A stretch of DNA of 64,000 nt from an uncultured Myxococcales bacterium (GTDB taxonomy: Bacteria > Myxococcota_A > Polyangia > JAAYKL01). Location of the stretch: the NCBI GenBank assembly GCA_964458775.1, contig CAYWLQ010000009.1, forward strand, positions 3,077 to 67,076, in the 5' to 3' direction. The position numbers were made by a program, and so were the translations under genes. The notes below the pieces were generated by a model that did no database searches, was not told where the DNA came from, and worked only from the letters and a program-made list of their open reading frames with translations. The number at the start of each line of letters is the position of its first letter. Position 1 is the stretch's first letter. Positions 1 to 64,000 of the stretch are shown here, piece after piece.

Positions 1-19
1 GCTGGATAGAAAATGGCGA

Positions 20-610
20 GTGATTGCCATTGCTGGAATTACAGTCGTTTGTTGTTCTGCATGGCCGATGTATACAAGCGGCATTATCGATACATGGACA
101 GCATGGGCCGGCTCTATCTTTGCTTATCAAAACGATTGGCAGACAGATCTAACATTTAAACATGTATTTGGTGTCCGAAGTCTACTTCTACAATTTGGGG
201 GCTCTTGTCCATCGCTTGTTCCTGTTGCGTTAATTATATTGTTAATTCTCTTCCGCTATAGAAACAGGTTTTATCAAGATATATTACCGGGGGTATTCTT
301 CTCAATTTCATTGAGTTTTGTCTATGCCCATGACTACGACTTGGCCGCATGTGCTATTATCGCAACGCCTCTAATATTCCAAATTCAGTCTCGTCCGGTA
401 TTCCAGATAGTTGCCGTTGTTAGCTCACTTTTTCTCTTTTTTCCTCAACGTATCTGGATTTACTTAGGTTTTGACTGGGCAGCTAGAAGCAGAGAAGTTG
501 CATTGATTGTCCTCACTTCATTGTTGTTTTTTTCGATGTCAAAGCACTCCTCAAATTCATCTTCTCACATTGGAAAAACCACTACACGCTCAGGTAAATT
601 GGAAGTATAA
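20..610 (+). CDS. hypothetical polytopic membrane protein; may be the 3' part of a gene that starts before the window
   Basis: Hydrophobic segments throughout and no recognisable catalytic motif. The ORF sits at the window edge. Confidence 0.3.
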   Translation: MIAIAGITVVCCSAWPMYTSGIIDTWTAWAGSIFAYQNDWQTDLTFKHVFGVRSLLLQFGGSCPSLVPVALIILLILFRYRNRFYQDILPGVFFSISLSFVYAHDYDLAACAIIATPLIFQIQSRPVFQIVAVVSSLFLFFPQRIWIYLGFDWAARSREVALIVLTSLLFFSMSKHSSNSSSHIGKTTTRSGKLEV

Positions 611-716
611 TTTGATTTCAAAACAATGAACTATATTAACACATCTCATATGTTAGCGGCAACGGGTCTACCGTTGCATATTTACGCTAGAACACTCCTT
701 AATGAAACTGAAATAG

Positions 717-2210
717 ATGCCGCAATTATCTAATATTTTAAACGCAATAAAAAGGATATTTTCAAACTATGCTGTCTTAAGCATAGGGATTATCCTGTGC
801 ATTGCGGCAATTTTTTGGAATGCACTTAGGATTTATAACAGTTCCGATATTTGTCATGTTTCTGGCGCATGGCTGACTCTAGCGTCCGATTTTGCAAACG
901 GTATTTTCTATCGAGATTTGTATGATAATTCCACTGGATTTGGAGGCACGAGGTTTTTCCCTCTGCTTTTTATTATGCAATCTGGGATTTTCTTTTTTGG
1001 TATGGATACTTTAGTCGGAGCCCATCTAGTGTCTATTGGCATCGGAGTACTATTTCTTGTTCTTCTCGTAAAGTTTATGTTCCGCCTAACTGGTGATAGG
1101 GCAATAGTTTTTGTATTGTTAGGCCTTTTGTTTTTTACCAAACCCTTTATCATGGCCGTCGGTACCGCGAGAGGCGACTTACTTCCAGTTTTATTGAACA
1201 TTGTCGGCATCTATTTTGTACTCTATAACAAATCTCAAATTGAAAAACGGCTTTTAATTGCTACCATCTTCTTTTTGTCGGCTCTATCCGCCAAATTTAC
1301 ATCTATAAACGGTATAACAAGTGTTGTCATCTGGCTGTGGATGCAAGGTGACAAAAGATTATCGATAAAACTATCTGTCATTTACACAGCCGGTGTTTCG
1401 TTGATGCTCGTATTTTTCTATGTATCATCCGGCGGTAGATTTCTCGAAATTTTTACCACTTGCGCGACCGCAGACACTTCGCTTTATTTTATTTTGTCTG
1501 CACCGGTTAGATTTGTAACAAAGTTTTCACCCTATGATTTTTTTTCCACAGTACTTTTCTTGTGGGCATTGTTTTACTCCAGAAATAACACTACTAATTC
1601 TCCGGAAAAAAGCTTGGTATTCTGGTACTTTGTTACATCGATAATTCAAACAGTCATTGTATACTCTTCTCCGGGTACAATTGAAAATCATCTTATAGAC
1701 ATGGTAACCGCCTCTTTGTTGTTTATTGCAATACATCGTAACGAACACAAATTTTACAGAAAAGATTTGGTTCCTTTTTGGATGGGTATATTTTGTTTAT
1801 TGGCAGCAATTGGTATGATGCGCCATGATTTCAACTCTCTTCTCAAAGGCAAAGGCAGATATCCTACCGAATTGATATCATTTTTAAATAATTATAACTC
1901 TATATTGAGTGAAAACCCAACTATCCCTTTGATTGCCGGCAAAACAGTCTTTTTGCAGGATGCATTTATGTACCGGCTGTTTGTCAAAACCGATAAGACC
2001 GCAGAAGCTGAGATGCACCAACTTCTTAGTAAAAAGAAATTTGAAGTTATTGTCCTCATGTATAATGCAGCCCATCCATTTCAAACTAACTGGTATAGTG
2101 AAATTCATTTTGGGAGTTCATTTATTGAGTTGTTAAATCAAAACTATAGATATTCAAAACAGATCGGAGAGCATTACATATATTTGCCAAATGGTTCAAT
2201 TGGAAACTGA
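717..2210 (+). CDS. polytopic membrane protein (about 10 TM) with a C-terminal soluble domain; possibly a GT-C-like membrane glycosyltransferase linked to the polysaccharide locus
   Basis: Many hydrophobic helices and a long C-terminal non-membrane tail. The call is by context only. Confidence 0.3.
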   Translation: MPQLSNILNAIKRIFSNYAVLSIGIILCIAAIFWNALRIYNSSDICHVSGAWLTLASDFANGIFYRDLYDNSTGFGGTRFFPLLFIMQSGIFFFGMDTLVGAHLVSIGIGVLFLVLLVKFMFRLTGDRAIVFVLLGLLFFTKPFIMAVGTARGDLLPVLLNIVGIYFVLYNKSQIEKRLLIATIFFLSALSAKFTSINGITSVVIWLWMQGDKRLSIKLSVIYTAGVSLMLVFFYVSSGGRFLEIFTTCATADTSLYFILSAPVRFVTKFSPYDFFSTVLFLWALFYSRNNTTNSPEKSLVFWYFVTSIIQTVIVYSSPGTIENHLIDMVTASLLFIAIHRNEHKFYRKDLVPFWMGIFCLLAAIGMMRHDFNSLLKGKGRYPTELISFLNNYNSILSENPTIPLIAGKTVFLQDAFMYRLFVKTDKTAEAEMHQLLSKKKFEVIVLMYNAAHPFQTNWYSEIHFGSSFIELLNQNYRYSKQIGEHYIYLPNGSIGN

Positions 2211-2252
2211 TAAGAGTCTCTGTGGCTGGCTTTGTTATGTAAAATTGATGAT

Positions 2253-3803
2253 TTATTTTAGCAATTTGGCAAATCTTGCCTGAATCTTTTCAGGTAATAG
2301 CTTAATTATAAAGATTTTATCTTCCTTTCTAAAAATCAGTACCCAAATAGCGAACAAAATCGCAATACCGGCAATCATGCTTGAAACAGCCAATCGAGCC
2401 CAGCTGTCAATATTGAATAATTTGACTGGCAGCGCGAAAACGATAACAACAGGGATTGACAGCAAGGGATACAGCATGGGCCTTAAAATCGTGCTTAGTT
2501 TTTCATTCATAATCTTTGCAGCATATATGGGTTTGATTATACAACTATCGATTGTAAACATGATCATGCCTGATATTGCGATACCATAAATGCCAAGAGC
2601 AGTGAAATATGAAAGAAATACGGCAATAGCAACGTAAATAAAACCGCACACTAGCGATTGAATTGCAGGCGTTTTTACTCTATTGAAAGATATGAAAACG
2701 GTACCCAAAGAAACAGTTGAAACATGAAGCGGCAACATGACGAGCATGAGACTTAGGAGCATCCAGGTATGGGAAAACTCTTCACCTACCCAGATAGTCA
2801 TTAGATTGTATGATTGAACTACTAAGACACCACAAACAATTGACATGAATACGCCGGTCGATTTGATTGACATTGTCACGACATATTTTAAGCGCTTCAA
2901 ATCATTCCGTGCATATGCTGCCATAATAAGCGGCATGACGAGCGTAGACAATACCGAAACTACTGACATCACAGCGTTTAGCCATTGCTCCGCGACTGCC
3001 CATTCACTGGCTTCAACCACACCAACAAAACGATTGGCAATAAGTATATTCGAACGGGAATATAGCAGAACACCTACCAAACTAACAATACTCCAAACCG
3101 ACATGCGTAGAATTTCTCGGAGTTTTTCTTTGTCAAAGATTCGTGGTTTTATAACCATCTCAGGTGTTAACTTACGCCAGTAATAAACTCGAATAATATT
3201 AGCCAAAATTGACACAATAAGTAACGACAATCCAGTGTAGAAAATTTTTGGAGCATCAAACGTGAAGAATAGAACTATTAAAACTGTGCGCCCGATATGT
3301 TTGAATATCTCTACACCCTGTTCAACATCCAACCTATTGTTAGCAAAGATAGGAGCTGTAAATACTGCGCATCCTACATTTAATACAAAGGCGATCGATG
3401 AAAAGAGCATTAGGGAAAAAAAATCGTCTTTTAACTCTAGCGGAATAGTAAATATTTCCCCAAGACTGTAAAGTATAATCGTCCATACAGGAATTTGGAT
3501 TATAGATAAAACTAAGTTGGCTCGAAGGGCAGTATTAAAAGTATTATTTCCTTCAATCCAATCCTTTCTTTGTATATCAACTATTAGGAACCGAGAAGTT
3601 GCACCGTTAATTGAATTTGTAATAAATATTATATACTCGGACAGCATATAAGCCATGGGTACAAAACCGTACGCAACTTTTCCCAGATGATTTACCAGAT
3701 AAGTAGTAAGCCACATTCCAACTACAATACGTGACGCTACGCCGATGACAATTAAGAGTAAATTCTTAAGAACTTGTTTTTTTTCAGATATTCTTTCAGA
3801 CAT
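2253..3803 (-). CDS. wzx: Wzx-type polysaccharide flippase (MOP/PST superfamily)
   Basis: About 500 aa with 12-14 predicted TM helices, of typical Wzx length and architecture. The likely start is the internal Met (MSERISEKK) preceded by AAGG, so the ORF track's start at 3842 is probably too long. The gene lies inside the glycosyltransferase/Wzy cluster. Confidence 0.6.
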   Translation of the reverse strand: MSERISEKKQVLKNLLLIVIGVASRIVVGMWLTTYLVNHLGKVAYGFVPMAYMLSEYIIFITNSINGATSRFLIVDIQRKDWIEGNNTFNTALRANLVLSIIQIPVWTIILYSLGEIFTIPLELKDDFFSLMLFSSIAFVLNVGCAVFTAPIFANNRLDVEQGVEIFKHIGRTVLIVLFFTFDAPKIFYTGLSLLIVSILANIIRVYYWRKLTPEMVIKPRIFDKEKLREILRMSVWSIVSLVGVLLYSRSNILIANRFVGVVEASEWAVAEQWLNAVMSVVSVLSTLVMPLIMAAYARNDLKRLKYVVTMSIKSTGVFMSIVCGVLVVQSYNLMTIWVGEEFSHTWMLLSLMLVMLPLHVSTVSLGTVFISFNRVKTPAIQSLVCGFIYVAIAVFLSYFTALGIYGIAISGMIMFTIDSCIIKPIYAAKIMNEKLSTILRPMLYPLLSIPVVIVFALPVKLFNIDSWARLAVSSMIAGIAILFAIWVLIFRKEDKIFIIKLLPEKIQARFAKLLK

Positions 3804-3931
3804 TCTCTGAGACCTTTTGTATGAAAACGTTTTACAACGCAATTGGTGGAATGGCTTATCGCAATATGATTAAAATGAGTGTATTTTTTGAAACTCTGCT
3901 TTACAAAAAGCAATCGTATCATATGGAGATA

Positions 3932-4792
3932 CTAAAACTCAAATGCCGCTCTAATATCATTTAGTCTAGTTAAAGATTTCGAAGAAATAGAGACCGCTAC
4001 ATGATGTTCTTTCATTTTCTTTTTAAATTCTACCAGGCCTGCAAGACTCAAAGGTACATGATCGTAATAGTCATGAGTGTGCTTTACCGGATCGTTGTAG
4101 TGTCCGGAGTTGTCTAATCCCAAAACCTGCGATACGTAAATGCCGTAAAGAGTATATTCTGACAATCTGAGTTGACCGCAAAGAACCCTTTGCCAACTTT
4201 TGTTTTGTTTTATTTCTATAGTATGAAACATACTTTTAAGAATTTGTTTTTTCCAAAAAATGAAAGGCGCTACGTAAATATCTGATATCGTGTTGAAACC
4301 ATTTAAGTTAAAAATATCAGCAGAAGTTCTTTGCCAAACGTCAAATTCAGGAATGCTATTTTTCAATGGTTCACAGTATAGGCTGATATTATCCTCTCTT
4401 ACAAAATTTTCCAAACAAAACTTCTTTACGAAAAAAGTATCTGAGTCAATGATTAGGAAAAAGGGCTCCGGCAGCAACTCACCTATGGATAGCTTCACAA
4501 TTTGTTGTCTTATCCAACCTCTCACAGGTAGTGTTTTGAGGCTCAAGTACCATTTTTTTGAAATAGGAAAGGGAATAATCCATCTAGGTAGGAAATCTTC
4601 CTGAAATAATACTTTTGTACGATATGATTCCAAATGTCTAAATAGATAGTAGTCATTTTTTGGAACAATCAAATAGTGTATTATTGAATCTTCTACATAT
4701 CTATTCACGCTATCCACAAGTAATCTACATGGTTCATAATCAATGTGATAGCTGGGCGTTACAATCGCTAGTTGTGTCTTATCAATAGGCAA
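3932..4792 (-). CDS. putative GT-A fold (nucleotide-diphospho-sugar) glycosyltransferase
   Basis: N-terminal 'LAIVTPSYH..' beta-strand start and 'FFLIIDSDTFF' DxD-like motif. Cytoplasmic, and located in the polysaccharide cluster. Confidence 0.4.
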   Translation of the reverse strand: MPIDKTQLAIVTPSYHIDYEPCRLLVDSVNRYVEDSIIHYLIVPKNDYYLFRHLESYRTKVLFQEDFLPRWIIPFPISKKWYLSLKTLPVRGWIRQQIVKLSIGELLPEPFFLIIDSDTFFVKKFCLENFVREDNISLYCEPLKNSIPEFDVWQRTSADIFNLNGFNTISDIYVAPFIFWKKQILKSMFHTIEIKQNKSWQRVLCGQLRLSEYTLYGIYVSQVLGLDNSGHYNDPVKHTHDYYDHVPLSLAGLVEFKKKMKEHHVAVSISSKSLTRLNDIRAAFEF

Positions 4793-5117
4793 GGAAACTA
4801 CTCCTTTTTAAAAATGGCTTTTTAGTTAAGTACACTTTTATTGCCACGTCAACAAAGAGAGAAATTACATATTCATATCTTTAATGAATTCAAATCTTGA
4901 AAAAATCAATTTCTGGTGTGCCGGTCTGAAATTGTTCGATAAAAAGTGATTTAGGGGAAAGTGTCTTGCAATCATCAAGAAGAAGAAATAGATATAGCAA
5001 ACAGTGCAAAAACACTTCAAATTTGATTTCAAATGAGTCAAAAGCGCTGAAAGATTAGACAATAGATTCTCCATGGGCCGGAGGGCTCAGAGCTAACAAT
5101 TTGTACGGAGGACAAAA

Positions 5118-6431
5118 ATGGATATAAGCGTATTTGGACTAGGATATGTAGGCGTCGTGAGCATGGCTTGTTTGGCTTCCAGAGGACATCGAATGATAGG
5201 TGTCGATGTCAATTCAACAAAAATCGATTTGATCAACGACGGGAAGTGCCCGATCGTGGAAAAGGATCTTCCTGAGCTTTTGTTGCTGGGAAAGCAAAAA
5301 GGGCTCATTTCAGCAACAAACAGCGCTGAAAAAGCTATTGCCGAATCAGTGTTGTCTATTATTTGTGTCGGTACTCCCAGTAGGGCAAACGGCAGCCTTA
5401 ATACATCATATCTGGAGAACGTATGTAAAGATATCGCCTTATGCCTGAAAAACAAGGGAGCAGAACATATCCTTGTTTTTCGCAGCACCATGCTGCCGGG
5501 GACGGCGATTGATACAGTCATCCCGCTCCTTGAAAAACATTCCGGTTTGACCGAAGGAAAAGATTTTCACGTTGTCTTTAATCCGGAATTCCTTCGGGAA
5601 GCCACCGCAGTTTTCGATTTCAACAATCCGCCCAAAACCGTAGTGGGCGGAAGAAATCCAGCCATTGTGCTGAAAGTGCTGGATGTCTATCAAGGCATTC
5701 CCGGGCCGATGATCGGCACCACTTTAGAAGCGGCTGAAATGGTCAAGTATCTGGACAACAATTTTCATGCGTTAAAAATTACGTTTGCAAATGAAGTCGG
5801 CCATATTTGCAAAAAGCTGAATATTGACAGTCATAAAGTAATGGAAATCTTTTTACAGGATACCAAGCTGAACATCTCAAGTTACTACCTGTGGCCGGGT
5901 TTTGCTTTCGGCGGATCTTGTCTTCCCAAAGACCTCAGAGCTGTCACCTACTTGTCAAAAATGCTCGACCTGGAAACACCTATGCTCAATTCGATGATGA
6001 TAAGCAACCAGGCCCAAATTCTTGCCGTAATCAAACGCGTAATCGCTCACGGTAAAAAGAAAATCGGAATCGCCGGTTTTAGTTTCAAAGCCGGGACCGA
6101 CGATCTGCGTGAAAGTCCGATGATTGAGGTAATTGAAACATTATTGGGAAAGGGATACGACCTCAAACTCTACGACAAGAATGTCAATCTTGCCAGATTG
6201 ATGGGAGCAAACAAGGACTACATCGAAAACCGAATTCCGCATATCGCTTCTCTGATGGTCAGCACACTGGATGAAATTATTGCAGACAGAGAGTTGATCA
6301 TCGTCGGTAATCGCGCTGAAGAATTTACCCGGTTGTTGACGGTGTGCAGAGAAGACCAAATTATTTTTGATTTGGTTAGAATTGGAAATCAAATCAACTC
6401 AAAGGCGGGATATGATGGAATTTGCTGGTAA
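5118..6431 (+). CDS. NDP-sugar dehydrogenase (UDP-glucose / UDP-ManNAc / GDP-mannose 6-dehydrogenase family)
   Basis: N-terminal Rossmann 'ISVFGLGYVGVV' and the catalytic-Cys motif 'GFAFGGSCLPKDLRA'. 437 aa. Confidence 0.85.
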   Translation: MDISVFGLGYVGVVSMACLASRGHRMIGVDVNSTKIDLINDGKCPIVEKDLPELLLLGKQKGLISATNSAEKAIAESVLSIICVGTPSRANGSLNTSYLENVCKDIALCLKNKGAEHILVFRSTMLPGTAIDTVIPLLEKHSGLTEGKDFHVVFNPEFLREATAVFDFNNPPKTVVGGRNPAIVLKVLDVYQGIPGPMIGTTLEAAEMVKYLDNNFHALKITFANEVGHICKKLNIDSHKVMEIFLQDTKLNISSYYLWPGFAFGGSCLPKDLRAVTYLSKMLDLETPMLNSMMISNQAQILAVIKRVIAHGKKKIGIAGFSFKAGTDDLRESPMIEVIETLLGKGYDLKLYDKNVNLARLMGANKDYIENRIPHIASLMVSTLDEIIADRELIIVGNRAEEFTRLLTVCREDQIIFDLVRIGNQINSKAGYDGICW

Positions 6432-7608
6432 GAAAGTTCTTATTGTTGTCGAAAATTTGCCGAGCCCGTTTGATCGCCGAGTTTGGCAGGAGGCCAACGC
6501 GCTCAAAGAAAAGGGTGCCGTTGTCTCTATCATTTGTCCGACTGGAAAAGGGTATGAGAAAAAATACGAGTGCATTGACGGCATTCATATCTATCGACAC
6601 AACTTGCCCCTGGATGCAGACGGGGCTCTCGGCTACCTTCACGAGTATTCGGCTGCGCTGTTCTGGGAATTTTTTCTCACCTGTAAGGTTCTGGTGAAAC
6701 ATGGTTTTGATGTAATTCATGCATGCAACCCTCCTGATTTAATTTTTCTGACCGCATTGCCGTTTAAACTGTTCGGTAAGAAATTTGTTTTTGATCATCA
6801 CGACATTAATCCGGAGCTCTATATCGCCAAGTTCAATAAGAAAGGTCTCTTCTATCGACTTATGCTGCTGTTTGAGCGCTTAACGTTTGCCGGCGCAGAT
6901 ATGAGCATTGCGACAAATCATTCTTACAAAGAGATAGCGATAACCAGAGGGAAAATGCCTGCCGAGCGCGTTCATGTGGTTAGAAGCGGTCCGAGTCTCG
7001 ATAGACTCAAAATTAAACCGCCGGTGCCGGAATTGAAAAAAGGAAGGAAATATTTGGTCGGCTACGTCGGAGTGATAGGTAAGCAAGAAGGACTGCAATA
7101 CCTAATTGATGCTGCAAGCTACATCGTGAAAAAAAAGAAAAGAGAAGACATTCATTTTATTTGCGTCGGCGGCGGCACAGAATTGGAAAAAGTCAAACAG
7201 TATGGGAGAGAACAAGGCGTTGCAGACTACTTTACTTTTACCGGTCGAGTGCCGGACGAGGAAATGCTTGATGCTCTTAATACCGCAGATGTTTGTGTCA
7301 ATACGGATGAGTACAACGAAATGAATGATAAATCGACTATGAACAAGATCATGGAATACATGGCATTAAAAAAACCGATCGTTCAGTTCGAGCTCAAAGA
7401 AGGCAGGTTCTCGGCACAAGAGGCTTCGCTATATGCCGATAGAAATAATGCTGAAGACATGGCAGAAAAAATTGTGATGCTGTGTGACAATCCGGATATG
7501 CGAACAACGATGGGAGAATTTGGATACAACCGTGTAAAGAATGAGCTGGCTTGGACATATGAAAAGGAAAATCTGTATTCGGCTTACAGACAGATTTGGA
7601 AAAATTGA
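6412..7608 (+). CDS. glycosyltransferase family 4 (GT-B, RfaB-like)
   Basis: 'KVLIVVENLPSP', 'HACNPPDL' and a C-terminal GT4 EX7E-like region. The start overlaps the dehydrogenase stop by about 20 nt, which suggests translational coupling. Confidence 0.8.
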   Translation: MMEFAGKKVLIVVENLPSPFDRRVWQEANALKEKGAVVSIICPTGKGYEKKYECIDGIHIYRHNLPLDADGALGYLHEYSAALFWEFFLTCKVLVKHGFDVIHACNPPDLIFLTALPFKLFGKKFVFDHHDINPELYIAKFNKKGLFYRLMLLFERLTFAGADMSIATNHSYKEIAITRGKMPAERVHVVRSGPSLDRLKIKPPVPELKKGRKYLVGYVGVIGKQEGLQYLIDAASYIVKKKKREDIHFICVGGGTELEKVKQYGREQGVADYFTFTGRVPDEEMLDALNTADVCVNTDEYNEMNDKSTMNKIMEYMALKKPIVQFELKEGRFSAQEASLYADRNNAEDMAEKIVMLCDNPDMRTTMGEFGYNRVKNELAWTYEKENLYSAYRQIWKN

Positions 7609-7633
7609 ATAGTACCATTTTAGACTTGTGCTT

Positions 7634-8806
7634 TCATTCATTCTCAAAAAAACTATTTATTTTCTTATCCAATTCATCAAAAGCCTTATCCCCCAAAATA
7701 AATGAAGAATTCTTTTGCCATGCCCTCTCACTTAATTCTTTCCATCGCTTTTTTTGATCTATCAGATGCTCTAATGCATCAATCAGCGAGGACTCATCCG
7801 AAAAGAAACATGCCGATTGGTCATCCAGATCAAACCCGCGTGCACCAATTTTTGTTGTCAATAGCGGCAATTTTGCGGAAATAAATTCCGCCACTTTGAG
7901 ACTGCTTCCGGAACCGGAGAAGATTGGATTAATTGCAATGTCAGCCATTTTAAAGAACGGTTCGATCCGTGGCACTTTGCCATATGACTCCAAAAGTTCA
8001 TTGTATTTCTTCGCCGGAAGTACACTTCCGACAATTGATATTCTTATTCCTAACTCTTTCAAACGATTGTAATAGTGCTCAGAGAAAGATATTAGAAACT
8101 CAGCTCCCTCAACATTTGGACCATATATACTGGCCGGGAATAATAGAACAGTGTCCTCTATATGAAAACAAAGCTGTGCACGAACCTCAACTTTGAGATT
8201 TTCATCTTCTGAATAGAGACTCGCATCTATTCCGTTCGGCAGTAAATATACCTCTGATTTTCCACCCAAATTTTCGAAATACTCAGCATCCGACGGCGTA
8301 CAACACAAAGTGATATCAGCTAAAAGATGTGCTTCGCTCTCAATATCACGAAGCCGGTTTCTAATTCTTAAAGATTTTGTATATCGAGCATGTTCCACGT
8401 TATGCGTATTAAAAATTTTCAAGCCCTTAAATTTTTTCAGCCCCCAAATCGTATAAGGGGAATCAGAGACTAAAATATCTGCATCAGCCAAATATTTTCT
8501 ATGCAGCATCTTTCCCAAAATACGCAACTTGAAATCGATCCAAAACGCCGGAATACCAAATCGATATCCGATTCTTGACATCAAGGTAAACAATGATGAA
8601 GATTCTGTAACTTCTCCGATTTGCTTTGGATGGTTAATGGGAGCACCGTCGATCAATCGCTTGTTCGCTAATGACAGGATCAATACATCATATCCACGAT
8701 TATTAAAACCATAAGCAATAAAACTAGTACGAAGATTTCCACCGGAAATAACCGGATATACTCTCAAAGGGGAAACAATTACAACCTTCTTTTTTGTTTT
8801 CATCAA
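7634..8806 (-). CDS. glycosyltransferase family 4
   Basis: 'KVVIVSPLRVYPVISGG' N-terminus and GT-B C-terminal domain pattern. 390 aa. Confidence 0.7.
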   Translation of the reverse strand: MMKTKKKVVIVSPLRVYPVISGGNLRTSFIAYGFNNRGYDVLILSLANKRLIDGAPINHPKQIGEVTESSSLFTLMSRIGYRFGIPAFWIDFKLRILGKMLHRKYLADADILVSDSPYTIWGLKKFKGLKIFNTHNVEHARYTKSLRIRNRLRDIESEAHLLADITLCCTPSDAEYFENLGGKSEVYLLPNGIDASLYSEDENLKVEVRAQLCFHIEDTVLLFPASIYGPNVEGAEFLISFSEHYYNRLKELGIRISIVGSVLPAKKYNELLESYGKVPRIEPFFKMADIAINPIFSGSGSSLKVAEFISAKLPLLTTKIGARGFDLDDQSACFFSDESSLIDALEHLIDQKKRWKELSERAWQKNSSFILGDKAFDELDKKINSFFENE

Positions 8807-8932
8807 TCACCGCTCTGAAAAAATTTTTTTTGATAAATAAATAAACATAATCAACTTAGATTATGCATTTATTCTATCTAACTCTTATATCTCATCGATT
8901 TGAATAACTAAGCTAATTTCATATACGCTCTT

Positions 8933-10402
8933 TTATCCGTCATCTTTTAAGCCGCCTGTCTGCATGACCAAATTCGAAACACATGCTATAGGGGTACACA
9001 GCAAGATGGCAGAATCTGTGCAACCTAAACCTACGTCACCATAACATTGTACCAAAAAGATGGGTATCATGCACATAGCTGCAGTGGCTGTTACACGATG
9101 GATTGATTTTTGACTTGTGCGATATGTCCTACTTGCAAGAAAAACTCCAACCGGCATAAAAATCCATGTAAGAAAAAATCCGAAAATTCCCGTATATGCT
9201 AGGTGTCCCAATAAGTGATTATGTGGATTATATCGGTAGTTGTACTCAAAGACTATTCCAATCAAAGGCTCATCATATGGATGTCCCCATCCGGTTCCAA
9301 ACAAGGGTCTTTTACGAAATGTTTGTATTAAATTGTAATTTTCCACATGGCGAACCCAGTTTGATGCGTCTCGATCGTCTCCAACTGAAATTATACTGTG
9401 CACCGGTGCAAATATTTTTGAGTTAGAATTCATTCCTGCAATAAAATACAATATTATTATCGGCATCATTACCAAAATAACGCGAATAAACCACCAGCGT
9501 AATTGACTCTTTATGTTAAAAAAGATGGTAATCATGCCGAATGCCAATGAAACGAAAGCAATTCGTCTATCATTGACAATGATGCCGTACATTACAATGC
9601 CGCCTACTACCAGAAGATTAACAAGTGCCTTTTTCGTTTTTTCTTCTATTAGATTTGCAACAAGAATAAGTTCTAATAGTACAAACCACACTGTCTCATA
9701 GTGGGTCATAACGTATTCAACCTGCAAACCCTGCGGACGTACAAAGGCAAAGTAGAAATATGCGCCTTCCACAACGTGAGCTATGCATGCTATTGCCAGG
9801 CCGATTGCCAAACGCCGAAAATCCTTTTCAGTCTTAAACGCACGCATACAAATAATTAAAAATAACGCAGACCATAAAGGAGTTCGCATTTGATAAAAAG
9901 CTTCCGTGAGATTTCCGCCTCTTAAAACCCCATAGGTTGTTGAAAAAATAACGGCACCGAGAGCTGCCAATGAAGCTATTTTCATTGGCTTGGCTGCTGT
10001 ATAGGTAAGATGCCTATCGATATTATTTCGCGTTATTGTACGAACTAGAATAACGATTAAAAAGATGACAAATACGATTTCTTGAATACTGAATATCAAA
10101 ATGGGAATACCGGTTAGGTTATGCAACAGTCCATAGATAATATTTCCAAATAGAGTTAAGGGTCCATTCCATATGCCGGAGGCAGGAATGTGCGCTGGAT
10201 TATTGACGAGAAGTAAGAAGATCCAAAAGGCCAACACTGTATGACGAAGCGGCAATCGGATTATAGCAATGATAGCAGCAATCGCCAAAAAAGGGGCAAT
10301 CGCTACAGCAATATTTCCGTTGGTTAATCCTAAAAGCACTGCCACCGCTAAAACTGAGACAACAGAAAGAAGTATATTATATTTATTTGCCAAACTGAGC
10401 AT
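8933..10402 (-). CDS. wzy: Wzy-like polysaccharide polymerase / O-antigen-ligase family membrane protein
   Basis: About 12 TM helices with a large periplasmic loop. The position matches a Wzx/Wzy pathway. Confidence 0.5.
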   Translation of the reverse strand: MLSLANKYNILLSVVSVLAVAVLLGLTNGNIAVAIAPFLAIAAIIAIIRLPLRHTVLAFWIFLLLVNNPAHIPASGIWNGPLTLFGNIIYGLLHNLTGIPILIFSIQEIVFVIFLIVILVRTITRNNIDRHLTYTAAKPMKIASLAALGAVIFSTTYGVLRGGNLTEAFYQMRTPLWSALFLIICMRAFKTEKDFRRLAIGLAIACIAHVVEGAYFYFAFVRPQGLQVEYVMTHYETVWFVLLELILVANLIEEKTKKALVNLLVVGGIVMYGIIVNDRRIAFVSLAFGMITIFFNIKSQLRWWFIRVILVMMPIIILYFIAGMNSNSKIFAPVHSIISVGDDRDASNWVRHVENYNLIQTFRKRPLFGTGWGHPYDEPLIGIVFEYNYRYNPHNHLLGHLAYTGIFGFFLTWIFMPVGVFLASRTYRTSQKSIHRVTATAAMCMIPIFLVQCYGDVGLGCTDSAILLCTPIACVSNLVMQTGGLKDDG

Positions 10403-10473
10403 ATCCTATTTTTCTTCTAAAACCTGTATTCTTGTATTAAGGAAATTCAGCTACTATGCACCGGCTTGTACTG

Positions 10474-10683
10474 TTACCGCTGCAACCACCACATACTTGG
10501 CGGAGGAGTCGTTTCAATCAAGTCAGCAACGATAAATATAAGAGCCAATGCATACAAAACCACAAAAATAAACACGCCGACAAGAGCTCTTATCAGCCCG
10601 CGTCTAGGAGAAGGAGATCTTGCGAAAAAAGACGGAATACCTACCATCGCAAAAATAATAGAAAGTGCAATAAGTTTGTCCAT
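10474..10683 (-). CDS. small two-TM membrane protein
   Basis: 69 aa with two hydrophobic helices. Its start lies directly next to the stop of the upstream beta-barrel gene. Confidence 0.3.
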   Translation of the reverse strand: MDKLIALSIIFAMVGIPSFFARSPSPRRGLIRALVGVFIFVVLYALALIFIVADLIETTPPPSMWWLQR

Positions 10684-12039
10684 CTACGGTTCCATATATC
10701 TCTTTCGCGCTGCAATATTTATATATACTATAAATTCCTCAAATGCTCTTACTCGAAGATTCTCCGACCACAATTCTGCCCACCTTGCGTTGCTTGTAAT
10801 ACCAAAATTCAATCTTATATCCGAATTAAACCCTGATTCCGATGAAAGCAAATAGCTTGCTCCCAGATTTAAATATGCCGTTGTGGGATAATCTGTTGGA
10901 ATAATGTCTGCCTCTGGGTTTCTATTGGCAAATGAAGTTGTGAACAAAGATGAAATAGTCCCCGAAGCAAGAATCGACCATTCTGACGTTAAATCCAAAT
11001 CTATTCCAATAGAGAACAGTAACCTTTGTCTACTTGATGCTGTCATTTGATCCAAGTAAGAATTGTAAGTTCCGGACATGTTCAAGTTTAAAATTTTTCG
11101 TTTCTTTAAATTAAATCGTTGGCTGTATGCGATTGTTCCCAAGGGCGATACCTGTGATGACGATAAGCTATCATCTAAGCCGGTCTCTCTTTCATAATCG
11201 TTGTCACCAATTACATACAACGCAAGCAAACCGGCCGAAATGCTAAGCATTAAATTTTCTGTGAAGGCGTGGCGCCAACCTGTTGTGCCTTGAATGGTTA
11301 AAAGATTCATTCCGGGAACAAACATGTTGATGCCGATAATGGCGGCGGCATTCAATTCATCACGCCTTGTGATCGCATGATTGTGGTTTAAACTCAAAGT
11401 AGTTTGATATCGATCCGCTAAGCGAACTTCTTCGCTTTCGCTGTAACCATATGTTCGATATGTGTTAAAAGATAAAGAGATCCCGCTGCCTGCACGACGA
11501 CTCCATCGCTTGTTCAACCCTAAAGACGATGTAATGTTGTAAAAAAAAAGCTCTTGTGCGGGCAGTAAATTGGCTGGAACTTCATTATCAGACACAGAGC
11601 TGTAAAGGGCAGTACTATAATCTAAAAATCCGTTTCTTATTCCTGCTTCTGCTGAAAGAGTCAAGGTACGGGACAGACCGGTAGATAATTGCAATCCTCC
11701 TTGTTGATACAAATTGAGTCTAAATCTGTCTTGCACCATTACATTATTGGATAGTGTGAGAAAGTAGGTTGTTACAAATCGAATTCTTCTAGAAGATATA
11801 GTAAGAACAATTCCGGGTGCTACGTTAGCCTGTGAGGAAACAATACCGGTCTGCCCTTCTTGTGAGCTTATCTCTTCTTCACCTGATGTGTATATATTTG
11901 CAAATAAACCTGTACGACTTCCAACTGTTATACTGGTTTCTAAATCAACATCTGTACTGCTGAATACATGTGTTGAAGAACAGATATTCATTAAAATTAC
12001 GATTGCAAAATGCAACCGAACATGCAAACGAAAATTCAT
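10684..12039 (-). CDS. outer-membrane beta-barrel protein, candidate Wzp-like polysaccharide export porin
   Basis: Signal peptide, then alternating hydrophobic/polar beta-strand pattern rich in S/T/G/N/Y over 451 aa. The gene overlaps the upstream short OPX gene by 4 nt (ATGA). Confidence 0.45.
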   Translation of the reverse strand: MNFRLHVRLHFAIVILMNICSSTHVFSSTDVDLETSITVGSRTGLFANIYTSGEEEISSQEGQTGIVSSQANVAPGIVLTISSRRIRFVTTYFLTLSNNVMVQDRFRLNLYQQGGLQLSTGLSRTLTLSAEAGIRNGFLDYSTALYSSVSDNEVPANLLPAQELFFYNITSSLGLNKRWSRRAGSGISLSFNTYRTYGYSESEEVRLADRYQTTLSLNHNHAITRRDELNAAAIIGINMFVPGMNLLTIQGTTGWRHAFTENLMLSISAGLLALYVIGDNDYERETGLDDSLSSSQVSPLGTIAYSQRFNLKKRKILNLNMSGTYNSYLDQMTASSRQRLLFSIGIDLDLTSEWSILASGTISSLFTTSFANRNPEADIIPTDYPTTAYLNLGASYLLSSESGFNSDIRLNFGITSNARWAELWSENLRVRAFEEFIVYINIAARKRYMEP

Positions 12040-12635
12040 TCTACAACGATGACATCACCGGCTTTGAGCCTAAAATTAATTCCATATCTCGAACTCGTGG
12101 TGAGACTGTTGTAATTGAAACGTATTCTATCCGGCAACTCCTTGGATCTCAAAACATATATACTTTTTTTATTCGCAAACTCTGTTAATCCGCCTGCCTG
12201 CGCCAGTATATCAAGAATTGTATCATTTGTTCTGAGTTCAATTCTTCCCGGAGATGCAATCTCTCCTAAAACGGTTACATATTCTGGAGATACTTGTCGA
12301 GATATTACTACCACTCTAACATCGTGAACTATTCCCCCTTGCTCAAGTTTATTCTTTATTAAATCTGCTGTTTCTAAAGGCGTAGTTCCTACTACCGACA
12401 ACTCTCCTACAAGGGGTAAGCTGATTACACCATCCATGCGTACTCGGTATATTCCTGAAATCTGTGATTGATCCCAAACCACAACCTCAACTTCATCGCC
12501 ATACTGTATTCGGTATTCTTGAATTTTTAACTCTTCAGCCGCCGGTAGGTGCTCTACCCAGACAAACGGAGAACCGCATGATAGTTGTAGTAATGATGTT
12601 ACAAAAAGACTTAAACAATTAAAAAACAAACGCAT
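12036..12635 (-). CDS. wza: short (class-3-like) Wza/OPX polysaccharide export protein
   Basis: Signal peptide followed by Poly_export (PES) and SLBB motifs ('YRIQYGDEVEVVVW', 'DGVISLPLVGELSVVGTT', 'LDILAQAGG', 'AGDVIVV'). Only 199 aa, so the C-terminal outer-membrane-spanning helix of full-length Wza is absent. Confidence 0.8.
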   Translation of the reverse strand: MRLFFNCLSLFVTSLLQLSCGSPFVWVEHLPAAEELKIQEYRIQYGDEVEVVVWDQSQISGIYRVRMDGVISLPLVGELSVVGTTPLETADLIKNKLEQGGIVHDVRVVVISRQVSPEYVTVLGEIASPGRIELRTNDTILDILAQAGGLTEFANKKSIYVLRSKELPDRIRFNYNSLTTSSRYGINFRLKAGDVIVVE

Positions 12636-12660
12636 ATCTCACCTATTATATTTTTTTCTT

Positions 12661-14124
12661 TCATATTCTATCTGATTCGTCTAACTCACCCAATACCGGG
12701 ATGCCGAGCACGCGTGATACCTGCCATGTCTCCAAAATAAGTCCGGTTTTTAAATCTGCAAAAACCGATAAAAAAGCACCGAGAAACAATCCTGCGACGA
12801 TTGCACCGATTATAATTAACTTTGTTTTTGGACCGCTTGGTCCAGTAGGCATGCGTGGAGGCTGAGTAACTTGAAATCGATATTTGAGAGCGCTTTTCGC
12901 GGCTTCGTATTGGATATTTGCGTTTAGCAGCGCTTCCTCTGCGGTATTTCTGGCAATTTTTGCTCTTGTATACTCTTCTAATTTCTCTTCATCCTCAATA
13001 GAGAGTTTTTGTTCCCTGGAAACAGCAGAAACTGCGCTTGGCCTTCCTCTGCGTATCGTGGGCATCGTAGTAGACGATGCGGCAGCAGCCAGCTCTTTTG
13101 CTTTGGTAATACGGGCCAAAATAGTTTCTTGCTCAGATCTAATCTTTTCAATTGAAGGCGGAGGAGAAGAGAGGAGCTTGACAAGTTGTTCTGCCTTAAT
13201 AACCTCAGGATGTTGCGGTCCCATGGTCAACTGTAGTTCAGCCAATCTACTTTTTGCTTCGTTTACTCTCTGCAAATATGTCTGTTGAAGCAACTCCGTC
13301 TCCCGCCTTTTAAGATTGAGCTCTCGTTCAAGGTCCTCGATATCCTCACCGATTTGAACAGCGGCGGAAGTCGGCTCCGGTTCAATTTTGGGGGATAATA
13401 CCTTTGGGGGTTTCCTATCGGTCTCATCGGATGCAGCAATAGGGATCTTATCCTTGTTATATATTTCACGATAACGTTGTTCTGCATCACTGAGAATTTC
13501 GTCTGCTCTAGCGAGTCGCATTTTGGCCGTTTCAATATTTACCAAATAACCTGTGTCTTCTTGGTTAAGTTGGTCTTCTAAATAATTATTTACGAGTTTT
13601 TCAGCAATAAGAAATGCCATCTTTGCATCTCTCCAAATTACATTAAAAGTAACCACATTACCTTCGGACCAAACGCTAAAATTTTCATAGAAATAATCAG
13701 TTACACCGTCCAGTAATTGTTCTTCTGTGGGAGAGTTGTCTGAAATAAAAGAAAAAATATAAGCTCTAATTTTCCCCAAAGGCGATCTGTTTTTTTGTGC
13801 ACTGTCGACAAGATTTAGATCTTTTACAATAGATTTTATGTTTCCTCTGGATCTGATTAATTCAATAGACGAATTGCGTTCTTCATAAGGCCGGATGTCT
13901 ATTAACTTTCCTGATGGGTGGGTTAAAATACTCGCACTCACACGATATGTTATCGGAAGCACCTGAATCAGCGCGATACTCAAACCGACAACAAAAAACA
14001 GAACCGCTCCAATCATAATTCGATGACGCATTATAGAGCGCCATACGAATCCTATCAAATACCAAGCGTCGCTCAATAAATGCGCCAATTCATTTTCGGT
14101 TTCAACGTTTTTGTTATCTTCCAT
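12661..14124 (-). CDS. polysaccharide co-polymerase (Wzz/PCP family) without a fused kinase domain
   Basis: N-terminal TM, a long coiled-coil periplasmic region, and a C-terminal TM 'KLIIIGAIVAGLFLGAFLSVFADL'. No Walker motifs. Confidence 0.65.
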   Translation of the reverse strand: MEDNKNVETENELAHLLSDAWYLIGFVWRSIMRHRIMIGAVLFFVVGLSIALIQVLPITYRVSASILTHPSGKLIDIRPYEERNSSIELIRSRGNIKSIVKDLNLVDSAQKNRSPLGKIRAYIFSFISDNSPTEEQLLDGVTDYFYENFSVWSEGNVVTFNVIWRDAKMAFLIAEKLVNNYLEDQLNQEDTGYLVNIETAKMRLARADEILSDAEQRYREIYNKDKIPIAASDETDRKPPKVLSPKIEPEPTSAAVQIGEDIEDLERELNLKRRETELLQQTYLQRVNEAKSRLAELQLTMGPQHPEVIKAEQLVKLLSSPPPSIEKIRSEQETILARITKAKELAAAASSTTMPTIRRGRPSAVSAVSREQKLSIEDEEKLEEYTRAKIARNTAEEALLNANIQYEAAKSALKYRFQVTQPPRMPTGPSGPKTKLIIIGAIVAGLFLGAFLSVFADLKTGLILETWQVSRVLGIPVLGELDESDRI

Positions 14125-14304
14125 ATTTTCTTTTCTATTCGTATTGATATCACTACCTACATCAATATCAATTAAATTTGTTACATTTGCTTACACTATT
14201 ATAGTTCTTAATATCAATTTTATTAGTCCATGATGAATACGCTATATAACATCTTTTTTTTCCTGTGAGGAAAAATGCAGATTAAAAGATCTAAGAAAAG
14301 TACG

Positions 14305-16785
14305 TCAGTCTTTTAGCCGCATACCAAGTAGGTAGCCGTATAGAGCGGTCTTGCCGCGCATGGTCTGTTGGGGAGTGAACTCCGAGTGTGCATATACATA
14401 TCTGGTATTGAAAAACATCTCGGCTCGCGGCCAGTTACCCGGTGCTTCGGGATAGCATTTCTCTGTCATCCAGCTGGGTTTACCCATTATACTATTGGGC
14501 GTCCAGTCATTAAGGCCCATATAGGGAGTATGCCCCGGATGCATTCCCGGGGTACCGTCATTTCGGCCGGAGGTATAGGCTGCTTCAATGCTGCGCTTGT
14601 TCGCCAGGGGAGTGGTTGCGGTGGTCATCTGGATGAGGTTGGCCGGATTGCGCCCCATGCTCCAGTCGGCCTCCAGCACCAGTGCCCTTTCGAAGAAGGC
14701 TTTGTCCGCCGGATCCGTTGCAACCGCGTGGGCCAGGATCGTTCGATGAACAAACTGGATGGTGTGAAAGTAGCCTGTCAGGTTATCTGTAGACCGTCTT
14801 GAAGGTCGCGTTTTTGAGTAGCCGGCTTCCTTTTCCTTTGCCTGGCGGATGACTGAGTTTCGCATATCGGCATGAAGCTGTTTATGGTGAACTTCCCGTT
14901 CAGTGGTCAGATAGGCGGCCATGGCATAGAGCTGGTTGCGTTTGAGGTGTTGAGTAAATTCCGAAGTGCCGTCTGTGACGAGGCTCTCTTCTTTTATAAT
15001 ATCTTCATAAGCGGTATCGCCGGTTAGATTATAGAGAAAAGCCGCAGCGGTCATACGAAAATCTCGGCCATAGAAGCCGGATTCTCCCACTCCCTGAAGG
15101 GTATCCGGCATTTGTTCAGGCAGGTTTGATGCGTAGTTCCAAGCTTCCAGAGCCGCATTGAGATAGGTGTCGGATAAATCCTTATTTCCAAAAATTCTAA
15201 ATGCCTCAGACAGCATGGCGGCGTTTGTCGCATTTGCCCACGCCGCAATCGCCGTGTTGTCGGCCTGATACAATATATTGGTTTTCCTGTCCGGATTTGA
15301 CAAACCGTGGCTGTAGCCTCCTTCAAATCGCATAGATAACCAAAAATCGACTTCATTGCGTGCTTCATCGATAATATCCGGGATACCGTTGCCGCTCTCT
15401 GCTATACCCAGCTCGTCCGAGGAGATGGCGCCGCGGGTGAGAATGTACGGCAGGAGCATATCGTAGATGATAGAAACATGTCCAATGTGGCGGTCCCAGT
15501 CCAGTGCGTCGCTGTGGCCTCCCTTTGCGTTAGGATTTTCAGGGCTGCCCTCCTTGATGTACTTGGCAAAGAAATCCGGTTGATCCCATCGATCACCTCC
15601 GCCCTCCCATTCCGGCCTATACGGATGCATGTCAGTAATTAACACCTTGCAGTTCTTGGGATCTTTTCCGGGAATCCATAGGGGACGGCGAGGTACGGGA
15701 GTCATGTCCATGTTGTCCTGACCGATTCGCATGTAGAAGAATCCAAGTACAGAGACCCTAAAAGGCTCAAACACCGCACGCTCGCCTATGACGAAGTTTT
15801 GACTCGCGCCTACCCCTTCAACGACCAATCGGTATACTCCAGGTGCATGATTTCCGTCGAAATCAACATTCCATACATCAGATTGAATTAAATGATATCC
15901 TTGGACCTCGGCACTGTTCTTTTTCCAGAAAGAGACTTTTCCTACTTCATTGGATTCTTTGGTTTCTATATTATACAAGTACACCTTGTTACCTTCGAAA
16001 GACGCATAGTCACGAGCGCCGCCGTCCCCCATCCACATATAAAGATCCGCCGCCTTCACTGCAGACTTAGGATGATACCCCGAAAGGTTTACATGAATCG
16101 CTTCGGAGCGATTATTAAAAATATCAAAGGTAAAGCTATACTTCTCCACATCCGTGTTGGTCGCGGGATCTATAATCAATGTATATGTTTTGCCTTGGAC
16201 CATGGGGCGGGGCAGCTTGAGAAATATATGGTGTTCCATGGTGTGCTCAAATCGATAGTCGTTCCACCTCCATTCCCCTATTGCCATTCCATTCAGCTTT
16301 GACTTTCGATAGCTTGCCGTAGGATGAATTCCTTTATCGCTGTAGTGTTCGTCGTCCGTAGAGGTAACTGTCCAGGACGAAAGGGACCCGGTCGCCGAAG
16401 TGTTTAGCGGCTTGTCATAGCGTACTGTATAGTTATCTATTTGGTCATTGCAGTTTTCATAGGGGCAAGAGTTGTGACCGTTATCTCTGAAGAAAACATC
16501 CCCGTCCCGAAAACGCACCATCAAGTAGTCTTGATCGAGTACCTTTACACCCCTAAACTTCTTTTTTTCAAAGCCCTCTTCATCCGGATCGCGAGATGTA
16601 TCCCATAACGGGTCAGTATCCTTTCCTGAGGTACCGGTCGTTGTGGTTTTCTGTTGTTCATTGATGTGTTCTTCAGAAGAAGACGAGCTTTTCGTGTTGC
16701 ATGCCTTGCTAGCGCAGGCGGCAATCAAGACAGTAAGGCTCAAATAAATCGCTACAGCTCCGAATCGAAAAATTACATTATTCAT
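14305..16785 (-). CDS. secreted lipoprotein, glycoside hydrolase family 9-like (Ig-like N-domain plus (alpha/alpha)6 catalytic domain)
   Basis: Lipobox 'LIAAC'. 'AKGGHSDALDWDRH' resembles the GH9 'GGWYDAGD' motif, with an Ig-like domain upstream of it. The start was taken at MNNVIF (16785), which has an AGGGA RBS. Confidence 0.5.
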   Translation of the reverse strand: MNNVIFRFGAVAIYLSLTVLIAACASKACNTKSSSSSEEHINEQQKTTTTGTSGKDTDPLWDTSRDPDEEGFEKKKFRGVKVLDQDYLMVRFRDGDVFFRDNGHNSCPYENCNDQIDNYTVRYDKPLNTSATGSLSSWTVTSTDDEHYSDKGIHPTASYRKSKLNGMAIGEWRWNDYRFEHTMEHHIFLKLPRPMVQGKTYTLIIDPATNTDVEKYSFTFDIFNNRSEAIHVNLSGYHPKSAVKAADLYMWMGDGGARDYASFEGNKVYLYNIETKESNEVGKVSFWKKNSAEVQGYHLIQSDVWNVDFDGNHAPGVYRLVVEGVGASQNFVIGERAVFEPFRVSVLGFFYMRIGQDNMDMTPVPRRPLWIPGKDPKNCKVLITDMHPYRPEWEGGGDRWDQPDFFAKYIKEGSPENPNAKGGHSDALDWDRHIGHVSIIYDMLLPYILTRGAISSDELGIAESGNGIPDIIDEARNEVDFWLSMRFEGGYSHGLSNPDRKTNILYQADNTAIAAWANATNAAMLSEAFRIFGNKDLSDTYLNAALEAWNYASNLPEQMPDTLQGVGESGFYGRDFRMTAAAFLYNLTGDTAYEDIIKEESLVTDGTSEFTQHLKRNQLYAMAAYLTTEREVHHKQLHADMRNSVIRQAKEKEAGYSKTRPSRRSTDNLTGYFHTIQFVHRTILAHAVATDPADKAFFERALVLEADWSMGRNPANLIQMTTATTPLANKRSIEAAYTSGRNDGTPGMHPGHTPYMGLNDWTPNSIMGKPSWMTEKCYPEAPGNWPRAEMFFNTRYVYAHSEFTPQQTMRGKTALYGYLLGMRLKD

Positions 16786-17051
16786 GTTGTTTCCCTTCCG
16801 CACAGAACCTATTTTTGAATATCTATCAATCCAACAATACAAAACAAACGTTTTCGTAACAATTGCCTTTTGTGAAATGGCACGACTTTGGAAGGAGTCC
16901 CATTCCCGATACTGTTATATCTGTCTAGAAACCGAAAGAAACACCGCAAATCGAAACCCAAACTCTGCCTTAATTGCAAATATACGCGTCATTTTCAATT
17001 GGTTTTTCAGTTGCTAAATTCGAAAGAAGGCTGCCATGGTTATCAGAATGC

Positions 17052-17675
17052 CTACAAAGAGTCTTTAGATTTAGGCTTGAAGACAATACTTCCCAAAACT
17101 TGTTCTTGACCGATAATTTCAACTGTTCTGCGAACATCTTTGAAAGTTGTCCTTCCTAACCTAACGCAAAGTATTACAGCATCCACTTTCCGGCAGAGTG
17201 ATATGGGAGATGTGTTGTTTATCACAGAATTCACAGCGAAAACAAAACGCATATTTTGATTTTGATTTTCATTTTCTGAATATTTATCAAGCATCCACTC
17301 TGCTGTTATAAGTTGCTTTTCCGTCGTCACACCCAGAGTGGGAAGGTCCACGAATTTGTAGGGAAATTTGCTGTCTTCTTGCCCATGAACGCTTAAGTCG
17401 TGTTCGGTAACCTGGTTGTCAGCCCTATTGGAAGCATTCACTACCCAAATCAAATCGTGGGGTTCTCTAACGGCCATCAAACCAATTCCATGTGCAAATT
17501 CCAGAACGTCGATATCGTCGGTTACCGGAACCAGTGCAAGCGAAGCCCATTTCTTTCTCCGTACCATCTCGTACCAGATGTGCTGCACAGCCAAGGGAGG
17601 AAGTGCAGCATCAAGGTAGAGCTTTTTTTCGCTGTGCCTATTTTTTTTAGGGTATCTAGTAATTATATCGGTCAT
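17052..17675 (-). CDS. BY-kinase/ParA-fold-like protein lacking a Walker A P-loop (degenerate)
   Basis: The C-terminal 'VDAVILCVRLGRTTFKDVRRTVEIIGQEQVLGSIVFKP' matches the BY-kinase C-terminal consensus. The expected P-loop position reads 'KKWASLALVPV' instead of GxxGxGKS/T. Confidence 0.35.
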   Translation of the reverse strand: MTDIITRYPKKNRHSEKKLYLDAALPPLAVQHIWYEMVRRKKWASLALVPVTDDIDVLEFAHGIGLMAVREPHDLIWVVNASNRADNQVTEHDLSVHGQEDSKFPYKFVDLPTLGVTTEKQLITAEWMLDKYSENENQNQNMRFVFAVNSVINNTSPISLCRKVDAVILCVRLGRTTFKDVRRTVEIIGQEQVLGSIVFKPKSKDSL

Positions 17676-17905
17676 GTTTGTTATATTACAAATTGTAAGT
17701 CACAATGATATTAAGCGATAATCTTTTTAAGTAAAACAGAAATCATACTGATATAAGTAATCTGTATGTCATTGTGATAAGCAGGCACTAACCTCTTCAA
17801 CTATTAGAACATCTATTCTATTCTGTCGAATACTCAAAGCCGCAAACACTACATGTTCTAAGTTCAGCGAGTTCACTGTGTCACACATGAAAGAAACATA
17901 ATGTT

Positions 17906-19345
17906 TTAGTAGGCGTTCTGTCGTGTCTTGCGCCCGAAAACTGTCAGAAAAATAATTTTTAGGTCGAGCAGCGGGGTCCACTCCCGGATGTAGCGGAGGT
18001 CGTATTCCACGCGTTTTTGCATTTTCTCATCAGTATCGGTTTCACCCCGGTAGCCGTTCACTTGGGCCAAGCCGGTAATGCCCGGTTTTACTTTATGCCT
18101 TACCATGTAGTGATCTATAAGACCGCGATATTGCTCGTTGTGGGCGACCGCATGGGGCCTTGGGCCGACGATGGACATTTTTCCGGTAATCACATGCAGA
18201 AATTGGGGTAACTCGTCCATCGAAGTTTTTCTCAAAAAGGCACCGATCCGTGTTATCCGCGGGTCGTCTTTTGTTGCTTGACGGACATCCGTACCGTTTT
18301 CCATGACGCTCATTGATCGAAACTTCAACACATCAATTGGTTCACCGTTGAGACCGTAGCGAGTTTGTTTGAAAAAAACCGGACCCTTACTGGTCAACTT
18401 AATGGCAAGTGCAATAGCAATCATGGGAATTGCGGTAATGGCTAACAAAACTATACCAAGCAATACATCTTCAATCTGCTTTACCGCACCCATCATACCG
18501 TTGTATGGCGATTCTACGATTCCTAGCACGGACACATCGCCAAGTTGACTCCAACGCGGGGCGGTTCTTCTGGAAAGCAGGTTGAACCCGCTGAAATCGT
18601 GCGCGATGTAAATGGATGCGGTGGTGCGTCCCAATTGCCTTGTCAGTTCGGCAATGCGAGATTCGGCCCTCATGGGTAAGGCGATGTAGACACGATCAAT
18701 ATCTCCATTTTGGGCGCTTTCGACCAGCTCTTGGTAGTTACCTAAGAAGGGGCCGAGGGCTTCGCTGCCATCCGGTCGTCGTTTCACATTACGGTCTTCG
18801 TAATGTCCTACAATATCAATTCCGAGCCAGGGTTTCAGGGTAATACTTTTAGCAAGTTGCGCGCTCATGTTGGTTACGCCGGCAATGACTGCTTTTTTTG
18901 TATTATGACCGCCGGCTCTCACGGTTCTGAGCGCAACAGCTACTAATACGTGGCAGATCGAAACAAACAAGGGAGCCATAATGAACCAGGTTGTTGTAAT
19001 AATGCGAGAATAACTGTCAGTTACTTTGGCCATAAAGCCAATCATCAACAGTCCGGCGATAGCGATAGCCCAGGCAGACCAAATTCGACCGATGTGCCCC
19101 GAAAGATTATCATCCCGATAGGAGCTGTATACTCCGCTTATCTCGGCGAACAAGCCAAAAAGCAATGCTCCCAAAATGCCTGAAACGAGATAAAAACTCA
19201 TCCACGGCTGCCCGAAAATCAAACAGGTTGCATATAGCACCAGCACAATTGTCAAGCCATCCGTAATACGGGCAAGCCACCGCATAATTGTAATATTTTC
19301 AAATATTTTTTGAATTAAGCTAATTTTCAACATACACAATAACAA
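17906..19345 (-). CDS. polyprenyl-phosphate hexose-1-phosphate transferase (WbaP/EpsB-type priming glycosyltransferase)
   Basis: N-terminal TM block, and a C-terminal bacterial sugar transferase domain ('KGPVFFKQTRYGLNGEPIDVLKFRSM', 'DELPQF', 'MSIVGPRPH'). Confidence 0.85.
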   Translation of the reverse strand: MLLCMLKISLIQKIFENITIMRWLARITDGLTIVLVLYATCLIFGQPWMSFYLVSGILGALLFGLFAEISGVYSSYRDDNLSGHIGRIWSAWAIAIAGLLMIGFMAKVTDSYSRIITTTWFIMAPLFVSICHVLVAVALRTVRAGGHNTKKAVIAGVTNMSAQLAKSITLKPWLGIDIVGHYEDRNVKRRPDGSEALGPFLGNYQELVESAQNGDIDRVYIALPMRAESRIAELTRQLGRTTASIYIAHDFSGFNLLSRRTAPRWSQLGDVSVLGIVESPYNGMMGAVKQIEDVLLGIVLLAITAIPMIAIALAIKLTSKGPVFFKQTRYGLNGEPIDVLKFRSMSVMENGTDVRQATKDDPRITRIGAFLRKTSMDELPQFLHVITGKMSIVGPRPHAVAHNEQYRGLIDHYMVRHKVKPGITGLAQVNGYRGETDTDEKMQKRVEYDLRYIREWTPLLDLKIIFLTVFGRKTRQNAY

Positions 19346-19435
19346 ATAAGATTGCCCCCTTTAAGATATATTTTCGGCAACTAAATAACCGACTAATTTT
19401 TCTTTGTCAAACAACAATTTTGCAAATATCAATCA

Positions 19436-21208
19436 CTACTTTTTTTCGTCAAACTTACCTTTAGTTTTTGGTGCATCAACACCGATCAGGGTTGCTCTGG
19501 CAGAGTCGATGGGGGGAATTGTGCTAATGGGTTCACGATTAGCGGCCGGCGGAACTGAGCTTGTTTTTCTTATCGAGTGTTGGACCATGGTGTCCTTCTT
19601 AATCGTTTTCTCCAATTCCTTCATCATAGCTTCCATCTGTTGAAATCGAATCTCCAGGGACAATAACCCTGCATTTGTACCGGTCTTGGTTTGGTCGTCT
19701 TTTTTGTTATTAGTGTCAAGCAACGGCTCTGTCTTACTAAGCTTTGATTCCAAGCCGCTTAGGCGTTCCTCAAAAGATGCGATAATCGTCTGGGGGCTCT
19801 TGGATAATGCTTTGGACTGTTGCTCCAATTCGGTTAATGCCGCTTCAAATGCTGAAAATCGTCGGTCCATTCCGGCCAAATGATTTTTTATCGACAACTG
19901 CGCTTTTTTCAATTCTTCTATTTCTTCCAGATTATCGCTTTTAGGAACAGCATCACTTGATGCAGATGTTCTTCCTTCAACGAGTTCGGAGGACCTTTGC
20001 TCCAGCTTTTTAACCCGGCTCTCAAGCTTCTTGAGGACTATCTGGGTATCCCACAAATCTTCGAATTGACCGGCAAAATTTTCACTGTGCTCTCCTGCAC
20101 CGACCGACCGTCCCAGCCGAGCTATCGCAATCTCAATATCGGCAAAGCGACTTTCGATTTCTAAAGACAGTGATTCCAACTCACCTTTTCCAATTCCGGA
20201 ATCGGGTTTGGGCGGTACGGAAGAAAGTCCGGTAATTTGACTTAAAAGATCATCAATACGGTCTTGAAAATAGAACTCCCGCTCAGTGCCCTTCCCTTCC
20301 ATATTGGTTATTGCGGCTTGGAGAGCATCAATCTGAGAATTTCTCTCATGAGCCGACAGACTAATCCTTTCCATGTTTACTTCGATCTGCCTATCAGCGG
20401 GTTGCATCTTTGCCGAGGGGTCTTTCAAAACAGCATAAATCTCGTCAATCGTACGATCGCTTTTTGCAGCAACCGCCTTAATCATAGATTTAAGTTCAGC
20501 GTAAAACTCGGCTCCCTCAGCTGCCACAGCGTTGATGAACAGTCCGTTATCCGTAACGGAATTTCGAGTTTCTTGCGTTAGCTCGTTCAGCTGCTTTTGA
20601 AGCTCTAGTATCATCTCAGACTGTCTAGATAGCCGGTCTGCAAACACATTTGATATTTTATGCTGCGATTCGACAGCTTCTACTGAAACATCGAAGCCTT
20701 TTGACAACTCCAACGGTGAGACACTGTTCGTCACCGGCATTTTCGAATTAGAGCTGACCTTTTGCGATGTTGGTTCGTAATTTTGTGCATCTGTTGCTTT
20801 GGGCGGAGGAGGGTAGCTGTCCGTGCTGTGCACACCGAACAACGGATTAACGAGCAGCTTTTGAGCCAGATTGACAACAGCCTCCACTTCACGACGGTCT
20901 ACGATATGTCGAATCCCTTCAAGGCTAACAACGGCTTCCTTTGAATTTGCCACAACAATTACCGGAATATTGGTGCGGGCCGCAAGGCGAAATAGCAGAT
21001 TGAATTCCCCTGCATTTTCATCAATTCCACAAATAACAAGAGCAGGAGAATTAAGATGAAAACGCCGCATCGCCGTCGAAAAATCTGATACCTTAACAAT
21101 CTTGAGCCGGCCTTCCTCCCGATTGTCTAATATAGTACAAAATTCGTCTGCATTAACCGCCAATACAGTGAGCACCTGACTCACATCTTCTTTATGGTTA
21201 CCATCCAT
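19436..21208 (-). CDS. FrzS/AglZ-like protein: N-terminal pseudo-receiver domain plus a long coiled coil
   Basis: The first 120 aa or so follow the REC pattern ('VLTVLAVNAD', 'PALVICGID', 'IPVIVVANS') with a degenerate acidic pocket. About 400 aa of heptad-rich, Glu/Leu/Lys/Ser-rich coiled coil follow. Confidence 0.4.
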   Translation of the reverse strand: MDGNHKEDVSQVLTVLAVNADEFCTILDNREEGRLKIVKVSDFSTAMRRFHLNSPALVICGIDENAGEFNLLFRLAARTNIPVIVVANSKEAVVSLEGIRHIVDRREVEAVVNLAQKLLVNPLFGVHSTDSYPPPPKATDAQNYEPTSQKVSSNSKMPVTNSVSPLELSKGFDVSVEAVESQHKISNVFADRLSRQSEMILELQKQLNELTQETRNSVTDNGLFINAVAAEGAEFYAELKSMIKAVAAKSDRTIDEIYAVLKDPSAKMQPADRQIEVNMERISLSAHERNSQIDALQAAITNMEGKGTEREFYFQDRIDDLLSQITGLSSVPPKPDSGIGKGELESLSLEIESRFADIEIAIARLGRSVGAGEHSENFAGQFEDLWDTQIVLKKLESRVKKLEQRSSELVEGRTSASSDAVPKSDNLEEIEELKKAQLSIKNHLAGMDRRFSAFEAALTELEQQSKALSKSPQTIIASFEERLSGLESKLSKTEPLLDTNNKKDDQTKTGTNAGLLSLEIRFQQMEAMMKELEKTIKKDTMVQHSIRKTSSVPPAANREPISTIPPIDSARATLIGVDAPKTKGKFDEKK

Positions 21209-21513
21209 TAAAACCCTCCCACAGTTCCAACAATCAAGAAGTTACCAATCGTATATAACATCATTACCTATACATGTATTTCAAATCAATACCACACTAT
21301 TTCGCCTGACAATCTGACTCTTCATAGAAAATATCAAGTTCTAAAGTTCGGAACCTACAACGATAAATGTGCTCGCAATTTCAAGCATCCGCTTTATCCT
21401 TATATGTGGCTAAATAGCTATATTAGGAATACGCAAACAGCGTTGAATCTCAAATCGTTACTTTATAAAAGAATAATCTAACGCCTCTTGAATTCAAATT
21501 CTGCTTTTGGTAT

Positions 21514-22272
21514 TTGGCAACGATGGCGGATGGTCTTTCATCATTGACACGTCACACATCGGTTTGGACTTGCTCGGTTTCCACAATTCTCTCAGCAGTC
21601 GAATCTATTTCTCCTTGGCTTTCTGACAGCGAGCAGAAACGTTTTGACAAATTTGTGTTTGAAGAAGACAGATATTCTTATGCTGCAGGCAGGATTTTGC
21701 TTAAAACCGTATTGTCACATTGCTTGACGGATATTTCACCAACATCTTGGAGAATTCTTCCGGATGAGCGAGGCGCTATCCATATAGATCCCAAACAAAA
21801 CCTGTCGGGAGCAAACATCAATCTCTCCAGGCGGCGAGATCGGGTCGCCTGCATTGTCGGTAATCGGCGAGTCGGAATCGATATTGAGAACATTTCCCGC
21901 GATGTGGATATTGAAGGAATTGCAAGAACAGTGTTTACGGACTTGGAGTCGGCCGACATGATGAAGCTTTCTCTTACTAATCGTCGACTATTTTTTTTTG
22001 AGCGGTGGTGTCTCAAAGAGGCGTATGTTAAAGCGCTTGGCGTCGGCTTTCATCTGGCACCCAACCGGTTTAGGCTTGTCCAAGGAAAAGGGGGGCGGTA
22101 TTTCGTGGAGCACCTAGATGTTGTCGGCAGAATCGGTCCTCTATTTCCCAATCAATTTCAATTTGAAATTTCTAATCCCGATGATTCACACATTCTTGTT
22201 GCCGCTCATGAGATTCATCCATCAGAGAGCGTCGACTTTGAAATAAGGGATTGTTCCGCTGTGCTTTTCTGA
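21514..22272 (+). CDS. Sfp/EntD-type 4'-phosphopantetheinyl transferase
   Basis: 'VGIDIENI' and 'FFERWCLKEAYVKALGVGF' (W/KEA..KA.G) motifs. Confidence 0.7.
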   Translation: MATMADGLSSLTRHTSVWTCSVSTILSAVESISPWLSDSEQKRFDKFVFEEDRYSYAAGRILLKTVLSHCLTDISPTSWRILPDERGAIHIDPKQNLSGANINLSRRRDRVACIVGNRRVGIDIENISRDVDIEGIARTVFTDLESADMMKLSLTNRRLFFFERWCLKEAYVKALGVGFHLAPNRFRLVQGKGGRYFVEHLDVVGRIGPLFPNQFQFEISNPDDSHILVAAHEIHPSESVDFEIRDCSAVLF

Positions 22273-22311
22273 CTTACCGAGCGCTCTTTCTTGTTTACAA
22301 GTAGGTGTTAA

Positions 22312-24012
22312 TTACCATGGATGAACCTCGTCTATGATTCTAACAGGACGATCATCTTTTGTATTGGAGGCATTGTTCTTAGAATCATCTTTGGGCTTTG
22401 TATTCGGATCATCAGGTTTGGTTTGTGGTGTATTAACATGGGGACGCAATACGATTTTTTCGGAATGAGTGTTTGATGCGGGTTTTGACTTGTTGTCAGG
22501 TAATAATTGAACAACTAGTTTTGTATTCTTGTCAAATACTACATCTTTTCGAAAAACTATAAATCCCGAAGCGGTTATTTCTATAGAGTGTTTCTGCTGA
22601 TCGTACGGTACATGCAAATTTACGGATCCAAGAGGATTGAGAACACCGTCAATGGAGACTTGTGCATTGGGAGGCGATACATCAATTTCTAAAGCGACTG
22701 TTTGATTTGCAAAAGAAAGTGTCGCTTTTTCATTTTCAGTTTTTGTGTCCCTGCTATTTTTGTCAATAGTATTTGTATTATCCACAGAAGACGGACTCTT
22801 TTCATTAACAACACCTGTTTCAGCCGGAAGTGTTGTAACTAGGGGAGTTAAAGGTGTTTCTTTTTTGTCGGCTTGATTGTTCTGAACCAAGAGTTGGTAA
22901 GCTGCTATTGCCAAGATCATAGCTGCTATTGTCAGAGCGGCAATAATCACTCCAAATCCTCTGTTTTGTTTCGGTTTGCTGATAGTCTCTGTCAATTGCA
23001 GAGATGTATTGTCAGTCTGATAGTTTCCAGTTTGTAAATCAAAAGAAGAGCTAAGTGCAGAATCTCTAAAACGTGTTACTCCCAAACCGGTTTGGCAAGC
23101 TGTATTTGGTGAGAATTGATTAATAGCCCTCCTAAAAGAGGCAGCATCTGCAAATCTTTTGCCTGGATTTTTTTCAATGGCCTGCATTACAGCATCGGAT
23201 AATGCAGGCGGAATTGAGGGCACCAACTCACAAGGACTCGGAGGTGTCTCTCCGATAATCTTCAGAAGAAGCATTGTAAGTGCTTTTTCTTCAAAAGCAG
23301 TTTTACCTGTCAAAATTCTGTAGAGAATTAGTCCGACAGAGAAGATGTCGGTATGGTGAGTAATATTTGTTTCACCGCGAGCCTGTTCGGGTGACATATA
23401 TGAAGGAGTTCCTAGAAGTTCGCCGGTACGTGTCAAACCTTCATGTTCACTCTCTTCTTCTTTAATTTTAGAAATTCCAAAATCTACAAGTTTAACATAG
23501 TCTTCTGCATCTCGATTACAGACCAAAAAGATATTCGCCGGTTTTAGGTCACGATGAATAATCCCCTTTGAATGAGCAGCTTCCAATGCTGATAATACTT
23601 GTATAGTAATATGACAAGCTCTTTCGGGATCAAGTCGCTTTCCATCTGCCAGACATGTTGCTAGATCTATCCCATCAAGATATTCCATAACAATATAGAG
23701 TTCGCCGCTTTCAGTGAATCCCATATCTGTGACATCAACGATGTGATCATGACCGATTGCAGAGGCAGCTTGTGCTTCACGACGAAAACGCTCCGCAACA
23801 CCTGGGTCATGCGCATACTCTGCATGTAGTAGTTTTATGGCTAGTCTACGATTTATAAGTTTGTGTTTAGCCTCATAGACTACCCCCATGCCGCCTCGTC
23901 CGAGCATACGAACAAGCTCATATTTTTTTTCAAGAATTCGACCAATATAGGGGTCGGCCAGTTGTGTATCTCTCAATCGAACATCTCCGCTGAATCCATT
24001 AAATGGTCGCAA
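22312..24012 (-). CDS. Hanks-type Ser/Thr protein kinase with TM segment and C-terminal PEGA domain
   Basis: 'LGRGGMGVVYEA', 'AIK', 'HRDLKPANIFL', 'DFGISK' and 'SPEQ'. TM 'IIAALTIAAMILAIAAY'. C-terminal 'VSIDGVLNPLGSVNLHVPYDQQKHSIEITASGF' is a PEGA fold. Confidence 0.9.
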   Translation of the reverse strand: MRPFNGFSGDVRLRDTQLADPYIGRILEKKYELVRMLGRGGMGVVYEAKHKLINRRLAIKLLHAEYAHDPGVAERFRREAQAASAIGHDHIVDVTDMGFTESGELYIVMEYLDGIDLATCLADGKRLDPERACHITIQVLSALEAAHSKGIIHRDLKPANIFLVCNRDAEDYVKLVDFGISKIKEEESEHEGLTRTGELLGTPSYMSPEQARGETNITHHTDIFSVGLILYRILTGKTAFEEKALTMLLLKIIGETPPSPCELVPSIPPALSDAVMQAIEKNPGKRFADAASFRRAINQFSPNTACQTGLGVTRFRDSALSSSFDLQTGNYQTDNTSLQLTETISKPKQNRGFGVIIAALTIAAMILAIAAYQLLVQNNQADKKETPLTPLVTTLPAETGVVNEKSPSSVDNTNTIDKNSRDTKTENEKATLSFANQTVALEIDVSPPNAQVSIDGVLNPLGSVNLHVPYDQQKHSIEITASGFIVFRKDVVFDKNTKLVVQLLPDNKSKPASNTHSEKIVLRPHVNTPQTKPDDPNTKPKDDSKNNASNTKDDRPVRIIDEVHPW

Positions 24013-25472
24013 TATGCACAGCTTACAGTATTCTCTCCTCGTTTTATCATCATAGGCTCAACAGATTCATTATGCGATACATGAGTAATGCATAGGCTGT
24101 TGGGGCAAGATATTTGAGGAATTCCTGTCATTCGACAGGGAAGTCGAAGTTGCATTTTGCGAACCACCTGTCCGCTTTTTATTATGTTAATGCGACATCC
24201 TGGTGAAATCGCTGCAACAGATCTCATTTCATCTTCTGTAAGTTCTCGACCTTCAATCATCAGTATTCCTTTAACTGCATCGGGTCTTCTAATCGATTTT
24301 ACAGTTCCTGCGCGATAAATATCACGTCGTTCACGCACCTGAAGCAGTCTGATCAACAACTCTTCCTGATAGGCTTTTACATGGTCAATAACTACTCCAT
24401 AATCACGGATTGGTCGTATTGAGAACTCAGTTCTGACCGGTTTTACAACCACCGGGAGGTCCTCAATAAATTCTGCTTCTTCTCCCGCCTCTTTCCATCT
24501 TTCGCCGTTATAGTCAGAACCCAATAGACCTAGAGATAGGGCCAATTCTACAAGTCGTGTCGGAACACCGTTTCCGGCCTGTCGCTTATAGATTGACTTG
24601 GGATGACTGTCCAATGCAGATGTTATTGAAGGCCATGTTTTGTCAATTGGTAAGGGATGCATAAGGCCGAATGATTCCCTTGTTGTTTTCATCATCTTTG
24701 GTGTAAATTCACAATCCGCCTTCGCTCGGTCAAGTTCTTGTTGGTCAGGTATGCGTTCTTTCTGAATTCGAGTTTGATAAAGAATATCAACTTTATTTGC
24801 CATTTCTGCTAAGGACCCATATATCTTTATCTCTACTCCGGCGTTTCTTGCCATTTCTGCAAATATTGGAGGAAGTGACAGATTTGTTGGAGAAAACATA
24901 TGCAACCGTACTCCCGAAAACTTAGTAAGTGCGTTTACAAGGGAATGAACAGTTCTTCCGTATTTCAAATCCCCAGCCACACCTATATCAAAATCCTCCA
25001 ATCGACCGAGGTGCTCCCTAATGGTAAACAAATCCAAAATTGTTTGTGTCGGATGTTCATGCTTGCCGTCACCGGCGTTGAAAACCGGAATCTCAAGATG
25101 ACGAGCTGCCAACCTTGCGGATCCGTCTAAATGATGACGAATGATTAGCACATCACAATTGTAAGCTTCATACATATCTAAGGTATGCCGAAGAGACTCG
25201 CCCTTTTGTACGGAAGTTCCCTCCGTACTCGAAAATCCGGTAACGCTTAAACCTAGGCGCATTGCTGCTATTTCAAAGCTGGTTCTGGTTCGCGTTGAAT
25301 TTTCATAGAACAAAAGAGCTGCAATAAGATCTTTGTTAGCAGCTAAACGATATATATCAGTATTTCTGGCAAAAAGGGCGGTTTTCATAATCTGAGCTTG
25401 GTCCATAATATAAAGAAGCTCTTCTTTAGTAAATTGATGAATGTCTGTAAAATCTCTGTTTATGAACTGCAT
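23973..25472 (-). CDS. pyrB: aspartate carbamoyltransferase, fused catalytic (PyrB) and regulatory (PyrI) chains
   Basis: PyrB motifs 'STRTR', 'HPTQ' and 'HPLP'. The C-terminal 150 aa or so carry PyrI features ('YGVVIDHV', the Zn site 'CPNSLCITH...CAYCDH'). Confidence 0.85.
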   Translation of the reverse strand: MQFINRDFTDIHQFTKEELLYIMDQAQIMKTALFARNTDIYRLAANKDLIAALLFYENSTRTRTSFEIAAMRLGLSVTGFSSTEGTSVQKGESLRHTLDMYEAYNCDVLIIRHHLDGSARLAARHLEIPVFNAGDGKHEHPTQTILDLFTIREHLGRLEDFDIGVAGDLKYGRTVHSLVNALTKFSGVRLHMFSPTNLSLPPIFAEMARNAGVEIKIYGSLAEMANKVDILYQTRIQKERIPDQQELDRAKADCEFTPKMMKTTRESFGLMHPLPIDKTWPSITSALDSHPKSIYKRQAGNGVPTRLVELALSLGLLGSDYNGERWKEAGEEAEFIEDLPVVVKPVRTEFSIRPIRDYGVVIDHVKAYQEELLIRLLQVRERRDIYRAGTVKSIRRPDAVKGILMIEGRELTEDEMRSVAAISPGCRINIIKSGQVVRKMQLRLPCRMTGIPQISCPNSLCITHVSHNESVEPMMIKRGENTVSCAYCDHLMDSAEMFD

Positions 25473-26113
25473 AGATATCCTTTTTGCTCACAAGTTGCTT
25501 ATATATGGAAAACCGAGGTATATGGAGACGGTCATTGAATTTTGCCCGCTCTTCTTTACCTTAAGTAGTTTTATCAGGAAATCTTAGAACGCCCAATCAT
25601 AAGAAATCGAAAAATAAATTATATGCCTTTTTGTTTAGGTGTTAGTTATAAACACAAGACAAACAATGCAAAAATTGTCCTTGGATTGTCATTGGCATGT
25701 GGTGTAAAAAAAACCTAGACTGTGAATAACTTTTATTCATTGACTTGGCTGCGTTTCTCATATATTAGCCTCATTCTTATTTTTCAAGTATGCAAAGGAC
25801 ACCCTTGTTGTCAAATTATCGATAATATTCAGTATGTTACGCTTGTTGTCTGTTTTTGATAACAAACTTTAAGGTTAACAACATTGTTTCAGCCTCCCTG
25901 TGGATAACCTGTGGACAAATCGTGTAAAAGGTCATTTTATTGAATCATCACGGATATACACAAAATCGAGTATGTCCAATTCATTGCGGTTAACTTACTG
26001 TTGGTGATAGACTGCTATTGTAATGCTGATGACAGTCAAAATAGATTATTCTTTCACTCGACAATTTGCGATTGTTCATTCATTTTTCAACATAACGTTT
26101 TTGAGGTTGAAAT

Positions 26114-26776
26114 TTGAATAAACTCGTAAAAACTCTGTCTACTGTAAAGAAGGAAGCACCTGAACAAACCACAGATGCTTTAACTGATTTGAAGCTTGTG
26201 GAGCGTTCGAGAAAAGGTGATGACACAGCGTTTGCAGAACTGGTCGTGCGATATCAGAATAAAGTATATTCGATCGCATTAGGAATGATAAAGAATAGAG
26301 AAGATGCCATGGATATAACACAAGATGCTTTTGTAAAGGTCCACCGGTATCTAGATAATTTTCAAGGAAACTCAAGCTTTTATACCTGGCTCTATAGAAT
26401 TGTAATTAATCTATGCATAGATCACATTCGCAAAGAAGGTCGAAGAGCAAATACTGATTTTGATGAGAAGCATTTGTATTCAAGTGAAACTAATGAAAAC
26501 AATGATATTCTGCCTCATAATTCAGACAATAATCCATCCAAACTTCTTGGAAGGAAAGAAATGGCTTTAAGAATTCAGGATGCTGTAAATGATCTTCCAG
26601 AATATCATAGAGCAGTCATAGTAATGAGAGAGATAGAGGGACTTTCCTACACTGAAATGGCAAAAACAATGAAGGTATCAAAAGGGACAATAATGTCGCG
26701 ACTGCACCATGCCCGTCAAAAACTGAAAAAATCCCTGGAACCGTATTTGGAGGGGGAGTTGCTGATACAAGAGTAG
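26114..26776 (+). CDS. ECF (group 4) sigma-70 family sigma factor
   Basis: Region 2 'YQNKVYSIALGMIKNREDAMDITQDAFVKVHRYLDNF...FYTWLYRIVINLCIDHIRK' and region 4 'LSYTEMAKTMKVSKGTIMSRLHHARQKLKK'. TTG start. Confidence 0.85.
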   Translation: MNKLVKTLSTVKKEAPEQTTDALTDLKLVERSRKGDDTAFAELVVRYQNKVYSIALGMIKNREDAMDITQDAFVKVHRYLDNFQGNSSFYTWLYRIVINLCIDHIRKEGRRANTDFDEKHLYSSETNENNDILPHNSDNNPSKLLGRKEMALRIQDAVNDLPEYHRAVIVMREIEGLSYTEMAKTMKVSKGTIMSRLHHARQKLKKSLEPYLEGELLIQE

Positions 26777-26785
26777 GAGCGTGAA

Positions 26786-27328
26786 ATGAAAAACATAACA
26801 CAGAAGCTGATTGAACAATATGCAGATGGAGAATTGCCTTTGAATAAGGCAAAAACAGTAAAAACGCTCCTTGATAACTCCAGTAATGTAGATTTGTCCG
26901 TTGAGGAAATCAAACGTATAGGTTCTTTATTAAGGCTAATGAATGAAGAAACCGCAAAAGATGTATCGTTTGACGGATTGGCTGATAAGGTTCTTGCAGA
27001 GATTAAAACCGATAGAACCTCATTATCATATGCGGAGAAATTAAAGGTTTGGTTATCTGAAGTTATAGAAAATAGACGTGGTATATGGATTCCGGCTTCC
27101 GCTATCGCATGTGCTGCATGTTTGGCCGCTGTCTTGCTTCCGTCATTGTCTCCGTCAACAACAGCTAATTCCCATACGTTTGATACAAATATTGTTTTGC
27201 ACTCGACAGTTTCCGGAAAAGGATCTCATATAGCAACTGTGGATTTCGGTATGGAGTCCGGATTACAATATGCGGTTGAAGATGGAATGGGAAATCGCGT
27301 AGGTGTGGTTTGGATATTGGAGAAATAG
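26786..27328 (+). CDS. membrane-anchored anti-sigma factor (putative)
   Basis: Lies immediately downstream of the ECF sigma, 10 nt after its stop. An N-terminal anti-sigma-like helix region is followed by a single TM ('IACAACLAAVLLPSL') and a small periplasmic tail. Confidence 0.5.
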   Translation: MKNITQKLIEQYADGELPLNKAKTVKTLLDNSSNVDLSVEEIKRIGSLLRLMNEETAKDVSFDGLADKVLAEIKTDRTSLSYAEKLKVWLSEVIENRRGIWIPASAIACAACLAAVLLPSLSPSTTANSHTFDTNIVLHSTVSGKGSHIATVDFGMESGLQYAVEDGMGNRVGVVWILEK

Positions 27329-27356
27329 ATATTAATTTAGGCGATTTGGGAAAAAA

Positions 27357-27842
27357 ATGGATGCTGTAAAAATAAGAAAAATATTTGTCATTGTACAAGC
27401 ATTGTCATTAATGGCAGTTTTCCATATCGCGGATGCAGCGATTGCTGCTACAAAATGCGAGATTCTCTCAATAAAAGCTTCTTCAGACGGCAAGGGTGTT
27501 GATCCGGCGGTAGCAAGATATGCCAAAATTTTCAAAAACGAACCCTTTGCTAAGTTTAACAGCTTTGCATTGATTGATCGACAACCGGTTGATATTGAGC
27601 TTAATGTTCCTAAAAATCTTAAGTTACCGGAAAATATTTCTGCATCTTTAAAACTTAACAAGTATTCTGATGGTAAATTTGATTTAACTTTAGCACTTTC
27701 ACGTTTGTCTAAATCTCCTGTTAACATTAACGGAATTGCCTCTCCGGGAAGTCCCATATTTGCTGCCGGAATGAAGAGCGATAACGGTATATGGATTTTC
27801 GGCGTTGTTTGTGATGGACCTGAAGTCGGCATAACTCCTTGA
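27357..27842 (+). CDS. secreted hypothetical protein
   Basis: N-terminal signal peptide and no recognisable motif. Co-oriented with the sigma/anti-sigma pair. Confidence 0.3.
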   Translation: MDAVKIRKIFVIVQALSLMAVFHIADAAIAATKCEILSIKASSDGKGVDPAVARYAKIFKNEPFAKFNSFALIDRQPVDIELNVPKNLKLPENISASLKLNKYSDGKFDLTLALSRLSKSPVNINGIASPGSPIFAAGMKSDNGIWIFGVVCDGPEVGITP

Positions 27843-27905
27843 TTTGTTATATAAGCAGTTCAAAACTTGACTCTCTTTCATTAACCTTCGATTCTGACCT
27901 TTAGA

Positions 27906-29231
27906 ATGATGTTGCCGTTAAAATTGCGGACACCTTTGACTAATATTGTTTGTTTCATTCTTTTGACAGGATCTGTTTGTTTCTCACAAACGGTTCTGTC
28001 AGACAGTTCACTTGATTTACAAAGCAGTTTGGAGATTGGCATTGTCTCCTTAGATGAAGATATCTTCGTCTTAACTAATATTGAACAACATATATCGGTT
28101 AAAGGTTTTTCAGTTGTGTTTTCGGGTCCTTTTAGATTACGAATTGTTGATCACGAACCAAGCGATTTAGGTGTCCTTCGAAGTCAAGATTGGGATGAAC
28201 CTTCTGATTTTGCCAGGATTGTTCCCGTTCTGTCTTTTATGAGAAAATTTGAAAGCGGTTTGATAGATTTTAGTGCAGGGCAATTAAATGGAGTATCAAT
28301 TGGTAACGAAACTATTGTATCCAAATACTTCAACTCTGTTGATATGGATAGATATAAGGGGGGTATTCATCTTCAAGGAGAATACAGATTTAACGGTGCG
28401 GAATTACTTGTAGATGATATTGTATCTCCCAATATTGGTGCTTTGCGTTTGTATCTTGCTCCAATTTCTTGGTTTTCAGACACAGAATGGTCTGACAGAC
28501 TGCAACTGTGTTTTTTGTCAGGAATTGATTTTAGATCTCCGCTTAGAGCCTATGACAACGGGATACACACTTTTTTTACCGGCGGCGGAGAAATAGATCT
28601 GCGTCTGATAGAGCGAGAACGATTATTGCTTGGAAACTATTTTGTAACAGCTGCTATGAACGGAGATATTGGTCTTCATTTAGGTATGACGCTGAATTGG
28701 AGCATTCTTTCTTCCGACAAACTCGGTCTGTTTTTAAAAGGAGAATACCGATATTCCGGACCAAAGTATTTTCCTGCATTATTCAATCCTTTTTATGACT
28801 ATAATAGATTTCATTTTACTAAAACCGATTCTCCTCCAAATGCTACCTTTGCTGATCATGCAGTTTTTGGATCCGGGGAATCTTTTGCCCATGGATTTAT
28901 GGCAGAGATTTTGTTTGAGTGGAGAAACAAGCTTCAAATTAGTGCAAGATATGACACAGCAGGAAGAGATCGTCTTCATTGGATAATGTTTCAATTGGGA
29001 GTTTTTCCACTAAAAGGATATCAAATAAAGGGATTTTTTGCCGGACAGAGCATTGAGGGATCTCAATGGATGTTTAGTGAAAATCCGATATTTGGAATTG
29101 AGGCAAGGGGGAAAATATGGAAACCTATTGATTTGTTTTTCTTTTTCACTAGACGATGGCGAAACATTCCCGAAGATAACAGATCGGCAAACGAATTGGG
29201 CGGCGGAATAGGATGTTATGTGTCATATTAA
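27906..29231 (+). CDS. secreted / outer-membrane hypothetical protein (possible beta-barrel)
   Basis: Signal peptide and beta-rich composition. 441 aa. Confidence 0.3.
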   Translation: MMLPLKLRTPLTNIVCFILLTGSVCFSQTVLSDSSLDLQSSLEIGIVSLDEDIFVLTNIEQHISVKGFSVVFSGPFRLRIVDHEPSDLGVLRSQDWDEPSDFARIVPVLSFMRKFESGLIDFSAGQLNGVSIGNETIVSKYFNSVDMDRYKGGIHLQGEYRFNGAELLVDDIVSPNIGALRLYLAPISWFSDTEWSDRLQLCFLSGIDFRSPLRAYDNGIHTFFTGGGEIDLRLIERERLLLGNYFVTAAMNGDIGLHLGMTLNWSILSSDKLGLFLKGEYRYSGPKYFPALFNPFYDYNRFHFTKTDSPPNATFADHAVFGSGESFAHGFMAEILFEWRNKLQISARYDTAGRDRLHWIMFQLGVFPLKGYQIKGFFAGQSIEGSQWMFSENPIFGIEARGKIWKPIDLFFFFTRRWRNIPEDNRSANELGGGIGCYVSY

Positions 29232-29351
29232 TATAATAGGGAGACTGCGGCAGTTGCTGTCGGAGATTTTCTTTATGAAAATGTGCATTTACATATTGCA
29301 CTGCAACTGTTAGCATGAAACTCAGGTATCTGAACCTGAAGAGGTACACCA

Positions 29352-31136
29352 GTGGATAGATGTCCTCATTGCAGTCAGAGTCATGCCGGCACTAATCATT
29401 TCTGTCCTGTGACGGGATTGCCTGTCGCACTAGGGCCGAGATTGTTGTCGGCGAAATTGCTGGATAAGTACACTGTTATCAACATTCTAGGAGAAGGCCC
29501 GATTGGCATCGTTCTTGAAGTTGAGGATATTGTTACTCGTATACGCTACGCAGCCAAGCTTATTCATCCTCGTTTTACCAAGGGTCCTAACATAGCCGAA
29601 AACCTTATTAAGGATATAAAACAAGTCCAGTCCGTTTCTTGTGACAATATTGCACAAATAGTCAAGGTGGGAAGGGATTCAGGCGCTGCCGTAGTGGTTA
29701 TTCGAGAACTTATGATAGGAGAGTGTCTTTCATCCAGAATAGAGAATATCGGTCAATTTGCAGTTAAGCCTGCAATCGAAATAACCCGTGAAATATTGAC
29801 AGCATTACATGCTATTCATCAAATAGGTGTATTGAACTTGGATCTTTCACCATCCGACGTCTTTTTAATATCGGGAGCAAAAGGTACTCAAGTCAAATTG
29901 GTGGATATTGGAGAGCGCCATGTTAAAGCTTCTCTTCCAAGCGATTTCTCCGAAGCGGTAGGCTACAAATATTTTGCACCTGAACAACTTGATAAAAGTC
30001 GTCAACCCAACTTCCGTTCGGATATTTACGCAGCGGGAATGATTCTCTATCAGATGCTGACAGGAACTGTACCTGTCGGTGACCCTATTCCGCCAAAAGA
30101 TTGTAGAAAAGATATCTCTGATGATCTTTCTCAAGCGGTACTCAAAGCGATATCTTCGGTTCCCGGTCAGAGACATCAGACCGCACAAGAATTTATACGC
30201 GATTTGGATGCTGTGCTTGTAGAAACTTCAAAAAGCGGAAATACAGGTTCTGTATCTAAGATACCTGCTGTTATAGTTCGAGACAATTCTTCTTTGAATG
30301 CAAAACCTGTTTCAGATGCTGTTGAAACTGAACCTGTTGCAAAAGCAACATCATCAGAAGAAGTCGTTGTTCCAAAACAAAAAAACCAATCAGAAACCGC
30401 TTCCGTAATTGTAGAGATGCCGGAGATAGAAATTCCTCGTTCTCCAACAAAAACAATAGCCGTAATTGCTTTGTTGTTACTCCTAGCGGGCGTTGCCGCT
30501 TGGTTTTTTGTAATAAAAGACTTTGACACATCAACATCTGAGCCATCGTTGCCTGAGGTTCAAATAACAATAGAGGTATCTCCTTCTGATGCTACGGTCT
30601 TTGCGGACGGAAAGAAAGTTTCCGGTTCTCCGGCGGTTTTGCGGCTTCCGGCAGATAACAGTCTTCATACAATAGCAGTTAAGGCAGATGGATATGAGTC
30701 TATTGAGCGCGATGTTCGCCTGGATCGATCAAAAACAGTGAAAATTGAACTTATGGAAATAATACAACCTGATGAACCTTCTGACTCCAATATTGCCGCT
30801 GCTCCTATTTTGACAGAGGCTCGAAACCTTGACGCAGAAAAGGGTACAATCGAATCTGATACAGCTGACATCAAGAATGTCAGCAAAGAGGAAAAAGCCG
30901 TCAAAGCCGAACTTTCAAACAAAAGTTCGGTTGGAACGAGATCTGCCTCAACAGGAAAAAAAGCGGACACAAAGAAAACAACAGTTTCAACCAAACCTGC
31001 TGTTGACTCAGTCGTAAAATCAAAAAAGACATCAGTAGAAAAACCGAGTAATCCTGTTGCTAAAGTACCTAATGATGAGGAACCGCCCAAAACAAAGAAT
31101 TTGGAGGGTTTTCGAACAGTCAATCCGTTTGAGTAA
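29352..31136 (+). CDS. zinc-ribbon, degenerate Hanks-kinase (probable pseudokinase), TM and PEGA-domain protein with a Lys-rich tail
   Basis: N-terminal 'CPHC...FCPVTG' zinc ribbon. The kinase-like domain has 'GEGPIGIV' and 'AAK', but the catalytic loop reads 'NLDLSPSD' (not HRDLKPxN), DFG reads 'DIG', and APE reads 'APEQ'. TM 'IAVIALLLLLAGVAAWFFVI'. PEGA 'ITIEVSPSDATVFADGKKV...HTIAVKADGY'. Lys/Thr/Pro-rich C-terminal tail. Confidence 0.65.
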   Translation: MDRCPHCSQSHAGTNHFCPVTGLPVALGPRLLSAKLLDKYTVINILGEGPIGIVLEVEDIVTRIRYAAKLIHPRFTKGPNIAENLIKDIKQVQSVSCDNIAQIVKVGRDSGAAVVVIRELMIGECLSSRIENIGQFAVKPAIEITREILTALHAIHQIGVLNLDLSPSDVFLISGAKGTQVKLVDIGERHVKASLPSDFSEAVGYKYFAPEQLDKSRQPNFRSDIYAAGMILYQMLTGTVPVGDPIPPKDCRKDISDDLSQAVLKAISSVPGQRHQTAQEFIRDLDAVLVETSKSGNTGSVSKIPAVIVRDNSSLNAKPVSDAVETEPVAKATSSEEVVVPKQKNQSETASVIVEMPEIEIPRSPTKTIAVIALLLLLAGVAAWFFVIKDFDTSTSEPSLPEVQITIEVSPSDATVFADGKKVSGSPAVLRLPADNSLHTIAVKADGYESIERDVRLDRSKTVKIELMEIIQPDEPSDSNIAAAPILTEARNLDAEKGTIESDTADIKNVSKEEKAVKAELSNKSSVGTRSASTGKKADTKKTTVSTKPAVDSVVKSKKTSVEKPSNPVAKVPNDEEPPKTKNLEGFRTVNPFE

Positions 31137-31186
31137 AATGATCTTGTGCAAGAATGTAGAAAAAAATTGATGTGAGAGGAGAGTAA

Positions 31187-32305
31187 ATGAAGCGTATCGT
31201 TCCTATTATCATCCTGTGTATCGGTGTCGTCGCTGCTTCTCCGGCACTTTGTCAGAAAAAAAAAGCTAAGGTACTGTTTGACGCCGGAGTAACTGCTCTT
31301 GAACAGAAAGACTATTCCAAAGCATTGCAATCATTTCAGGATGCATATTCACTAAGTCCTCATTGGGCTGTTTTAGCTCATATCGGCACATGTTATGCCA
31401 GATTGGATCAACCGGAAAAAGCAATACAAAGTTTTCAAACCTATCTGGAAGAAGGAGGCAAACAAATTCCCCCTGATGAAAGAAAAACAGCCGAGGAAAT
31501 GATAGTACAACAAAAGCGTAAACTCGGTACTTTAGTTTTGTCTGTGGGGAAAGACGGTGTTGAAGCACTTATAGATGGGGAATCTATCGGTAAATCACCA
31601 TTCAATGATATTGTTCTGTCTCCCGGCTTGCATGAGATTGCTGTAATCTTTGGACCGAGTGATATTGTAAAGCGTAAAATTGACTTGCTTTCGGGACAGG
31701 AGTTTATTCTTCGCATTGAGCAAGAAAAGCATGTTTCCACAGCACCCGAGACGACTTTGGTACAAGAATCAGAATCGAAACCCAAAAAATCCGAAACAAA
31801 AACATCTCAAATGGAAGAGACAAATCCGGTTTTTAGTGCTCCGCCTTCTTCTTCTGAAAAGGTAAAAGGAAGTGCTGTTCCATTCGGATTATCTCTGGGG
31901 CTGACAATAGCCGACCTTATAGCAACGGGTGTAAGTTGGGGACTATTTTCTTATTATAACTCTTCCGCAAAGAACTATAAAAACGATTTGGATTTGCAGG
32001 TTGAAATTTACGGTTGGGATTTTACTTGGGAAGAAACCTGTTCGCAGATTAAGGTTTCGACAAAATCAGAAGAGTATTACTGTAATACAGAACTGAATCG
32101 AAGAGATTTTGTAAAGAAAGCAGATACCTGGAAAATTGTAGGCATTGCCACCTCAGCAGCGTTGGGTGTAACCCTTACAACTACTCTAATATTCGGTCTC
32201 AATCGTCATTGGTTCGGCGGAAGCAAAAACAATGAAGCTGCACTTTCTTTTATTCCCTTTGTAAGCCCTAAAGAAAACGGTTTTGTTTTGAGTTTATCAT
32301 TCTAA
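31187..32305 (+). CDS. TPR-repeat, PEGA-domain, C-terminal membrane-anchored protein
   Basis: Signal peptide. TPR-like 'DYSKALQSFQDAYSLSP...AHIGTCYARLDQPEKAIQSFQTYL'. PEGA 'LVLSVGKDGVEALIDGESIGKSPF...HEIAVIFG'. Two C-terminal TM helices. Confidence 0.55.
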   Translation: MKRIVPIIILCIGVVAASPALCQKKKAKVLFDAGVTALEQKDYSKALQSFQDAYSLSPHWAVLAHIGTCYARLDQPEKAIQSFQTYLEEGGKQIPPDERKTAEEMIVQQKRKLGTLVLSVGKDGVEALIDGESIGKSPFNDIVLSPGLHEIAVIFGPSDIVKRKIDLLSGQEFILRIEQEKHVSTAPETTLVQESESKPKKSETKTSQMEETNPVFSAPPSSSEKVKGSAVPFGLSLGLTIADLIATGVSWGLFSYYNSSAKNYKNDLDLQVEIYGWDFTWEETCSQIKVSTKSEEYYCNTELNRRDFVKKADTWKIVGIATSAALGVTLTTTLIFGLNRHWFGGSKNNEAALSFIPFVSPKENGFVLSLSF

Positions 32306-32420
32306 CCTCCCTCAGTATTTGACAATAACTTCATCTGCGTTACGAATAAGCAGAAGGCTGAACTGTACTGCAAACAAAAAAACAGTAGATCGATTAGTAG
32401 ATCTCAAGGAGGCGGTTTAA

Positions 32421-32912
32421 ATGACACAAATTACTTTCAAAGGAAATCCGTTAAATACAGTAGGAACCTTGCCTAACAAGGGAAACGTTGCTCCCAAATT
32501 TTCTCTTGTCGGTCTTGACCTTAGAGATATGGAACTAAAAGATTTTTCAGGGAAGAAGGTTCTAAATATTTTTCCAAGCATTGATACTCCTGTATGTGCA
32601 ACATCGGTTCGCAAATTCAACGAACATGCTGCTTCGAAACCGGGTGTTGTTGTACTAAATATCTCAGCAGATCTTCCTTTTGCTCAACAACGTTTTTGCG
32701 GTGCAGAAGGAATAGACAAAGTTGTAATGCTGTCTTCTTTTCGTTCTAACTTTGCAACTGACTACGGTCTACAAATAGCTGACGGTCCCTTAGCAGGGCT
32801 TTGTTCCAGAGCGGTAATCGTTCTCGATGAACAGAACCGAGTGGTTTACACCCAGCAAGTAAAAGAAATAGCCGAAGAACCTGACTACGAAGCAGCTTTA
32901 GCAGTGTTATAG
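32421..32912 (+). CDS. tpx: thiol peroxidase (atypical 2-Cys peroxiredoxin Tpx)
   Basis: 'FPSIDTPVCATSVRKFN' peroxidatic-Cys motif and a resolving Cys. 163 aa. AAGGAGG RBS 10 nt upstream. Confidence 0.9.
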   Translation: MTQITFKGNPLNTVGTLPNKGNVAPKFSLVGLDLRDMELKDFSGKKVLNIFPSIDTPVCATSVRKFNEHAASKPGVVVLNISADLPFAQQRFCGAEGIDKVVMLSSFRSNFATDYGLQIADGPLAGLCSRAVIVLDEQNRVVYTQQVKEIAEEPDYEAALAVL

Positions 32913-33022
32913 AAAAGCATTTACATGATTTGTTTCTTGCTTCAAGGGATGAACATTTTTCTCATTTGCCGCAAATTCCAATTGTTTAGGAAAAGAATTA
33001 TTGAATCCAAAATTATCGGCTG

Positions 33023-34507
33023 TTACTTAGCGGCGTTAAAGGTAACCCACAGCCAGGCTCCCTGTCTAAAAACCCTCAGCACCACTGTTGTCCCTGCTTT
33101 TACCTTTTTTGCTTCATTCTTAAAGTCAGCAGAGGTTTTAACCGGTGTTCGATTAATTTCGAGAATAATATCTCCCTGCTGAAGCACACCGTATGCAGGA
33201 CTGTCTGCAGATATGCCTGTTACTACAGATCCAAAGGCTACATCATCTGCTCCCAATCGACGCTTTAGTCGTTCGTCAAGGTTTTCCAGGGTCAACCCAA
33301 AATCATTTTCACTTTTTGAACCTGTGGCAGTTTTGCTCTCTGTTTCATTGGACGGCATTTTTCCTATTTCGATCTTTAGAGTTGTTTCTTTACCGTCACG
33401 AAAAACCTTAAAAGGAGCTGTGGTGCCCGGCTTTATTTTGGCCACCATATGCGGAAGCTGTTTGGATTCTTTTAACGGCTTGCCGTCAACGGTTAAAATA
33501 ACATCGCCGGGTTTCATTCCGCCTTTGGCTGCAGGAGAGTCGGGAGTAACATTGGCTACCACAGCTCCGGTCTTTCCTGATAGACCGAAGGCTTTTGCCA
33601 ATTCCTCGGTCATAGGTTGAAAAGCAATTCCCAACCATCCTCTAACAACTTCTCCGCCTGAACTCAAAGACTCAATTACGCTTGCTGCAAGACTGGAAGG
33701 AATAGCAAAACCGATTCCCTGTCCCTGAGGATTTATGGCGGTATTTATTCCAATTACTTCACCTTTAAGATTAAAAAGAGGTCCTCCCGAATTTCCCGGA
33801 TTTATAGAAGCATCTGTTTGGATAAAATTGTCATAAGGCCCGGCACCGATAACACGTTCTTTTGCAGATACAATGCCGGAAGTTACGGTGTGATCCAATC
33901 CGAACGGATTTCCGATAGCCACTACGTGGTCTCCCACTTTAAGAGAATCAGAATCACCAAAAGTAACCATAGGCAAATTGGTTTTTGCATTAAGATTCTT
34001 TATTTTCAGCAAAGCAACATCTGTACGCTCATCCGCGCCGACTAACTCAGCCGTAAATATTTGCTCATCCGAAAGTTGAACCTCTATTTCATCAGCTCCG
34101 GAAATAACATGGTTGTTGGTTACCACCAAACCGCTCTTATCGATAATAAAACCGGAACCCAAACTTCTCTGCTCAGGAAGCTGATTGGGCATAGGAGAGC
34201 GTCTAGGTTGTCCGAAAAACCATTCAAAAATATCCGGACCGAAGGGCATCATATTGGGAGACATTTTAGGTTTAGATTTGGTTCGAATATTGACCACAGC
34301 AGGAGATACCCTTTCTACCAAGGGTGCAAGCGATACACGAGGATCATAGGAGGTTGGATTAAGAGGTGCAGAGGCCTTAGTCTGTTTGTCTTCCGAACTT
34401 TTCTGACTATTAGCCGGCGAAGCTCCACAGGCTACAGCTACAACCACGGCTATAATAATGCCGACCGCAGTATATCTCATTATATGTGTTTTTTTATTGT
34501 TTTTCAT
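33023..34507 (-). CDS. htrA: periplasmic serine endoprotease DegP/HtrA family with two PDZ domains
   Basis: Signal peptide. Trypsin-like catalytic triad context 'TNNHVI', 'TDVALLKI' and 'GNSGGPLFN'. Two PDZ-like segments. Confidence 0.9.
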   Translation of the reverse strand: MKNNKKTHIMRYTAVGIIIAVVVAVACGASPANSQKSSEDKQTKASAPLNPTSYDPRVSLAPLVERVSPAVVNIRTKSKPKMSPNMMPFGPDIFEWFFGQPRRSPMPNQLPEQRSLGSGFIIDKSGLVVTNNHVISGADEIEVQLSDEQIFTAELVGADERTDVALLKIKNLNAKTNLPMVTFGDSDSLKVGDHVVAIGNPFGLDHTVTSGIVSAKERVIGAGPYDNFIQTDASINPGNSGGPLFNLKGEVIGINTAINPQGQGIGFAIPSSLAASVIESLSSGGEVVRGWLGIAFQPMTEELAKAFGLSGKTGAVVANVTPDSPAAKGGMKPGDVILTVDGKPLKESKQLPHMVAKIKPGTTAPFKVFRDGKETTLKIEIGKMPSNETESKTATGSKSENDFGLTLENLDERLKRRLGADDVAFGSVVTGISADSPAYGVLQQGDIILEINRTPVKTSADFKNEAKKVKAGTTVVLRVFRQGAWLWVTFNAAK

Positions 34508-34817
34508 GACTCACATTTCTCCCTAAAACAGGCATATTTGCCGTTTCAAAAATATGAACATTTGAGAGAAAAAGTTATTTCATAAAAAAAATAAAAAACC
34601 AGTGTAGTTGTGTCTTGTCTTGCTTACGAAGTAGTAAGAAAAGGTCAACAGAATTGTCCTAATTCTTTATAATAAACATATCAAAGAAGATACTTAATGA
34701 CTAGCATGACGCAATATCTATAACATAAAGCGATAATCCAAATTGGTCTTTATATATACAATATCTCAATATGCATGAAACGTTAGTAAGAAATATTCCT
34801 CTAAAGCATGGAGTTCT

Positions 34818-35930
34818 TTATGTTTTTAGCAGAACAAATACAGCAATAGACACAATCGCAATGAAACAAGCAACAATAAGTCCATAGCGATCAATGAGAG
34901 TAATCCAATTTGAAATAGCCGCGTGTGATTCTGAATCTTTTTCAAATATAACATTTTCCGAAACAAGAAAATCGGATTGAACTATATTCATTTTTACTCG
35001 GTTATAGACTGCGATCATTACAGGTATGTAGAGAACTGCTATCATTTCACCGAATATTCGAGGTTCATATATGTTCCCTACAACCAAAAGAGGAGAGAAA
35101 AATATTACACTCCATATTTCAATTCTTTTTAGTTTTTGAGGAATATACTTTCTGAGCATCATCCAAATAATAGGCAAAAAACCGATGCTAGATAAAAACT
35201 GAGCTGTATTGCTGAACGGTTTTTTTGCGATCCATTTAATGTTGTTTAGTACTCTAAGTTTGTTGCCGATATAAAAATGCAACGGTTCATTTTCATTCTC
35301 TGTCAGAATAAGGCTTATAAGTATTCGACATGCAAAAAAAACCGCTGCTAAACCAAAAAGAACAACGAGATGATTCTTGGTTTTCAGTTTATCGAGGGAT
35401 AATAAAACAAAAAGAGGAACTAAAAAAACAATGGATTCTCTGTTAATGGCCCCTAGTATCATTACCAATAATAAACAAGACCACTTTTCTTTTAAAATAT
35501 AATAGAAACCCGCAACCATAAAAAAGACGGCCGCTGTATCATATGGGTAGTAAACAGCCCAAACATGCTTCAACAAAAAAGGAAATGTTAAAAAAGCGAC
35601 AAATAAAACAGAAAAACAATATGATATCGCACTATTTAGATAGATTCTAAAAACTTTATAAATAAATACTATTGTCAGCAACGAGAAACAAAATTCAAAT
35701 ACAAAAAAAGCATTCCCAATCTTCATTCCCAATAGCTCAACAAAAAACCTGGACAATAAGGGAACAAGAATTCTATGCCCAAAAGGAAGCTTAGCCGTCA
35801 AGTTATAAAGCTGTTCCCATGTTGCACCGTGATATTCCGTATTCATCTGAAATCTGAGTACCGTATATGAAAATGCAACAATTATTGGAAATAATATAAT
35901 TGTTAGATATTCCCTCTTCATATAAGCCAT
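34818..35930 (-). CDS. hypothetical polytopic membrane protein
   Basis: 370 aa with about 10 TM helices and no catalytic motif recognised. Confidence 0.3.
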   Translation of the reverse strand: MAYMKREYLTIILFPIIVAFSYTVLRFQMNTEYHGATWEQLYNLTAKLPFGHRILVPLLSRFFVELLGMKIGNAFFVFEFCFSLLTIVFIYKVFRIYLNSAISYCFSVLFVAFLTFPFLLKHVWAVYYPYDTAAVFFMVAGFYYILKEKWSCLLLVMILGAINRESIVFLVPLFVLLSLDKLKTKNHLVVLFGLAAVFFACRILISLILTENENEPLHFYIGNKLRVLNNIKWIAKKPFSNTAQFLSSIGFLPIIWMMLRKYIPQKLKRIEIWSVIFFSPLLVVGNIYEPRIFGEMIAVLYIPVMIAVYNRVKMNIVQSDFLVSENVIFEKDSESHAAISNWITLIDRYGLIVACFIAIVSIAVFVLLKT

Positions 35931-36166
35931 ATACTAAATATCAAATAAGTCTTACACAAGAACTTTAATTGTATTTTGTAATAAATCGTTATTTTATATG
36001 CAAAAAAAACCAATCGATAAAAAAGCAAATTTTAAACTTGTGATAAAAGATAAAGATCTATTTGACTAACAGCATCCCTCGTCTTTTCTTGCTTATGGAT
36101 CAGTGATTTATATTTTTTTGGTATGCCCGCATTAACAATAATTTTCTGTTAACTTAAGTTGTATTG

Positions 36167-37297
36167 TTATAGTTTTGCCCTTAACGCATACCATCCTATG
36201 TTTATAGAGAACTCACATGGGTCGCAGCTTTCGCTTGCGTTAAGGCATGGTTCGCAGGTTTTATTAATCGATAGAACTGCACCTTCGGCGTCTGTTACAT
36301 TTTCTCGCCAGATGTCGGTAAACTGATTGGTTGAGTCGTAGTTAGCGGAATAGAGTTCAACATAAAAATTTATTGAATCTGTGGCTTCGTCATACATTGG
36401 ATAGTCACCGATACCTTGATTGTAGAGTGCCTCCGGAATGTAAATTCCAAGCACCCAAGCTTTATTCGGTCCGGCATTTCCTTGCGCCCAAAGATCTAAT
36501 TCCTTTTCTCCATTGTATTCGTACCAATTGGCATAAAACACATCTAGCAAAACATCTTTGCCGTCGTGCATTGCGATATAGTCAATATTGTTACCGTCAA
36601 GTAAGACTGCCGCCTCATCGTCAATTCCTACAGGTATTGAGAAGTTATCTAATGCAAATCCTCCTACTCCTAAACATAAGGGCAATCCCCAGAGATCTAC
36701 ACAAACATCTCCACATTTGCATGGATCATCTTCTGCAGATTCATCACACATCGGATAACAATAGTTTTCAGAGTATCTGGTCGACGGAAAAACCCAGCTT
36801 CCGCATTCAGAATTTTCACAGCATTCTTCTAAATCGCTACAGATGCTTCCCTCACAATCGTTGTATACACAGTCGCTGTCAGCATCGGTGTCAGCATCTG
36901 CATCTGCATCCGAATCTGTATCGGCATCAGCATCGGTATCGGCATCGATATCGGCATCAGTATCAGCATCGGCATCAGCATCTGAATTGCCGGTACATCC
37001 TTCGCATATTCCCCATTTTTGTCCGCTGCTTTCACATTCTTGAACTCCGGTTCCTCCTTCTGCACATGGACAGACTTTTAGATCACCGGGAACACACGTT
37101 TCTGAACCCAAACAACCTTTACACGGTCCCCAAGAGTTACCGTCTTCACTACAGACCTGAACCCCTGACGTATTTGTTCCGGGACACGGGCAATCTTCTT
37201 GTAAACCGGGAGGACATCCTAGAATTTCACTTGTACAGCCGAACAGTCCATTAAGATATGTCAATGCAATCAATAACGTTGCTATCGTGCGAATCAT
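36167..37297 (-). CDS. cysteine-rich-repeat lipoprotein with internal (Asp-Ala/Asp-Thr)n low-complexity tract
   Basis: Lipobox 'LFGC'. Three tandem Cys-rich repeats of the form C.C.G..G.Q.C...G..WG.C.GC (similar to the cysteine-rich repeats seen in myxobacterial secreted proteins). A 38-aa [37 protein letters not shown] tract, then a Cys-containing C-terminal domain. Confidence 0.5.
   Translation of the reverse strand: MIRTIATLLIALTYLNGLFGCTSEILGCPPGLQEDCPCPGTNTSGVQVCSEDGNSWGPCKGCLGSETCVPGDLKVCPCAEGGTGVQECESSGQKWGICEGCTGNSDADADADTDADIDADTDADADTDSDADADADTDADSDCVYNDCEGSICSDLEECCENSECGSWVFPSTRYSENYCYPMCDESAEDDPCKCGDVCVDLWGLPLCLGVGGFALDNFSIPVGIDDEAAVLLDGNNIDYIAMHDGKDVLLDVFYANWYEYNGEKELDLWAQGNAGPNKAWVLGIYIPEALYNQGIGDYPMYDEATDSINFYVELYSANYDSTNQFTDIWRENVTDAEGAVLSINKTCEPCLNASESCDPCEFSINIGWYALRAKL
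36875..36988 (-). repeat. tandem hexanucleotide (GCATCR)n repeat encoding (Asp-Ala)n
   Basis: Plus-strand DNA reads ...gcatcggtgtcagcatctgcatctgcatccgaatctgtatcggcatcagcatcggtatcggcatcgatatcggcatcagtatcagcatcggcatcagcatct... Confidence 0.8.
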
Positions 37298-37356
37298 CGC
37301 GAGCTCCTTTTCTTAATCCATAACTTCAAAAAGCAGTTTAAGGATTTTCTAATATC

Positions 37357-38868
37357 CTATTTAAAAACGAAGGTGATATCCAGCTCTAGACTAATAAAAC
37401 GAGGTAAATTGTTTTTATCTGAAAGTAATGTGCGTGTTTTTTCATCCATGGTTTTTGCGGCAGAAGATGCGTCGGCGTTTTCGTCAGCAGCCGGCAGAGC
37501 ATTAATTTGACCCAATTCGCTGCATACCTTGGAAGTGCTTTTTAAACTCTGCCTAATTGGATCGTATACTCTTGAGCAAGCATATTTCCAGAAAGGCAAA
37601 AGCCACTGTACGTGAACACCGAAGGCTACTGACGGAGCGGCAAAAAAATTAACCCCGATTTCAGGTGTTACGGTAAAACCCTTAAGAGATACGATCTCTC
37701 GTCTTTTGGAAAGCGTACTTATTGTTTCTTGGTACTCTTCCGGAATATCAAACATCGATCCGTCTAATCCCTCAGTGTTTTGTGCAAACAAAAGCCAGGA
37801 ATGGCCGAAATCTATTCCTATATACGGATCCACGGGAAATCTTCTAACCGGATGAATTCGCAAACCGCCGAAAACTCCTGCATATACAAAAGCCTTGTCA
37901 GCATTTAGAAATACTTCTACGTCGGTAGAAATCGGCATTTGGTGATCAAAGGCAACAGCGGTAAACGATAGAGAGACATAAGAAGCTATACGAACTCCCA
38001 ATCTGATACGACCTCCGTAACCCTTTTTTGCCGATTCGCATATTCCTTCACGCATGCACCATGAAAACATAAATCCCAACTCACCGAACATTCCGGAGTG
38101 ATCCCATTTCTTCCAATCTTTTTTCTTTTTGGGAGCATCATCTAAATCTGAAACTGTAAACTCATCCTCAATTTCAATTTCTTCAGGCTCTTCATGAACC
38201 TCAGGTAATTTTTGAATCACAGGTAAAGGTTCAAAAGCCTCCGACTTTATGAGACGTTCCGGATTTGCCATATAAATTTCGGGAAAAGGTGCGTGCATAG
38301 GATCAGGGCTTTTTCCCAGTAGGTTTGCAACCACGACTGCCGTTGCAGGAATGAACGCTTCTGAGCGATACGGGATTTCCCCTCTAAAAGGAAGTTTAAC
38401 AGTTAATAATCTTATCGATCCTGTTTTAACGTTCATAGCAGCCATATCCAAGAAGTGCTCTTTGGAAACTGTTTCATGGATGTTTGAAATAATAATCAAG
38501 TCAGCGCCGATAGAAACACCTGCTTCTTTTAGTTGAAACCGTGTAGGTTTTCCTTCGACCCCTTTTTTATTTAGTGCTTTATCAACCTCTTGTTCTTTTT
38601 TTACATCATATCCTTGAAGCTTTAGTTGCTCTTTTATTTCCTCAAAACACAACTTTAGTTCCGACAAAGTTAGAGTTCCGAAGGTTGAAGCCGCCCCTGC
38701 TATCGGCAACTGAACGGTGTCTTGCTGTAATCCCGCTTCTGCAGATTCAGAATCGTTAGGCAAAGTTGACTGTTCATCAGCAAAAACACTTTTTGGAAAG
38801 AACCAAATTGTACAAACAGAAAAAATTATAATTATTAATTGTAACAAGCTTTTAAAAAATCTTTCCAA
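37357..38868 (-). CDS. secreted hypothetical protein (signal peptide, beta-rich C-terminal half)
   Basis: N-terminal signal peptide 'IIIIFSVCTIWFFPKSVFA'. No enzymatic motif found. Confidence 0.3.
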   Translation of the reverse strand: MERFFKSLLQLIIIIFSVCTIWFFPKSVFADEQSTLPNDSESAEAGLQQDTVQLPIAGAASTFGTLTLSELKLCFEEIKEQLKLQGYDVKKEQEVDKALNKKGVEGKPTRFQLKEAGVSIGADLIIISNIHETVSKEHFLDMAAMNVKTGSIRLLTVKLPFRGEIPYRSEAFIPATAVVVANLLGKSPDPMHAPFPEIYMANPERLIKSEAFEPLPVIQKLPEVHEEPEEIEIEDEFTVSDLDDAPKKKKDWKKWDHSGMFGELGFMFSWCMREGICESAKKGYGGRIRLGVRIASYVSLSFTAVAFDHQMPISTDVEVFLNADKAFVYAGVFGGLRIHPVRRFPVDPYIGIDFGHSWLLFAQNTEGLDGSMFDIPEEYQETISTLSKRREIVSLKGFTVTPEIGVNFFAAPSVAFGVHVQWLLPFWKYACSRVYDPIRQSLKSTSKVCSELGQINALPAADENADASSAAKTMDEKTRTLLSDKNNLPRFISLELDITFVFK

Positions 38869-39009
38869 TATGATCTATCCGCATGAAATTGTCATTTCAT
38901 GGCAAAAAAACCCGCAAATATAAATAACGATACATTGCAAAAAAAATTAAGCTTGCCTTGACTGTCAGTTTTCTGTTGAGAATGGACTTCTTGTGGTAGA
39001 AGTATCACA

Positions 39010-40560
39010 ATGTTACGCTTCTATTGCGGAGGTGCCAAGTTGGGGATGACATTTATTGAAGCAGCCCAAGAAATACTAGAGAGAACCGGCATTCCTATGC
39101 ACGCAAAGGATATCGCAGAAAAAGCTATTGCTTCCGGTATATTATCACATGTGGGGAAAACACCTGTTCAAACCATGTCCGCACAATTATCAGCTACTGT
39201 GCTAAAAGGAGGAGATACCTTCACAAAAATTCGTCCGGGAGTGTTTGCTCTTACCAAGTGGAAAGATACAAGCACCAAAACAAATAAAAATCAGAGTCTC
39301 AAGACAGACTCGGTATCTTCGTCGACAATGAAATCATTGAATGAATCCATACCCATTGTGCCTCGTGAATTGGAGAGTGCTGTTTTTGAAAAAGAGTCTG
39401 AGGAAAAAGTACAGACATCTTTCGTAGATGGAATTTCAACGAACAGTGTATTGCAGAAAAAACGAAAACGCAGGAGGAAGAAAGCATCTAAAGCATCCTC
39501 TTCCTCTATTCCGGCAAATGAAATGGGAGGTATTGTAACAGTGTCTGACTGTCTTACAGACAAAAAAATCGAGATTTCTTCCGACGCTGTCTTGGAAAAG
39601 GAGGAGAGGGGGAAGTTTGAAAAGGCTGATTTAAGCATTTCTTCCGACATCCTCTTGGAAAAAGGGAATAGGAGGGATTTTGAAACTTCTCGTAAAACAC
39701 TTAATAAAACTGAAGTTGTTGAAGACAGAGAAAAAACGAGTGTAAAACTTACAAAAAAAAATGTTGCTGTATCAAAGCAACAGAACACTGCTTCTCCTTT
39801 GGATTTCAACCGTGATGAAATAGTTGATTATATAGAAAAGATCTTGCGAAAATCTTCTCGTCCCATACCTGCAGAAAAGATTGTTGAAGAGCTGGAGATT
39901 TCTTTCAAAGACGGAATCACCCTTATAGAAGCACTTATAATGTCCGATTCTTTTGAAAGGGAGCGTTCCGGTCGAATGCCTCGTTTTGTTAGACATAGGG
40001 GCGGATATGCTTTGCTTGAACGAGAAGTTAACAGCGAAATTGTAACACTTGAAAATCAAATCACAGAGATCAGAAGCAGGTTGTCTTATCTAGCTGAGCG
40101 TCAAATACTAAAAAAACTACGCAGTATGTCAGCTAATACATTCGTTCAAGTTATGATTATATTTTTGGAAAGACTTGGATTCGGCTCAGTCAAACCGATT
40201 TCTGTTAAAGATGATAACGGATTCTATCTGTCAGTTAAGGATAAATCGCGTAGCGGATCTTTTAGAACCGCAATTGTACTGAGACGAGATCCTGCCGAAT
40301 TCATTTTAACTGAACATGAAGTAATGGAGTTGAGAGGAACAATTCATCATTTTAACGCTATGGGAGGAATGATATTTACCACCGGACGAGCAAATGAGAA
40401 GGCTTGTGAAGAGGGACAAATTGCCAATTTACCTCCGGTTGCAGTGATTGACGGTGAGACACTAGCAAGAGAGCTCGTAAGATTGGGAGTAGGCGTCAAA
40501 GATCGTATTGTACGTCTTGCGATTTATGATGATGTTTTCTTTAATAAGATAGAATCCTAA
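39010..40560 (+). CDS. HARE-HTH (winged-helix) N-terminal domain fused to an Mrr-like restriction-endonuclease-fold C-terminal domain with degenerate catalytic residues
   Basis: N-terminal 'MTFIEAAQEILERTGIPMHAKDIAEKAI..GKTPVQTMSAQLSATVLKGGDTFTKIRPGVFALTKW' is HARE-HTH-like. C-terminal 'FVQVMIIFLERLGFGSV...DDNGFYLSV...AIVLRR...GGMIFTTGRANEKACEEGQ...VAVIDGETLARELVRLGVGV' follows the Mrr_cat pattern, but the GiD and QxK positions are replaced. An internal 2x repeat '(I)SSDAVLEKEERGKFEKADLS / ISSDILLEKGNRRDFETS' lies in the middle. Confidence 0.55.
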   Translation: MLRFYCGGAKLGMTFIEAAQEILERTGIPMHAKDIAEKAIASGILSHVGKTPVQTMSAQLSATVLKGGDTFTKIRPGVFALTKWKDTSTKTNKNQSLKTDSVSSSTMKSLNESIPIVPRELESAVFEKESEEKVQTSFVDGISTNSVLQKKRKRRRKKASKASSSSIPANEMGGIVTVSDCLTDKKIEISSDAVLEKEERGKFEKADLSISSDILLEKGNRRDFETSRKTLNKTEVVEDREKTSVKLTKKNVAVSKQQNTASPLDFNRDEIVDYIEKILRKSSRPIPAEKIVEELEISFKDGITLIEALIMSDSFERERSGRMPRFVRHRGGYALLEREVNSEIVTLENQITEIRSRLSYLAERQILKKLRSMSANTFVQVMIIFLERLGFGSVKPISVKDDNGFYLSVKDKSRSGSFRTAIVLRRDPAEFILTEHEVMELRGTIHHFNAMGGMIFTTGRANEKACEEGQIANLPPVAVIDGETLARELVRLGVGVKDRIVRLAIYDDVFFNKIES

Positions 40561-40579
40561 ACGGAACAAATAGATCCAA

Positions 40580-43144
40580 ATGGCAGAAAAAAACAACAAC
40601 ATGTCTTTTTCTTTTTCTGATGCTGAAATGCCTGTTCGTTTTGGACGATATATGCTGCTTCGCAGAAAAAGTTTGGAATCAATAGGTGAACACTTTTTGG
40701 CATTGTGGGGTGTTGATGAAGGAATAGATCAACTGCGTATGGTTCGTGCTATCTATCGATCAGTTGCAGAAGACGAAGACTTTGTGGCTATGTTTACAGA
40801 AGAAGCTCGTTCCTTATCACAACTATCAAGCTCCAATGTTGTACGAATTGTTGAGGTCGGAAGCGAAAGCGGAATTCCGTTTGTTGCTCAAGAGCATGTA
40901 GAAGGTATTACGCTTGAACGCCTGCTTCAGATTTCGGAAGAGCGCGGGATACGATGCCATTGGGAACTTGCTGCACACGTAGCTGCTGAAATGCTTCGCG
41001 GGCTTGATCATGTTCATCGTCGTGAAGATGTTAGAGGTATTCCGTTGGCAATGCGTCACGGAGATATAAGACCTCCAAATGTGCTGATTTCCTTTAATGG
41101 TGAGGTTAAACTTACCAATTTCAGCTCTTCTTTGTATTATATGGTTCATAAAGGCACAAACACTCGATTCGAAACCGAACGCGGAATGTATGCATCGCCG
41201 GAAGGACGTCGTTCGGCCTCAAAAGGGGCAACCGCAGCCGGTGATTTATGGGGAGTATCTGTTTCTCTTCTCGTTATGCTTGAAGGATTGTCGGCACTAA
41301 AACAAATCAACTCATTTGTTGCAGACGGCGAGTCTTTAACCTCTGTAGCATACAGGATAAGAGAAATACCCAAACGTCTCAATCTTCTCTTGGCTAGAGC
41401 CCTTCATATAGATCCGCGCCATCGATTTGATACTGCATCTGCAATGAGAGATGCTTTGTTAGAAATTCTTAAAGAAAACGGTGTCGGTCATCCTCCTGAT
41501 GATCTATCTGCCTTTGTTAAGGATCTGGGTTCTCAAGAAAGAGAAGAAGAAGAAAAAATAGTTAGAACCATGTTAGGAAGGGAAGCGAGTATGTCTCTTG
41601 ATGAATTGTCTGATTCATCAAAAATTGCGCCCGGAACTGTATTAGACGGCAAATATCATTTGTTAAGACTCATAGGCGAAGGTGGTATGGGGCAAGTCTT
41701 TGAAGCGGAGCATTTGGGTATAGAAAAGCGTCTGGCAGTTAAAGTTCTTCACGAACGTGTACTTCACGATCAAGTCGCGGTGGAGCGTTTTCGCCGAGAA
41801 GCTAGAATTCTAGGCGGACTTGGTCATCCCAATATTGTCAGCGTTACTGACTACGGAGTTACTGTTGAAGGAAACTACTACTTGGCAATGGAGCTTCTTG
41901 ACGGAAAGAGCCTTGGTTCAAAATTAGAAAAAAACGAGGCAATATCTCCTGTAGAAATTATGGATATAATGATTGCGGTTTGTAACGGTCTTACTGCTGC
42001 TCATGCAGCCGGAGTAGTGCATCGTGACCTTAAGCCGGACAACATATTTCTAACAAGAACAGGTCCTCGAATTGTCGATTTTGGCATAGCCAAACGGACA
42101 GATTTCGATGATGAAGAGCGCTCGCTAACGAAAACCGGCAATATCTGCGGCACAGTGGAATATATCTCACCTGAACACATCGGAGGTCAAAATACAGATC
42201 ATAGGGTAGATATATACACAGCAGGGCTAATTATCTACGAAGTGCTTACAGGTACTACTCCTTTTAAGGGGCGCAATATTGCTGAGACGATGAACCGAAT
42301 TATGACAGACAAGATTACCGCTCCAAGAAAACGCACAGGCAACAAACTAATTCCTAAACCGTTGGAGGATATTTGTCTTAAAGCAATGTCTCGCGATCCG
42401 GCAAAGCGTTATCAGTCTGCTGAAGAAATGCGATTGGCATTAGAAGCTGTTAGAGCTGAAGTATTTCAGATGACAATGATTGAGTCTTTGGGAAATTCAA
42501 AAAAAACCAAAACTCTCCATACTGTTGCATTATTAGGATTGTCAGGTGCTATGTTGTTGTCTGCAATACTGATATATTTTTTTAAACTTAACTCGGTCAA
42601 TGAAAACAAGGTATCAGTTACTCTACCATTGTCTTCGGAAATAAAAAAAGCCGAACCCTTACCCTCAATTCATGACAATGATGATAGTCATGTTGAAGAA
42701 AAACTGACAAAATCTGAGAATAATATCGCCGAAAACACAACAGAAGACACAGCTTCATTTTTCAATTCTGTCAATGAAGGAGAAATAACCTTAGAAGAGC
42801 TCTTAAGCCAAGGAGAAGCAGCCTTGAAGAGACTTGATCTGGCCGGTGCTGCTTATCACTTTAAGATGGCGTCAGAGAGAGATCCTCGAAATCCACGAGG
42901 TTGGTACGGACAAGGAAGAGTTTGGTTTGAACGGAACGACCCTCAAAGAGCCGTCATAATGATTCAGAAAGCACTAAAATTGGATCCAGGTAGATATAAA
43001 TGGCGTGTTTTTTTAGGAAAAATCTACATGTCAATTGGAGACAGAGAGCGAGCAGTTCGAGAATGGAAAAGAGTTCTGCTGACACGCCCCAACCATTCAG
43101 AAACTTTACAATTGCTTTCAGCTTCAGGTGCACCGTCTGACTAG
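40580..43144 (+). CDS. tandem pseudokinase plus active Hanks Ser/Thr kinase, with TM and C-terminal TPR repeats
   Basis: Domain 1 is degenerate ('MRHGDIRPPNVLI', 'KLTNFSSS', no Gly loop). Domain 2 is canonical ('GEGGMGQVFEA', 'AVK', 'HRDLKPDNIFL', 'DFGIAK', 'SPEH'). TM 'LLGLSGAMLLSAILIYFF'. C-terminal TPR ('AAYHFKMASERDPRNPRGWYGQGRVWFERNDPQRAV...'). Confidence 0.85.
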   Translation: MAEKNNNMSFSFSDAEMPVRFGRYMLLRRKSLESIGEHFLALWGVDEGIDQLRMVRAIYRSVAEDEDFVAMFTEEARSLSQLSSSNVVRIVEVGSESGIPFVAQEHVEGITLERLLQISEERGIRCHWELAAHVAAEMLRGLDHVHRREDVRGIPLAMRHGDIRPPNVLISFNGEVKLTNFSSSLYYMVHKGTNTRFETERGMYASPEGRRSASKGATAAGDLWGVSVSLLVMLEGLSALKQINSFVADGESLTSVAYRIREIPKRLNLLLARALHIDPRHRFDTASAMRDALLEILKENGVGHPPDDLSAFVKDLGSQEREEEEKIVRTMLGREASMSLDELSDSSKIAPGTVLDGKYHLLRLIGEGGMGQVFEAEHLGIEKRLAVKVLHERVLHDQVAVERFRREARILGGLGHPNIVSVTDYGVTVEGNYYLAMELLDGKSLGSKLEKNEAISPVEIMDIMIAVCNGLTAAHAAGVVHRDLKPDNIFLTRTGPRIVDFGIAKRTDFDDEERSLTKTGNICGTVEYISPEHIGGQNTDHRVDIYTAGLIIYEVLTGTTPFKGRNIAETMNRIMTDKITAPRKRTGNKLIPKPLEDICLKAMSRDPAKRYQSAEEMRLALEAVRAEVFQMTMIESLGNSKKTKTLHTVALLGLSGAMLLSAILIYFFKLNSVNENKVSVTLPLSSEIKKAEPLPSIHDNDDSHVEEKLTKSENNIAENTTEDTASFFNSVNEGEITLEELLSQGEAALKRLDLAGAAYHFKMASERDPRNPRGWYGQGRVWFERNDPQRAVIMIQKALKLDPGRYKWRVFLGKIYMSIGDRERAVREWKRVLLTRPNHSETLQLLSASGAPSD

Positions 43145-43153
43145 CAATAAATA

Positions 43154-43190
43154 GGCGCTCCTTCGTTTTTTATAACAAAAGAGCGCCCAT
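43154..43190. terminator. candidate bidirectional intrinsic terminator between convergent genes
   Basis: ggcgctc...(long loop)...gagcgcc inverted repeat followed by cattttaat. It lies between the stop at 43144 (+) and the stop at 43221 (-). Confidence 0.3.
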
Positions 43191-43220
43191 TTTAATCTAA
43201 AACAGGTTAAGATTATTGGA

Positions 43221-44537
43221 CTAACTGCCTGCTGTCATAGTAAAAGGAAGAAATTTTGCGCGATTCGGATGCCTCAACTTGTTCATTGCCTTCATCTCTA
43301 TTTGGCGAATTCGTTCTCTTGTGACTTTAAACCTCAAACCTACGTCATCAAGTGTGTGTTCGTTCATTGACTCAATTCCATAACGCATTCTAAGGACAAG
43401 CTCTTCTCTAGGTTCCAAGGTGGATAAAGCTTTTCTGGTCTTTTCTGATGTGTCTTTACTTAGGGCAATTTCTTGTGGTGAAGCGTTTCGATCATCTTCC
43501 AGTAGATCACAGAGAACTGCATCATTATCATCCCCGCCGATGGGCATGTCTATGCTTACTGTTTCCTTGGTAATATGAAGCAGCATTTCTACCTTAAAAA
43601 CATCCATTTCCATTTGTGCGGCAAGTTCTTCTAAAGACGGTTCTCTCTGAAGCTCTTTTGACAGTTTTTCTCTAAGATGTCCGAGTTTACGTTTGTAATC
43701 AGAAATGTGAACCGGAATACGTATAATTCTCGAATGATCATCAAGAGCTCTTGATACAGCTTGTCTTATCCACCAGGTTGCGTATGTGCTGAAGCGGAAT
43801 CCCAATCTATGGTCATATTTTTCTGCTGCGCGCATCAGGCCGATATTTCCTTCTTGTATTAGGTCAAAAAGCGGCATTCCCCTGTTTTTGTATCTTTTAG
43901 CAATTGAAACCACCAAACGCAGGTTAGATTCGACAATGCGCATTCGCATTCGTCTTATGCTTTCCTCATGTATGAAGAGCTTGTCACACAATATTTGAAG
44001 GTTTTTCTCTGATATTCCTAACTTATTTTCAACTTCAAGTATTTGGTTTTCCGCTTGTTTTGCTGCGGTATCCATATCGCGCAAAGTATGTAAATTCAGA
44101 CGGCTGGGCCATGAGCACATAGCCTGCTTCTGAAATGCAGCATCAGCCTTGCGAAGTAGTTTTCGGATTTCAAACATCTTCATGCCGGCAATCTTTTCGC
44201 AACGCTTAATGGTTTGGGCGGCCTGTTTTTGGATCTCGTTACATTGATGTAACTGTTCAATAGTTTGATAAAGAAGTTTTCGCTCAGAGGCATCTTCTGT
44301 TTCTGTTTCTTTGTCAAAATCATATTCAGCTTGCTCAACAAACTGCACAGGAATAGAAATTCCGAATTTTTCTATTAGAGCAGATACCTTTGCTTCTTCT
44401 TCAACAATTTTCTCACCGATTGCTGTTTCATCTTCTCTAGTAAGCAGTTTAAAACGAGCTATTCTCTTTAAATAGTCACCGATTGCTTCAATTACCCATT
44501 GTTCATTGTTTTTGTTTCGGACACTATTCATGAGCAA
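43221..44537 (-). CDS. RNA polymerase sigma-70 family sigma factor (RpoD-type, group 1/2-like)
   Basis: Region 2 '[61 protein letters not shown]', region 3 'IRIPVH', and region 4 '[29 protein letters not shown]'. At 438 aa it is shorter than a typical RpoD. Confidence 0.85.
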
Positions 44538-44872
44538 ACCTCACCCTCGGTATTTGACCCAAATTGTTGTTTTTTCAAACTTTTAACATCAGCCGTATCC
44601 AAGTTCGCGCGAAGCTCGGCCGCATCTAAACGTGTTTTATTGCAACAAGTGAACCAAAGTGTTTTTTGTAATGGAATATTTTCTTGTAAATACTGTAACA
44701 TTATGAAATGACAAATATATTTATGCGGCATGCTCTTTGTTGAATGTAAAAAACCTATTAGATGTTGAAAACATAATTGGCATTTTTAGCAGTTAGCAGG
44801 ACATTGATGTCGTAGTTTGAAATGAAAATGTATAGCCAAAAAACTTTGAATGTATAACATCTGAAAGCAACT

Positions 44873-45703
44873 ATGCGTAAGACAGACTGGCGACAATTGT
44901 CATTTTCATTTAAACAGGATTCTTCACAAGATGTGATTTCTAATAATTTTGAAGATTTACAAAATGAAGGAGCGGTTTTGTCACGAGCCGTTGACTCCGG
45001 AGCAGAGGCTGAGTTGGATGCACACAGGATGAGAATTCAAGGATATCTCACTGTATACATGCCGGAACCGGTAAAGTTGGTTTTTACTAAAAACCATAGT
45101 ACCATGATTTCATTTAGAAGAAGAGAAGGTTGCATCTATCTTAGACTTCATAAAATGTTCAGACATGCTGACGAAAACATGCTCAATCATCTTCTTGATT
45201 TCTTAAAAACAAAAAAAAACCGCGATTCTTCTGCCATAAATAAATTTATTGCTGACCACTCCCAAGAAATAGATAGTAACAAAAGTGTACGGAGAAGTAT
45301 GTTGGAAGTCCAAGGACGCTATTTCAATTTGGAAGAGGTATTGGCGCGAACAGCTGAACGTTATTTTGGGGGACAAGTAGATGTTAGTATCGGATGGGGG
45401 CGAGCTCCTAATGTAAGAAAGCGTAAAGGTCGATTCAAAACTATAAGTCGAGCACTTGCAACCTATAGTTACAATGAACGAATAATTAGAGTAAGTCCGA
45501 TTCTTGATGCTCCTGATATTCCCTCATACGTTATAGACTGGATTGTATATCATGAAATACTTCATCATGTTATTCCGGTAAAGAAGAGCGGTTCCAAACA
45601 TATTTATCATTCAGCACAGTTTCGTTCTTTAGAACGAGGGTTTGAACATTTTGAAAAAGCAAAAAAATGGGAAACAGAAAATATTGAAAGAATACTTCGA
45701 TAA
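44873..45703 (+). CDS. YgjP/DUF45-like (WLM/SprT-like) zinc metallohydrolase
   Basis: C-terminal 'VIDWIVYHEILHHVIPVKKSGSKHIYHSAQFRSLERGF' gives HExxH plus a downstream His/'HSxxF'. Upstream 'GWGRAPNVRKRKGRFKTISRALATYS...IIRVSPIL' matches the DUF45 core. Confidence 0.6.
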   Translation: MRKTDWRQLSFSFKQDSSQDVISNNFEDLQNEGAVLSRAVDSGAEAELDAHRMRIQGYLTVYMPEPVKLVFTKNHSTMISFRRREGCIYLRLHKMFRHADENMLNHLLDFLKTKKNRDSSAINKFIADHSQEIDSNKSVRRSMLEVQGRYFNLEEVLARTAERYFGGQVDVSIGWGRAPNVRKRKGRFKTISRALATYSYNERIIRVSPILDAPDIPSYVIDWIVYHEILHHVIPVKKSGSKHIYHSAQFRSLERGFEHFEKAKKWETENIERILR

Positions 45704-45771
45704 TCAACAACAGTTTTAGAAGATGATTTTTGTAGAAGTTAAAAACCTTCGGAAATGATTATCACCGAAGG

Positions 45772-45848
<77 letters not shown>

Positions 45849-45960
45849 AGCGGCGCGCATTTGTTACTTGATCAGGTGAGTTTTTGTCAAGTGATAACAT
45901 CAGTAAGTTGCATTTTTTGTTTTAATTGCAAAAAAATACTCAATGTTTGTGCTGCATGTC

Positions 45961-45989
45961 TTGACATGTACATCACTTCGCGATAGGGC
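45961..45989 (+). promoter_or_regulatory. candidate sigma-70-type promoter for rpsT (TTGACA -35, weak -10)
   Basis: TTGACA at 45961-45966, a 17-nt spacer, then tagggc. AAGGAGG RBS at 46003-46009. Confidence 0.25.
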
Positions 45990-46019
45990 TTCTCGTCCTT
46001 TGCTAAGGAGGCTTTTAAG

Positions 46020-46283
46020 TTGGCAAATCATAAGCAGTCGAAAAAAAGAACTCGTCAGAATGTAAAACGTGTTGCACGTAATCGTCCGATCCGCACTAAA
46101 CTGAGATCCGGAATTAAGAAGGTACGTGCAGAAATATCTGCAGGTAAGACTGATGATGCTAAGGCAGCTCTAGTAACAGCGGTAAAACAGTTAGATAAAT
46201 CTGTGACAAAGGGCATTATGCACAAGAAGACCGCTTCACGCCTTATCTCAAGATTAACAATAGCTGTTAACAAACTTCAGTAA
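46020..46283 (+). CDS. rpsT: 30S ribosomal protein S20 (bS20)
   Basis: 'ANHKQSKKRTRQNVKRVARNRPIRTKLRSGIKKVR...' is a typical bS20 sequence. TTG start with a strong SD. Confidence 0.9.
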   Translation: MANHKQSKKRTRQNVKRVARNRPIRTKLRSGIKKVRAEISAGKTDDAKAALVTAVKQLDKSVTKGIMHKKTASRLISRLTIAVNKLQ

Positions 46284-46380
46284 TTATCGGTATTGTTCGG
46301 CTTTCTGCAATAGATTCAAGGATATACATCAATCGGTAAAGGTGTATTGTTTGTTATGCAATCATTACTGTGCAGTTGGA

Positions 46381-47382
46381 TTAACTGCGTTTGGGCGGAC
46401 ACAAATCGACTAGTGTTTCTTCCATTATCAAACCGGATGATCGCCTTGCAGATTTCATCTGATAATCAGCATATGAAAGGCGTAACAATGCCTGCTCCAA
46501 CTCTGTTCCGCGAAAACCCCGAGCTTGTGTGATCAGCTTTTTTATCATAAACGGAGGAGAGCCGGAGATCGATGCGAACTCTCTTTCATCTGTTCCCAAA
46601 TGAAGATGGATTCTGATTTTGAGCAGTTGCCTGATATGTCTAGCCAGCATTGCATTTAGAGCTATTGGCTCTTCTTGTCTTTTCAATAAACCTTCAAGTA
46701 ATGACAAGGCTTTGTCGGAGTCTCCTCGACCGACAGCATCAACCAGTTCAAATACAGAATGCTGTCTTACAGTTGTAATCGTTTCAGAAACATCATCTTC
46801 TTCTACACATCTTTTAGTACCCACAAACAATCCTAGTCTCTGAACTGCATCATCAAGAGCTCCGCAGTCCGGACCTACAGCGGCTGCAATCGCAGACAAT
46901 GCTTCAGGAGAAAGACGCACATTAGAGGATTTTGCTCGCCACCTTATAAAGGACAAAATATCTGATTCTTTTAGAGAGTTAAACTCAACAAGGAAACCTC
47001 TTTGTTTAGCTGTTTTGGTAAGAGCTCTTCTTGCATCAAAAGAATCTCCTATCAATACCAGACATGCTGTTGGAGAAGGATTGTTTAAGTATGTCTCTAA
47101 GTCCTTTTGACTCTCCGTTGAAAGCTTATGTGCATCTTCAACAATTACCAAACATTTTGTAGCCATCATTGGAATCTGTGAGGCGATTCTTATTATTTCG
47201 TTTCCGGTAGTAACGTTTCCCTTAAGCTCATGAAGATTGTATCTTCCCATTGGATGAGACAATACTGTTCTTTTAATCTTTTCCACAATTCTATCTATAA
47301 AGAAACGTTCTTTCCCGGATATGACATACACAAAATTAAGGTTGTTTTCATTTAGATTGTCGATAAAAGAACACTGTTCCAT
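46381..47382 (-). CDS. holA: DNA polymerase III delta subunit
   Basis: 333 aa. 'FVYVISGKERFFIDRIVEKIK' N-terminus, a 'CLVLIGD' box, and a helical C-terminal domain. Convergent with rpsT, as in many bacteria. Confidence 0.7.
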   Translation of the reverse strand: MEQCSFIDNLNENNLNFVYVISGKERFFIDRIVEKIKRTVLSHPMGRYNLHELKGNVTTGNEIIRIASQIPMMATKCLVIVEDAHKLSTESQKDLETYLNNPSPTACLVLIGDSFDARRALTKTAKQRGFLVEFNSLKESDILSFIRWRAKSSNVRLSPEALSAIAAAVGPDCGALDDAVQRLGLFVGTKRCVEEDDVSETITTVRQHSVFELVDAVGRGDSDKALSLLEGLLKRQEEPIALNAMLARHIRQLLKIRIHLHLGTDEREFASISGSPPFMIKKLITQARGFRGTELEQALLRLSYADYQMKSARRSSGLIMEETLVDLCPPKRS

Positions 47383-47607
47383 AAATGTAAGATTATCATA
47401 ATCTATTTGAGTAAAATATCTTCATTTTGAAACAATGCTTTTTTATCTTTTATGAGAAGAGATTGAATCTTTTGTTTTGAGATATTTTCAAGACTGGACT
47501 TTTGAACAGCGGATTTATTAATCATTGATTGAGTTTGACAACGACTTATACGTTATGCTTTAAACAGTCAATTCACGAAATGTAAATTTCAATGGAGGAG
47601 ATTTTAA

Positions 47608-48759
47608 ATGTTAAAGATAATAAAAGGTTTTGTCATTGCCGGTTTGTTTATACTTGGTTGTAGTAAGAACGGTCCTTGTCCGGACAAATCCGACTATCTC
47701 GGTGATAAACCAGGAAAAGATACAAAACAGTGGTGTGAAAAAAAACTTGCTGATGGAAAAACTGTAAAAGACGGTCAGTTCTATATATGGCATTCTCCAA
47801 CGCAAAAGAAGATTGAAGGCTTTTATAAAGAAGGAAAAAAAGAAGGAACTTGGACGAGCTACCATCCAAACGGAAAAAAGAAAGATGTTGGAAATTTTGT
47901 TAATAACAAAAGAGAAGGACTATTGACCGTATGGAACCAAAATGGAGTTAAGATTAGCGAAGGAACGTATTCAAACGGAAAAAAAATTGGAACTTGGACA
48001 TCTTGGTATGAAAACGGAAAAATGAAGGCCCAAGGTGAGTGGAAAAACGGCCGACGTAATGGTAAATGGATACGATACGACAAAAACGGCAAGGTAGCAA
48101 CAGAAGGATTCCATAAAGAAAACAAGGAAGTCGGTCAATGGACTCATTTTTATCCCAACGGTGCAAAGAAAGAAGTCGGCACTTATGACAAAAACAAAAA
48201 GAAAACAGGTAAATGGCAGCTTTGGTATGAAAATGGGAAACTGCGTTCAAAAGTTACCTATAAAGGCGGAAAAAAGAACGGATTATCAGTAAATATGTAC
48301 AATGGCGGGAAGAAGAAATCAGAAGGATCGTGGGTTTCTGACAAACAACAAGGCCAATGGACCTACTGGTATGAGAACGGTCAATTAAAATCAGAAGGAA
48401 GTTTTAACAAAGGCAAACGAGATGGTTTATGGACTTACCAGTATGAAAACGGTCAGAAAAAATCAGAGGAAAATCTTTCAAATGACAAAAGGAACGGACA
48501 AGCTACTTATTGGTACGAAAACGGTCAAACAGCATCTGCCGGAAATTTCAAAAACGGTACAAGAATAGGCAAATGGACTTTTTGGTATGATAACGGAAAG
48601 AAAAAGTTTGAAGGTGATTTCGAAAACAATACAGTTGCTGAAGGCGCAACATTCTTTGATATTAACGGTAGGAAGATGAACCCGCCTGATAATATTAAAG
48701 AGTTTCTATTTCCACCTAAAGAAAAAGTAGACCCAAAGCTTAAAACGACAACGATTTGA
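47608..48759 (+). CDS. lipoprotein built of MORN-variant (YwqK-family) repeats
   Basis: Lipobox 'ILGCS'. About 12 tandem repeats of roughly 23 aa with consensus 'G.W..WYENGK.KSEG.Y.NGK..G'. Confidence 0.7.
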   Translation: MLKIIKGFVIAGLFILGCSKNGPCPDKSDYLGDKPGKDTKQWCEKKLADGKTVKDGQFYIWHSPTQKKIEGFYKEGKKEGTWTSYHPNGKKKDVGNFVNNKREGLLTVWNQNGVKISEGTYSNGKKIGTWTSWYENGKMKAQGEWKNGRRNGKWIRYDKNGKVATEGFHKENKEVGQWTHFYPNGAKKEVGTYDKNKKKTGKWQLWYENGKLRSKVTYKGGKKNGLSVNMYNGGKKKSEGSWVSDKQQGQWTYWYENGQLKSEGSFNKGKRDGLWTYQYENGQKKSEENLSNDKRNGQATYWYENGQTASAGNFKNGTRIGKWTFWYDNGKKKFEGDFENNTVAEGATFFDINGRKMNPPDNIKEFLFPPKEKVDPKLKTTTI

Positions 48760-48858
48760 AGTAAAAAATTTTATGTTGATAACCTATTATCCTCACCTAT
48801 TCTTTTAAGTTGAAAATTAATTTTTTAATTCAAGAAAAACATTCTTTGAATATTACTA

Positions 48859-50271
48859 TCAAATATTGTTTTTTCCCCAAAAAGCAAATAACAGATCTGC
48901 TGCATTGGTCTGAGTAGGTCCGGTTATTAAAAGCTCATTTAGTGTATCAAAAAAAGCATAAGAATTATTGTCATCTAAGAACGCCTGAGGGTTCATATTT
49001 TGACTTTTTGCACGACGGATTGTTTGAACGGTTGCTGCTGCTCCGGCTGCGTTAGTCGGACCGTCCTTTCCGTCTGTGGCCAAAGATAAAAAAACAACAT
49101 CGTTCATTTGATCCATCAAAGAAGCTTCTATTGCTGCAGATAAAACAGTCTCTTGGTTTCTTCCGCCGGTTCCCATACCCTTAACAGTAACCGTTGTTTC
49201 TCCTCCCCAAATTAAACATGAAAGTTCATTGTCAGAAGTTGTTCTTTTGGCTTTTTGTACAATGTGAGCAACTTTTTTGCCGACGTCTTGGGCTTCCCCG
49301 TTTAGCGTTTCAGAAATCAACAAGCTTTTCACTCCCATGCTGTTTAAGCATGAATCGGCTGCATTGGCTGCCTGTCTGTTTCCGCCGATAATAAAATTAT
49401 TGACACGTTCAAACACCGGATTATTTGGCTTGCATGTTTCTGAAATACTACCGGATGCTCCGTTTTCAAGATGTGAAATAACAGTTTCAGGAATTCGCTT
49501 TGTCAGGTTTAAATTATTTAGACAAGCAAGGGCATCATCATATGTTGAAGAATCCGGAGCAGTCATTCCTGAACCGATCGTGTCCAAATCATCATCAGCA
49601 ACGTCAGACAGAATAAGAGAAACAACTTGCGCAGGTGATGCTTCCAAGGCCAACCTTCCTCCTTTGATTGCAGACAAATGCTTTCTGACAATATTCAGCA
49701 TTTTTATATCAGCTCCGGAAAGCAACAGCTCTGAAGTAACACATTGTTTATCCTTGAGAGATAATCCAGCGGCAGGAAGTGCTAAGAGGGATGATGCTCC
49801 TCCTGAAATCAATACGATAAGAAGGTCGTTTTCGGTAAGATCGGCTGCGAATGAGAGCACCTGATTTGCAGCAAACAGACTTGATTCATCCGGCAGAGGG
49901 TGTGAGGATTTTATTATCCTTACGGTTCCGTTATTCCAAGAGCGATTTTCTGAATTATCATGTGTTGCTACAATTCCTGTCTCAATTCTATTCCCAAGTA
50001 TGTTCCATAAAGCATGTGTCATACCACATGCTGCCTTTCCTCCGCCTACAACTCTAATACGTTGAATTTTTTCAAGTGAAATTCTATGGGAATTAACCAA
50101 TAGACATCCATTTTGATAGTACACTGCATTGTCAATGCAAGTCACAGGATCTATAGCGTTAAGTGCAGAGTTAATAGCTGATACAGCAAAGGAACAAAAA
50201 GAACTTTGTTTAAGGCTTCTAGGTATTGAAAGGATTTGGGGAAACCTACCGTCAGTTTCAACAACGGTCAT
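48859..50271 (-). CDS. glycerate kinase (glycerate 2-kinase, MOFRL/DUF4147 family)
   Basis: 'VVGGGKAACGM', 'LISGGASSLL', 'SDVADDDLDTIGSGMT' and 'LIWGGETTVTVKGMGTGGRNQE'. Confidence 0.8.
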   Translation of the reverse strand: MTVVETDGRFPQILSIPRSLKQSSFCSFAVSAINSALNAIDPVTCIDNAVYYQNGCLLVNSHRISLEKIQRIRVVGGGKAACGMTHALWNILGNRIETGIVATHDNSENRSWNNGTVRIIKSSHPLPDESSLFAANQVLSFAADLTENDLLIVLISGGASSLLALPAAGLSLKDKQCVTSELLLSGADIKMLNIVRKHLSAIKGGRLALEASPAQVVSLILSDVADDDLDTIGSGMTAPDSSTYDDALACLNNLNLTKRIPETVISHLENGASGSISETCKPNNPVFERVNNFIIGGNRQAANAADSCLNSMGVKSLLISETLNGEAQDVGKKVAHIVQKAKRTTSDNELSCLIWGGETTVTVKGMGTGGRNQETVLSAAIEASLMDQMNDVVFLSLATDGKDGPTNAAGAAATVQTIRRAKSQNMNPQAFLDDNNSYAFFDTLNELLITGPTQTNAADLLFAFWGKNNI

Positions 50272-50284
50272 GATCTTTCCGCCC

Positions 50285-51367
50285 CTATATTTCTTCTACA
50301 GTCGGTTTAGAAGATAGTAGAACTGAAGCAAGCTTAACAAGAGGAATGGCAGATGAATAATCCATTCGAGATGATCCTACGACACCAATTTGCCCCTCTA
50401 GGCCGGTTCTTCCAAACGGAGCACTTATCATAGCGCAGCCGTCAAAGCTTTCTCCTCCTTCTCTGCCGATAATCACAACTAGCTTGTCTGTTTCTTCTGC
50501 TGCTTGGTCCAATAGAGCTAAAATGCGGCTTTTTTCTTCTAAAAACAACATAAGTTCTTTTAATTTGTCTCTAAGTTCAGGTTGAGCCGCCAATCTACTT
50601 CGGCCGTCTACAACTAATTCTGAACCGTCGTTTATGCTATTCTTCAATGCCTCTGTTCCAAGTTCTGTCGCTTGTTTTCTCATAGCATCACATTTTTTTT
50701 CGGCGTCTTCAAGTTCAGCCCTTAGAATCTCTCTGGTTTCATTGAGAGTTCTTCCTGAAATAAGATCACCCAAATAGTTGTGAACTCTTTCCAATTCGCG
50801 ATCATTTAAGGGTACCTGAGTTTTCACATAGGTATTATGTACCAAACCCTCTCTTGTAATTATTACTGCGAGAAGCGAACCCGGTGCAAAAGGAATGAAA
50901 CGGAGCTGTTTGATAACCGATTCTGTAAGCGAAGGTGTTATAACAAGAGCTGCCTGATTAAGAAAGTCAGAGAGAATTCGAACAGTTTCTTGTCTAATAT
51001 CAGGATTTGTTTTGTCGAGAGTTCTTAACTGCTTCATTGCAGCATTTCCCGGCAATGACATTTGCGTGGAAGTCTCATTTCTGAGAGTATCAACAAAAAG
51101 CCGCAATGCTCTATCAGTAGGTATTCTTCCGGCAGAAGTATGAGGTTGTGTGAGGTACCCCATTTCTGAAAGAGCGTGAAGTTCTCGTCTTATGGTAGCC
51201 GGAGAAAAACCCAGGTTGCCGACAATAGATAATCCTGTTGAACTAACCGGTCTTCCTGACGAAACGTAGGAGGCTACTAAATGAAAAAGTATTTGTTTAC
51301 GCCTTTTATCTACATGTTCCTGATCAATTGTTGTTTTTGTCATTTTTTTTATTTTCCCTAACACCAT
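50285..51367 (-). CDS. hrcA: heat-inducible transcription repressor HrcA
   Basis: N-terminal winged helix 'RRKQILFHLVASYVSSGRPVSSTGLS...GFSPATIRRELHALSEMGYLTQPHTSAGRIPTDRALRLFVD' and a C-terminal HrcA domain. Confidence 0.85.
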   Translation of the reverse strand: MVLGKIKKMTKTTIDQEHVDKRRKQILFHLVASYVSSGRPVSSTGLSIVGNLGFSPATIRRELHALSEMGYLTQPHTSAGRIPTDRALRLFVDTLRNETSTQMSLPGNAAMKQLRTLDKTNPDIRQETVRILSDFLNQAALVITPSLTESVIKQLRFIPFAPGSLLAVIITREGLVHNTYVKTQVPLNDRELERVHNYLGDLISGRTLNETREILRAELEDAEKKCDAMRKQATELGTEALKNSINDGSELVVDGRSRLAAQPELRDKLKELMLFLEEKSRILALLDQAAEETDKLVVIIGREGGESFDGCAMISAPFGRTGLEGQIGVVGSSRMDYSSAIPLVKLASVLLSSKPTVEEI

Positions 51368-51406
51368 TACTTGACATAAACCTAAAAATCGTTTGTATCA
51401 GAAACT

Positions 51407-51817
51407 ATGCTCCAATTCACGGACGAACTTTCACATGAGCAGCCATTGGCCGGCAAAAAAGTTCTTTTTGCCGAAGATCAAGAACATCTGCGCACTATCA
51501 TAGTAATGATGTTAAAAGAACTTGGAGCTGACGTCATTCCTGTCGGGGACGGCTCAAGTGTTCTGCAACACTACAAAGATGATTATGAGGACATTGATCT
51601 AGTTCTGATGGATGTTAAGATGTCCGGACTTGCCGGAACCGAAACTTTTCAGCGTTTAATTGAAATGGATCCTGCTGTTAAGGTAGTGCTTACTTCAGGC
51701 ACAACTCCGGACGAAGATATTATGGATCTGCTGCAAAAACACAAGGGCGGTTTTATAGAAAAACCTTTTAATTTAAGTCTCTTAGGTGATGTCTTACAGC
51801 AGGTTCTTCAGGGATAA
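51407..51817 (+). CDS. single-domain response regulator (CheY-like receiver)
   Basis: 'KKVLFAEDQEHLR', 'DLVLMDVKMSGLAG', 'KVVLTSG', and the conserved K in 'FIEKPF'. Confidence 0.8.
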   Translation: MLQFTDELSHEQPLAGKKVLFAEDQEHLRTIIVMMLKELGADVIPVGDGSSVLQHYKDDYEDIDLVLMDVKMSGLAGTETFQRLIEMDPAVKVVLTSGTTPDEDIMDLLQKHKGGFIEKPFNLSLLGDVLQQVLQG

Positions 51818-51827
51818 AGAGGTTTGT

Positions 51828-52415
51828 TTAGTTAGTAGACTTTTTTGCAGGAGACGATGCTGATGCTGCACCTTTGTACTGGGCATTATATTTCTGAATA
51901 AGTTGATCTGTAAGATCCATATGTGACGGACCCCAAACTACAGCTCCGGCAGAACGGTCAAAAATCATAGTATATCCTTCTGTTTTACCTATCTGCTCCA
52001 AGATTTTTTGCATCTTTTCAAGAATATCTTGTGTGAATTCAGCTTCTTTCGTGCTCAACTCTCTTTGAAATCTGGCATATGACTGCTGTAATTCATTAAC
52101 AGATTGATAATACTCTTCAACTTTCTTCTGCATGGCTTCTTTGGTCAGTATATCCTGCTGTTTTTCGAGGGTGCTTTTCATATCGATGATTTTCTTTTCC
52201 TCTGATTCAATTTTCTTTTGCAGCTTGTCTTTTAGTTTTGTCAGCTTGTCCATTGCTGCTTTACCTTCTACTGTTTCGTTTAAAGCGCGGCGCAAATCAA
52301 CATAGGCAAGCTTGATTTTATCCTGAGCCATTGCTGCTGTTACCCCTGCTGTGATCATTAGCGCTGCCAATACTGCTGAAATCATACGAATTTTCATTTT
52401 CTTACTCCTGCTCAA
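51828..52415 (-). CDS. skp: periplasmic chaperone Skp (OmpH)
   Basis: Signal peptide plus a coiled-coil Lys/Glu-rich body, directly downstream of bamA. Confidence 0.8.
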   Translation of the reverse strand: MSRSKKMKIRMISAVLAALMITAGVTAAMAQDKIKLAYVDLRRALNETVEGKAAMDKLTKLKDKLQKKIESEEKKIIDMKSTLEKQQDILTKEAMQKKVEEYYQSVNELQQSYARFQRELSTKEAEFTQDILEKMQKILEQIGKTEGYTMIFDRSAGAVVWGPSHMDLTDQLIQKYNAQYKGAASASSPAKKSTN

Positions 52416-52563
52416 TACAACCGCGTAAATGCGAAGCGACGTTTTTTCACGTCGTTTTTTATGCTTTGACCGCTTTGGGGGTCAAACTATTTATATTTTT
52501 TCGACTAGTTTTGTTAAAAACATTGTGCCGAAGATCGAACTCTAACTAACTAAACTCTTGAGT

Positions 52564-55086
52564 CTAAAAGAAATTCCCGAAGGTAAACTCAAACATAAAA
52601 TTATCTTCGTCATTGTATGTTTTTGTGGGCCATCCCCATTCAAAACGAAGAGGTCCCATCGGCGACATCCATCTAAATCCGAAACCTGCAGAAGTTCTGA
52701 GATATACCGGATTACGATTGCAAGGATCATTAAATACATTAATGCCTCTTCCAGTACCTGCCTGACACCAAGTATCTTCTAAATTAAACGAGTTACCTGC
52801 ATCAAAAAATACAACCCCCTTAATTCCCATCATCTCAACAATTGGAAATTCTATTTCAGTATTAAAAGTAACCCGCATATTTCCGCCGATATTAACACCG
52901 TAGTTCATCGGCGATTGATTGGGGTCAAAATTCTTTGAGATAGACAATCTCGGTCCAAGAGACCATGGGTAGAATCCTCTGACATCCATAATACCGCCTG
53001 AACGATAACGATGTACGATGGCTAACCCTTCTGAATTGTTTGAATAGATAAGTCCAAAGTTACCTTGAAAACGAAATACAAGTTTCCAAAACAACGGTGC
53101 ATACCATCTAGAGGAGAGTGAATACCGAGTAAATCCAAAATCTGACACAATATAAGGAGAAGCCCACTCTACAGACAACATATTATAGTGACCCTTGGTC
53201 GGAAACAATCTGTTATTTCTTCTGTCAAAAGCCAGCTTAGCTTGTAAAATGGAAGAAAAACCTTCTTTAAATAAGTGTGCCAGAGGCAAATCGGCAAATC
53301 CTGAATCAATGCTTCTTCCTCCGGAGATAAGCAAGCCTCTGCTTGTATCGGTGTCGACCTTGTCGTAAGAAAGGCTGTAGGTAAGATAGAGTTTTAAATC
53401 ACGATGCCCAAGAGAATGCCCAAGAGTAAGATCCCCTCCTGTTGATCTCTTGTTGTAGTCGATTTGGGACATGACTGTATTATAGATACTAAAAGCTAGA
53501 GTCCAATTGGTATCCAAGAAATAAGGTTCCCAAAAATTTCCCATAAAAATCTGACGCATGGAAGACATCTGGATTTGAAGGGATAGGGTTTGGCCGTGAC
53601 CTAAGAAGTTTTGTTCTGACACTTGAGCTTGCGCAATGAATTTTTCAATGGAGCTAATACCCATTCCCACCTGAAACTGGCCGGTATGCTTTTCTGTTAT
53701 TTCAACCGTAAGACTGATCTTGTCTTTTGAGCTTCCGGGAGTTTCTGTAATGTCGACGCTTTCAAAAAAGCCTAACTGTGTGACTCTGGCTTTTGAAGCT
53801 TCTATTCCGGTTTTGCTGTAACGAGCTCCCTCGTTAACAACTACTTCTCTTCGGATAACTCTGTCTTTGGTTTTTGTATTGCCGCGAATATCTATTCGCT
53901 CAAAATAAACCATCGGTCCGCGAACAATATCGAAAACCAAATCGACTATTCGTGTTTCGGGATTGGTCGGAGTTCCCAAATTAACATTAACGTGAGCATA
54001 GCCCTTATCTTGATAATATCGAGTAATTCGGTTTACATCTTCCATTACCGAAGTTCGAGAAAACCAAGTTTCTCGCTCTGTCTTTGCCATAGAGCGAACA
54101 ACTCTCCTTCCTCCAAGTAACTCAATCGAATTGTTGTTTTCGTCGTGTTCTTGAACTTTTATTCTTCCCACACGATATCTAGGGCCTTCTTCAATCGGAA
54201 TCGATAAAAAAATGTATCGTCGATCAGCTGAAAGTTCAACTCTGGGAGAACCGACCTTTACATCAAGATATCCGTGATCCCAATATACTGCTGAAATAAT
54301 TGTGACATCTTGTTCGAAGTTTTCCTTGTTGAAGGTTCCGGAGCTCGTCAGCATCGAAAGCGGACCTCCGGTTCTGGTAGACAAGTATCGAGCAATAGCA
54401 GCATCGGAAAGAGCTTTGTTTCCCACAAATGATATTCGCTTAACCTCTACTTTTGCATGTTCATCTATTTCAAAAACAACATCGTATGCATTTTCTCCGT
54501 TTTGTTCCAACTTGTAGTCAATAATGGATAAAAAATAACCCTTTTCAGAATACAAATCTCTGATCTTTTGTAGATTTCGATGAATAGAGGGATCATCTAA
54601 GGGTTTATTAGCCTCCAAGTCGATTACTTCTTTAATATCGTCATCATCAATCTCGCTATTACCCTCAAATTTTACCTCATTTACAGCGGGTTTTTCTTCT
54701 ATTGAAAAGACAACGACTACACCGTCCTTGTGCTCTTTGAGGCTGACTTTGATATCGCTGAAAAAACCTATTGCATATAATGATCGAATATCTCGCGCCA
54801 ATCGAGCTTCGTCATAAACAGTATTGGGACGTGTTGAAATATTCGTCCTAATATCGTTTGAGCCCACTCGCTTGTTGCCTACAACCTCAATATCAACGAC
54901 AATTCGATTTCGCGCTTTGTTAGGTGAAAGCTCTGCAAGCTCTTTTTCAAATTCAGCATTTTCATCTGTATCTGTATCTGTATCTTGATCTTGTGCGATG
55001 CTGATTTTTACTTCCGTTAAAACAATAATTGCAATACCGGCTATAACTATTGATATGAATGTATTTGATGATGAGAAACGACGCAT
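52564..55086 (-). CDS. bamA: outer membrane protein assembly factor BamA
   Basis: Signal peptide, multiple POTRA-like modules, and a C-terminal 16-strand barrel ending in 'FEFTFGNFF'. Confidence 0.9.
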   Translation of the reverse strand: MRRFSSSNTFISIVIAGIAIIVLTEVKISIAQDQDTDTDTDENAEFEKELAELSPNKARNRIVVDIEVVGNKRVGSNDIRTNISTRPNTVYDEARLARDIRSLYAIGFFSDIKVSLKEHKDGVVVVFSIEEKPAVNEVKFEGNSEIDDDDIKEVIDLEANKPLDDPSIHRNLQKIRDLYSEKGYFLSIIDYKLEQNGENAYDVVFEIDEHAKVEVKRISFVGNKALSDAAIARYLSTRTGGPLSMLTSSGTFNKENFEQDVTIISAVYWDHGYLDVKVGSPRVELSADRRYIFLSIPIEEGPRYRVGRIKVQEHDENNNSIELLGGRRVVRSMAKTERETWFSRTSVMEDVNRITRYYQDKGYAHVNVNLGTPTNPETRIVDLVFDIVRGPMVYFERIDIRGNTKTKDRVIRREVVVNEGARYSKTGIEASKARVTQLGFFESVDITETPGSSKDKISLTVEITEKHTGQFQVGMGISSIEKFIAQAQVSEQNFLGHGQTLSLQIQMSSMRQIFMGNFWEPYFLDTNWTLAFSIYNTVMSQIDYNKRSTGGDLTLGHSLGHRDLKLYLTYSLSYDKVDTDTSRGLLISGGRSIDSGFADLPLAHLFKEGFSSILQAKLAFDRRNNRLFPTKGHYNMLSVEWASPYIVSDFGFTRYSLSSRWYAPLFWKLVFRFQGNFGLIYSNNSEGLAIVHRYRSGGIMDVRGFYPWSLGPRLSISKNFDPNQSPMNYGVNIGGNMRVTFNTEIEFPIVEMMGIKGVVFFDAGNSFNLEDTWCQAGTGRGINVFNDPCNRNPVYLRTSAGFGFRWMSPMGPLRFEWGWPTKTYNDEDNFMFEFTFGNFF

Positions 55087-55434
55087 ACGCTGATTTTGTT
55101 CCTCCCGATGTCGCCCAAGGGTGACAATTAAGATTTCGACGTTGTACGTCGTGAACGATGTATAGTCAACTACAGTAATCTTTAGAGTTTCTCTAAAAAG
55201 GTGGAAGAGAAAGATTAGATATTATAAATTCAATGAAAACAGTTTCATTTTCGAGAAAGAATGGTCGGCACGGAGAGGCTATTACGGCCGGCGTGGAGAG
55301 AGTACAAATTGCTTTTCGGAAAGCGTCCAAAACCAAGAACAGTCGTTAATTTCAAACATATTGCCATGTTATTGGAAATTTTCGATTGGATTTTTGCATA
55401 ATTGAGGGGCTGTTGAACAAGTAAAGCAGCAAAT

Positions 55435-57039
55435 TTACCCTGTTTTACTCTTGTTTTTTTGCAGACGTTGATAGAGTGCGGCCCCTCTGGCATTTAGCAA
55501 CACCCAGAGTTCTCTAAATTTCGTATAAAAATATCGGTTATTATGATTTATGCGAACAGCTGATTTGACGGCAAAATCTTGTATTTCAGCTGCGGTCTTG
55601 TGATGATGGGTTAGAGAAAAATCAAGAGCAATGCGCAGCTCCTTTACGGTATCTAAATGTGCCTCTGACAGCAGATCGTCAACAGATCTGCTGATATTGT
55701 CTGTGGCTTCTCCAGGAAAAAAGGCTTCGTGTGCTTGACGAGCGAAAGAAATGCTTATGAGCTTATTTAGTAAGCTGCTTACCGCAAAAGCACGTTCGTG
55801 AAAGCTTACTCTTAAGATCCTAAACATTATTTCACAAACGGGATCTCGCATTTCGTATCCGAAGTTGCGATAGTCTCCGGTCAGTCGGTTTTCTGCTTCC
55901 AGTGCGCGCAAGAGAGGGGTCCCCGAATAAATCTCTGTTCGACAGACATTCCACGGCAAATGGTGAACTGTTTCTGCAAAGTCAATTGTGGTTGCTACAT
56001 CTTCAACAGAGCAATCCGGATCAAACAACATTAAATTGAAAGACGGTCTAATGCCGTTTTCCTCGCAGTTGCGAATAGCCTCAATATTATGAAAGTGTTG
56101 ATGGGTTCTTCCTAAATACATTAGCCTTTGGTCTGAAGCGTTTTCAACGCCCAAAAACATATGTACTACTCCAAGTTCTCGCGCTGTTTTTGCAATATCT
56201 TGGGTAATAGATTCAGGCCTTCCCTTTACCCAAAAAACAGGTGTATCAAGACCTCTTCTTTGAAGTGCAGCTGACATTTCGTGCATGCGACGAAGGGTTC
56301 TTTGTCGATTAGGCAGAACAAAGAGATCATCCTGAAAGAAGAAAGTTCTAATATCGCATTGATGGTAGTGATCTGCGATTTCGTCCGCGACGGATTCTAC
56401 TTGACGCAATCTGAGCAGCGGTCCTCCGGCATCTCTACCAAAAGACTGTATAGAACAATATGTACAAGCACCAAAACATCCCCTGGCTGTAATAACAAAA
56501 GCAACAGGCACTCCGCCTACCGAAAACGGACCGGGATTTCTTAACTTCGGTCTTGGAAGTATATCCAAATCTTTTATCGTAGGGCGCGGCGGCTCAACAA
56601 CGATGCCTCCTTCGCTTCGATATACCAACCCTTTTATTCCTTTGAGTTGTTTGCTGTTTTCAAGAGTTTCGACCAATTCATTTAAGGTATGTTCACCCTC
56701 GTGTCTTACAACTGTGTCTATTGCAGAACAGTCTTTTAGAATATTTTCGTAACAAAAGGTAGGCACATGGCCGCCGCATGTAATGTGACCGTCAAATCCT
56801 GCTTTTCGAATTACAGATGCCAAATGCAGATAGTCATTAACTGCAAATTGAAAAGAAATACCGAGACCTATTACATCTGGATTATTTTTAACTATTTGTT
56901 CGGTACATGTGTTTGTATCGTCTTTATTGTTAAAGCGAATTAATTCTGCTTCGTGACCGGCGCTTTCTAAAGAAGCAGCCAAATATCTCAGAGGCAAATT
57001 GTCTTGCTGATCGGGACCTATTAAAGCAATTTTAGCCAT
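55435..57039 (-). CDS. cobalamin (B12)-binding radical SAM (class B) enzyme
   Basis: The N-terminal B12-binding Rossmann region ('KIALIGPD...GLGISFQF...ITCGGHVPT') is followed by '[13 protein letters not shown]', a CxxxCxxC-type radical SAM cluster motif. Start taken at MAKIALIG. Confidence 0.8.
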
Positions 57040-58270
57040 GTAAAGTGCTGTGTTTAAAGTAAAAAGATGATGTACCGACAGATGTTCCTCTTTTAACGAC
57101 AACTTGTATGTGGTGATAGCCTCCGGATGAAGGAAGTTCCCAAATCACACCGCCCAAATTAGAATCAGAAACATTACCGTCTGAGGGAATCCATTCGTAT
57201 TGCAAAGGTCCGTTTCCGCCGCAAACTTCAGCAACCAAACAAACCGACCTTGAACTTAATGCAACCGGAACAATGTTTGTATGGATCGCCTGACTCAAAG
57301 GGGCTTCCTCTTCTGACTGTTTTGGAATAATCGGACTGGGTGCCATTTCGCAAATAAACTCGCACACCGTACAAGTGCCGCCTGAGCTGACCCAGTTAGC
57401 AGGAGCATTGCCTTCACACCAATTCAGGTAGGTCAGTGTTTCTACCTTTTTTGTATGTTCGCCGGCTTCATCACATCTAACATCCATTGTTACTTTTATT
57501 TGTAACTCAGAACGATAAAAACTATCAATGTTCACTTCGGAGGGCCAAAAAACAGTAAATGAAAACCCTTCTGTGTCATCAATTAGGTCCAAAACAGTGA
57601 CTTCGTACAATATTGTCGGATAAGCATAGGATACTTCAATAGAGGGTTTTCCCACTACTGCATCTTTCAAGTCCGCAGGTATTATTATTCGGCCGGAAGC
57701 AATGTTTGCATTTGCTGAATATGCATTTAGGGTTACTCGCGCAGCCAAATTGCTGTCTACCGGTTCGTCGGAGTTGGCGCAAATAGCAAAAGCTTCTGCG
57801 TCTACTCCCGGAGGAGGTGACGAGACAACAAACTCGTTAGGATAGCTGTAATTCGGGCAAGGGTCAGCATCGGAATCAGTATCGGCGTCAGCGTCAGCAT
57901 CGGCATCAGCGTCACCATCGGCATCCATGTCAGTATCGGCATCCATGTCGGCATCAGCATCAGAATCTGCATCTATATCCATATCAGCATCAGCATCTAT
58001 GTCCATATCGGCATCAGCATCAGCATCTATGTCCATATCAGCATCAGCATCAGCATCAGCATCTATGTCCATATCGGCATCAGCATCAGCATCGCCATCA
58101 GCATCTGAATCGGCATCAGCGTCAGATGCCGAGTCACTGCTTAAATCCGTACTGGAATCTGTGTCGAATACGATGTTTTTACTATTGCCCTCTATGCAAC
58201 CCGAAACTGAAGAAAGAAGCAAACCGCACAATATTAAAATAAAGACTGTTTTACGAGGTTTGTTACCCAT
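57032..58270 (-). CDS. lipoprotein with a 93-aa (Asp-Ala / Asp-Met-Asp-Ile)n tract and an unknown Cys-containing C-terminal domain
   Basis: Lipobox 'SVSGC', then '[91 protein letters not shown]'. Confidence 0.5.
57863..58141 (-). repeat. about 280 bp of tandem (GCATCR)n hexanucleotide repeat with a higher-order unit of about 30 nt
   Basis: Plus strand: ...catcagcatcagcatctatgtccatatcggcatcagcatcagcatctatgtccatatcagcatcagcatcagcatcagcatctatgtccatatc... Confidence 0.8.
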
Positions 58271-58485
58271 TTTATCACCTCATTATCGGTTTAGTAGCAA
58301 ATTCTACAGCCATTATACCCGCAAAGAGAACAAAAGAGAACCGCACATTGTATAAATATAAATGGGTACAAGTTACATAATGCACACATGCAAAATATGA
58401 CTTTTCAACCGACAATCATTAAAAAAACGGCTTCGGTTTATCCGTGTAATTGTGTTCTATTTGTGCATGTGTCACAATGCGCTTT

Positions 58486-59844
58486 ATGAAGCGTCTTCTT
58501 GTAGTTGATGACGAAGAATCTATTAGGCTGACCCTATCCTCAATGCTTGAGAGAAAAGGCTACAGTGTTACAACCGTTAGTTCCGGAGCTTTGGCTCTGG
58601 AAAAGCTCGGCCAAGACACCTTTGATGCTGTTTTGACAGACGTTCGTATGCCTGACATGGACGGGATTACGTTAACAAAAGAGATTATTTCTAAAAACCT
58701 TCCGGTCACAGTAATTGCAATGTCGGCTTACGGTTCGGTGGAAAATGCAGTGGAAGCTATGAAAGCCGGCGCTTATGATTATATAACCAAGCCGTTTAAG
58801 ACAGACGAAGTTTTGCTAACTCTTATGAAAGCGGATGAACGAGAAAGGCTTAAACGTGAAAATGCCTTTTTAAAAGCCGAATTGGGTGAGTCAGTTGCTT
58901 CCAGATGCATTGTCGGCCAATCAGAATCGATGACCCGATTGTTTAAATTGATTTCTAAAATAGCAGACTATAAATCTACAGTATTAATTACAGGGGAATC
59001 GGGCACAGGCAAAGAGTTGGTTGCCAGAGCGCTTCACAACAGTTCATCAAGAGCAAACAAACCATTTGTGGCGGTCAACTGCGGTGCTATTCCTGAAACC
59101 CTGTTGGAATCAGAGCTGTTCGGATATAAAAAAGGCGCATTTACAGATGCTCAGCAAGACAAAACCGGAATTTTTGCTGAAGCTGAAGGGGGCACACTTC
59201 TTTTGGATGAAATAGGAGAGCTTCCTCTACCGCTTCAGGTTAAGCTTCTTAGGGTTTTGCAAGAGGGAACAATCCGAAGAGTTGGAGATACCAAGGACAT
59301 TAACGTGAATGTTCGTGTGGTTGCTGCTACCATTCGAGATTTGTCCTTTGAAGTACAAGAAGGAAGATTTCGAGAGGATTTATTTTACAGGTTAAATGTT
59401 CTGCCGGTTCATATTCCTCCTTTGCGCGAACGAGCCGGAGATATTGTTCTTCTTATTAAGCATTTTATAGATCATCATAATCGTAAACTTGGCCGTAACG
59501 TTAATGGATTTTCTCCGGAGGCTGAAAGAGTCCTGTTATCCTATAACTGGCCCGGCAACGTCAGGGAACTTGAAAATACCATTGAAAGAGCGGTGGTATT
59601 ATGTGAGGGAGACAGAATTGCTGTAGAGGATTTGCCTGAAAGAATTAGAGGATTCCAAAATTCAACCCATACTGTGTTTTCCGATAGCGAAATATCTATC
59701 AAAAAAGCTGTGAGAATTATGGAAAAAGAACTCATCAGTCGAGCTCTGAGAAAAACAGGCGGCAATCGAACTCTTGCTGCAAAGCATTTAGAAATTAGTC
59801 ATCGAGCTTTGCTTTACAAAATCAAGAGTTACGGTTTGGAATAG
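58486..59844 (+). CDS. sigma-54-dependent two-component response regulator (NtrC family)
   Basis: Receiver ('LLVVDDEESIR', 'DAVLTDVRMPDMDG'), AAA+ sigma-54 activator ('GESGTGKELVARALH', 'GAFTDA', 'ESELFGY'), and C-terminal Fis-type HTH. Start taken at MKRLLVV. Confidence 0.9.
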   Translation: MKRLLVVDDEESIRLTLSSMLERKGYSVTTVSSGALALEKLGQDTFDAVLTDVRMPDMDGITLTKEIISKNLPVTVIAMSAYGSVENAVEAMKAGAYDYITKPFKTDEVLLTLMKADERERLKRENAFLKAELGESVASRCIVGQSESMTRLFKLISKIADYKSTVLITGESGTGKELVARALHNSSSRANKPFVAVNCGAIPETLLESELFGYKKGAFTDAQQDKTGIFAEAEGGTLLLDEIGELPLPLQVKLLRVLQEGTIRRVGDTKDINVNVRVVAATIRDLSFEVQEGRFREDLFYRLNVLPVHIPPLRERAGDIVLLIKHFIDHHNRKLGRNVNGFSPEAERVLLSYNWPGNVRELENTIERAVVLCEGDRIAVEDLPERIRGFQNSTHTVFSDSEISIKKAVRIMEKELISRALRKTGGNRTLAAKHLEISHRALLYKIKSYGLE

Positions 59845-59897
59845 CAGATACAAAAAGAACAGCGGCATTATAGCTGGTAACAAAGCGGAATAAAAAA

Positions 59898-61781
59898 ATG
59901 CAGCGAAAACCCTTCGCAACAATAACACAGGATGGAATAGTAAACAGCATCAATTACGAAGCAGTTGTTACACTTGGCATTCCTGCTGATTCGCTTGTAG
60001 GAAACTCAATACTTTCACACCTTATCGAACCTCACAGGCTGAGATTTGAATGCGAGTTGTCGGCAGTTCTAAATGAAACTGAACAATATGGAAAAGCTTA
60101 CTGCACGGTAGTAGGGGCAGACGGAGTGGGGCGCAAGCTGAGCTTTGCGATGACGTCAAATAAGGACGGAACGGCGGATCTTGTAATTCTTCCATATCGC
60201 TCACCCAATTCCTATCAAGGTTCATTTATTACTTCTCTATTTGATTCGGGACGTATTCTTCCTGTAGCAAAACATATTTTGTCAATAATAAGAAAAGCTG
60301 CAACCAAGGAAGAGCTTCTTACAGACGGTCTAAAAATTCTTGCAGAAGCGGTCGGTGCTGACGGGGGGGCAATATTGGAGTGGGAAAGCATTCGCGAAAA
60401 CGCACCCGCCTTAACGATCGGAAACTTTGATAACTCCCATTTGGCCGGAGTTTTTCGCTCTGCGATTATGGCAAGACTTACTCGCGGTGATGTTGTTGTA
60501 AAAGAAACCTCGCTGGACGGAAGTGATTCCAGCGCGTGTCTTTTAATTATGCCTCTTTTAACCGGACCGGTTCCTTTTGGAGTTGTGTTGCTTCAAATAG
60601 CCAGAGATACGGAATTGGTTCCGGAAGAACAACAGGGACTGGTTGTTTTGGGCGAAATAATGGGACTTGGAGTTAAAGCGCTGACGTCAGCTCCTAAGCA
60701 TCGTCAAGTTCGATCTTATTATAGCAATGATAATGAGGCTTCTTTAGCGCTTGGAAGACTATCTTCCGGATTTACACACGAGATAAACAATGCAGCGACT
60801 ATTCTTAGAAATAACATAGAACAAGTACTCCGCAAAGGAGACATGATAAATGCTACTACCGAGACAGCAGTAAAAGATTCTTTGAGTGCGCTGGAAACTA
60901 TGCATGATTTAACTCAAGCGCTTAAGGTTTTCGGCCCTGAAGAGACAACAATGTTTGAGCAGGTTAATCTGCTGCGTATTCTTGATATCGTCAGCAGATC
61001 AGTGCGTTTTTACGCTAAACGCGGAATAAATATATCTTTGGAGCATCCCGAAAATGATATTCCGCTTGTTAGAGCCCGAAGCCATCATCTGACACGAGTG
61101 TTTTTTCTCATTTTCGTTGAGTTATTTGATGCATCACAAGATGCCGGAATTGAGCTGGGAGTTCAGATTTCCTTTAAGGTAGAAGCCGGTATTGTTTCGT
61201 TATCTATTACTGTGTCTGCCGGTCCCTTCAGCCTTCCTGCTGTTTTGTTAGCTCAACTGGAACAGGGCGGTACACTTGCGGGCCAAGTAATAGAGGCAGG
61301 CGGAGTGCTTTCCCATTCAGTTGACCACCAAGGAAATATGAATATTACAATTGCTCTAAAGGAATCTTCAGGTCATTCAACACCCCGTATGAGTTCAATT
61401 GCAGCATCACCCAGAAGGCGAGGAACAATTCTAATTGCTGACGATGAAGTAGCTGTTATTCGATCTTTACGAAGAGTTTTAGACCAATTTTACGACATTT
61501 TTGCTGCTCGATCAGGCGAAGAAGCTTTGGAGATTTTAAAAACCAACCCGCATATTGAGGTGGTTTTATATGATGTGTCTATGCCCCGAATGGGAGGTAT
61601 TGAGTTCTTTGAAGAACTGCAAAAACAAGGTTTAAGTCAAACTCATCAAATTGTATTTGTCAAAGCGGGATCATATGATCCGGAAGTTATGGATTTTCTA
61701 TCTTCAATAAGTAATCCGGTAGTTGACAAACCGTTTGATATTCCTACGCTTAATGACATAATAGCATCTATGCTAATATAG
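59898..61781 (+). CDS. hybrid sensor histidine kinase (GAF/PAS-like N-terminus, HisKA, HATPase, C-terminal receiver)
   Basis: H-box 'GFTHEINNAATIL'. ATPase G-boxes further downstream. C-terminal receiver 'TILIADDEVAVIRSL...VVLYDVSMPRMGG'. Confidence 0.75.
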   Translation: MQRKPFATITQDGIVNSINYEAVVTLGIPADSLVGNSILSHLIEPHRLRFECELSAVLNETEQYGKAYCTVVGADGVGRKLSFAMTSNKDGTADLVILPYRSPNSYQGSFITSLFDSGRILPVAKHILSIIRKAATKEELLTDGLKILAEAVGADGGAILEWESIRENAPALTIGNFDNSHLAGVFRSAIMARLTRGDVVVKETSLDGSDSSACLLIMPLLTGPVPFGVVLLQIARDTELVPEEQQGLVVLGEIMGLGVKALTSAPKHRQVRSYYSNDNEASLALGRLSSGFTHEINNAATILRNNIEQVLRKGDMINATTETAVKDSLSALETMHDLTQALKVFGPEETTMFEQVNLLRILDIVSRSVRFYAKRGINISLEHPENDIPLVRARSHHLTRVFFLIFVELFDASQDAGIELGVQISFKVEAGIVSLSITVSAGPFSLPAVLLAQLEQGGTLAGQVIEAGGVLSHSVDHQGNMNITIALKESSGHSTPRMSSIAASPRRRGTILIADDEVAVIRSLRRVLDQFYDIFAARSGEEALEILKTNPHIEVVLYDVSMPRMGGIEFFEELQKQGLSQTHQIVFVKAGSYDPEVMDFLSSISNPVVDKPFDIPTLNDIIASMLI

Positions 61782-61834
61782 CATTTCAGAAATTTACTTT
61801 TTAGAGTGTGCTGTTTTACAAAACGTTACGTAAT

Positions 61835-63562
61835 TTATTTTTTGAATAGTGCATCAAGATCTGCCAAAGCGGCCGATCTTGATTTGGGAGGTTGTCTTCC
61901 TGACGGAGGCAATGGAGCTCTCTCACCGGAAGCAGGGGGGCGCATTTCGGGCCGGCTGAAATCGGGTGTCGGCTTTAAACTCAATGCTATTCGTTGTTTT
62001 TCGGGAACTACTTCAAGCACACGAGCTTTTACCTGCTCACCGATGCGAACAATCTGAGCCGGATCCTCAACAAAATCATTGGAAATCTGTGATACATGAA
62101 CCATTCCTTCAACAGAAAGTCCAATATTAACAAATGCTCCGAATCTCGTAATATTAGTTATTACTCCATCAAGAGTCATCCCGGGTTTAAGATCCCTAAT
62201 GCTCTTCAAGAAAGAATTAAAACGTTTGCCGGCAGGAAGTACAGCTAAACGTGCTCCTGGTTTTCCCTTTTTTGAAGAGCTTTTATTCCGGTTACGGCGA
62301 TCCCAAGATGAAAGTGCCTTACCTTCGGCTAAAATTTCTTTAAGTTCTTCTTCGTCAACTTCTCTTGTGAATTCTCCAAGTCTCAGAGACAAAGGATCAA
62401 CTCGTCCCCATTCCCGTCCCGGTTTTAAAGCCCTCCGACCTAATACCACAGCACTGCTTTCGCTTTTTCCGATAGATAGAATTTTTCTTGCTTCTGCCAA
62501 CGCAATGTCATGAATCCATTGAGCGGGGAGCTCACCAAGAAGGTCTTGCAGTGTTGACAATCGCTCCTTGTCTTCACAAGTTACGGGTAATACGGCGGCA
62601 TCCGGTTTGTGTTTGGAAATCAGTGAACCGGCTATGGACTTTATGTCGTCTCCAATTGGTATTTCTAAGTGTTCAACGATGTCTCCTCTGCGATCTAAAA
62701 TTGCAATTCCTATCGGATCGCGAGGACTGTCAACATATACAGAAATTGCCAAAGTAGCCTGTAAAGACGGTGTATTCAACAAACCAAGATAGGCAGTACG
62801 AGCAGTTTCAAGCGCTTGATGTTCGGATCTTTCCGTTAATTTCAACCTAATAGCCGTTTCCAAATCTTTTGAAATTAATTCTTCAACAATAGATTCTGCA
62901 CCTCTTTTTTGTGCAGCTAAACCCATTCCGGAAAGTCTTGCAATTGTTTGAGCTTGTATTTTAGGCCAAGGAAGCTCCATGCTTGTTTCGAGTATGTCCG
63001 CTTTTTCACCGCGTCTGGCTGCAAGCCATTTGTAACCGGTGATTTCATCGATAATATTTTTCGATGAAACATAGTTTTCAAAGTCAGAAGCATCCGGGTG
63101 TTCGGGGTTTTTGAATTTAATATTTATAAAACCTTCTGACATACTCAGTGTTACTGAGGCTCTCCATAGTTCTATATGTGCCTTAGTAGCTAACAGCCAA
63201 TCATCATGATTGGCATATCCGGAACGTTGACATATTCGTGCGATTCGTTCCAAAGCTTCAACTTCATGGGAATCCATAGTCAAAGCCAAGCTTCCGTCCG
63301 GAAGAGTTAGTTTGCTCATTGCAAGAGTTCGTCTCAGACTAATTGCTGCATTTTTCCATTTTGTAAATGATCTGTGTAAATCAGCAAGTTGAGCAAGGGT
63401 TTCAGCCCGAAAACTGTTTAGCGATACATCATTGTTTATAAGCAGTGTTTTTAGATCCACTCCGGGTCTATCTAAAGAGCGACCCAATCGTTGTAGAGCG
63501 GTCCGATCAGCCTGCTCAAACAAATCCTTTTTGACATTCTTAATAAAATTAATAAAATCCAT
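61835..63562 (-). CDS. Tex-like RNA-binding protein (YqgF/RNase-H-like, HhH, C-terminal S1 domain)
   Basis: 'DPIGIAILDRRGDIVEHL' is YqgF-like. The C-terminal S1 domain reads 'GMTLDGVITNITRFGAFVNIGLSVEGMVHVSQIS...GEQVKARVLEV'. Confidence 0.6.
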   Translation of the reverse strand: MDFINFIKNVKKDLFEQADRTALQRLGRSLDRPGVDLKTLLINNDVSLNSFRAETLAQLADLHRSFTKWKNAAISLRRTLAMSKLTLPDGSLALTMDSHEVEALERIARICQRSGYANHDDWLLATKAHIELWRASVTLSMSEGFINIKFKNPEHPDASDFENYVSSKNIIDEITGYKWLAARRGEKADILETSMELPWPKIQAQTIARLSGMGLAAQKRGAESIVEELISKDLETAIRLKLTERSEHQALETARTAYLGLLNTPSLQATLAISVYVDSPRDPIGIAILDRRGDIVEHLEIPIGDDIKSIAGSLISKHKPDAAVLPVTCEDKERLSTLQDLLGELPAQWIHDIALAEARKILSIGKSESSAVVLGRRALKPGREWGRVDPLSLRLGEFTREVDEEELKEILAEGKALSSWDRRNRNKSSSKKGKPGARLAVLPAGKRFNSFLKSIRDLKPGMTLDGVITNITRFGAFVNIGLSVEGMVHVSQISNDFVEDPAQIVRIGEQVKARVLEVVPEKQRIALSLKPTPDFSRPEMRPPASGERAPLPPSGRQPPKSRSAALADLDALFKK

Positions 63563-63650
63563 ACCTTGTTACCTGCGCCGGGATCGAACCCTTTCTGCAC
63601 ATTTATTCCTATTTTGTTTTTTTGAAATTCAATCGGTTGTGCCGGTCTAT

Positions 63651-63968
63651 CTATCTAACAACAGACCCTCTCACACAACGAGCGCGACACTGACCCCGAT
63701 ACTGAATTCCTAACTCGTTAACGGCTCCGGAAACTCCCACGATAATTGCCTGCTTTGCACCTTTTCGAGTAGATGTCCACATAACGTGGGATACTTGTTC
63801 TTTGAGCTCACCGCTCTCTACTATTTTTACAGCCTCATTCTGATCAGGCAAGCGCCAATCTGAAAAACCCATAAAATTTAAACTTTGGCAATATGATTCA
63901 GCCTCAGAAAGATTAACATCGTTGCCGTTATGTTCTCGTTTAACTGTCAACCCCGAAACATCAAACAA
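63651..63968 (-). CDS. DUF1566 (Lcl C-terminal-like) domain protein; possibly N-terminally incomplete at the window edge
   Basis: 'GFSDWRLPDQNEAVKI' matches the WRLP-type DUF1566 core. Confidence 0.4.
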   Translation of the reverse strand: MFDVSGLTVKREHNGNDVNLSEAESYCQSLNFMGFSDWRLPDQNEAVKIVESGELKEQVSHVMWTSTRKGAKQAIIVGVSGAVNELGIQYRGQCRARCVRGSVVR

Positions 63969-64000
63969 AGGTCCCTGTATTGGCTGAGACGGTATCGGTT

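Follow-up and report, generated by a model that had tools for sequence, protein, structure and literature searches.

HARE-HTH winged-helix domains share the fold of the N-terminal domain of the RNA polymerase delta subunit, and their reading of modified DNA is a published prediction; the proteins that carry them (the delta subunit, ASXL/HB1 and restriction-enzyme fusions) were reportedly treated by Aravind and Iyer in 2012, and an architecture in which HARE-HTH is fused to a PD-(D/E)xK nuclease fold is known from computational work. Hanks-type Ser/Thr kinases are often encoded beside the regulators that are their substrates, as in pknH-embR of M. tuberculosis, and they also phosphorylate nucleoid proteins, as in the case of PknB and Lsr2. 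Tandem pseudokinase-kinase proteins include JAK, with its JH2-JH1 pair, and the plant tandem kinase proteins. Finally, Ser/Thr kinases occur together with PD-(D/E)xK-fold proteins in kinase-containing defence systems (PD-T4-6, Stk2, MADS Mad6 and BREX type 2 PglW, which has a NERD nuclease domain).

A stretch of 64,000 nucleotides from an uncultured Myxococcales bacterium (assembly GCA_964458775.1, contig CAYWLQ010000009.1, positions 3,077 to 67,076; hereafter the window) carries a two-gene unit with likenesses to each of these systems. It looks like a DNA-binding protein paired with a membrane Ser/Thr kinase in a chromosomal signalling module, and not like an anti-phage system. Its features are as follows.

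39040–40560, + strand: ORF1, HARE-HTH/degenerate Mrr-fold protein, with GGAGG at 39029–39033
39040–39273, + strand: N-terminal HARE-HTH winged-helix domain (Pfam PF05066, E 9e-17; pLDDT >90)
39274–39804, + strand: ORF1 linker, predicted disordered (pLDDT <50 over aa 81–250; composition)
39805–40125, + strand: second winged-helix-like domain, then a long helix (AlphaFold secondary structure, pLDDT >90)
40126–40557, + strand: Mrr_cat-type PD-(D/E)xK fold without canonical catalytic residues (Pfam, hhalign, column counts, Foldseek)
40561–40579, + strand: intergenic spacer of 19 nt, without a hairpin or an obvious Shine-Dalgarno sequence
40580–43144, + strand: ORF2, tandem pseudokinase–Hanks kinase–TM–TPR protein, 854 aa
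40622–41479, + strand: kinase-fold domain 1, predicted pseudokinase (Pkinase E 1.3e-18, taken alone; orthologue motifs)
41654–42421, + strand: canonical Hanks Ser/Thr kinase domain (Pkinase aa 359–614, E 2e-71 for the whole protein)
42512–42583, + strand: single predicted transmembrane helix TLHTVALLGLSGAMLLSAILIYFF (aa 645–668 hydrophobic, read from sequence)
42803–43120, + strand: C-terminal TPR repeats (TPR_2, TPR_16 and TPR_19 matches, aa 742–847)
43154–43187, no strand assigned: GC-rich hairpin, flanked by ORF2 and the convergent sigma-70 gene (RNA folding)
43221–44537, − strand: sigma-70 gene, convergent with ORF2

Both ORFs are present as the original prediction described them, ORF1 then ORF2 on the same strand, with corrections to gap and start: the gap, given as 20 nt, measures 19 nt, and the start of ORF1 at ATG 39010 (516 aa as read) is probably 12 codons too long. 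Because MTF opens nearly all homologues, sequence comparison places the true start probably at ATG 39046, with TTG 39040 as the alternative; counted from TTG 39040, the start used in NCBI protein P0001, ORF1 has 506 aa. The neighbourhood consists of housekeeping genes (bamA, hrcA, htrA, holA, rpsT and the sigma-70 gene), and we infer that ORF1 and ORF2 are co-transcribed. The hairpin behind ORF2, earlier described as terminator-like, is real and stable on both strands (+ strand, −20.9 kcal/mol and z −4.4; − strand, −30.4 kcal/mol and z −6.0), but it has only four U on its 3′ side, lies between convergent genes and was not among the hits of a consensus terminator scan. Given the four U and the convergent setting, it is best termed a bidirectional terminator candidate.

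The N-terminus of ORF1 is a clear HARE-HTH domain (aa 13–84 in Pfam, 61.6 bits against a cut-off of 25.9) within which lies the family signature LSHVGKTPVQTMSAQLSA (39142–39195). The linker that follows contains the basic patch KKRKRRRKKASK (39457–39492) and an R/K run conserved family-wide, in which R144 is invariant. The second winged-helix-like domain is built of three helices and a beta-hairpin (aa 258–325) and is continued by the long helix (aa 332–362); a Pfam search gave no family for it, and its similarity to the first HARE-HTH domain is not significant. The folded domains all reach pLDDT >90 in the AlphaFold model. The nuclease fold that had been read in ORF1 is borne out: Mrr_cat covers aa 370–487 (Pfam, E 4e-10), the C-terminal half is homologous to residues 144–304 of E. 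coli Mrr (hhalign probability 97.4%), and Foldseek, queried with the nuclease domain of the model, matches FokI and the nuclease domains of the modification-dependent type IV enzymes MspJI and AspBHI. In both Mrr and ORF1, a winged-helix-type module precedes the nuclease fold. By comparison with Mrr, MspJI and AspBHI, ORF1 additionally has a HARE-HTH domain and a disordered linker of 170 aa, and its distribution over Myxococcota-type genomes is broad and chromosomal rather than patchy.

A further difference concerns catalysis. With the Mrr motif definitions of PMC2790908, the signature residues E172, D203, Q219 and K221 of Mrr correspond in ORF1 to V369, Y396, V413 and R415 (hhalign). The D203 equivalent is H in 105 of 111 ORF1 relatives and Y in the window copy (column counts); the catalytic D and K are replaced in ~95% of the 111 family members, and the window copy additionally lacks the family's E394 and H396. 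Because of these losses, a binding role for ORF1 is more likely than a cutting role. ORF1 shares the fusion of HARE-HTH with a PD-(D/E)xK fold but differs from the described fusions in that its nuclease partner is without canonical catalytic residues, that it forms a conserved Myxococcota family and that a receptor kinase is coupled to it in one clade. The family matches at least 578 GTDB species genomes and has 617 cluster representatives at E ≤ 1e-30; the 80 examined genomes that contain it are all Myxococcota-type MAGs. Literature searches returned neither experimental work on this HARE-HTH/Mrr-fold subfamily nor, in agreement with the original prediction, any description of the ORF1–ORF2 pair.

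ORF2 contains two kinase-fold domains, both under strong constraint. The N-terminal one had been called dead, and its motifs agree: GxGxxG is lacking, the domain covers only positions 37–260 of the Pkinase profile so that the Gly-loop region is missing, HRD is replaced by HGD (HGDIRPPN, aa 160–167, 41057–41080), DFG by NFS (LTNFSSS, aa 178–184, 41111–41131) and the beta3 Lys by Arg (LRMVRAIY). The domain does retain the alphaC Glu and SPE, and a conserved GHPPDDL motif lies behind it (41486–41518). Complete orthologues keep the degenerate motifs (HGD[IVL]R; NFG, with NFSS in the window and L085, GFG in L088 and HFG in L096), and the degeneracy is therefore no sequencing artefact. Identity among orthologues is 44–75% for the pseudokinase domain, versus 55–66% for the active domain at the GTDB loci; with motifs invariant or nearly so, the former is thus a constrained functional module. 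The closest relatives of domain 1 found are single-domain kinases of myxobacteria in which DFG is intact and the catalytic loop reads HRDxSPxN. The second domain is canonical, as had been stated, with all catalytic motifs present (GEGGMGQV, LAVKVL, HRDLKPDN, VDFG and SPE) and Thr residues in its activation loop (LTKTG). A degenerate kinase-fold domain directly N-terminal of an active one in a single polypeptide is also the arrangement of JAK JH2-JH1 and the plant tandem kinases; ORF2, however, is a bacterial Hanks-type protein in a TM and TPR context, and the likeness is one of arrangement, with no sign of common ancestry with the eukaryotic tandems. The hydrophobic stretch occupies the same alignment position in complete orthologues, and the TPR repeats are likewise conserved. 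Of the transmembrane helix and periplasmic TPR first proposed, the single hydrophobic segment and the repeats are thus found as such, while the periplasmic side follows indirectly: with the kinase in the cytoplasm and a single TM helix behind it, the repeats would face the periplasm.

A parallel in layout is pknH-embR, where the gene of a membrane receptor-type Ser/Thr kinase likewise adjoins that of a DNA-binding protein, and the logic proposed here, DNA binding tuned by phosphorylation, would resemble that of pknH-embR and PknB-Lsr2. In contrast, ORF1 is unrelated to EmbR or Lsr2 and carries neither an FHA domain nor any other known module for phospho-dependent docking, and ORF2 differs from PknH and PknB in its extra N-terminal pseudokinase and in a TPR sensor that is not of PASTA or NHL type (NCBIfam PknB_PASTA score 389 against a cut-off of 450).

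ORF1 and ORF2 are a conserved unit within one lineage of Myxococcota. In all window-clade loci but one, the tandem kinase lies 3′ of the HARE-HTH/Mrr gene; the two genes are adjacent in relatives, and the unit therefore stands against the objection that they might never be neighbours elsewhere. The kinase gene is found 9–181 nt downstream on the same strand in L001–L009, L019, L084/L085, L086–L091 and L096; in L017, where the HARE gene is incomplete, it is likewise downstream. When ORF1 homologues are joined in a simple neighbour-joining tree (built on identity-type distances, without support values; all loci fetched through ORF1), the pairing is confined to one monophyletic clade, with 16 of its 17 leaves against 0 of the 82 outside; the exception, L010 (= L082/L083), has lost the adjacency. 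Within the clade, GC ranges from 41 to 72%, identity of the ORF1 C-terminal region falls to ~29–37%, and the flanks vary between an APH-family gene with mlaC (L084), ddl (L001, L003–L005) and the sigma-70 gene (window).

The original prediction had leaned towards defence. In an anti-phage or conflict module, ORF1 would read or cut modified foreign DNA in the manner of a type IV enzyme, with the kinase as activator or regulator of the response, much as in Stk2, PD-T4-6, BREX type 2 PglW or MADS Mad6. HARE-HTH fused to an Mrr-type fold is indeed a classic restriction-associated architecture (PMC12839542, PMC11037411), the ORF1 C-terminus matches PDC-S02, a candidate family of PADLOC (E 8e-13), and NA-iREase1, which is an inactive nuclease of the sensor type from conflict systems, is matched by some ORF1 homologues. 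The match of the C-terminus to PADLOC mREase_IV is weak, however (E 7.8e-4, against 3.5e-175 for E. coli Mrr), and the positions equivalent to the catalytic D203, Q219 and K221 hold H or Y, V and R. On the kinase side, PADLOC PD-T4-6 models (E 9e-114) and mad6 match ORF2, but HMM matches to these systems are limited to its kinase domain and are generic or below cut-off: PD-T4-6 also gives 4.8e-27 with the dead domain of ORF2 and 1.5e-37 with a PEGA-domain kinase of the window that is unrelated, and the NCBIfam scores are 246 against 460 for MAD6 and 99 against 990 for PglW. The other components of these systems are absent, and near the pair there are no further defence genes or mobile elements; the neighbours are housekeeping genes. 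The ORF1 family, moreover, looks chromosomal and vertically inherited, unlike a patchy mobile defence gene: it has no match in plasmid or phage collections, is widespread in Myxococcota-type MAGs and keeps housekeeping synteny in some of its members, lying in Polyangiaceae-type genomes within a block with alaS, murB, dprA and topA. The defence reading is poorly supported, and we regard it as very improbable.

Two other readings keep ORF1 as a DNA-binding protein. The genes might be neighbours, perhaps co-transcribed, with independent functions, ORF1 being a general nucleoid or DNA-binding protein of Myxococcota and the kinase acting on other targets. Most of the ORF1 family functions without the tandem kinase and L010 has lost it as a neighbour, so that the core function of ORF1 does not depend on this kinase; Myxococcota are also very rich in Hanks kinases (the window has another at a distance of 9 kb, and extras occur near several related loci), so chance adjacency to some kinase is not rare. 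Against this, the neighbour is always the same unusual pseudokinase-kinase-TM-TPR orthologue, on the same strand and across a short gap, and the pair survives the divergence of ORF1, the GC range and the turnover of flanks described above; independence is thus unlikely, though not negligible. It is less probable still that ORF1 is regulator rather than substrate, that is, an unphosphorylated transcription factor or delta-like RNA-polymerase-associated factor controlling an operon that includes the kinase. The fold shared by PF05066 and the delta N-terminal domain fits such a role, as do the delta-like acidic stretch behind the HARE-HTH domain in Polyangiaceae-type homologues, the regulator-to-sensor order typical of autoregulated operons and a perfect 8-4-8 palindrome in the divergent promoter region (38882–38901). 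This palindrome, however, occurs once in the window and was likewise matched in 5 of 100 shuffles, and the conserved pseudokinase domain and the clade-specific Ser residues would be left unexplained.

These residues, S47 and S51 of the HARE-HTH domain, are conserved in the kinase-linked clade only (97–100% versus 16–25%) and, together with a linker of 23% Ser and Thr beside the conserved basic run, favour a phosphorylation view, although they could be mere lineage divergence. The reading we tentatively prefer, at a probability of roughly 0.45, is that the two genes form a signalling operon and that ORF1, as a DNA-binding protein that does not cut, is under the control of the receptor kinase, which probably phosphorylates it; DNA binding, phosphorylation and regulatory output are each steps that we infer. 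The periplasmic TPR domain of ORF2 would receive a cue, and the conserved pseudokinase domain would control or scaffold the active kinase domain. ORF1, with its HARE-HTH domain, second winged-helix-like domain and catalytically lost restriction-endonuclease fold joined through a basic, Ser/Thr-rich disordered linker, would then be phosphorylated by ORF2, with target sites in the linker close to the basic patch or, alternatively, at S47/S51. Phosphorylated ORF1 may bind DNA or RNA polymerase differently, and gene expression or the state of the nucleoid would change in consequence.

Two genes lie on the same strand of this region, as the original prediction had read them (39010-40560 and 40580-43144): ORF1, encoding a HARE-HTH protein with a degenerate Mrr fold, and ORF2, encoding an 854-residue protein in which a pseudokinase domain (domain 1) and a Hanks kinase domain (domain 2) precede a TM segment and TPR repeats. 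The upstream gene stands, but its start at 39010 probably does not; nearly all ORF1 homologues have MTF as their N-terminus, and the real start is thus probably ATG 39046, or TTG 39040 as in the NCBI protein P0001. An exact look-up of P0001 gave no entry. The gap between the genes is short, as had been noted, but measures 19 nt (40561-40579) rather than 20, and no hairpin was found within it. The terminator-like hairpin expected after ORF2 is present as a GC-rich element at 43154-43187, located between ORF2 and a convergent sigma-70 gene, stable when folded (z -4.4 and -6.0, both strands) and followed by just four U on the + strand. A consensus terminator scan did not pick it up, probably because its long, interrupted stem is unlike the scan criteria (stem, loop of 3-8), and direct folding confirms the hairpin. 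Promoter-like sites are no more frequent than in shuffled sequence (12 versus 9.2 +/- 3.1). A shared strand, a short gap, no internal terminator and an adjacency kept in relatives are the operon criteria that apply to ORF1 and ORF2, and the two genes are probably co-transcribed.

The predicted tandem architecture of ORF2 is borne out by two Pkinase stretches, one hydrophobic helix (aa 645-668) and TPR matches (aa 742-847). When the first 347 residues are scanned alone, they match Pkinase with an E-value of 1.3e-18 at profile positions 37-260 only, and the Gly-loop region is therefore absent. In agreement with the proposal that this domain is dead, it displays HGDIRPPN in place of HRDLKPxN, LTNFSSS in place of DFG, and no GxGxxG; its beta3 position is occupied by R (K in some orthologues), and its DFG site reads NFS or NFG in all complete orthologues except two (GFG and HFG), with Asp in none. 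The private motifs MPVRFGRY and GHPPDDL are kept in the orthologue alignment, like the degenerate motifs themselves; the dead domain is thus under selection. Kinase-fold homology, motif loss and conservation among orthologues together mark domain 1 as a predicted pseudokinase. Domain 2 (aa 359-614) is the canonical Hanks kinase that had been described, with GEGGMGQV, LAVKVL, ERFRRE, HRDLKPDN, VDFG and ISPE, and covers profile positions 1-255 of 263. ORF2 scores below the cut-off of the PknB/Stk1 PASTA model (NCBIfam NF033483; 389 versus 450 bits); whereas PASTA kinases carry extracellular PASTA repeats, ORF2 would carry TPR repeats in their place. Another Hanks-type kinase in the window, which has a PEGA domain (29352-31136, + strand), is followed by a separate TPR protein (31187-32305, + strand); kinase and TPR repeats thus occur in combination twice, fused in ORF2 and split between two genes here.

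ORF1 matches Pfam HARE-HTH (PF05066) at aa 13-84 over the full profile length of 1-71 (E 9e-17, 61.6 bits versus a cut-off of 25.9) and Mrr_cat at aa 370-487 (E 4e-10, 40.3 bits versus 21). An AlphaFold model built on 111 homologues divides the protein as follows.

Segments of ORF1 in the AlphaFold model
aa 1-78: HARE-HTH domain, confident (pLDDT above 90)
aa 81-250: disordered linker (pLDDT below 50)
aa 258-325: second winged-helix-like domain, three helices and a hairpin
aa 332-362: long helix
aa 365-505: alpha/beta domain

The linker is 23% Ser/Thr and contains the basic run KKRKRRRKK, of which an R/K run is kept across the family; a sequence search of solved structures with ORF1 returned low-complexity linker matches only. 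The second winged-helix-like domain was considered as a HARE-HTH duplicate and rejected, as it shows no significant sequence similarity to the first and matches no Pfam family. With Foldseek, the model best matches nuclease domains from MspJI (E 1e-4), FokI and AspBHI and also matches RPB5 in its nuclease-like N-terminal domain; profile-profile comparison (hhalign) aligns E. coli Mrr residues 144-304 with the ORF1 family at 97.4% probability. In Mrr, the motif residues are E172 (motif I), D199/D203 (motif II) and Q219/K221 (the Q-x-K of motif III) (PMC2790908). Their equivalents in the window are V369, D392/Y396 and V413/R415, so that alignment to E. coli Mrr reveals no PD-QxK signature in ORF1, catalytic residues of all three motifs being replaced. 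Across the family, 105 of 111 members have H at the D203 position, 105 have R at that of K221, and 107 have V or I in place of Q219; the motif I Glu is also gone from the kinase-linked clade, that is, the ORF1 homologues with a tandem kinase downstream, to which the window copy belongs. The window protein further lacks the family's own near-invariant E394 and H396. Because the Mrr motif residues are replaced, and because several homologues give additional matches to the inactive nuclease family NA-iREase1 of Pfam, the C-terminal domain is predicted to have kept the nuclease fold but not the ability to cut.

When one genome per GTDB species was scanned by pattern, at least 578 stretches encoding an ORF1 relative emerged, of which the best 80 each come from a different Myxococcota/Polyangia-type MAG; an exhaustive profile search of 1.84 billion representatives returned 617 cluster representatives at E<=1e-30. 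A profile search with the 111 family members recovered essentially the same proteins, with one new match and no named cultured species, and no relative came up at E<=1e-5 when 72,556 plasmids and 50,697 phage records were searched by tblastn. In Polyangiaceae-type genomes, the homologue is part of a conserved block of housekeeping genes (alaS, murB, a macro-domain gene, the ORF1 homologue, a lipoprotein gene, ... dprA, topA). The MAG distribution, the absence from plasmids and phages and the housekeeping block are together as expected for a chromosomal gene inherited vertically rather than for a mobile defence gene. The lipoprotein following the ORF1 homologue in one such block (locus L081, 1-17671) and in 55 Polyangiaceae-type loci has about 309 residues and no Pfam match; by eye, the L081 copy looks LolB-like, and the gene abuts or nearly abuts the ORF1-homologue stop codon in 38 of the 55.

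Conservation of the pair across genomes, on which the original prediction depended, is clear when the window proteins are compared by tblastn with all 165 loci fetched through ORF1 homologues (L-numbers). In L001-L009, L019, L084/L085, L086-L091 and L096, the last being more divergent, the ORF1 homologue is followed after 9-181 nt by the tandem kinase on the same strand; L017, with an incomplete HARE gene, likewise has the kinase downstream. The kinase orthologues share 44-75% identity in domain 1; domain 2 comes next, and then the TPR repeats wherever the contig extends far enough. The only close relative without it is L010 (equivalent to L082/L083), in which an unrelated 313-aa gene follows instead, and of the 102 other loci for which 2 kb or more of downstream sequence is available, L096 alone carries the tandem kinase. 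In a neighbour-joining tree of ORF1 homologues, the pair is present in 16 of 17 leaves of one clade and in 0 of 82 outside it; confinement of all pair-bearing loci to one clade indicates a single origin followed by retention. A search starting from the pseudokinase domain gave 12 matches, none an informative orthologue, ordinary kinases having swamped the word pre-filter. The GC content of the clade extends from 41% (the window) to 72%. The only common flanking genes are ddl and a Cys-rich lipoprotein gene, both upstream and in one sub-group, and none of the window's neighbour genes recurs near the related loci.

Several observations concern the surroundings of the pair. The D-Ala-D-Ala ligase gene ddl is divergent and immediately upstream in L001 and L003-L005, and probably also in L006 and L090; conserved small ORFs seen upstream of ORF1 in related loci turned out to be antisense artefacts of this gene. 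In four pair-bearing loci (L001 6116-7039, L008 7040-7966, L009 12141-13082, L019 12108-13052), the next gene after the tandem kinase, on the same strand, encodes a protein of about 307 residues that has no Pfam match and is absent from the window; this protein could be a third component specific to a lineage. The genes of about 305-313 aa that follow ORF1 homologues in L081 and L010/L082 were considered as diverged pseudokinases and rejected, being unlike ORF2 domain 1 and each other and having no Pfam match. In the window, two predicted exported proteins without Pfam family are encoded at 36167-37297 and 37357-38868 (both - strand); the former, a lipoprotein rich in Cys and containing a long (DA/DT)n repeat, is not homologous to the Cys-rich lipoproteins that seven related loci encode upstream of the pair (hhalign probability 0.3%). 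The convergent sigma-70 gene (43221-44537, - strand) is RpoD-like and short (438 aa), scores 362 bits versus an RpoD cut-off of 555 and 313 versus 800 for MzaA, the MZA anti-phage sigma model, and recurs near none of the fetched ORF1 homologues. Beyond it, a 276-aa protein (44873-45703, + strand) that matches neither Pfam nor NCBIfam and contains YHEILHH, an HExxH-like motif, may be a small metallopeptidase. With a GC content of 40.7% in the window, against 51-72% in related pair-bearing loci and a median of 67% in other family loci, the organism is a low-GC outlier among these Myxococcota.

The reading to which we give roughly 45% probability is a chromosomal signalling operon, in which a receptor Hanks kinase acts on the non-cutting DNA-binding protein encoded just upstream. 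The TPR repeats of ORF2 would serve as a sensor outside the cell, the pseudokinase domain as a regulator or docking platform, and the receptor kinase would act on ORF1; co-transcription, the topology, DNA binding and phosphorylation are all inferred. Candidate target sites would be S47 and S51 of the HARE-HTH helix, two positions that are Ser in 97-100% of the kinase-linked clade versus 16-25% elsewhere, and the linker, which is rich in Ser/Thr next to the basic patch. ORF1 clearly works without this kinase in most of its family, and the two genes might thus be independent neighbours; this is unlikely, as the same unusual orthologue has been retained while the flanks turned over, for which chance is no explanation. 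It is more improbable that ORF1 is an autoregulator or delta-like polymerase factor rather than a substrate. A perfect inverted repeat, CATGAAAT-TGTC-ATTTCATG, lies at 38882-38901 in the divergent promoter region between the 37357-38868 (-) gene and ORF1 and could be an operator, but nothing ties this palindrome to ORF1; it is the sole such site in the window, and a match also occurs in 5 of 100 shuffles.

The proposal of a defence-like module fared worst and now appears very improbable. ORF2 matches the PADLOC PD-T4-6 models at E 9e-114 over the catalytic domain only, and these models have no curated cut-off; since the unrelated PEGA-domain kinase (1.5e-37) and even the dead domain 1 (4.8e-27) match them too, such matches appear to be generic. 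ORF2 falls short of the cut-offs for MADS Mad6 (NCBIfam NF047741; 246 versus 460 bits) and BREX type 2 PglW (NF033442; 99 versus 990), and no BREX genes occur in the pair's neighbourhood, which consists of housekeeping genes (bamA, hrcA, an HtrA-type protease, holA, rpsT, tRNA-Gly and the sigma-70 gene). Against the type IV model, E. coli Mrr scores 3.5e-175 and ORF1 7.8e-4. A HARE-HTH/Mrr architecture together with PADLOC kinase matches is insufficient for calling a locus a defence system. The best stretch of the Mad6 model on ORF2 (aa 160-463, profile positions 322-596 of 612) runs across the kinase-domain boundary; because it aligns across both kinase domains, it hints that Mad6 may itself hold a second kinase-like region.

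HARE-HTH, the Mrr fold, the Hanks kinase, the pseudokinase and TPR repeats are all known kinds of part, and HARE-HTH domains fused to nuclease folds have been published as a computationally derived architecture, as the reference lists of PMC12839542 and PMC11037411 indicate. A Ser/Thr kinase with an adjacent DNA-binding effector is likewise a known kind of arrangement, which the pair resembles; the pair is solidly conserved, not categorically strange. What is new is a family that has lost the canonical catalytic residues throughout and is widespread among Myxococcota-type genomes, together with its conserved coupling, within one clade, to a receptor that combines pseudokinase and kinase in tandem; our literature search found no paper describing the pair or linking HARE-HTH proteins with Myxococcota biology. 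A doubtful extension of the signalling reading is that an Mrr-type enzyme was domesticated early in Myxococcota into a non-cutting HARE-HTH reader of chromosomal DNA or DNA modification, which one lineage wired to the receptor tandem kinase, so that an extracellular cue would lead through Ser/Thr phosphorylation to a change in nucleoid or "chromatin" state; if true, this would be a eukaryote-like axis from receptor kinase to chromatin reader in a bacterium. If the kinase controls ORF1, ORF1 would represent a new class of bacterial Hanks-kinase effector, an exapted and inactivated restriction-enzyme scaffold with a HARE-HTH domain. The pair would also give a function to a large uncharacterised family (at least 578 GTDB species genomes; 617 cluster representatives) and provide a constrained bacterial pseudokinase-kinase tandem in which the regulation of a live kinase by a dead one could be studied outside eukaryotes.

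Follow-up and report, generated by a model that had tools for sequence, protein, structure and literature searches.

The repeat tract in the gene at 57032..58270 of the window (the whole stretch of 64,000 nucleotides that was analysed) is most likely a disordered, polyanionic tether that has grown by in-frame repeat expansion on a conserved lipoprotein partnered by a radical SAM (rSAM) enzyme. The original prediction had put forward the ORF, its lipoprotein character as judged by sequence and the presence of a tandem array, and all three were confirmed (from the ORF list, the lipobox and TRF, respectively). The features of the locus are as follows.

57032..58270, minus strand: coding sequence of the lipoprotein precursor, 412 aa, ATG start (ORF list; identical to public protein P0001)
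58196..58270, minus strand: signal peptide and lipobox, residues 1-25, VSG/C25 (read from the translation)
57863..58195, minus strand: whole tether, residues 26-136, about 111 aa, predicted to be disordered (AF2)
57860..58123, minus strand: strict Asp-X alternation, 44 pairs, residues 50-137 (translation; TRF array 57864..58125)
57353..57862, minus strand: beta-sandwich domain, residues 137-306, with conserved Cys and CxxC (AF2 model, alignment)
57329..57352, minus strand: CEMAPSPI motif, residues 307-314, in a low-confidence interdomain segment (alignment, AF2 pLDDT)
57035..57295, minus strand: probable C-terminal PKD-like Ig domain, residues 326-412
57927..58355, plus strand: spurious antisense ORF, 142 aa, SASASMSAS... 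(ORF list)

By sequence, the product is a lipoprotein precursor. Its N-terminus (M-G-N-K-P-R-K) supplies basic residues, which are followed by a hydrophobic core and the lipobox V-S-G-C25; the translation has a charged n-region, an h-region and a [LVI][ASTVI][GAS]C sequence within the span, about 15-35 residues from the start, in which a lipobox is expected. In the alignment, Cys25 is in register with the lipobox Cys of homologues. The full-length AF2 model predicts a helix at residues 7-21, zero secondary structure with pLDDT < 50 at residues 21-135, and a beta-sandwich domain with pLDDT mostly > 90 at residues 137-306, while residues 307-319 again fall below a pLDDT of 50. More than 22 unstructured residues are therefore predicted between the sorting signal and the globular domain, as in lipoproteins with an N-terminal disordered linker. 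Modelling of the non-repeat part, which the original prediction had suggested, gave confident folded domains from residue 137 (AF2). Five cysteines (C138, C164, C266, C285 and C303) are invariant across the family alignment. Scans against Pfam and NCBIfam yielded no family for the whole protein, for its folded part alone or for three homologues. The sole NCBIfam matches were compositional and aligned the repeat region with SdrD, ClfA, SdrC and ClfB.

The Asp-X run comprises 88 residues, encoded by an array of 262-264 bp of GAT-GCN hexanucleotides (GAT or GAC, alternating with GCN, ATG, ATA, TCN, ACN or GGN). A tandem array had been predicted and is present, but at 88 residues and 264 bp of strict D-X alternation it is shorter than the 93 residues and 280 bp then given. 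Its description as an acidic dipeptide-repeat linker was upheld, with 44 Asp in 44 D-X pairs; residues 47-136 consist of D 44, A 27, M 6, S 5, I 4, G 2 and T 2. TRF reported a period of 6 with 43.7 copies at 57864..58125, together with higher-order periods of 30, 36 and 54; the period-6 array is imperfect (67% matches). A higher-order repeat does exist, as had been proposed, but its unit varies: rather than one fixed 30-mer it is DMDI(DA)n, with n = 4, 3 and 2, giving units of 36, 30 and 24 nt. Within 57860..58123 a stretch of at least 40 nt recurs exactly, offset by 66 nt, and one 24-mer occurs three times.

Collapse or chimaeric joining of repeats during assembly is an extremely improbable origin for this array. 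The k-mer-based Logan assembly of run SRR8925738, which equals window 55230..58012 with 0 mismatches, does end within the array, at 58012, and the exact recurrence of internal stretches of at least 40 nt would also fit an artefact. Against this, the reading frame is kept across the array from a canonical lipoprotein signal to a conserved domain, individual units are distinct (DS, DG, DT and DMDI), comparable arrays occur in orthologues, and the Logan assembly independently reproduces the distal 150 bp with 0 mismatches. The copy number in 58013..58123 derives from one assembly.

The lipoprotein belongs to a conserved family. A profile search found 133 cluster representatives at E < 1e-30, and all named members are Myxococcota. 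The family is mostly single-copy and its members share one layout: a lipobox, a variable low-complexity linker, a beta-sandwich with conserved Cys, the motif [A/C]EMAPSPI (no other 8-mer in the family is as well conserved) and an Ig-like domain. The 57032..58270 product has each of these elements, and its gene adjoins an orthologous rSAM gene (alignments A1 and A2; profile search). In the GTDB representative set the best match to P0001 was 39% identical. The closest orthologue, L157, is 55% identical over the folded part without gaps; its (DA)n tether, of roughly half the length, has an 18-nt unit of its own, repeated 3.6 times at 100% identity.

The folded part is conserved throughout the family, and the linker is not. 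Among 66 members with a recognizable lipobox, linkers measure 33-115 aa (median 54), that of 57032..58270 being the third longest, and range from D-X repeats (DT, DS or DA) to Gly/Ser-rich sequence. The notion that linker composition merely tracks GC content was rejected, as D-X tethers occur at 40% to 71% GC (40% in the window, 61% in L157, 66% in L159 and 71% in L162) and Gly-rich tethers at 55% to 74% GC. Since both kinds are found in high-GC relatives (L162, at 71%, has a D-X tether), mutational drift alone does not account for composition, which may be under selection.

The gene directly 3' of the lipoprotein gene encodes the partner enzyme.

55435..57039, minus strand: B12-binding radical SAM gene, 534 aa (PF02310, PF04055, CFGACTYC motif)

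The two reading frames overlap by 8 nt (ATGGCTAA, 57032..57039), a stretch containing the rSAM ATG and the lipoprotein stop. PF02310 scored 62.9 bits (cut-off 32.1) and PF04055 52.7 bits (cut-off 29.5), and the combination of an N-terminal B12-binding domain with a radical SAM core containing CxxxCxxC (C-F-G-A-C-T-Y-C) is that of class B enzymes. Of the solved relatives, OxsB is nearest (E = 2.4e-14). No named NCBIfam subfamily was reached: the best matches (BchE, HpnR and ApyD) scored 100-110 bits against cut-offs of 481-750 (BchE 109.5 against 481, HpnR 100.8 against 650), and models such as those for the MCR Gln methyltransferase and HpnJ also matched far below cut-off.

The pairing of the two genes is tightly conserved. 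Of 32 genome loci, 31 have the rSAM gene immediately 3' of the lipoprotein gene, and the contig of the 32nd stops at the gene; in the reverse search, starting from the rSAM, the lipoprotein was present in six of six contexts. Cultured carriers include Labilithrix luteola DSM 27648, with the locus at NZ_CP012333.1:271521-288339, and Sorangium sp. So ce375, with the locus at NZ_CP150335.1:4254708-4271535. Junctions are overlaps or gaps of 2-11 nt. Beyond the rSAM gene, no neighbour was conserved in more than three loci; other multi-locus clusters were alternative-frame ORFs over the lipoprotein and rSAM genes. BamA and Skp are encoded downstream in the window and are not linked to the pair at other loci. 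Promoter-like sites were fewer than in shuffled sequence, and the promoter and terminator scan gave nothing convincing upstream of 58270. Rfam revealed no riboswitch near the operon, its only match being a tRNA at 45777..45848. An obligate lipoprotein-rSAM gene pairing was not found in the papers searched.

Such linkage raises the question of whether the adjacent enzyme acts on the lipoprotein, modifying it, for example by C-methylation in or near [A/C]EMAPSPI, before export, with the tether incidental. This is possible, if doubtful. It would explain a tight two-gene linkage, with its short overlaps and gaps, that extends to no other conserved neighbour. The most conserved 8-mer is also placed where a site of recognition or modification would be expected, in a stretch between the domains that was modelled with low confidence and is probably flexible, and the distant NCBIfam matches include the MCR glutamine C-methyltransferase and RiPP C-methyltransferases (all far below cut-offs). 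However, the enzyme is cytoplasmic and its substrate would be a Sec-type exported precursor, no twin-arginine signal being evident in the lipoprotein; the rSAM matches the small-molecule and lipid enzymes BchE, HpnR and HpnJ equally well; and a paralogue, P0002, retains the motif without an adjacent rSAM. A wider proposal, which we regard as rather unlikely, is that the pair forms a self-contained, undescribed system of Myxococcota. The cytoplasmic rSAM would modify the precursor before export, with [A/C]EMAPSPI the likeliest site, and the D-X or Gly-rich tether would present the modified domains in the envelope.

In the tether reading, which is the one preferred here, lipid-anchored Cys25 would be joined to the two folded beta-domains by about 111 disordered, polyanionic residues. 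In-frame GAT-GCN hexanucleotide repeats, recently expanded by internal duplication through slippage or unequal recombination, would build this segment, and the high density of negative charge would prevent it from collapsing or folding. By analogy with other lipoprotein linkers, what matters for its role is probably how long and how disordered it is rather than its exact sequence. With such a tether the folded domains could stand away from the membrane, at some 40 nm at most if the chain is fully extended, and the tether may aid lipoprotein sorting. The lipoprotein itself would act as the conserved partner of a co-transcribed, translationally coupled B12-binding radical SAM enzyme. The analysis establishes the anatomy of the protein and its predicted disorder, together with linker variation within the family, conservation of the gene pair and recent duplication in the repeat; the spacer and sorting role, the compartment in which the protein resides and any link between the chemistry of the enzyme and the lipoprotein are inferred.

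In E. coli RcsF, linker length and disorder, and not sequence, govern correct outer-membrane targeting (10.1101/2021.01.05.425367). Like RcsF, NlpD and Pal of E. coli (El Rayes et al., bioRxiv 10.1101/2021.01.05.425367), the 57032..58270 product would have a disordered segment between the lipidated Cys with its sorting residues and the globular domain, and the indifference of RcsF to linker sequence matches the interchangeable D-X and Gly-rich linkers of this family. It differs in that its linker is about 111 aa long, against a threshold of > 22 aa, is perfectly periodic with about half of its residues negative, and is encoded by tandem repeats.

The perfect D-X periodicity exceeds what a generic spacer needs and may reflect a specific property such as cation binding. 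That the Asp-X tract acts as a functional polyanion, binding Ca2+/Mg2+ or mineral or cationic surfaces and serving as more than a spacer, is nevertheless unlikely. Forty-four Asp stand at strictly alternate positions, so that an extended chain would be expected to display carboxylates on one face; the periodicity is retained in several orthologues, and BamA in the same window has a short acidic run of its own (see below). On the other hand, orthologues with uncharged Gly/Ser-rich linkers keep the folded domains and the rSAM partner, indicating that acidity is not essential to the function of the family, and the whole lipoprotein gave zero Pfam matches at E ≤ 1, including to TSP type 3 or other curated Ca-binding acidic repeats.

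The (Asp-Y)n acidic matrix proteins of biomineralization are eukaryotic, secreted and crystal-interacting, and Ca2+, Mg2+ or mineral binding has been proposed for them. As in those proteins, Asp alternates strictly with a small residue in the 57032..58270 tether, but there is no sign of mineral association and orthologues have neutral linkers.

Staphylococcal Clf/Sdr MSCRAMM adhesins carry a Ser-Asp dipeptide repeat as region R (PMC3794999; PMC9881980). The likeness lies in a long X-Asp dipeptide repeat encoded by short tandem DNA repeats that would form an extended, anchor-adjacent stalk for Ig-like domains. Here, in contrast, Asp alternates with Ala, Met and Ile rather than Ser, leaving few or no Ser glycosylation sites of the SdgA/B type, and the repeat is N-terminal, by a lipid anchor in a diderm, rather than C-terminal, by LPXTG; that the host is a diderm follows from the presence of BamA and Skp in the same window. 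Membership of the SD-repeat MSCRAMMs was rejected, as SdrD scored 58.9 bits against a cut-off of 2500 and over the repeat only, LPXTG is absent from the lipoprotein sequence and the dipeptides are D-A, D-M and D-I.

There is another D-X repeat lipoprotein gene in the window.

36167..37297, minus strand: other D-X repeat lipoprotein, 376 aa, in which the repeat is an interdomain linker
36869..36982, minus strand: D-X array of this lipoprotein (TRF)
36373..37254, plus strand: antisense ORF over the locus, 293 aa, HRHRYRH... (ORF list)
36843..37043, plus strand: antisense ORF over the locus, SASVSAS... (ORF list)

In this protein the repeat separates a Cys-rich N-terminal region from a C-terminal domain; its orthologues either lack a linker at this junction or have an irregular, D-rich one that is shorter. 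The original prediction that the two lipoproteins lack similarity outside the repeat held (best BLASTP E = 1.1). It had also assigned them a shared linker and shared repeat DNA, of which part stands: both have D-X repeats encoded by GAT-GCN, but this codon-level motif is all that the arrays share, as they have no common k-mer of ≥ 18 nt, and the repeats occupy different positions in the proteins. Three copies of GCATCR in succession match 13 times across the window, every time inside one of the two arrays, and 0 times in 100 shuffles. Long antisense ORFs, which had been forecast for both tracts, are present at 57927..58355, 36373..37254 and 36843..37043 (all plus strand). These arrays therefore warrant caution in annotation, as they yield antisense ORFs of 142 and 293 aa and that of 57032..58270 breaks k-mer assembly. 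BamA in the same window has a short DTDTDTD run.

The two genes had been taken to suggest a lineage-specific family of variable surface lipoproteins; in its fuller form this reading has them vary in size or antigen, the hexanucleotide array serving as a contingency locus and altering the protein from cell to cell. We consider this highly unlikely. The tandem array does hold recent exact duplications, tether length varies among orthologues (88, about 50 and 34 D-X residues) and two repeat lipoproteins lie within 64 kb. However, the two proteins are unrelated, and that of 57032..58270 belongs to a conserved family with a conserved operon partner. Because the length of the repeat unit is divisible by 3, slippage would alter length and cannot switch expression on or off, and the imperfection of the array (see above) lowers the slippage rate. 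The one other assembly found for the same population, from Logan, shows no difference in the 150 bp of array within its reach. Close relatives in which repeat lengths could be compared were sought in JGI metagenomes and none was found. Nor is the motif lineage-specific, as among 120 unrelated metagenome stretches, with DNA of 56-75% GC, at least 22 have a run of (DA)8 or longer placed 13-68 aa past a lipobox Cys.

The variable lipoproteins of Mycoplasma (Vlp, Vsp and Vpma) also contain in-frame tandem repeats and can change size (reviewed in PMC7954426 and PMC6080569), and the 57032..58270 product resembles them as a lipoprotein with in-frame tandem repeats that could alter its size. The Mycoplasma proteins, by contrast, form paralogous multigene families with dedicated phase-switching in host-associated, wall-less bacteria, whereas the window has two unrelated genes, orthologues of the one at 57032..58270 form a conserved family that keeps its enzyme partner, and neither paralogue arrays nor switch elements were seen. 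A Vlp-type multigene family, in which paralogous genes would share conserved leader or 5' regions, was rejected on the dissimilarity of the two proteins and of their arrays.

As a repeat, the 57032..58270 tract is ordinary, being a low-complexity linker of a type understood in principle. Many unrelated environmental lipoproteins have perfectly periodic Asp-X tethers immediately behind the lipid anchor, and the literature searched gave no description of such tethers, with nothing relevant on DADADA or aspartate-rich lipoprotein linkers. These tethers lend themselves to asking whether the pattern of charge is important in linkers of lipoproteins. The gene has also revealed the lipoprotein-B12 radical SAM pairing across Myxococcota, for which cultured hosts exist in Sorangium So ce375 and Labilithrix luteola DSM 27648.

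The gene at 57032..58270 (-) is an intact ORF of 412 amino acids with an ATG start. Its product carries a three-part lipoprotein signal (basic n-region, hydrophobic core and V-S-G-C lipobox, Cys25), confirming the original prediction of a repeat lipoprotein. Its repeat and associated features are as follows.

Features of the repeat lipoprotein gene (locus 2), the adjoining gene and the other repeat gene (locus 1, 36167..37297 (-))
57864..58125, tandem array in locus 2: period 6, 43.7 copies, 67% matches (Tandem Repeats Finder)
57860..58123, strict Asp-X alternation of 44 pairs, residues 50-137, in the coding frame of locus 2
55435..57039, B12-binding radical SAM (rSAM) gene, 534 aa: PF02310 and PF04055 above cut-offs, CFGACTYC cluster motif
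Locus 2, antisense ORF: 142 aa, SASASM...
Locus 1, antisense ORFs: 293 aa, HRYRHRY...; 66 aa, SASVSA...

Higher-order periods in the array are 30 (80% matches) and 36 and 54 (81% matches). Its codons are chiefly GAT (34) and GCT/GCC (25), and residues 47-136 comprise 44 D, 27 A, 6 M, 5 S, 4 I, 2 G and 2 T. The earlier description (93 residues, 280 bp, 30-nt unit) was right in kind and slightly off in its figures, as the layout is DMDI(DA)n with n = 4, 3 or 2, giving units of 36, 30 and 24 nt. Stretches of at least 40 nt recur exactly within the array, offset by 66 nt. Three copies of GCATCR, with one mismatch allowed, matched 13 times in the window, always in this array or the one at 36.9 kb, and never in 100 dinucleotide-preserving shuffles. 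The spurious antisense ORFs are a real annotation hazard at both loci.

That the array is an assembly artefact is highly improbable. The reading frame runs through it unbroken from a canonical signal peptide into a conserved domain, and its units are individually distinct. Moreover, window positions 55230..58012 are matched with 0 mismatches by L161, a contig from an independent Logan assembly of run SRR8925738. That contig stops at 58012, within the array, where the exact repeats of ≥40 nt lie. The array is thus real, with the copy number of its 5'-proximal 110 bp (58013..58123) taken from one assembly. The other end of L161 lies at 55230, in the 348-bp spacer between the rSAM gene and bamA (55087..55434), where something, for example a repeat or coverage change, broke the k-mer assembly.

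The full-length AF2 model assigns no secondary structure to residues 21-135, where pLDDT is below 50. The best-supported reading is that the repeat is a disordered, polyanionic tether, which would join the lipid anchor to two predicted β-domains. It probably grew by in-frame duplication of GAT-GCN-based units. A chain of ~111 residues, about half of them negatively charged, should stay expanded, with an inferred reach of ~40 nm if fully extended. The closest parallel is with the Ser-Asp stalk that staphylococcal adhesins carry (PMC3794999, PMC9881980). However, membership of that group fails, since NCBIfam gave only compositional matches, to the Ser-Asp repeat of SdrD, ClfA, SdrC and ClfB (best score 58.9 bits, cut-off 2500). 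A Pfam search of the protein gave no match. It is unlikely, if somewhat less so than some alternatives, that the Asp-X tract serves as a cation-binding polyanion.

In the 66 members of the family whose lipobox is recognisable, 33-115 aa (median 54) separate the lipidated Cys from the folded part. With 112 aa by this count, the linker studied here is among the three longest, and its Asp-X run of 88 residues is the longest of this set (next is the homologue P0072, with 80). Linkers range from Asp-X repeats (DT, DS, DA) to Gly/Ser-rich tracts, such as GGAGGTGG, while the folded part is conserved throughout. In E. coli, outer-membrane lipoproteins need N-terminal disordered linkers for proper Lol-dependent sorting, and in RcsF it is the length and disorder of the linker that govern correct targeting, whatever its sequence (10.1101/2021.01.05.425367). 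This fits a family with interchangeable Asp-X and Gly-rich linkers. Linker composition as a by-product of GC content was rejected, because Asp-X tethers occur at 40, 61, 66 and 71% GC (the window and relatives L157, L159 and L162, respectively) and Gly-rich ones at 55-74%.

The closest module found, L157 (MAG GCA_964442305.1), has a 69% identical rSAM and a lipoprotein whose folded part is 55% identical without gaps. Its tether is likewise of the (DA)n type, at about half the length, and contains 3.6 copies of an 18-nt unit of its own (100% identity). Orthologues thus keep the tether type but expand it independently and recently. A role for the array as a contingency or size-variation locus is improbable.

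The original prediction took the two repeat genes of the window as a sign that variable surface lipoproteins form a family specific to this lineage, having also called the genes independent. Only the independence held. The proteins are unrelated (best BLASTP E = 1.1), and the arrays have no k-mer of 18 nt or more in common. In the 36167..37297 product the repeat links two Cys-rich modules to a C-terminal domain, rather than following the lipid anchor as a tether. That protein has only two homologues in 5.8 billion clusters, one with a shorter, irregular, D-rich linker at this junction and the other with essentially none. A metagenome scan for (GAYGCN)8 gave at least 120 stretches. By a heuristic ORF and lipobox screen, at least 22 of the 120 listed place a (DA)n run 13-68 residues past a lipobox Cys; apart from this the ORFs are unrelated, and their DNA has 56-75% GC. 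The two genes therefore share a linker design that recurs at junctions between anchor and domain or between domains, and that is neither a gene family nor specific to this lineage.

The Cys-rich modules (residues 28-104) are tandem, of ~35 aa each (CPCxG...GVQxC...WGxCxGC), and the C-terminal domain also starts Cys-rich. An extreme case of the repeat type is the 1734-aa ORF of metagenome contig Ga0302347_1000651 (L080), with an Asp-X run of ~1016 residues. The third Asp-X tract of the window, a short DQDTDTDTDE (54961..54990 (-)), is near the N-terminus of BamA (52564..55086), an envelope protein but not a lipoprotein.

As a low-complexity tether of an uncharacterised family, the repeat itself is ordinary, though striking. 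The more interesting by-product of its study is a conserved pairing of lipoprotein and B12 radical SAM enzyme in Myxococcota. For residues 137-412, a word-indexed search found 11 homologues, and a profile search run exhaustively gave 429 representatives at E ≤ 1e-3, of which 133 reach E ≤ 1e-30. A scan of species-representative genomes, a set outside which the window's own genome falls, gave 32 loci (29-39% identity). All are labelled Myxococcota or older names thereof, including Polyangiaceae, Sorangium sp. So ce375, Labilithrix luteola and Sandaracinaceae. The GC content of the window (40%) is far lower than in these relatives.

The rSAM start overlaps the lipoprotein stop codon by 8 nt (ATGGCTAA, 57032..57039). 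By tblastn, 31 of the 32 loci have an orthologous rSAM (46-55% identity) directly 3' of the lipoprotein gene; the remaining one is on a contig that ends at that gene. In the reverse direction, the rSAM has 369 homologues at E ≤ 1e-30, and the lipoprotein gene was immediately upstream in 6/6 contexts with DNA. Clustering of all ORFs within ±8 kb revealed no other gene common to more than three loci. In L033/L034 the order is inverted, with an 11-nt overlap, followed by a truncated paralogue (L033 6353..9924), and in L159 (4883..8717) lipoprotein paralogues flank the rSAM on both sides. The lipoprotein gene thus duplicates locally, and the paralogues in L159 and L033 each have their own Asp-X (DS/DT) tether. 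Paralogue P0002 (L035 79..4884, from the same MAG as L157) lies apart from an rSAM, none being present on that short contig, behind an ECF sigma factor, a FecR-like anti-sigma and a 107-aa gene.

The enzyme in the window belongs to no named subfamily among those searched (BchE, HpnR, ApyD, HpnJ and MCR Gln methyltransferase were all far below cut-offs), and its nearest solved structure is OxsB. The family alignment shows invariant Cys residues together with a CxxC and the motif [A/C]EMAPSPI, the most conserved 8-mer among 99 full-length members, which falls in a low-confidence stretch (residues 307-319) of the AF2 model. From the gene linkage, the lipoprotein might be a substrate of the adjoining rSAM. 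This is possible though doubtful; the tight coupling and a conserved, probably flexible EMAPSPI segment favour it and make a modification-site model worth testing.

Downstream of the module are genes for BamA, Skp and HrcA, so the organism is a diderm; their linkage to the module is not conserved elsewhere. In one relative only (L158), an apolipoprotein N-acyltransferase (Lnt) gene (2516..3949 (-)) is convergent with the rSAM, immediately 3' of it. Divergent from the lipoprotein gene, and possibly linked to it in regulation, is a sigma-54 NtrC-type response regulator (58450..59844 (+)), followed by a GAF and receiver protein (59898..61781 (+)) with weak matches to the Myxococcus kinases EspA/EspC. 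In L157 a hybrid histidine kinase follows the rSAM.
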